IMG/VR virus record: IMGVR_UViG_3300044216_003192
Location: 1-24,019 of that record
DNA from: a virus
Lineage: Duplodnaviria > Caudoviricetes
Reading direction: 5' to 3' (one strand)
DNA length: 24,019 nt
Part shown: positions 1-24,019 of the stretch, in pieces
Layout: every line of letters begins with the position of its first letter
Numbering within the stretch: the stretch's first letter is position 1
Translations under genes and position numbers: made by a program
The notes under the pieces: model-generated
Told to the model about the DNA's origin: nothing
Database searches by the model: none
The model's input: only the letters and a program-made list of their open reading frames with translations

Positions 1-2
1 GA

Positions 3-740
3 AGAATCATTTTAGACTTCAATCCATCAGAAGAACACCATTGGATTTATGAGAAAGTAATACCACGTGAAGATTCTGATTTTTTTATCACTACATACAA
101 AGACAACCCATTTCTTGAAAAGAGTATAATACAAGAAATAGAAAGACTTAAAGAAACTGATTTAGATTACTGGAAAATTTACGGATTAGGACAAAGAACA
201 AAAACTAAAGGAGTAATATTTAATTTTTCAGAATGTTTAAAGATTCCAGAAACTGCAAGTTTAGTCTCTTACGGAATGGATTTTGGTTATACCAACGACC
301 CGACAACACTTATCGCGGTGTTTAAGGACAATCACAGCTTGTTTGTTAAAGAGTTTTTATATAGGACTATGATGACATTGTCGGACATCGTATCGTTCCT
401 TAAAACGCTTTATATTGAGCGAACACCTATATACGCTGATAGTGCTGAACCAAGATTAATTGAAGAAATACGTAGAGCTGGATTCAATATCAGACCAAGC
501 GTCAAAGGTAAAGACAGCATCAACGCGGGTATAGATTTACTAAAACGTTATAAAATCCACATTCATAAAGACAGCACAAACACAATTAGAGAATTTAGAA
601 ACTACAAATGGATGACTGACAAAGCTGGAAAAACTTTAAACAAAGCACAAGAAGGAAATGACCATTGTATTGACGCAATTCGATACGCTTGTTATTCTAT
701 TTTAAGCAATGTCAATTTTGGTAAATATGTGCTTAGATAA
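3..740 (+). CDS. terL: Terminase large subunit, PBSX family (5'-truncated by the window edge)
   Basis: The frame is open from nt 3 (RIILDFNPSEEHHWIYEK...TTYKDNPFL...YWKIYGLG), upstream of the ORF-track start. It continues into the RNase H-like nuclease motifs GMDFGYTNDPT, IYADSAEPRLIEE, GKDSINAGID and NDHCIDAIRY. Confidence 0.95.
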   Translation, partial: RIILDFNPSEEHHWIYEKVIPREDSDFFITTYKDNPFLEKSIIQEIERLKETDLDYWKIYGLGQRTKTKGVIFNFSECLKIPETASLVSYGMDFGYTNDPTTLIAVFKDNHSLFVKEFLYRTMMTLSDIVSFLKTLYIERTPIYADSAEPRLIEEIRRAGFNIRPSVKGKDSINAGIDLLKRYKIHIHKDSTNTIREFRNYKWMTDKAGKTLNKAQEGNDHCIDAIRYACYSILSNVNFGKYVLR

Positions 741-757
741 ATTTTTTTTACAAAATA

Positions 758-789
758 TTTGTTTTATTGACAAATGTTAATTAAATTTG
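758..789 (+). promoter_or_regulatory. Bacteroidota sigma-A-type promoter (TTTG-N20-TAAATTTG)
   Basis: TTTG at 758-761 and TAAATTTG at 782-789 match the -33/-7 consensus TTTG-N19-21-TAnnTTTG. The -7 box starts 30 nt before ATG 812. Confidence 0.75.
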
Positions 790-811
790 GTACAAATTTA
801 AAAACAACGAT

Positions 812-1003
812 ATGACAATAAGAATCGCAAAATCAAATCCAAACAAGAAGCAATCCTTCTTAAATTCGATTGAAAGAGCAATTTCAGCAATCCATAGATT
901 AGGTCAAGAAAAAGAAAGAGAAATTGACCTTATGACTCTAAGACTTGCACAAAAAGACCCAGATTTATGGTTTGACCGACTTGTCATTGAAATTGACAGA
1001 TAA
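812..1003 (+). CDS. Hypothetical protein (accessory cassette), 63 aa
   Basis: ORF directly downstream of a host-type promoter and an A-rich leader; no recognisable motif. Confidence 0.7.
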   Translation: MTIRIAKSNPNKKQSFLNSIERAISAIHRLGQEKEREIDLMTLRLAQKDPDLWFDRLVIEIDR

Positions 1004-1031
1004 AAATTAATTAATAATAAAAACAAATAAA

Positions 1032-1355
1032 ATGAAAACACACAAAACTACAAGCGATAAATTATATTCTTTAAGATTAAATCAATTAGCAAGAGTATGC
1101 GCTTCTTTAACAAAAGAGATGTATACGACTGAATCTAACAAAATAGTTGCAGAATATGAAGCTAAATTTGCTGAAGAGCAAAGACAAAGAAAAGCTCAAT
1201 ATGAAGCTGTAATTCACTTTCACAAAATTGTGACTCTATTTTTCGATATGTGCATTGACCCAAAGATAGTTCTTAATAAAATGAAAGAAGATGGTTTTGA
1301 CTACAAAACAAAAACTTTGAGCGAATGCGGGGATTATGCAATAGATAATTTTTAA
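1032..1355 (+). CDS. Hypothetical protein (accessory cassette), 107 aa
   Basis: A-rich leader, followed by an intrinsic terminator; no recognisable motif. Confidence 0.75.
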   Translation: MKTHKTTSDKLYSLRLNQLARVCASLTKEMYTTESNKIVAEYEAKFAEEQRQRKAQYEAVIHFHKIVTLFFDMCIDPKIVLNKMKEDGFDYKTKTLSECGDYAIDNF

Positions 1356-1377
1356 AATCAAAAAATCTAAATCAAAG

Positions 1378-1403
1378 ACCACCTATCAAGGTGGTTTTTT
1401 TTT
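1378..1403 (+). terminator. Rho-independent terminator
   Basis: ACCACCT-atca-AGGTGGT stem followed by a T run. Confidence 0.9.
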
Positions 1404-1433
1404 GCTCTTTATTATTCTATTTTTTTTTTTTAT

Positions 1434-1441
1434 TACTTTTG
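1434..1441 (+). promoter_or_regulatory. Bacteroidota-type -7 box TACTTTTG
   Basis: Exact TAnnTTTG, 29 nt before ATG 1463; no clear -33 box at the canonical spacing. Confidence 0.55.
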
Positions 1442-1462
1442 TAAAAATTTAAAAAAACGCTT

Positions 1463-1588
1463 ATGCAAAACAACAAAGAACAAACACGAAAATACATCCA
1501 CCCAAAAACAAGACTCGCCGTTTCTAAAAAAGAATATTTTGATTTCATTTTTAGTAAAGAGTATGATGAGCTTTTAAAACCACGTTAA
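1463..1588 (+). CDS. Small hypothetical protein, 41 aa (MQNNKEQTRKYIHPKTRLAVSKKEYFDFIFSKEYDELLKPR); not in the ORF track
   Basis: Lies between its own -7 box/leader (AAATTTAAAA) and a terminator at 1620-1650. Confidence 0.6.
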   Translation: MQNNKEQTRKYIHPKTRLAVSKKEYFDFIFSKEYDELLKPR

Positions 1589-1619
1589 TAAGTTTTCATA
1601 GGTTAGTTTTAAAGTGGTG

Positions 1620-1650
1620 AAACCCTTATCTTAGTGATAGGGGTTTTTTT
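1620..1650 (+). terminator. Rho-independent terminator
   Basis: AAACCCTTATC-ttagt-GATAGGGGTTT stem (one G-U pair) plus T tail. Confidence 0.85.
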
Positions 1651-1653
1651 ATT

Positions 1654-1685
1654 TAAAAACCTTATAAAAAAAACGATATATAAAT
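1654..1685 (+). promoter_or_regulatory. Putative phage late promoter, copy 1 (TAAAA...ACGATATATAAAT-ATG)
   Basis: CGATA starts at 1674, exactly 12 nt before ATG 1686, as in three other operon heads; the upstream box is degenerate here. Confidence 0.6.
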
Positions 1686-2333
1686 ATGAAAATAAAATTG
1701 AAGATTCCAGAAAGTTTGTCAGAAATCAAATTGTGGCAATACCAAAAGTTTTTAAAAATACAGGAAGAAAATACCGACGAGAAGTTTCTAGCTAGTAAAA
1801 TGCTTGAAATATTTTGTGAAGCAGAACTTAAAGAAACTTTCTTTATGAAAATGAAAGACATAGCAAAAGTTAGTAAAATCATCAATAAAATATTTGAAGA
1901 AAAACCCACATTGATAAGAGAGTTCAAAATGAATGAAACAAATTATGGTTTTATTCCAAACCTTGACGAAATGACTCTCGGCGAATATATAGACTTGGAC
2001 ACATACATAAGCGACTGGCAACAAATGGAGAAAGCTATGGCAGTGCTTTACAGACCAATAGAGTTAAAGCTAAAAGACAAATATAAAATTGTGGACTATA
2101 CTGCCATAGGTCAAGAGAAAATGAAGCAAATGCCTTTAGACGTGGTTTTCTCAAGTATACTTTTTTTTTATCATTTAGGGATAGACTTGTCAAAGGTTAT
2201 GATGAGTTATTCAGTGGAGACGCCAATCAGCTCACAGCCATCGGACAATTTTCTCATAAGTGGGGATGGTATGCTAGCATTTACGGACTCGCTCAAGGCG
2301 ATATTAGACGATTTGAAAATATCACTCAACTAA
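1686..2333 (+). CDS. Tail assembly chaperone (gpG-like), 215 aa
   Basis: Heads the tail operon and contains a T9 slippery run at 2161-2169 leading into a long open -1 frame, the hallmark of G/GT chaperone pairs. Confidence 0.65.
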   Translation: MKIKLKIPESLSEIKLWQYQKFLKIQEENTDEKFLASKMLEIFCEAELKETFFMKMKDIAKVSKIINKIFEEKPTLIREFKMNETNYGFIPNLDEMTLGEYIDLDTYISDWQQMEKAMAVLYRPIELKLKDKYKIVDYTAIGQEKMKQMPLDVVFSSILFFYHLGIDLSKVMMSYSVETPISSQPSDNFLISGDGMLAFTDSLKAILDDLKISLN

Positions 2334-2419
2334 ATGTTCATAAGTGTTTTACAATGCTAAGTTTTATGAAAGAGAAACAAGAGTTAGAAAATAAAAATAT
2401 CAAAAGCAAAATGAAATGA
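2162..2419 (+). CDS. -1 frameshift extension of the tail chaperone (gpGT-like; fusion about 244 aa ending ...LSFRDRLVKGYDELFSG...KWGWYASIYGLAQGDIRRFENITQLNVHKCFTMLSFMKEKQELENKNIKSKMK)
   Basis: The -1 frame is open 2087-2419 with no ATG until 2354. The slippery heptamer T TTT TTT is in the correct phase, and the stop TGA overlaps the next ATG (ATGA, 2416-2419). Confidence 0.75.
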   Translation, partial: FFLSFRDRLVKGYDELFSGDANQLTAIGQFSHKWGWYASIYGLAQGDIRRFENITQLNVHKCFTMLSFMKEKQELENKNIKSKMK

Positions 2420-2886
2420 GTAATCAAGGTATACGCGGATTTTATCAAATCACACAAAATATTAAAACTCAATTACTCAATGATATTAATATCAATACTG
2501 TCACAACTGGAGAAATTACTGACATTGATTTAAGTAAACAAACAATATTTCCACTTGCACACATCATTGTAAATGATGTACAACTACAAGAGCAAGTTTT
2601 AACATTTAACATTACAATTCTTGCAATGGATATTCTGAACGTTTACAAAGAAAAAGAGACGGATATATTTATTGGAAACGACAACGAACAAGATATTTTA
2701 AACACTCAATTAAGTGTATTAAATAAACTGGTTATGATACTAAGAAAAGGAACTTTATATTTAAATAAATATCAGCTTGTAGGAGACCCAAGTTGCGAAC
2801 CATTTTTTGAAAGATTTGAAAATCAGCTTGCGGGTTGGTCTTGCACAATGGACATTCAAGTTCAAAACGATATAGATATTTGCTAA
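2416..2886 (+). CDS. Putative tail terminator / tail-completion protein, 156 aa
   Basis: Size, FPLAHII motif, beta-rich pattern and position in the tail operon; assignment by context. Confidence 0.55.
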   Translation: MSNQGIRGFYQITQNIKTQLLNDININTVTTGEITDIDLSKQTIFPLAHIIVNDVQLQEQVLTFNITILAMDILNVYKEKETDIFIGNDNEQDILNTQLSVLNKLVMILRKGTLYLNKYQLVGDPSCEPFFERFENQLAGWSCTMDIQVQNDIDIC

Positions 2887-3401
2887 TGGAATTTAAAAAA
2901 GCTAAACAAGCAATAATAAACTTTGCAGAGAATGTTGTAAAACAATCAAAGCAAAATTTAGTCAAGCAAGACAAAAACGTCACTAAGAAATTATTTGAGT
3001 CAATCAAGTTCAAAGACAAAACTGACAAAGACGTTATTACAATAATTTTAGAAATGCTTGACTATGGACAATATCAAGATTTAGGAGTTAGCGGTACAAA
3101 AAGAAAATTTAAAACCCCTTTTAAATACACATCAAAAGGCGGTGTAAGGGGATTGAAAGGTATGCCACCAGCTAGTCCACTTGACCAGTGGTCTATAAAA
3201 AAGAAAAAATTAAAAACTAAAGTAAGAGACAAAAAAGGGAGATTTATCCCACGAAAAACTTTAGTGTTTTTGATAAGAAAAAAAATATTTGAACAAGGTA
3301 TAAAACCAAGTTTATTTTTCTCAAAACCTTTCAATGATGGAATCAAAGAATTGAGAAGAAAATTAGGAGACGCATTAGAAATTGATATAAAAAACTTATA
3401 A
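2886..3401 (+). CDS. Putative tail-completion / neck protein (HK97 gp10-like), 171 aa from MEFKKAK
   Basis: TAATG coupling at 2884-2888 indicates the true start. Basic protein with YGQYQDLGVSG and GIKPSLFFSKPF motifs typical of this class. Confidence 0.6.
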   Translation: MEFKKAKQAIINFAENVVKQSKQNLVKQDKNVTKKLFESIKFKDKTDKDVITIILEMLDYGQYQDLGVSGTKRKFKTPFKYTSKGGVRGLKGMPPASPLDQWSIKKKKLKTKVRDKKGRFIPRKTLVFLIRKKIFEQGIKPSLFFSKPFNDGIKELRRKLGDALEIDIKNL

Positions 3402-4531
3402 TGGCAATATTCAAAGTAAATACAAGAAGTTCGATTTATATAAGAGTACAGAATGCAACAATAGCAGACGCACAACTTGACTTGTTTATATATACGGGTA
3501 CTTTTAGCACCGATAAACCAGCGACGGCAACTTATTCATTGACAAAATCAGCTATAAGCTCGAACAATTATGTCATTTTTGAAGTAAGCGATTTGATAAA
3601 TGATTATATAAACTATACTTTATCAAGTGCGAGTAATATTAATACATCTCAAACGACAGTTTGGGCAGAAGCAACAATCACACCAGAAAACGCTCTTGGA
3701 GTTGATTTAGACGTTGTTTCCGTGATTATGTTGGCTTTTGTGGGCTACGGGTATTACAATGAAGGATTCACGTCGCAAACGAAAACAAACAGCTTAACAA
3801 CAGTCAACGTAAACGCAGTTGTAGGAAATACAAATTTCTTACAAAGCAACACAACAATATTTAGAAAAGCAGGTGACACCGTTACAATACCATTGCTTTC
3901 AAATTACAGTGTCAATTCTGGAAGCGACACATTGACGGGTAGTCAAACGGCAGTTTTTAAAAACGGCAGTTCTACAATAAGCACTGTTTCCGCAAGCACT
4001 GGACAAACAGCTAGTTCAAACGCAATTACTTATGCCACATCTACAACAGCAACTTTGACTTCAGTTGATGTGACTGACTCAAGTGGTACAACAACAATTA
4101 CGATTGAAGAACAAGATTGTAATAAATTCAATCCTATACCAGTAAGTTTTGCAAACAAACACGGTGCAATTCAGACCGTAAATTTCTTTTTGAAATCAAT
4201 AGAATCTTTGAGTGTAAAAAATGAAGAATATAATAGTAACACACTTACAACTTCCGCAACATATAATACTTTTGAACATCAATATAAAGTCAGAAACGTA
4301 ATCGGAAGAGAAAAGATAATTTTAAATACTGGATATGTAAACGATGACTTCAACCAAGTTATTGAAGAGCTGTTGCTTACTGAAAGATGTTGGATGACAA
4401 AAGACAGCACAATACACCCTTTAATACCAATCACAAAAGATGTAACGTTTAGAACGAGCTTAAATGATAGATTAGCAAATTATACCATAGAGTTCAACTA
4501 TGCTTACGACAAAATAAATTTAGTTTCTTAA
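3401..4531 (+). CDS. Virion tail structural protein (distal-tail/tail-tip region), 376 aa
   Basis: Ser/Thr-rich beta protein, translationally coupled on both sides (TAATG). The C-terminal domain (FANKHGA...LNTGYV...IEELLLTE...YTIEFNYA) is Dit-like by pattern. Confidence 0.55.
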   Translation: MAIFKVNTRSSIYIRVQNATIADAQLDLFIYTGTFSTDKPATATYSLTKSAISSNNYVIFEVSDLINDYINYTLSSASNINTSQTTVWAEATITPENALGVDLDVVSVIMLAFVGYGYYNEGFTSQTKTNSLTTVNVNAVVGNTNFLQSNTTIFRKAGDTVTIPLLSNYSVNSGSDTLTGSQTAVFKNGSSTISTVSASTGQTASSNAITYATSTTATLTSVDVTDSSGTTTITIEEQDCNKFNPIPVSFANKHGAIQTVNFFLKSIESLSVKNEEYNSNTLTTSATYNTFEHQYKVRNVIGREKIILNTGYVNDDFNQVIEELLLTERCWMTKDSTIHPLIPITKDVTFRTSLNDRLANYTIEFNYAYDKINLVS

Positions 4532-7197
4532 TGGCGAATAAACTTGGACTTTTTATTGACAATGAAACGACTGTTGAGCAATCCGTGCAAGATTCTGGTA
4601 TCTGGAACTTTGTCACTCAAAGGTGGAATGAGTACGCTGGTGTATGGGGAATTGAAGATTTCTTAGCTTCTATAATTTATTCAAAGGTAGATTTGTTTGA
4701 CGATGAACAAATAAATTTTACAGAAAGCATTCAAAACATTAAAGACATAAGTAAAATATTTACAAACTTTACTAAAAACTTTTCAGTACCAGCGTCAAGA
4801 ACAAATAATAAATTATTTAAACATTGGCATAGACTTGACAACATAATCGCTAAAAATCAAAAGAGAAAACTAAATGCAAGAATAGAAATAAATCATCAGC
4901 ATTTTCAAATCGGTAAAGTTCAAATAAATAGCGTAAAACTGCAAAACGGCAGACCTTTCTCTTATAATATTACATTTTTTGGAAATACTGTCACTTTGAA
5001 AGATTTACTTAAAGACTTCAAACTCAGTGACTTAGATTATCTTAGTGAGTTCGACCATAATTACACAAGCTATGACGCAACAAATCCAAGTGTTTATAAT
5101 GGTCTTACAGAAGGACTTGATTTCACAATCACAAATCCAGACTATACAAACAATTCAATAATATCTGGCAGTTCAAGAACATATACAGACGCAATAATCT
5201 ATCCGCTTATCACACACACAAAAAGACTTTTTTTTGATACAAGTCCAAGTGCAAACGTAAACTATGACGGTAATTTAGCCACTTCTGGTTTTACCGTAGG
5301 TACAAATCGCGGACTTACTTTTACAGACATCAAACCAGCTTTGAAAGTGATGCACATAGTTGACGCAATTCAACAACAAAACTGGTCGAATGACACGGCA
5401 GGGATTTTGGACAAACCAATTGTTTTTTCAACTGATTTTTTCAATCATTCGCAAACTGAATTATCAAATCTTTATATGTGGCTTCATAGAAACAAAGGTG
5501 CGATTACAGACCCAAATCTTCAATCAACACCAACGGAAAACTTCTTGTCAAGCGTGAGTCTTGTTTCTGGTGTAAATGTGACATCTATTAGAGAAGTAAC
5601 AATCGGCTCACAAACCAAAAGTATTTTTGAGTTCACAACAAGACTTCAAAAGAATTGGAGCAACAGAATCACAAGTATGGAAAGATATAAATTCACTATT
5701 CAAGTACAAGTGAGTGCAGAGTCAACTATACAAATAATAGACACAAAAAAACCGAGTGGAAAACAAGTTTTAGATGAAGCCGTTGGAAGTGGTTTGTTGG
5801 TTTCCACAGCTATCATTGGCTATGACGGTATTGCGTTTGGTTCAATGACAAGCTCAAGTAGAACAAGCCACAGTCCTTTTGGTAATACAACAAGTAATAT
5901 TGAAATCAAAATTATAAGCAACACAACCACGACAATTAGCAACATATCTTTAAGAGTTCAAGAAGAAATTAAAAGTGGAAGAAGTGGAAGTATACAAAGC
6001 GCAGAAGGTACTTATACAGCGACAGGTCAGAGTCCAGTAAGCCGAGTAAACATCAAGGAACAAATACCAGACATCAAATGTATTGATTTTTTGACTGGAC
6101 TTTTCAAAATGTTCAATCTAACTGCATTTTTTGAAGATGATAAAAGAAAAGCAAACTATGGTAAAATAGTCATTGATACTTTGGATAATTATTACGCTGA
6201 CTCGGTCAACAACGCAAGCGGTGGACAATTTGATTTAAATGAGTATGCAGATAACGCAAACGCGATTTACGAAAATGTAAATCCATTTTCACAAATAAAT
6301 TTTAAATTTCAAGACCCCCAAACAATATTGGCACAAAATCATAAGAATATTTTCAATAAAGATTTTGGAGAACTTTCAGACCCAAGAGAAGACATAGATT
6401 CTGGCAAAACTTTTAAGATTGAGCTACCTTTTGAACATATGAAATTCGAAAGATTGTTTGACAACGGTGGAAATGCACAAACGCTTATACAGGTCGGATA
6501 TTCCGCAGATGGCAACTTTAACCATAAAGACGCGGATAATGTTAGAGCTGTACCAGAAGGAAACTTTGACCCTGTTTTGACTAAACCACTTTTATTTTAT
6601 GGCATTAGACAAACATCAAGCACTGCAATAAATTTTGTTGGTGTAAATCCAAACAACAGCAACAATACAAGTATTACTAATTATTTCATACCATCAAATA
6701 CTCAAGCTCTCTTTGGCACGTCAAACTATCGGATTACAAACAACGGAGCTAGTTCAATAACAATAAATTATTTTGACACAAGCGGAGCAGTACAATCAAC
6801 TTCTTTATCATCGGGAACTAGGTCAATAAATGCACAAACGTCACGAATATCCCACAATGGAACTTCAACTGATGTTGTAATCACTGAAACTGTACTTACA
6901 GAAGTCCAAACAATAAATTTTGGTGCAGAAGTCAACGAATTTTCAGCTAGAGTTGAGAATAAAAGTTTGTACAAAAGTTTTTATTTTGATTATGTCAACG
7001 ACTTACTTGCGACAAATTTAAGGTTGATAAAATTTAATGCTTTTTTACCTAACAAAATTCTTGTAGACATCAAACCAAATGACAGGATTGTTTTAGGATA
7101 TGACGAGCTTACAATTAACAAAGTTGACATAAACTTAAATACTGGTAAAAGTAAATTTGAATTAATTAATATTGACAGAAGTCCGCTCTCACAATGA
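4531..7197 (+). CDS. Large tail-tip / baseplate-hub protein, 888 aa
   Basis: Size, N-terminal VDLFDDE...FTKNFSVPAS motif, DFLTGLFKMFNL, and C-terminal INKVDINLNTGKSKFEL; located in the tail operon. Confidence 0.65.
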   Translation: MANKLGLFIDNETTVEQSVQDSGIWNFVTQRWNEYAGVWGIEDFLASIIYSKVDLFDDEQINFTESIQNIKDISKIFTNFTKNFSVPASRTNNKLFKHWHRLDNIIAKNQKRKLNARIEINHQHFQIGKVQINSVKLQNGRPFSYNITFFGNTVTLKDLLKDFKLSDLDYLSEFDHNYTSYDATNPSVYNGLTEGLDFTITNPDYTNNSIISGSSRTYTDAIIYPLITHTKRLFFDTSPSANVNYDGNLATSGFTVGTNRGLTFTDIKPALKVMHIVDAIQQQNWSNDTAGILDKPIVFSTDFFNHSQTELSNLYMWLHRNKGAITDPNLQSTPTENFLSSVSLVSGVNVTSIREVTIGSQTKSIFEFTTRLQKNWSNRITSMERYKFTIQVQVSAESTIQIIDTKKPSGKQVLDEAVGSGLLVSTAIIGYDGIAFGSMTSSSRTSHSPFGNTTSNIEIKIISNTTTTISNISLRVQEEIKSGRSGSIQSAEGTYTATGQSPVSRVNIKEQIPDIKCIDFLTGLFKMFNLTAFFEDDKRKANYGKIVIDTLDNYYADSVNNASGGQFDLNEYADNANAIYENVNPFSQINFKFQDPQTILAQNHKNIFNKDFGELSDPREDIDSGKTFKIELPFEHMKFERLFDNGGNAQTLIQVGYSADGNFNHKDADNVRAVPEGNFDPVLTKPLLFYGIRQTSSTAINFVGVNPNNSNNTSITNYFIPSNTQALFGTSNYRITNNGASSITINYFDTSGAVQSTSLSSGTRSINAQTSRISHNGTSTDVVITETVLTEVQTINFGAEVNEFSARVENKSLYKSFYFDYVNDLLATNLRLIKFNAFLPNKILVDIKPNDRIVLGYDELTINKVDINLNTGKSKFELINIDRSPLSQ

Positions 7198-7331
7198 TTG
7201 AAAATATTTTGGAATTATTACAATATGCAAACGGCGAAACTGAAAATATTAGAATCGCACAAGGGAAGTATTATTTACCTACAAATTTTAAAAATGCAAT
7301 AAAGCAAATAAAAAGAGAATTAGATGGCTAG
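7194..7331 (+). CDS. Small protein, 45 aa (MIENILELLQYANGETENIRIAQGKYYLPTNFKNAIKQIKRELDG); not in the ORF track
   Basis: ATGA overlap with the upstream stop and an 8-nt overlap with the tape-measure start; fills the gap exactly. Confidence 0.75.
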   Translation: MIENILELLQYANGETENIRIAQGKYYLPTNFKNAIKQIKRELDG

Positions 7332-9489
7332 AGAAATTGAATTTAACGTAAAAGTAGATGTTGCAACAGCAAAGAAAAATTTAGATGAATTAAACAAATC
7401 CTTTGACGCTAGTGAGCAACTTGTTAATGATTTAGAAAAAGAGTTGATTCAGCTCAACAAAGAGCTTACAAATATATCGGGTAACACAGGAGTACAAGCA
7501 TCTCAAAGAAAAAAATTAAACCAGCGTATAAAAGAAACAAAAAACGCTATTGCAGAAGAAAAAAATGCTCTTAAAGGAATTAATCTTGAAAGAAAACAAA
7601 CAAACAAGCTAATCAAAGACAACGAAGTCGCAACAGCAGATTTTGGCGGAGCGATAAAAATTCTTGACAAAGCCACTGGTGGCTCAGTAACACAAGTCAA
7701 AAATCTTACAACATCAGTCGCAGGAGCAACTAAAGGATTCAATCTTTTGAAGGTTGCAGTCATAGGAACTGGAATCGGTGCGTTGGTGATTGCAGTTGTC
7801 AGCTTAATACAAGCATTCAAACGTTCAGAAGCAGGTCAAGATAGATTTGCAAAAATACTTGGAGTAATTGGTTCTATAACAAACGTACTTGGTGATAGAC
7901 TTGCAAGTTTAGGAGAAGGAATAATTAACCTTTTTACAAATCCAGTTGAATCAATAAAAAACTTTGCAAAAACGATAAAATCTTTTGTCACTGATAGAAT
8001 CAACAACGTAATTGAAAGTGTTGGTTTGTTAGGGAGTGCAATTCAAAAAATATTTCAACGTGATTTCAAAGGGGCTTTGTCAGATGCAACCAATAGTTTT
8101 GTCAAATTACAAGAAGGTATAAATCCAGCAGTCATTGCAACAAAAGCATTAGCAAATGCAACGAAAGACGTTGTAAAAGAAATGAACGCAGAAGCTAAAA
8201 TCGCCGCACAAATAGCAGACGATAGAGCAAAAGCAAATAAACTTGAAAGAGAGCTTGTTGTTGAAGTTGCAAAAGGACGTAGAAAGATAAATGATTTACG
8301 TTTAAAAGCAGAAGATAGAGAAAAATTCTCAGCAACAGAAAGAATCAAACTTTTAAGAGAAGCTCAAGCAATTGAAGATGAGCTAGCTGAAAAGCAAATT
8401 GAAGCTAAAGAGCTGGTAATCAATGCAATGAAACAGGAGCAAGCCATAAGTTTAACAACAAGAGAAGAGAAAGACGCACTTGCAAAATTAGAAGCCGAAC
8501 TAATAAATTTAGAAACGCGAAAATTACGTGGACAAAGATTACTACAAACTCAAATTACAACGGCAGTAAATCAAGAAAGAGCAGAAAAAGAAAAAGCTGT
8601 AAAAGAAGAAGAGCAAAGACAAAAAGACCTTGCTGAATTTAGTAAAACAGTCAGAGAAGCAAATGCACAAAATGAAGATGAACAAAGAGAATTAGAGCTT
8701 GCAAAAATTCAAGAACATTTTGAAAACTTAATCAATAGTGAGTTAGCAAATAATGAGCAAAAACTTGCTCTACAAGATTCTCTTAATGAAGCACTTGCAA
8801 AAAAACAAGCAGAGTTTGATAAACAAGACGCAGATAGAAAAAAAGCGTTAGAAGAAAAAAATGACGCAGAAGTGCAAGCAAAACTTGACAAAGAAGCAGA
8901 AATAGAAGCGCAGAGAATCGCTCTAAGACAAGAAACCTTTGACAATGCTGTTCAGCTAGCTGGAGAAGAAACAGCGCTCGGAAAAGCTCTCTTATTAGCT
9001 AAACAGATAATTTTGGCTAAAGAGTTCATACTACAAGCAAAAGAACAAATACAAGACGCAAAAGCTCTTGCAGTAAAAGGAAAAAATAAAGTTGCAGAAG
9101 TCACACTAGAAGGAGCAGAAGCAAGCACACAAGTCGCTGGTTCTATCACCAAAGCAACCAATACTGCACCGCCACCGTTTAATATTCCTTTTATTTTAAC
9201 TGCAATAGCAACTGGTGCAAGTGTTATGTCAGCAGTAAAATCAGCCATAAAAGCAACAAAAAGCGCGGCAAGTAAAGCTGGAGCAAGTGCAGGCGGAGCG
9301 ACTACACCAGATTCAAGACCAAGTGTTTCAGCACCAGCGTTTAATGTTGTTGGAGCTAGCGGAACAAATCAGTTGGCGGAAACTATTGCAGAAAAACAAC
9401 AACAGCCAATCAAAGCGTTTGTAGTTTCAAGTGAAGTGACAACACAACAAGCATTGGATAGACAAACCGAAGATACTGCAAGCATATAA
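7324..9489 (+). CDS. Tail tape measure protein, 721 aa
   Basis: Ala/Lys/Glu-rich helical coiled coils, a hydrophobic segment (VIGTGIGALVIAVVSLI) and C-terminal PIKAFVVSSEVTTQQ. Confidence 0.85.
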   Translation: MAREIEFNVKVDVATAKKNLDELNKSFDASEQLVNDLEKELIQLNKELTNISGNTGVQASQRKKLNQRIKETKNAIAEEKNALKGINLERKQTNKLIKDNEVATADFGGAIKILDKATGGSVTQVKNLTTSVAGATKGFNLLKVAVIGTGIGALVIAVVSLIQAFKRSEAGQDRFAKILGVIGSITNVLGDRLASLGEGIINLFTNPVESIKNFAKTIKSFVTDRINNVIESVGLLGSAIQKIFQRDFKGALSDATNSFVKLQEGINPAVIATKALANATKDVVKEMNAEAKIAAQIADDRAKANKLERELVVEVAKGRRKINDLRLKAEDREKFSATERIKLLREAQAIEDELAEKQIEAKELVINAMKQEQAISLTTREEKDALAKLEAELINLETRKLRGQRLLQTQITTAVNQERAEKEKAVKEEEQRQKDLAEFSKTVREANAQNEDEQRELELAKIQEHFENLINSELANNEQKLALQDSLNEALAKKQAEFDKQDADRKKALEEKNDAEVQAKLDKEAEIEAQRIALRQETFDNAVQLAGEETALGKALLLAKQIILAKEFILQAKEQIQDAKALAVKGKNKVAEVTLEGAEASTQVAGSITKATNTAPPPFNIPFILTAIATGASVMSAVKSAIKATKSAASKAGASAGGATTPDSRPSVSAPAFNVVGASGTNQLAETIAEKQQQPIKAFVVSSEVTTQQALDRQTEDTASI

Positions 9490-9520
9490 CAAAAACATAA
9501 CTTAAAAACGATATATTAAT
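9490..9520 (+). promoter_or_regulatory. Putative phage late promoter, copy 2 (CAAAA-N14-CGATATATTAAT-ATG)
   Basis: CAAAA at 9490, CGATA at 9509, ATG at 9521. Confidence 0.7.
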
Positions 9521-11125
9521 ATGAGAATTGTGGAATTGATTTTAGATGAGAATGAATTATCTGGCATTGAAGCGATTAGCATTGTGGAGAATCCTGCCAT
9601 TGAAGAAGAATTTATTGCTCTAAAAAAACAAGAAGTTGTATATCTAGCTGAAGCAGATAAAGAAAAGAAAATTTTAGTTGGTGCTTTGCTTGTACCAAAC
9701 AAGCCAATTTACAGAAAAAAAGATGATGATGAATATTATATTTATTTCTCAAAAGATACAGTAAGAAAAGCGTCTGAAATATATTTACAAAAAGGTAATC
9801 AAAACAACGCCACTTTAGAACATCAATATTCATTGAAAGGTCTAACACTTGTTGAAAGTTGGATTGTTGAAGATACTAAATTTGACAAGTCAAGAAAATA
9901 TGGTTTAGATGTTCCAGTCGGAACTTGGATGGGAACAATCAAAGTTAATAATGAACAGATTTGGGAAGAGTTTATTAAAACTGGTAAAGTTAAAGGTTTT
10001 AGTATTGAAGGGTATTTTGCAGACAAAGCACAAATAAAAAAAGAAGATAAACTTTCAAAATATGAAGAAGATGAAGCTCAAGAATTACTTTCTGAAATTA
10101 AAGGTATTTTAAGAAACAATCTTAACAAAGGTTATCACGTAACACTTGAAAGTTATGATGACTATCCAGAAGCAGTTAGAAACAACGCAAAACGTGGTAT
10201 TGAGCTAAACAAGAAAGTCAAAAATAAATGCGCCACAGATGTTGGTAAAATTAGAGCGCAACAACTAGCAAAAGGTAAACCAATAAGTGAAAACACCATT
10301 AAAAGAATGTACTCTTTTTTGAGCAGGGCTGAAGAGTATTACAAGCCAGAAGATAATGAAGCGTGTGGTACAATATCATTTTTATTATGGGGTGGATTGG
10401 CTGGTAAAAGATACGCAAAAAGCAAGCTAAAAGAACTTGGACAACTTGATTTGTATAGTCAAAAAGTAAATGATGATTTTGCTATTATATTAGACAGACT
10501 TGCGTATGCAAATAAAGATATGGCTGTCAAAATTGCTAAAGATATTGGTTGTGAAGGAATCCACGAACACGAATATGAAGGTCAAGTTTGGTTTATGCCT
10601 TGCGAAAAACACGCACTTGGAGAAGAAGAATTTAGAAAATATAAATGTCCAGAAGGTTATGTTAAAGACTACAAAAAACACAAGTGTGTAAAAAAAGACA
10701 AACTTGCAAAGATTGGTAAAAGGGGCGGTATAAGAAAAAGTCCGAAAGCACCAGCGTCCGACACACCAAACCCCAATCCAAAAGGAAAAGGTACTGCAAA
10801 AGGAACTGCAAAAGATTCAAGAAGTGCAAAAGTGAGCCAAAGAGACGAGAAAGCATTACAAAAAAAAGCTGATGATTTCAATGAAAGGTATAAAAAGAAA
10901 CTTGGTTATGGTGTAACTGTTGGACAATTAAGGGCGGTATTTCAAAGGGGGCTTGGTGCTTTTAACACATCAAGAAGTCCAAGAATTAAATCACCGTCGG
11001 CTTGGGCGCAGGCAAGAGTAAATGCATATTTATATCTGGTAAAAAATGGTCGACCACAAAATCCAAAATATGTAACGGACAATGATTTACTTCCAAGCAA
11101 ACATCCAAAAAGCACGAAAAAATAA
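9521..11125 (+). CDS. Prohead serine protease (XkdF-like N-terminal domain) with several C-terminal accessory domains, 534 aa
   Basis: ILVGALLVPNKPIYR, NATLEH, VESWIVED, GTWMG and GKVKGFSIEG (catalytic-Ser type motif); lies upstream of the scaffold and capsid genes. Confidence 0.85.
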   Translation: MRIVELILDENELSGIEAISIVENPAIEEEFIALKKQEVVYLAEADKEKKILVGALLVPNKPIYRKKDDDEYYIYFSKDTVRKASEIYLQKGNQNNATLEHQYSLKGLTLVESWIVEDTKFDKSRKYGLDVPVGTWMGTIKVNNEQIWEEFIKTGKVKGFSIEGYFADKAQIKKEDKLSKYEEDEAQELLSEIKGILRNNLNKGYHVTLESYDDYPEAVRNNAKRGIELNKKVKNKCATDVGKIRAQQLAKGKPISENTIKRMYSFLSRAEEYYKPEDNEACGTISFLLWGGLAGKRYAKSKLKELGQLDLYSQKVNDDFAIILDRLAYANKDMAVKIAKDIGCEGIHEHEYEGQVWFMPCEKHALGEEEFRKYKCPEGYVKDYKKHKCVKKDKLAKIGKRGGIRKSPKAPASDTPNPNPKGKGTAKGTAKDSRSAKVSQRDEKALQKKADDFNERYKKKLGYGVTVGQLRAVFQRGLGAFNTSRSPRIKSPSAWAQARVNAYLYLVKNGRPQNPKYVTDNDLLPSKHPKSTKK

Positions 11126-11157
11126 TCAAGTATATATTAATATAAATTTTAACTAAT

Positions 11158-11520
11158 ATGAAAATTTTAGATAACAAGGAATTAAGGGGATATTTAGGAA
11201 GTGCAACAGTTTTTGTTCTTGTGATGGGGCTTCTTCTTTTTTTAGCTTTTTTTGAAATACCAGACACAAATAATGATATTTTTAAAGTCATTGTTGGTAT
11301 GTTGGTTGGTTCTCTTACTTTAGTGATTACAACTTTTGTTGGTAAAGACCCGTCGGAAGTTGAAAATCTAAAATCTAAAGTGGAAAATTATGAGCAACAA
11401 CTTCAAAATTTAACTTTAGAAAAAGAGAAAGTTGAAAAAATGCTTAGAGATTATCAATCCCAAGTGATTGAAAAATTAGCTATTGCTGGACAAAACTTTG
11501 ATTACAATAAAGAAAGTTAA
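11158..11520 (+). CDS. Membrane protein (2 TM helices plus C-terminal coiled coil), 120 aa; possibly holin- or spanin-like
   Basis: Hydrophobic stretches ATVFVLVMGLLLFLAFF and IFKVIVGMLVGSLTLVITTFVG, followed by heptad repeats. Confidence 0.6.
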   Translation: MKILDNKELRGYLGSATVFVLVMGLLLFLAFFEIPDTNNDIFKVIVGMLVGSLTLVITTFVGKDPSEVENLKSKVENYEQQLQNLTLEKEKVEKMLRDYQSQVIEKLAIAGQNFDYNKES

Positions 11521-11522
11521 AA

Positions 11523-11657
11523 TTGGCACGAAAAATCTTAATCAATTACACAAAAAAACAAAAAGTAAAACGCAAAGGAGTACACGCAAAAACTAAAATG
11601 AGCAGTCTAAAGCAAAGTAAAAATTACAAAAAAAAATATAAAGGACAAGGTAAATGA
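11523..11657 (+). CDS. Very basic small protein, 44 aa, TTG start (MARKILINYTKKQKVKRKGVHAKTKMSSLKQSKNYKKKYKGQGK); not in the ORF track
   Basis: Open frame starting 2 nt after the previous stop; its TGA overlaps the next ATG; no acidic residues. Confidence 0.7.
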   Translation: MARKILINYTKKQKVKRKGVHAKTKMSSLKQSKNYKKKYKGQGK

Positions 11658-11830
11658 AGAAGGTATTACCAAGTTTTACAAGTCCGACTGGAAGTCGTAG
11701 AGCGTGTTTATGCAGAGACACTTTAGATTATAGAATTGAGTGTTGTACTGGAGAACTAATTGCTCAAGGTATAGGTTCACTAAAAGGTGGAAGTAATGCA
11801 ACAATAAATGGAGTAAATAGAACGGGGTAA
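11654..11830 (+). CDS. Small Cys-rich protein, 58 aa (MKKVLPSFTSPTGSRRACLCRDTLDYRIECCTGELIAQGIGSL...); not in the ORF track
   Basis: ATGA coupling; CxC...CC motif; ends just before the late-promoter motif. Confidence 0.75.
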   Translation: MKKVLPSFTSPTGSRRACLCRDTLDYRIECCTGELIAQGIGSLKGGSNATINGVNRTG

Positions 11831-11834
11831 AATG

Positions 11835-11865
11835 CAAAATTAATTTTTAAAAACGATAGATAATT
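11835..11865 (+). promoter_or_regulatory. Putative phage late promoter, copy 3 (CAAAA-N14-CGATAGATAATT-ATG)
   Basis: CAAAA at 11835, CGATA at 11854, ATG at 11866. Confidence 0.7.
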
Positions 11866-12450
11866 ATGAAAGCAACAGAATTGTTAAACAACATTAAATC
11901 ATTGCTAGGAGTCGAACTTTCAGACATTGAACTAGCTCAACTTAAATTAGAAAACGGAACTATACTTGAATCTGACAGCTTTGAAAAAGGGAACGAAGTT
12001 TTTATCGTCACTGATGATGAAAGAGTCGCTTTGCCTATTGGCGAGTATGAACTAGAAGATGGTAGAGTTTTATCAATAAAAGAGGAAGGTATGATTGAAG
12101 ATATTAAAGCAGAAGAACACGAAGAAAAAAAGGACGAGAAAATGCAATACGTCACAAAAGATGAACTTCGAAAAGAAATGGAAAATTTAGCGTCTCATCT
12201 AAAAGACGAAATCAAAAAAATGATGGAGCATAAAGACGAAAAGGAAGATAAAGAAAAAGAAGAAATGTCATCCCAAGTTGGTCTTGCTGTTACTGAAATT
12301 TTAGAAAAAGAAGAACTATCAAAACCAGCAGTTGAACCTATCAAGCACAATCCAGAAATTGAAGAAAAAACTAAATTTCAGTTTGCTCAAAATAGGAGAC
12401 AAGGAACTCTTGATAGAGTAATGAATAACATTTTAAAAATTAAAAAATAA
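11866..12450 (+). CDS. Capsid scaffolding protein, 194 aa
   Basis: Highly acidic and helical, with a LPIGEYELEDG motif; between the protease and capsid genes. Confidence 0.75.
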   Translation: MKATELLNNIKSLLGVELSDIELAQLKLENGTILESDSFEKGNEVFIVTDDERVALPIGEYELEDGRVLSIKEEGMIEDIKAEEHEEKKDEKMQYVTKDELRKEMENLASHLKDEIKKMMEHKDEKEDKEKEEMSSQVGLAVTEILEKEELSKPAVEPIKHNPEIEEKTKFQFAQNRRQGTLDRVMNNILKIKK

Positions 12451-12452
12451 TT

Positions 12453-12863
12453 ATGGCAGTATTAACTCACGTCAATAATGACGTTAAAAGAATATTTGAC
12501 AAATACGAAGCAATCACGGTGGGAAGCTCGCTCACTCTTGCTGATAGCGGAAAAGTATTTAAAGTAAGCGGAACGGGTGGAACAGTTACACTTCCAGCAG
12601 TTTCCGAAGGTTTTATTGTAAGATTTGTAACAACAGGCGGTTTAACATCGGCTAATACTGTAATAGCTGGTGGAACTTCTGACGTTATGGAAGGTTCAAT
12701 AATTGTGGCAGGTGCAGTTGTAGATGTAGATGCCGCAGACCAGTTGAATTTTGTGCATACAGCCGACAATTTAGGAGACTACGTTGACATTTGGTCTGAT
12801 GGTAGTAAATACTTTGTCTTTGGTAATGCTTTAAACTCTGGTGGTATAACAGCGACAGGTTAA
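12453..12863 (+). CDS. Putative head decoration / capsid-associated beta protein, 136 aa
   Basis: Gly/Thr/Val-rich (LTLADSGKVF...TVTLPA...GDYVDIWSDGSKYFV); between the scaffold and MCP genes. Confidence 0.5.
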   Translation: MAVLTHVNNDVKRIFDKYEAITVGSSLTLADSGKVFKVSGTGGTVTLPAVSEGFIVRFVTTGGLTSANTVIAGGTSDVMEGSIIVAGAVVDVDAADQLNFVHTADNLGDYVDIWSDGSKYFVFGNALNSGGITATG

Positions 12864-12889
12864 TAATTAAAAAAAAATAATTTAAAGAT

Positions 12890-13789
12890 ATGGCAACAAC
12901 AACATCAATAACAACAACATACGCAGGAGAGTTCGCTGGTCAATATATCGCGGCGGCACTTCTTAGTGGCAAAACACTGTCAGAGGGCGGTGTGACTGTA
13001 AAACCAAATATTAAATTCAAAGAAGTAATTAAGAAACTGGCTTTAGATAGTATTTTAAAGGACGCTTCTTGTGATTTCGACCCGACTTCGAACGTTACTT
13101 TGACTGAAAGAATTTTACAACCAGAAGAGTTTCAAGTAAACCTTCAGCTTTGTAAAAAAGACTTCAGACAAGATTGGGATGCGATTTCAATGGGCTTCAG
13201 TCAATATGACAATCTACCGCCGTCATTTTCTGATTTCTTAATTGGACAAGTATCGGCAAAGGTTGCAGAAAAGGTTGAACAAAATATTTGGAACGGTTCA
13301 ACATCAACCAACGGAGAGTTTGATGGATTTAAAACTTTATTACTAGCTGATAGCGACGTAGTAGATGTTTCTGGCACAACTTTGAGCGCAAGCAACATTG
13401 TTGCTGAACTTGGAAAAGTAGTTGACGCAATTCCTTCTTCAGTTTATTCAAAAGAAGATGTTCAAATTTATTTACCAACAAGCGCGGCTAAATTTTATAT
13501 TCAAGCTCAAGCGGCTCTTGGTTATAGAGAACTTTTTAACGTTGGAAAAACAGAGTTGAATTTTCAAGGTATCAATTTATTTGTTGCGCCTGGCCTTGCG
13601 GCTGACACATTAGTGGCGGCAGAAGCTAGCAATTTATTTTTTGGCACGGGGCTTTTGAACGATTGGCAGACCGTGAAGTTGATTGATATGGCTGACATAG
13701 ATGGAAGTCAAAACGTAAGAGTTGTTTTAAGGGGAAGTGCAGGAGTACAACACGGAATTGGTTCTGATATTGTACTTTACTCTTCATAA
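12890..13789 (+). CDS. Major capsid protein, 299 aa
   Basis: Follows the protease and scaffold genes; KVAEKVEQNIWNG...GEFDGF pattern typical of HK97-fold capsids; followed by a hairpin. Confidence 0.9.
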   Translation: MATTTSITTTYAGEFAGQYIAAALLSGKTLSEGGVTVKPNIKFKEVIKKLALDSILKDASCDFDPTSNVTLTERILQPEEFQVNLQLCKKDFRQDWDAISMGFSQYDNLPPSFSDFLIGQVSAKVAEKVEQNIWNGSTSTNGEFDGFKTLLLADSDVVDVSGTTLSASNIVAELGKVVDAIPSSVYSKEDVQIYLPTSAAKFYIQAQAALGYRELFNVGKTELNFQGINLFVAPGLAADTLVAAEASNLFFGTGLLNDWQTVKLIDMADIDGSQNVRVVLRGSAGVQHGIGSDIVLYSS

Positions 13790-13798
13790 TTGTATCAC

Positions 13799-13821
13799 GG
13801 GGGTGTAATAACCCCCATTTT
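13799..13821 (+). terminator. Hairpin / probably leaky terminator after the capsid gene
   Basis: GGGGGT-gtaata-ACCCCC followed only by ATTTT. Confidence 0.6.
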
Positions 13822-13835
13822 AAAAAATTTAAAAT

Positions 13836-14360
13836 ATGGCGTGTTTATTAACTTCGGGACGAGAATTACCGTGTAAAACGGGAGTCGGCGGATTGAAATC
13901 AGTAACGTTTGTAGATTATGGCACTTTAGGAGCTATCACGGTCGCAAACAATATGATTACTGATTTTGGTGGAACACCGACATTTATGAAATTTGATATT
14001 AAAGGAAACTCAACCTTTGATACGGTAGTCACTTCATCAAGAGAAAACGGTACTACATTCTACGAGTCAACACTAGTTTTGAATCTTATATTTCAAGAAG
14101 AAAAAACACAAGCAGAAATTAAATTGCTTGCAGTATCAAGACCACATATCATTGTAGAAGATTATAACGGTAATTTCAGATTGATGGGTAAAGTTCACGG
14201 TTCAGAGCTTACGACTGGTAATTTTTCAAATGGGGCGGCTATGGGTGACTTATTTGGTTACTCATTGACTTTTGTTTCACAAGAAACAGAAGCACCAGAT
14301 TTTATAACAACTGCCGCGTATGAAGCAGAATCACAAGGAACACAGATAGATGTTAATTAG
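13836..14360 (+). CDS. Major tail (tube) protein, 174 aa
   Basis: MACLLTSGRELPCKTGVGG..., SRENGTTFYE, IIVEDYNG and GYSLTF: beta-sandwich tube-like pattern; co-transcribed with the MCP. Confidence 0.7.
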   Translation: MACLLTSGRELPCKTGVGGLKSVTFVDYGTLGAITVANNMITDFGGTPTFMKFDIKGNSTFDTVVTSSRENGTTFYESTLVLNLIFQEEKTQAEIKLLAVSRPHIIVEDYNGNFRLMGKVHGSELTTGNFSNGAAMGDLFGYSLTFVSQETEAPDFITTAAYEAESQGTQIDVN

Positions 14361-14381
14361 AGTTTAGTGGGTTATCAATTT

Positions 14382-14409
14382 AGGGGGTATTTCTACCCCC
14401 TTTTTTTTT
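14382..14409 (+). terminator. Rho-independent terminator
   Basis: AGGGGGTA-tttc-TACCCCCT plus T run. Confidence 0.9.
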
Positions 14410-14430
14410 GTATAGCTGGAAATTAAAAGC

Positions 14431-14456
14431 AAAAAAAAACCACCTTAATAGGTGGT
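14431..14456 (-). terminator. Rho-independent terminator (minus strand)
   Basis: The reverse complement reads ACCACCT-atta-AGGTGGT-T run; near-identical to the terminator at 1378. Confidence 0.85.
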
Positions 14457-14479
14457 CTTAGTTTGAATATAACTATTTA

Positions 14480-14620
14480 TTAGTTATCTTCTTTATAGTT
14501 ATCTTGCTTATCTCTAACGTTTATTTTAGTTACTTTTTTGTTTTCAGTAACTTCTAAAACGGGATTATTTATATCGTCCAGATTTAAGAAAATTTCTATT
14601 TTGTTGTTTGTTTTACTCAT
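14480..14620 (-). CDS. Small hypothetical protein, 46 aa (MSKTNNKIEIFLNLDDINNPVLEVTENKKVTKINVRDKQDNYKEDN); not in the ORF track
   Basis: Only credible minus-strand gene: it has its own TATATTTG box, the shared leader TTAAAATTAATATT-ATG and a downstream terminator. Confidence 0.7.
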   Translation of the reverse strand: MSKTNNKIEIFLNLDDINNPVLEVTENKKVTKINVRDKQDNYKEDN

Positions 14621-14642
14621 AATATTAATTTTAAAATTTAAG

Positions 14643-14650
14643 CAAATATA
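14643..14650 (-). promoter_or_regulatory. Bacteroidota-type -7 box TATATTTG
   Basis: Exact TAnnTTTG on the minus strand, 30 nt before the ATG at 14620. Confidence 0.65.
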
Positions 14651-14705
14651 CAAAAATGTTTATAAATACGAAATGACTTAAAAAAACGATTAGTTCAATT
14701 TTTCG

Positions 14706-14713
14706 TATCTTTG
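14706..14713 (+). promoter_or_regulatory. Bacteroidota-type -7 box TATCTTTG
   Basis: Exact TAnnTTTG, 31 nt before ATG 14737; divergent from the 14643-14650 box. Confidence 0.65.
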
Positions 14714-14736
14714 TATATAAACTTAAAATTAATATT

Positions 14737-14880
14737 ATGAAAAAAAATGTAATAAAAGACCTTAAAACCCAAAAGCATTATTGGGATAATGGTATTGTTC
14801 GAAATTTTGAAGAAGTGGTAGCATACAGTATGACTTGGAAAGAAGCGATAGCAAAATTTCCCGAATGTATAAAAATGTAA
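14737..14880 (+). CDS. Small hypothetical protein, 47 aa (MKKNVIKDLKTQKHYWDNGIVRNFEEVVAYSMTWKEAIAKFPECIKM); not in the ORF track
   Basis: Shared leader and -7 box; stops 4 nt before the next ATG. Confidence 0.7.
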   Translation: MKKNVIKDLKTQKHYWDNGIVRNFEEVVAYSMTWKEAIAKFPECIKM

Positions 14881-14884
14881 TACA

Positions 14885-15262
14885 ATGAGATTTACTAAAA
14901 CAGAATTAGAAGATGATTTAGCATTTATAGCAGACATCACACAAGAAAGATTACCCGAACCTTTTTATCAAAACTTAGAAAATAAAGTAACGAGCTTTTC
15001 AAAATATGGCAACGAATTGTTAGAAATTATTTATCAAGAACTTTCTGATTGGTTTGAAATGTGGATATGGAGAGTTGAAGGTGATAAGGAAGGTGATAGA
15101 GCTTTCACTTTAGGCGTAAACCAAACTTGGAGAACTTTAAGAAAGATATACTTTTACTTAGATAGTAATGTTGGTGGTTACGATGATTATATTGAATTTA
15201 GATTTTACAGGTCAAAAAATTATGTCAAAGACGTGCCAAATGAATATAAACTTTGGCGTTAA
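14885..15262 (+). CDS. Hypothetical protein (accessory island), 125 aa
   Basis: Acidic, aromatic-rich ORF followed by a terminator; no recognisable motif. Confidence 0.75.
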   Translation: MRFTKTELEDDLAFIADITQERLPEPFYQNLENKVTSFSKYGNELLEIIYQELSDWFEMWIWRVEGDKEGDRAFTLGVNQTWRTLRKIYFYLDSNVGGYDDYIEFRFYRSKNYVKDVPNEYKLWR

Positions 15263-15287
15263 AAGTCTTTGTTTATCAACAAGAAAT

Positions 15288-15313
15288 ACCACCAAATTAG
15301 GTGGTTTTTTTTT
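15288..15313 (+). terminator. Rho-independent terminator
   Basis: ACCACC-aaatta-GGTGGT plus T run. Confidence 0.85.
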
Positions 15314-15539
15314 GTCTTGGAATGTAAAAAAACAAGCAAAAAACTATCACTTTGACAAAAACTTTAAAATCAATTCTAAGGCCATTTAAATCACTTCTAA
15401 GACACTTTCTCTTGTCTGTAATATATACATATCAAAATTTCGAGAAGTGCCATTAAAACAAAAATTCCTTCGTAGAGTTTTTGACAATTTTTAATAAAAA
15501 ATTTTTCCTTAAATTAGTCGAAACTTTAAAATTTATATT

Positions 15540-15758
15540 ATGAAATACAAAAAAAGAATCGGTATTGTTCCACGTGAAACAAGTGACATTTTTTTTCATT
15601 TTGGTTGCCGAAATTACACGCAAGCAAAAATTACCAGAATGCCATTGGAACACAAATTAGAATGGTTAAAAAAAGACGCTGAACAATTTCTTGAAATAGT
15701 TAATCGTCCAAATTTAACACCACAAGATTTGGTTGATGATTATCTAAATCGCGAATAA
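15540..15758 (+). CDS. Hypothetical protein (accessory cassette), 72 aa; contains the parS site
   Basis: -7-like box TAAATTAG at 15510-15517, leader TTAAAATTTATATT-ATG, and a terminator at 15781. Confidence 0.7.
   Translation: MKYKKRIGIVPRETSDIFFHFGCRNYTQAKITRMPLEHKLEWLKKDAEQFLEIVNRPNLTPQDLVDDYLNRE
15566..15581. promoter_or_regulatory. parS: parS centromere-like site (ParB/Spo0J binding site), TGTTCCACGTGAAACA
   Basis: Full match to the chromosomal consensus TGTTNCACGTGAAACA; the near-palindrome extends by a flanking T/A pair (15565-15582). Confidence 0.85.
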
Positions 15759-15780
15759 AAAAATCCAAACTGGAATTTAT

Positions 15781-15807
15781 AACCCTGTCTTTTTGATGGG
15801 GTTTTTT
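15781..15807 (+). terminator. Rho-independent terminator
   Basis: AACCCTGTC-ttttt-GATGGGGTT (with G-U pairs) plus T run. Confidence 0.75.
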
Positions 15808-15814
15808 ATTGACA

Positions 15815-15846
15815 TTTGTGTATAACAAATCTTTTATTTATCTTGG
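15815..15846 (+). promoter_or_regulatory. Bacteroidota-type promoter (TTTG-N20-TATCTTGG)
   Basis: TTTG at 15815-15818 and a -7 box at 15839-15846 with one mismatch, 29 nt before ATG 15868. Confidence 0.6.
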
Positions 15847-15867
15847 TCTAAATTTAAAATTAATATT

Positions 15868-17142
15868 ATGAAAACACTTATTAAAAACATCGAAAAACTA
15901 AACGACAAAATTTCACTTTCGGAAGATTTACGAAAAAAAGAATATTTACAAGCTGAAGAAAAGTTGATAGACGCTTCAACAAGTTACCATTGTAACTTAG
16001 TCAGAGAGATTTGGAATCTTCTTGACGAAAAGATTCAAAACACTTGCAACATTTTTATTGACACGCAAGAACACTATGTTGATTTAAATTGTGCAAGAGC
16101 TTTTTATCACGAAGTTATCAGCCAAAACATTTGGCTTGGCAGAGATTTAAATGACAACTTTGAAGCGTTTAACACTGATACGAAACTTCAAACTGATAGA
16201 AAATTCATCATTTCAATTAAACAAAATTTCGCTAAGAAAAAATTAGTTGTCAATTTAAAACTCATAACACCTTGTGATTTTATCACAAGAGCATCAGCAG
16301 GAACAATGTTCACTCAACAAGAAATTGACAGAGAAGAAGAAGAAGGTTTCAGTTATGGTGCTTACAACGAAGATTACAGACTTAAAGTTGCAAAAACTCT
16401 TGAAATGCAAAATTATTTTGCAGATACAAAGGTCAAACTCGTGAATGATATTCAAGAAATCTTAGAAGAAGAAAACTGGTTGTCAATTGCAAAAAAGAAC
16501 GCAAACAAATTTGTAAATCAAACAAGGGATATTTTTTATGATTTAGAAAAACAATATAAAAATCAAATTGAAACCTTGAAAAAAGACTATGTCTCTGAAT
16601 TAGTTGGAAGCTCAATTGAACTACCATCCAATATGGAGTTGTCTGTTCCAGTAAATAAAATAAGAACATTTCACGCAATCACTAAAATGGAATTGCTTAA
16701 AAAAACCCAAAAAGGTTACAAGGTCAATTTATACACAAGTGCAGATGTGTATAAACAAATTGAAGATAAAAGTAAGTTTGTATTACGAGCTAAGGATGTC
16801 ATTCTAAAAGAAGTAGTTGTAGAAGATTTTTTTGACACTGCTCTTTATGTTTCTATAAATCAAGATAAAATAGAATTACATAAGACCATAGAAGATTGGA
16901 GAAAAGAAAACCATAAACTTCTTCATCAAGCTCAAATGAGTTCACACATCAAGATTACTGAACTGAAATCATTTAGAAAATTGTATGACACTGTTAAAGG
17001 TGTATATTTCCAAAGAGCTATTAGATACTATCGAAAAGGTTACGAAAATGCCTTTAAAATCCAACGCGGGTTGATTTGGCAAAATTTCGACTATTATTTA
17101 ACAACACATTTCAGTGACTTAAGAAATGCTGAAACAAGTTGA
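15868..17142 (+). CDS. Hypothetical protein (accessory cassette), 424 aa
   Basis: Long ORF with its own promoter, the shared leader and a terminator; no motif recognised. Confidence 0.85.
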   Translation: MKTLIKNIEKLNDKISLSEDLRKKEYLQAEEKLIDASTSYHCNLVREIWNLLDEKIQNTCNIFIDTQEHYVDLNCARAFYHEVISQNIWLGRDLNDNFEAFNTDTKLQTDRKFIISIKQNFAKKKLVVNLKLITPCDFITRASAGTMFTQQEIDREEEEGFSYGAYNEDYRLKVAKTLEMQNYFADTKVKLVNDIQEILEEENWLSIAKKNANKFVNQTRDIFYDLEKQYKNQIETLKKDYVSELVGSSIELPSNMELSVPVNKIRTFHAITKMELLKKTQKGYKVNLYTSADVYKQIEDKSKFVLRAKDVILKEVVVEDFFDTALYVSINQDKIELHKTIEDWRKENHKLLHQAQMSSHIKITELKSFRKLYDTVKGVYFQRAIRYYRKGYENAFKIQRGLIWQNFDYYLTTHFSDLRNAETS

Positions 17143-17171
17143 AAATATAAAGTAGATTCTAATTAATTTAA

Positions 17172-17198
17172 AGCCACTCATTAGAGTGGTTTTTTTTT
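17172..17198 (+). terminator. Rho-independent terminator
   Basis: AGCCACTC-atta-GAGTGGTT plus T run. Confidence 0.9.
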
Positions 17199-17201
17199 GT
17201 G

Positions 17202-17232
17202 CAAAAAGAAAGTATTTTTACGATATATTATT
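17202..17232 (+). promoter_or_regulatory. Putative phage late promoter, copy 4 (CAAAA-N14-CGATATATTATT-ATG)
   Basis: CAAAA at 17202, CGATA at 17221, ATG at 17233. Confidence 0.7.
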
Positions 17233-17607
17233 ATGAAGATTATAACTTTAGCAAGTTCTCAAACATTTCAAGTCATACCAAGAAATTATGTTTCAAACGT
17301 GAATATTGTGATTAGAGACGAACAGTTGAATAAAGATTTTACGTTTAGCACAACCGCGTCAACAAGCAGAGATATTTTGAGTTTTACAACAACTTATACT
17401 TCAAGCGGAAGCAGTATTTTCAAAGAAGGTCGATTTTATGACTTGACTGTAAAAGACTCGAGTGATAATATTATTTATAAAGACAAAATATTTTCGACCG
17501 CTCAGACAATAAATCAATCAAACAATAACTATTATGATATAAACAAAGATGAATATGATTTTGACGACGCGACAAGTTCTCACGACACTGAATACATAAT
17601 AGTATGA
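17233..17607 (+). CDS. Virion structural protein preceding the portal (possible head-closure/neck protein), 124 aa from MKIITLAS
   Basis: The start is fixed by the promoter motif (the ORF-track start at 17197 lies in the terminator tail); ATGA coupling to the portal gene. Confidence 0.6.
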   Translation: MKIITLASSQTFQVIPRNYVSNVNIVIRDEQLNKDFTFSTTASTSRDILSFTTTYTSSGSSIFKEGRFYDLTVKDSSDNIIYKDKIFSTAQTINQSNNNYYDINKDEYDFDDATSSHDTEYIIV

Positions 17608-19328
17608 GCGATATAAGATTTATTCAATTAAATAGTTATACAACACCAAAAGTTACGGAAGTTAAAAATCGTGATTTTGTTTCTTATGGTGAAGATAATA
17701 ATTACTTTCAGTATTTGATAGATAGATACAACGGAAGTCCTACAAACAACGCAATTATCAACGCCATTTCAGAAATGATTTATGGAAAAGGATTGGACGC
17801 AACTGATAGCAGTAGAAAGCCAGACCAATATGCTCAAATGATTTCACTTTTTAAAAGCGACGTGATTAGAAAAGCGTGTTATGATTTAAAACTGATGGGT
17901 CAGTGTGCTTTGCAAATTATCTATTCAAAAGATAGAAAACAAATTGCACAAGTTGCTCATATACCAGTTGAAACTCTACGAGCTGAAAAAGCAGGTTCAA
18001 AAGGTGAAGTAGAAGCATATTATTATTTTAAAGATTGGAGTAAATACAAATACAACGATACATTAAAAAGAATACCAGCTTTTCAAACAAGTCAAGAGAA
18101 TATCGAAATAATGTATATTAAACCATACAAAGCTGGATTTTTTTATTATTCACCAGTGTCATATCAAGGGGGGTTACAGTATGCCGAGCTTGAAGAAGAA
18201 ATTGGAAATTTCCATTTAAATAACATTATGAACGGTATGTCGCCAAGTATGTTGATTAACTTCAACAATGGTGTGCCAAATGAAGAAGAAAGAGAGCTTA
18301 TTGAACAACGTATTTACAAGAAATTTTCGTCAAGTAGTAATGCGGGAAAATTTATTTTAGCTTTTAATGACAATCCAGACACAGCCGCAAGTATTGAGCC
18401 AGTTCAATTGTCGGATGCTCATCAACAATATCAATTTTTAAGTGAAGAAAGCTCAAAAAAAATAATGGTTTCTCATCGTGTAGTGAGTCCAATGTTGTTT
18501 GGAGTAAAAGACAAAACTGGATTCGGAAACAACGCTGAAGAAATACAAACAGCTTCTACGCTTATGGACAACACTGTCATTCGTCCGTTTCAAAGACTTT
18601 TAATTGACTGTTTAGACCAAATACTAGCTTACAACAATATATCGCTTAATTTATACTTTAAAACGCTTCAACCGCTCGAATTTACAGACCTTGAAAACGT
18701 TGAAGATGAAGAGACAAAAGAAGAAGAGACAGGTGTAAAATTAAAAAAGCAAGTTTGCAACCACAACGATGTTTCTTTGAGTAAAGAAGTAATGTCACAA
18801 ATTGCAGACGACTTAATCTCAAAAGGAGAAGAATATGGTGATGATTGGATTTTGGTCGACGAACAACCAGCGTTAGAAGATGAAACACAAATTCAAGATT
18901 ATTTTGCGTTTGCTAAAGTAGTAAGTGGTGATGCAAGAAAAAGAAGCACGCAAGACACCGATATTTTTAGAGTAAGATATGCTTATACAGCAGGTAGAAC
19001 CCGAGAGTTTTGTAAAAAAATGTTAGCTGCAAATAAAGTTTATCGTATGGAAGATTTAAACAAACAAAGCACCGCAAACTCAGAGCTAGCACCAAAAGGA
19101 GAAAATTCTTATAACATATTTTTATACAAAGGCGGAGTGAATTGTAGTCATTACTGGATGAGAAGAATTTATTTGAAAAAAGGAAACAAAAAAATATCGG
19201 TTACAAGAGCTAGACAAATCATCAGCGAATTACCTAAAAACCAAAGAAAAGGTGCAAAATTTGAAACAAATCCACCAGAAGTTGCACAAATAGCGTCAAA
19301 CAAAAATAACAACTGGAGAATTAATTAA
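17604..19328 (+). CDS. Portal protein with a C-terminal extension, 574 aa
   Basis: YGEDNNYFQYLIDRYNGSPTNNAII, HIPVETLRAEK, YYSPVSY, NGMSPSMLINF and NAGKFILAF: PBSX/HK97-type portal motifs. Confidence 0.9.
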   Translation: MSDIRFIQLNSYTTPKVTEVKNRDFVSYGEDNNYFQYLIDRYNGSPTNNAIINAISEMIYGKGLDATDSSRKPDQYAQMISLFKSDVIRKACYDLKLMGQCALQIIYSKDRKQIAQVAHIPVETLRAEKAGSKGEVEAYYYFKDWSKYKYNDTLKRIPAFQTSQENIEIMYIKPYKAGFFYYSPVSYQGGLQYAELEEEIGNFHLNNIMNGMSPSMLINFNNGVPNEEERELIEQRIYKKFSSSSNAGKFILAFNDNPDTAASIEPVQLSDAHQQYQFLSEESSKKIMVSHRVVSPMLFGVKDKTGFGNNAEEIQTASTLMDNTVIRPFQRLLIDCLDQILAYNNISLNLYFKTLQPLEFTDLENVEDEETKEEETGVKLKKQVCNHNDVSLSKEVMSQIADDLISKGEEYGDDWILVDEQPALEDETQIQDYFAFAKVVSGDARKRSTQDTDIFRVRYAYTAGRTREFCKKMLAANKVYRMEDLNKQSTANSELAPKGENSYNIFLYKGGVNCSHYWMRRIYLKKGNKKISVTRARQIISELPKNQRKGAKFETNPPEVAQIASNKNNNWRIN

Positions 19329-19330
19329 AT

Positions 19331-19831
19331 ATGGCTACTGCTCTTTTCATAAAACCAATTGATTTAAAAAGAAACTCTATTGTTGACGGTTCAGTAGATG
19401 TTGACAAATTTCTTGGCTTTATAAAGCTGTCTCAAGAAATACACATTCGCAATTATTTAGGTACTGATTTATACAATGACTTACAAACGAAAATTATTGG
19501 TGACACTCTTACCACTGCCGACACGACTTTGATAAACACATATATTCAGCCGATGCTCATTCATTTTGCTATGGTCGATTACTTACCTTTTGCATCTTAT
19601 CAAGTAAAAAATGGTGGAGTTTTTAAACACACAAGTGAAAATAGTGAAAGCGTAAGTAAAGAAGAATTAGATTATTTGATTGCAAAGCATAGAAATTTTG
19701 CAGAATATTATACAAGAAGATTTATCGACTTTATGACTTTTAATCAAAGTACTTACCCAAAATACAACAGCAATACCAACGACGATATACATCCAGATAA
19801 AGACAGTTTGTTTAATGGTTGGCAATTATGA
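19331..19831 (+). CDS. Putative head-tail adaptor (connector), 166 aa
   Basis: Helical protein directly after the portal (QEIHIRNYLGTDLYN...YIQPMLIHF); assignment by context. Confidence 0.6.
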   Translation: MATALFIKPIDLKRNSIVDGSVDVDKFLGFIKLSQEIHIRNYLGTDLYNDLQTKIIGDTLTTADTTLINTYIQPMLIHFAMVDYLPFASYQVKNGGVFKHTSENSESVSKEELDYLIAKHRNFAEYYTRRFIDFMTFNQSTYPKYNSNTNDDIHPDKDSLFNGWQL

Positions 19832-19962
19832 GATATAAACCTAAAAATGAAGATATTAAAAAATTAAAAGTTTATTTAGAATATGGCAAGTTTATTAAAT
19901 CAGCAAATAAATCAGACATATGTAGCTCTATTAAAAACGACGGACAACGTAGTTTTAAGTAG
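19828..19962 (+). CDS. Possible small basic protein, 44 aa (MRYKPKNEDIKKLKVYLEYG...)
   Basis: ATGA-coupled to the adaptor stop, but overlaps the fibre gene by 80 nt. Confidence 0.35.
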   Translation: MRYKPKNEDIKKLKVYLEYGKFIKSANKSDICSSIKNDGQRSFK

Positions 19963-21340
19963 TACAGAGCAAGTCATTACTGATGGTTCTGGAAATGCTT
20001 CCACGATTCGTTTAAGCACAAGTGGCGTTGGAATTGGTGGTAGTGTAAGCTCTGGTGTTGCTTTGGCTGTAACAGGTAGTGTGACAATTTCTTCCAATTT
20101 GACCGTAGCTGGTACACTTACAACAGTAAATACTACCGATTTAGATGTCAAAGACCCATTAATAAAATTAGCAAAAGACAATCTTGCCAATATCAGCAAT
20201 ATTGGATTTTACGGACAATATTCCACAAACGGAAGTACAGCATTATACGCAGGACTTTACAGAGATTTTTCTGATGGCGTTTTTAAATTATTTAAAGATT
20301 CATCAACAGAACCAACATCGACTGGAAATATATCAACTGGCTTGGGTTATGCGTTGGCAGATTTAAGACTTGGAAATTTGGTTTTGCCAGATAATGCTCA
20401 ATTAAAAATTGGAGACAATACCGACTTAAAAATATCACACAATGGAACTGACTCATCAATTACAAATGAAACTGGTCATTTAAAAATAGAAAATAATGCA
20501 AATGACAAAGACATCATATTTTCTAACGATGACGGAGCTGGCGGACTTACTGAATATTTTCGTTTAGATGGTAGTAGTGGATATAGTATCGCTAGTAAAA
20601 ATATAAGGTTTTTAGATAATGTAAAAGCACAATTTGGAACAAGTAACGATTTTCAAATATATCATAGTGCTTCAAATTCAATTTTAAATCAAAGGGGTAC
20701 TGGTGACTTAATACTTGAAAATACAACCGATGACAAAGACATAAAGTTTAAATGTGATAATGGTAGTGGTGGCACGACTGAATATTACAGACTTGACGGA
20801 AGTACAGCAATGAATATTTTTTCAAGAAATGTGGGAGTAACTGGTACGGTGCAAGCAACAAGCGGATTCACCTTCGCAACGACAACAACAAGTTCACCAG
20901 ATTTTGCTATGTCAGTAACGAGCAATGTTATGACTATAAGCGACGTGACAGGGAGCGGAAAATTAATTTTAGATGTTGATAATGTAGGAATTAATACAAC
21001 TTCACCAACGGAAGCTCTTCACGTTGTTGGTAATGTTTTAGCAAACGCATTTAATACAATATCTGACGTTAGACAAAAAAAGGATTTTAAGGACTTTAGC
21101 GGGCTTAATTTGTTAGAAGGCATACAAGTATACAATTTTGCGTGGAAAAGCTCAGAGAAACGCTCTTATGGCGTTAAAGCTCACGAATTACAACAAGTTT
21201 TACCACACGCTGTTTCTGGTGAAAAAGATGGTGAAAAAATGCAACAAGTAGATTATACAAAAATTGTTCCGATTTTGTTAAAATCCATAAAAGAATTAAA
21301 AGAAGAGATTGATTATTTAAAAGATAAAATCAATGAGTAA
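19883..21340 (+). CDS. Tail fibre/spike with a C-terminal peptidase S74 intramolecular chaperone, 485 aa
   Basis: GINTTSPTEALHVVGN fibre motif, then SDVRQKKD...YNFAWK...YGVKAHEL...VDYTKIVPILLKSIKELKEEI (S74 domain plus coiled coil). Confidence 0.85.
   Translation: MASLLNQQINQTYVALLKTTDNVVLSSTEQVITDGSGNASTIRLSTSGVGIGGSVSSGVALAVTGSVTISSNLTVAGTLTTVNTTDLDVKDPLIKLAKDNLANISNIGFYGQYSTNGSTALYAGLYRDFSDGVFKLFKDSSTEPTSTGNISTGLGYALADLRLGNLVLPDNAQLKIGDNTDLKISHNGTDSSITNETGHLKIENNANDKDIIFSNDDGAGGLTEYFRLDGSSGYSIASKNIRFLDNVKAQFGTSNDFQIYHSASNSILNQRGTGDLILENTTDDKDIKFKCDNGSGGTTEYYRLDGSTAMNIFSRNVGVTGTVQATSGFTFATTTTSSPDFAMSVTSNVMTISDVTGSGKLILDVDNVGINTTSPTEALHVVGNVLANAFNTISDVRQKKDFKDFSGLNLLEGIQVYNFAWKSSEKRSYGVKAHELQQVLPHAVSGEKDGEKMQQVDYTKIVPILLKSIKELKEEIDYLKDKINE
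20384..20830 (+). repeat. Two tandem repeats of about 75-76 aa in the fibre
   Basis: DNAQLKIG..DLKISH..TGHLKIEN..DKDIIF..D.G.GG.TEYFRLDGS versus DNVKAQFG..DFQIYH..TGDLILEN..DKDIKF..D.G.GG.TEYYRLDGS. Confidence 0.85.
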
Positions 21341-21653
21341 AAGAAAAAAATATACTTGGAAAATAAATTGTTTTGACGTAGAAATTTCTCAGCTAGATTT
21401 TAAAGATGTGATAAAAACAATTCATTATACATACTCTTGTGAAAAAGAAGATTATAAAGTTCATAAAAACGGAATGTTGCATTTGGAGCTTGACATAAAT
21501 AATTTTGTTGATTTTGATGAAATAAGTAAAAACATTATTGTGTCTTGGTTGGAATCTAAAATAGACGTTGTTTCTTTAAAGGAAAATTTAAGTAAAAGAT
21601 TAGACGATAAAATCACACCTAAAACAAAAACAATAAAAGTAAATTGGAATTAA
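21333..21653 (+). CDS. Small fibre-associated protein (possible fibre-assembly chaperone), 106 aa
   Basis: Overlaps the fibre stop; YTWKI...VIKTIHY...FVDFDEISKNIIVSW pattern of fibre-linked proteins. Confidence 0.55.
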   Translation: MSKRKKYTWKINCFDVEISQLDFKDVIKTIHYTYSCEKEDYKVHKNGMLHLELDINNFVDFDEISKNIIVSWLESKIDVVSLKENLSKRLDDKITPKTKTIKVNWN

Positions 21654-21676
21654 CTTGATAACTCAAAATTAAAAAT

Positions 21677-21925
21677 ATGGCAAAACTTGAAAACTCAGAA
21701 CTGGATTATCTAAAAGAATTGAATAACTCTATAAACCTAACAAACAACAATATTGGTGCGGCAATAATGCAAATTGATGCTTTAGAAATTGCGATTGAAA
21801 ATTTTAAAAAAGAACAAAAACAAAGCAGAGAAGATTTGCAAAAAAATTTAGAAAAGTTAAAAGAAAAATATGGTAAAGTCTCGGTAGATTTAGAGACAGG
21901 AGAAATAAAAAAAGATGGAATTTAA
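21677..21925 (+). CDS. Small coiled-coil protein, 82 aa
   Basis: Heptad pattern ending EKYGKVSVDLETGEI. Confidence 0.75.
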   Translation: MAKLENSELDYLKELNNSINLTNNNIGAAIMQIDALEIAIENFKKEQKQSREDLQKNLEKLKEKYGKVSVDLETGEIKKDGI

Positions 21926-22073
21926 TGATATAAAATTGTATACAATAAACAGCAGTACACTTGTAGTGACATTTACAGACATTGAAATGTGGTTGAAAAT
22001 TATTCTATTGATGGCTACAATTGTGTACACGTTATTGAAAATAAAAAAAATAAAAGACGAAAAAAAACAGTAA
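21915..22073 (+). CDS. Putative holin-like membrane protein, 52 aa (MEFNDIKLYTINSSTLVVTFTDIEMWLKIILLMATIVYTLLKIKKIKDEKKQ); not in the ORF track
   Basis: Hydrophobic helix plus a basic C-tail, upstream of the endolysin. Confidence 0.7.
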   Translation: MEFNDIKLYTINSSTLVVTFTDIEMWLKIILLMATIVYTLLKIKKIKDEKKQ

Positions 22074-22074
22074 T

Positions 22075-22146
22075 ATGTGTCCGACTTGTGTAACAATAAT
22101 ATGTTTGCTTGCAATAGTATTATTTAAAATAAAAAAAAATGTTTGA
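22075..22146 (+). CDS. Possible 23-aa membrane micropeptide (MCPTCVTIICLLAIVLFKIKKNV)
   Basis: Starts 1 nt after the previous stop; CxxC, a hydrophobic span and a basic tail. Confidence 0.45.
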   Translation: MCPTCVTIICLLAIVLFKIKKNV

Positions 22147-22173
22147 GTGTCCTTTTTGCGTAAATTGCGGTTT

Positions 22174-22530
22174 ATGCTAAAATATTTTAGTGTATATGAA
22201 TTTGATAGTCCAGACGTTGACGGAAGTGGGCGTTTAATGGATAGAAACTTTCTATTGCTTTTAGATGAGCTTAGAGAAAGATTTGGGAAACCTATTCACA
22301 TTACAAGCGGATATAGAACAAAAGAACATAATGAAACGTTAAAAAACGCTTCAAAGAATAGTTCACATTTGCTTGGATTGGCTTGTGATATTGCAATCAC
22401 TGATTCCAAAGACAGATATAAAATAATAAGGTTGGCTTTAAAACTTGGTATCAATAGAATAGGAGTTTCGGGAAGATTTTTACATCTTGACGTTGACACA
22501 AACAAACCAAATGCAATTTGGACTTATTAA
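22174..22530 (+). CDS. Endolysin, Zn-dependent peptidase M15 family, 118 aa from MLKYF
   Basis: ITSGYRTKEHN, SSH(x6)D (SSHLLGLACD) and FLHLD zinc-binding motifs. Confidence 0.9.
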   Translation: MLKYFSVYEFDSPDVDGSGRLMDRNFLLLLDELRERFGKPIHITSGYRTKEHNETLKNASKNSSHLLGLACDIAITDSKDRYKIIRLALKLGINRIGVSGRFLHLDVDTNKPNAIWTY

Positions 22531-22928
22531 TGAAAACAGTGCTTAGTAAAATATTTGGTAAAGTTGGCGGTGGGATTGCTGAAAAAATAAGCAACATAAT
22601 TGATAAACATACTTATTCAAAAGAAGAAAAAGCAATTCTTGAAAAACAAATCACGGAAGTTTTTGTAAAAGCAGAAGCAGATATACAAAAAAATGTTTCA
22701 GAAAGATGGAGATATGATTTATCAAGTGATAGTTGGCTAAGTAAAAACGTTCGACCGCTTACTCTCATATTTCTTGTTGTTAGTGCAACAGTTTTAATTT
22801 TTATTGATGCTGGTTTTATAAAATTTGAAGTAAAAGATAAATGGGTTGACCTTTTACAATTGACTCTCATTACAGTCATTTCGGCTTATTTTGGCGGACG
22901 TAGTTTTGAGAAAATTAAAAAAAAATAG
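22530..22928 (+). CDS. Holin of the 3TM (GTA-holin-like) family, 132 aa from MKTVLSK
   Basis: TAATG coupling; RWRYDLSSDSWLSKNVRPL and AYFGGRSFEK motifs with hydrophobic helices. Confidence 0.8.
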   Translation: MKTVLSKIFGKVGGGIAEKISNIIDKHTYSKEEKAILEKQITEVFVKAEADIQKNVSERWRYDLSSDSWLSKNVRPLTLIFLVVSATVLIFIDAGFIKFEVKDKWVDLLQLTLITVISAYFGGRSFEKIKKK

Positions 22929-23016
22929 TACATTGCGATGCTTTTAGCTAAACTTCAAGGACTTAATAAAGACAGAAACTTGTTGGAACAGATAAATAAA
23001 AATTTTGTTTTTTGGT

Positions 23017-23070
23017 AGCTTTTTCTTTTCTTTTTTCTTTTTTGAGCTTTTTTCTTTTTTCTTTTCTTTT
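23017..23070. repeat. Polypyrimidine tract with two AGCTTTTT/CTTTTC-type repeats
   Basis: About 54 nt of almost only T/C on the + strand, in the gap between the lysis cassette and the methyltransferase. Confidence 0.6.
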
Positions 23071-23108
23071 AAATAACTAGTTTTATTTATAAATCTAATT
23101 ATATACTA

Positions 23109-23588
23109 ATGTGTAAATTGACATTTATAAAAACAAATCTAAGAGCATATACTTTTGAAGTAAAAAAAATAAAAGAATGGGTAGAAGATAGAAGTATAGG
23201 GGGTAGAGTGTTAAATCTTTTTTGTGGTAAGACAAAACTTAATATTAATGAATTTAGAGTAGATATTGATAAAAAAGAAGCACTTGCAGATATATATATA
23301 GATGTTTATGATTTTGTAAAAAATTGCAAAGATAGATATGACACCATTATACTTGACCCCCCTTATTCAATAAGAAAGTCAATGGAATATTATAAAGGAA
23401 ATTATACTTCAAAATTTAAACTAATAGCTGATGAATGTGCAAGATTATCAGACAGAGTAATTAGCTTTGGTTATCATTCAACTTTTTTGGGTGAAAAAAG
23501 GGGTTATCAATTAGAAGAATTATGTGTATTTGGACATAGTGGTTCGCAACATTGCACGATTGCAATAATTGAAAAAAAAGTGACGTAA
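23109..23588 (+). CDS. Orphan amino (N6-adenine/N4-cytosine) DNA methyltransferase, 159 aa
   Basis: SAM-binding VLNLFCGK precedes the catalytic IILDPPY motif. Confidence 0.8.
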   Translation: MCKLTFIKTNLRAYTFEVKKIKEWVEDRSIGGRVLNLFCGKTKLNINEFRVDIDKKEALADIYIDVYDFVKNCKDRYDTIILDPPYSIRKSMEYYKGNYTSKFKLIADECARLSDRVISFGYHSTFLGEKRGYQLEELCVFGHSGSQHCTIAIIEKKVT

Positions 23589-23828
23589 ATGCTTGAATAT
23601 ATTATTGACCAAATTATGAACACAAAAAAAAGTAAAATAAAAAAAATTGACAAACTTTTACAAGCTGATGCCGTTAACTATACCAATCTTGGAATTGACA
23701 GCACAATCACGGAACGGAGACAAGTAAAAAAACAAAGCCGACAAATATATAGAGCAATTAAACAACTTGATTATACACTTGGAGAGTCATTACTTAAAGC
23801 TATGGACAATGAAAAAAACGTCTCGTAA
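23589..23828 (+). CDS. Hypothetical protein, 79 aa
   Basis: Abuts the MTase stop and overlaps the next gene. Confidence 0.75.
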   Translation: MLEYIIDQIMNTKKSKIKKIDKLLQADAVNYTNLGIDSTITERRQVKKQSRQIYRAIKQLDYTLGESLLKAMDNEKNVS

Positions 23829-24019
23829 AACGCTTATAAAAAAACTTGACGCTAATTTCTCTTTATATATGCGTTTGAAATACGCAAACAAAAATGGTAT
23901 TGTAGATTGTTATACTTGTGGTAAATCATACCACTACAAAAAAATACAGAACGGTCATTTTATAAGTCGTAAACATTACTCAACTAGATGGAATGAAAAC
24001 AATTGTCGTCCACAATGTT
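23809..24019 (+). CDS. ninG: NinG/Rap-like HNH recombination endonuclease (3'-truncated); not in the ORF track
   Basis: MKKTSRKTLIKKLDANFSLYMRLKYA...CYTCG...QNGHFISRKHYSTRWNENNCRPQC: CxxC, GHF.SR and RW.E.N...QC motifs. Confidence 0.85.
   Translation, partial: MKKTSRKTLIKKLDANFSLYMRLKYANKNGIVDCYTCGKSYHYKKIQNGHFISRKHYSTRWNENNCRPQC

Follow-up and report, generated by a model that had tools for sequence, protein, structure and literature searches.

Why should a tailed phage carry an exact copy of parS, the site read by the chromosomal partition protein ParB, and is it used there? The window analysed here (24,019 nt) is the whole of the viral record G000, which is about 73% complete and encodes a terminase, a capsid-like protein, a portal, a tail fibre, an endolysin and a holin; complete relatives have genomes of about 33 kb. 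The first-pass annotation had reported an exact host-type parS within a 72-aa ORF, and this was confirmed: TGTTCCACGTGAAACA at 15566-15581 is the sole match without mismatch to the 16-bp pattern TGTTNCACGTGAAACA in the window, and even when up to three mismatches were allowed, only seven matches at four places were found. The site starts 26 nt past the ATG (15540) of the ORF and spans the last base of an Ile codon and the codons V-P-R-E-T. In the available text of two papers, the parS consensus of chromosomal ParABS systems is given as TGTTTCAC-GTGAAACA (PMC7383237, PMC10197239). RNA structure across the site was not found (z +1.2). A parS-like sequence with two mismatches at 14273-14288 was discounted, as it stems from F-V-S-Q-E-T codons that are conserved in the flanking gene (18/80 loci) and does not contain the CACGTG core. 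The features of the locus are collected in Table 1.

Table 1. Features at and around the parS site (positions in the window)
Feature	Position	Strand	Basis or remark
Conserved gene past the major capsid gene, putatively tail-tube-like by its position; left island flank	13836..14360	+	
Lineage-specific island made up of cassettes (promoter, gene, terminator), inserted between two conserved genes of the structural module	14361..17232	.	about 2.9 kb
125-aa island ORF	14885..15262	+	ORF list
Terminator-like hairpin (both strands) bounding the parS cassette upstream	15288..15305	.	hairpin search
56 nt absent from G081/L327, comprising the cassette head, the ATG and the first codons	15507..15562	+	ends 3 nt before parS
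parS cassette head: TAAATTAG and A+T-rich leader common to island genes	15510..15539	+	repeats D1, D2, D4
72-aa ORF of a small phage protein family, SDIFF and TPQDLVDD motifs	15540..15758	+	homologue alignment; no Pfam or PHROG match
Host-type parS 16-mer TGTTCCACGTGAAACA	15566..15581	+	1 base off a perfect palindrome; common flavobacterial variant
128 nt absent from G081/L327, flanked by an 8-nt microhomology in two copies	15600..15727	+	strain comparison
Terminator-like hairpin at the end of the parS cassette	15781..15803	+	hairpin search
424-aa island ORF, function not assigned	15868..17142	+	287 nt downstream of parS
Conserved gene ahead of the portal gene; right island flank	17233..17607	+	

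The simplest answer would be chance. Markov models of orders 0-4, trained on the letters of the window with parS taken out, predicted 3.6e-5 to 9.6e-5 exact consensus matches per window, and models trained on related phage loci predicted 5.7e-6 to 3.5e-5. Together, these ranges enclose the value of about 4e-5 that had been estimated roughly at first, which was thus right. However, the window had been chosen for its parS motif, and about 1 to 25 chance matches are expected over the some 250,000 windows scanned, so that selection cannot be concluded from the low p-value by itself. This expectation speaks for the view that the site is a chance product or a neutral passenger of a 5’ end that was replaced or drifted, which ParB may bind but which nothing selects. 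All things considered, we regard this view as unlikely, for reasons that lie in the codons, in a sister strain and in other viral genomes.

The site is written over codons that the protein family conserves. Among 53 homologues from outside the lineage, K, V, D and T are found in 50, 51, 51 and 51, respectively, where the 72-aa protein reads I, V, P and T, so the site puts I-V-P-R in place of the K-V-D-x codons of the family. V-D-x-E/D/R-T is read in 51 of the 53, V-P-R-E-T in none, and Arg does not occur in any of them at the position after the P of the phage. With V-P-R-E-T given, the chance of the codon choice in parS under phage codon usage is p = 0.009, and the Arg codon CGT is rare in the phage (19/231). 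The overwriting of conserved codons and this codon choice point to a cause of the I-V-P-R replacement at the level of the DNA. The loss of a D that is kept in nearly all homologues and the rare CGT codon also argue against a neutral passenger. In favour of the passenger, however, the right-hand GAAACA, which comes from the Glu-Thr codons, is already present in 5 of the 11 distinct homologous 16-mers (22 loci); these differ from parS by 6-9 letters, nearly all of them in the left ten bases. It also gains from near matches that arise from protein context, as three relatives (L155, L170, G023) show: their protease gene contains a parS-like 16-mer with one mismatch, in F-S-R-E-T codons. This near match reflects either a coincidence imposed by the protein or a second, weak gain, and was counted against selection.

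The 72-aa protein was also considered as an Arm DNA-binding domain on the basis of Atlas comparisons (0.90-0.92, 85-110 shared features), and this was rejected because true family members typically reach higher values. In seven seawater runs, the ORF showed three changes, all elsewhere than in parS; two were silent and one replaced Y with F.

The site is not a trait of the phage family. Among the best 80 of the 599 related records, the exact core (14-mer) occurred in one, namely a near-identical one, and in none of the eight that were at least 90% complete. The closest cultured relatives are the Nonlabens phages P12024L/S (Inhavirus; host Persicivirga sp. IMCC12024; capsid 31%, portal 38%), which share the structural gene order and have a small inserted gene at the island position; in contrast to the phage studied here, P12024L has no parS within two mismatches. 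The site was likewise absent from all 19 records with homologues of the 72-aa gene and from the homologous place in all 22 homologue loci. Conservation throughout the family was therefore rejected, and the family evidently thrives without parS. The first-pass annotation had named absence from ORF homologues and relatives as evidence against a function, and this absence is largely what was found. The absence of parS from nearly all relatives indicates a lineage-specific gain; together with the single copy, present once in the 24 kb of the window (of a genome of about 33 kb) and once in the 20 kb of the sister record G081, it also counts in favour of the neutral passenger. Two exact parS sites (2493-2508 and 3447-3462) were observed in a distant relative (L045/G255; capsid 29%); one of them lies in the terminase region, the other in a small ORF past the tube-like gene.

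The accessory island that had been described around the site is real. At 77 of the 80 related loci (the other three end too early to span the position), the gap between the two flanking genes was 86-262 nt in 66 and 500-1800 nt in 10, and this island was found in one, which is near-identical. It contains nine terminator-like hairpins, compared with 0.8 in shuffled sequences, and its cassettes share an A+T-rich head; the head of the parS cassette contains TAAATTAG, which differs by one mismatch from the Bacteroidota -7 promoter element (TAnnTTTG). The 424-aa protein occurs only in this lineage (3 IMG/VR loci); it matched no family, the best structural comparison gave a TM of 0.33, and its Atlas model is of low confidence. 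Such cassettes, which have repeated heads and two-way terminators, are found among the structural genes here and also at 812-1355, and are swapped between strains. Seawater contigs join 14736 to 14885 and thereby skip a 47-aa ORF. Relatives have a second island of this kind past the terminase gene, and it contains homologues of the 72-aa gene, in L302 in two copies. A search for sibling islands by the cassette motif yielded seven loci, of which none matched genes or DNA of the window and none contained parS. A recurring design with parS behind an A+T-rich leader was rejected: among 88 loci in 44 clusters, only this phage matched the structural genes of the family.

The arrangement of the cassette suggests a second alternative, a regulatory or disruptive role. 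Bound ParB could damp the island promoters, which lie about 50 nt upstream and about 270 nt downstream, or replicated phage genomes could titrate host ParB, which would then be drawn off the two sites of the host and disturb its segregation and replication. The location of the site in the first codons behind the cassette head and upstream of the head of the 424-aa gene fits promoter damping. The titration arm gains from hosts that have only about two parS sites, and tyrosine integrase was not found in five records including the window (four being at least 90% complete), a result in keeping with a lytic phage. However, parS behind such a leader does not recur in the phage family, and a sister strain retained the site but lost the cassette promoter element and the start codon. 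Taken together, damping and titration appear rather improbable, even more so than a neutral passenger.

This sister strain, G081 (locus L327), is 95-97% identical to the window over long shared blocks and has the same 424-aa gene. Two deletions (Table 1) have removed most of its 72-aa gene, and the exact 16-mer is left in a relic of about 45 nt. The first-pass annotation had proposed to check whether the site stays conserved when the surrounding ORF changes, and G081 passes this check, in one assembly that contains a run of N about 420 nt upstream. When both deletions were placed randomly inside the cassette, parS was spared in 10-17% of the trials; when they were free across the 440 nt between the terminators, it was spared in 43%. 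Eight of the ten short repeats listed in the cassette would take out parS if a deletion occurred there. The deletion joints were not seen in eight seawater runs. In the same strain, the 125-aa island ORF is swapped for another cassette, whereas the reverse cassette at 14480-14620 is retained. Because G081 lost the promoter element and the start codon and retained parS, the site is not there to control the 72-aa gene, and its retention between two deletions also argues against a neutral passenger.

A third alternative, that the site reflects an assembly chimera or a captured block of host origin DNA, is suggested by the fact that the exact 16-mer flanks mnmG on chromosomes of the host group. 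However, the DNA just 3’ of parS is sequence of the 72-aa phage gene family, and in two further IMG/VR records, the site is likewise linked to phage structural genes. In seven of eight seawater runs examined, contigs span parS with no letter changed, and run X10 had no coverage there; 23 runs were listed, all of them seawater metagenomes, and many may belong to one campaign. When 401 genomes of the order were searched for a donor of the 5’ flank, none was identified: the flank together with parS matched only one genome, with two mismatches, one of them within the parS core. A chimera with host origin-proximal DNA was therefore rejected, and a captured origin block is hardly credible either. 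A much smaller capture of about 10 bases of host DNA is compatible with the explanation preferred below.

Whether a ParB that reads this 16-mer is available depends on the host. The host was inferred from sequence relationships to be a member of the Flavobacteriaceae, since P12024L/S infect that family. An assignment from metagenome bins was rejected: capsid relatives were found in six contigs, and the labels of their bins (Ignavibacteria, Bacteroidia, Methanobacteriota, 'bacterium', Flavobacteriaceae) are so varied that no host can be named from them; three of these bins had no exact parS consensus. The family of the Flavobacteriaceae-labelled assembly (G083) served as the host-side sample. 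The exact consensus was found in 55 of its 151 genomes, mostly as the variant of the phage, and the reversed control in none. With a looser pattern that allowed one mismatch, 59 of 61 genomes were positive, mostly with two sites about 1.9 kb apart, whereas the control was scattered in 21 of the 61. All ten excised host-group sites flanked mnmG/gidA. The consensus is thus supported as the parS type of the likely host group, on whose chromosomes the very 16-mer of the phage occurs. That it is a common host variant is a further point against the neutral passenger. Most Flavobacteriaceae chromosomes (L339-L348 and the 61-genome set) have two parS sites that bracket mnmG/gidA, and in the complete contigs these are distant from parAB.

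ParB with an adjacent parA was found in all of five flavobacterial genomes, with R173, G201 and the GERR CTP motif, and with K at position 184. In the available text of PMC7383237, R173 and G201 are conserved in ParB and altered in Noc, whereas K at position 184 is the Noc residue and is rated permissive. The phage site is thus like chromosomal parS in being the same 16-bp variant that lies beside mnmG in Flavobacteriaceae, whose ParB is of the RxxG class, but unlike it in being on phage DNA, with neither an origin nor parA-parB adjacent. SMC was not found over the cut-off in any of the five flavobacterial genomes nor ScpA in any of 41, whereas the search controls matched in 9 of 14; for two gut Bacteroidetes, the available text of PMC10197239 reports no known condensin. 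These results leave the idea that the phage recruits SMC, or mimics the chromosome towards SMC-type surveillance, without support. SMC probably has no part in the use of the phage site, and a condensin of another kind may exist in flavobacterial hosts.

The 16-mer is overrepresented in viruses at large. We estimate from 3/64 parts of IMG/VR that about 2700 stretches of the collection contain it exactly, compared with 77 for a synonymous control; this roughly 35-fold excess refers to one control word and to counts that include redundant contigs, and it speaks against a neutral passenger. Among 130 sampled viral parS loci, no match to host mnmG-region proteins was found. Of the longest ORFs near the viral sites (69 ORFs, one each from 69 of the first 80 loci, counting no contig or phage group twice), 34 matched PHROGs, and 22 of these 34 were structural or packaging genes. 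The sites lie in all reading frames and between genes. A single site in a contig of at most 36% G+C was found at 24 of the 130 loci, corresponding to about 500 in the collection; when these are compared with the count of the single control word, chance would account for roughly 15% or less of this class.

Several other arrangements were observed in the same survey. In a group of phage contigs of 10.6-11.8 kb (L008, L024, L025, L038, L039, L047, L062-L065, L075, L076), exact parS copies, one or two per contig, lie no more than about 300 nt from the ends. Several of these contigs carry the site at both ends, possibly in terminal repeats of small linear phages. A 116-kb contig of 65% G+C (L057-L059) has nine parS sites in about 5 kb. 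Of the 69 ORFs mentioned above, all within 1.5 kb of a viral site (L001-L080), 14 are terminase or portal genes; gene length or a preference for packaging ends may explain this.

The window was searched for a partition system of its own. The earlier statement that no parA or parB is visible was upheld, as profile searches for ParA (AAA_31), ParB_N and HTH_ParB were empty in the window, which covers about 73% of the genome. ParA and HTH-ParB were also absent from four relatives per search, with about 27% of the phage genome lying outside the record. Proteins of 170-247 aa that consist of ParB_N only, without the site-reading domain, were found in 3 of 20 records. A phage-encoded ParABS, as in a plasmid prophage, was rejected because parA and a full-length parB of the phage were not found beside parS.

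Considering all this evidence, the 16-mer is a real feature of the phage and probably has a function. The explanation that we favour, with some reservation, is that it is a recently gained candidate loading site for host ParB; an exact host-group parS that lies over conserved codons and was kept after deletion of the gene makes it likely that the phage borrows host ParB. The idea of a borrowed host ParABS-SMC is thus partly supported, namely in its ParABS part, for which the host-type site, a ParB of the parS-reading type and the survival of the site beyond its ORF speak, but not in its SMC part. In the favoured explanation, a single event would have placed parS at the 5’ end of the 72-aa gene, joined at the GAAACA of the Glu-Thr codons, and the gene would be a dispensable carrier of the site. 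Host ParB would load there as a CTP clamp and then spread, and the loaded ParB would attach the phage DNA, once injected, to the ParA partition system of the host. ParA could then position the phage DNA on the nucleoid or, with lysis delayed, bring it into a daughter cell; such a carrier state would not require an integrase. Since the host chromosome has only about two sites, one parS per phage genome would be a real share of the ParB load. The host, ParB binding, selection and benefit are the elements of this explanation that we infer. Binding of host ParB to the phage site, which the favoured explanation and the regulatory alternative have in common and between which the border is soft, appears quite likely.

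Plasmid-prophages such as P1 and N15 have their own ParA, ParB and site, and their unintegrated genome is kept through division. The phage parS would likewise keep an unintegrated genome through cell division, but ParA and ParB of the phage itself were not found here. The nearer precedent is found in the Bacillus phages phi29 and Nf, which, according to the available text of PMC2731898, contain parS sites that are read by the host ParB, Spo0J; the phi29 genome has five, which serve entry into the prespore. As in phi29 and Nf, a host-type parS is present on the genome of a tailed phage and host ParB is the presumed reader. Unlike in phi29, with five sites and prespore entry, there is one site here, in an accessory gene of one lineage. 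In addition, Smc-ScpAB was not found in the flavobacterial host group, whose members are not known to sporulate. The presence of several sites per genome is a trait of phi29 and not a requirement of the mechanism. In the openly accessible literature, a survey of host-type parS across phages was not found, and phi29/Nf were the sole precedent.

That a phage can exploit host ParB is already known from phi29, and the present case would be a new instance of the same kind; in the literature found, such use is documented only for phi29-like phages and in connection with sporulation. The evidence comes from a single instance with weak replication, and phages in which parS occurs many times are better suited to tests. 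The value of this case lies in the absence of SMC from the flavobacterial genomes searched and in an evolutionary snapshot of three stages, which amounts to a natural experiment: the gene without parS in the 53 homologues, the gene with parS, and parS without the gene. A bolder reading is that a phage of lytic type from the sea is gaining a centromere, at the expense of conserved residues in an accessory gene that a sister strain later lost, that in hosts with neither spores nor Smc-ScpAB and with just about two sites of their own parS provides this phage, which would have no integrase, with a ParA-driven carrier state through starvation, and that it is a fast-evolving cis element of phages generally. 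We consider this reading doubtful; if it were true, the thousands of viral contigs with parS would carry a cis-acting accessory element of phages in general. Should selection act on this one site, in a phage whose marine hosts (Flavobacteriia) form no spores, then host ParABS would offer phages a wider, SMC-independent route to DNA positioning or carrier states.
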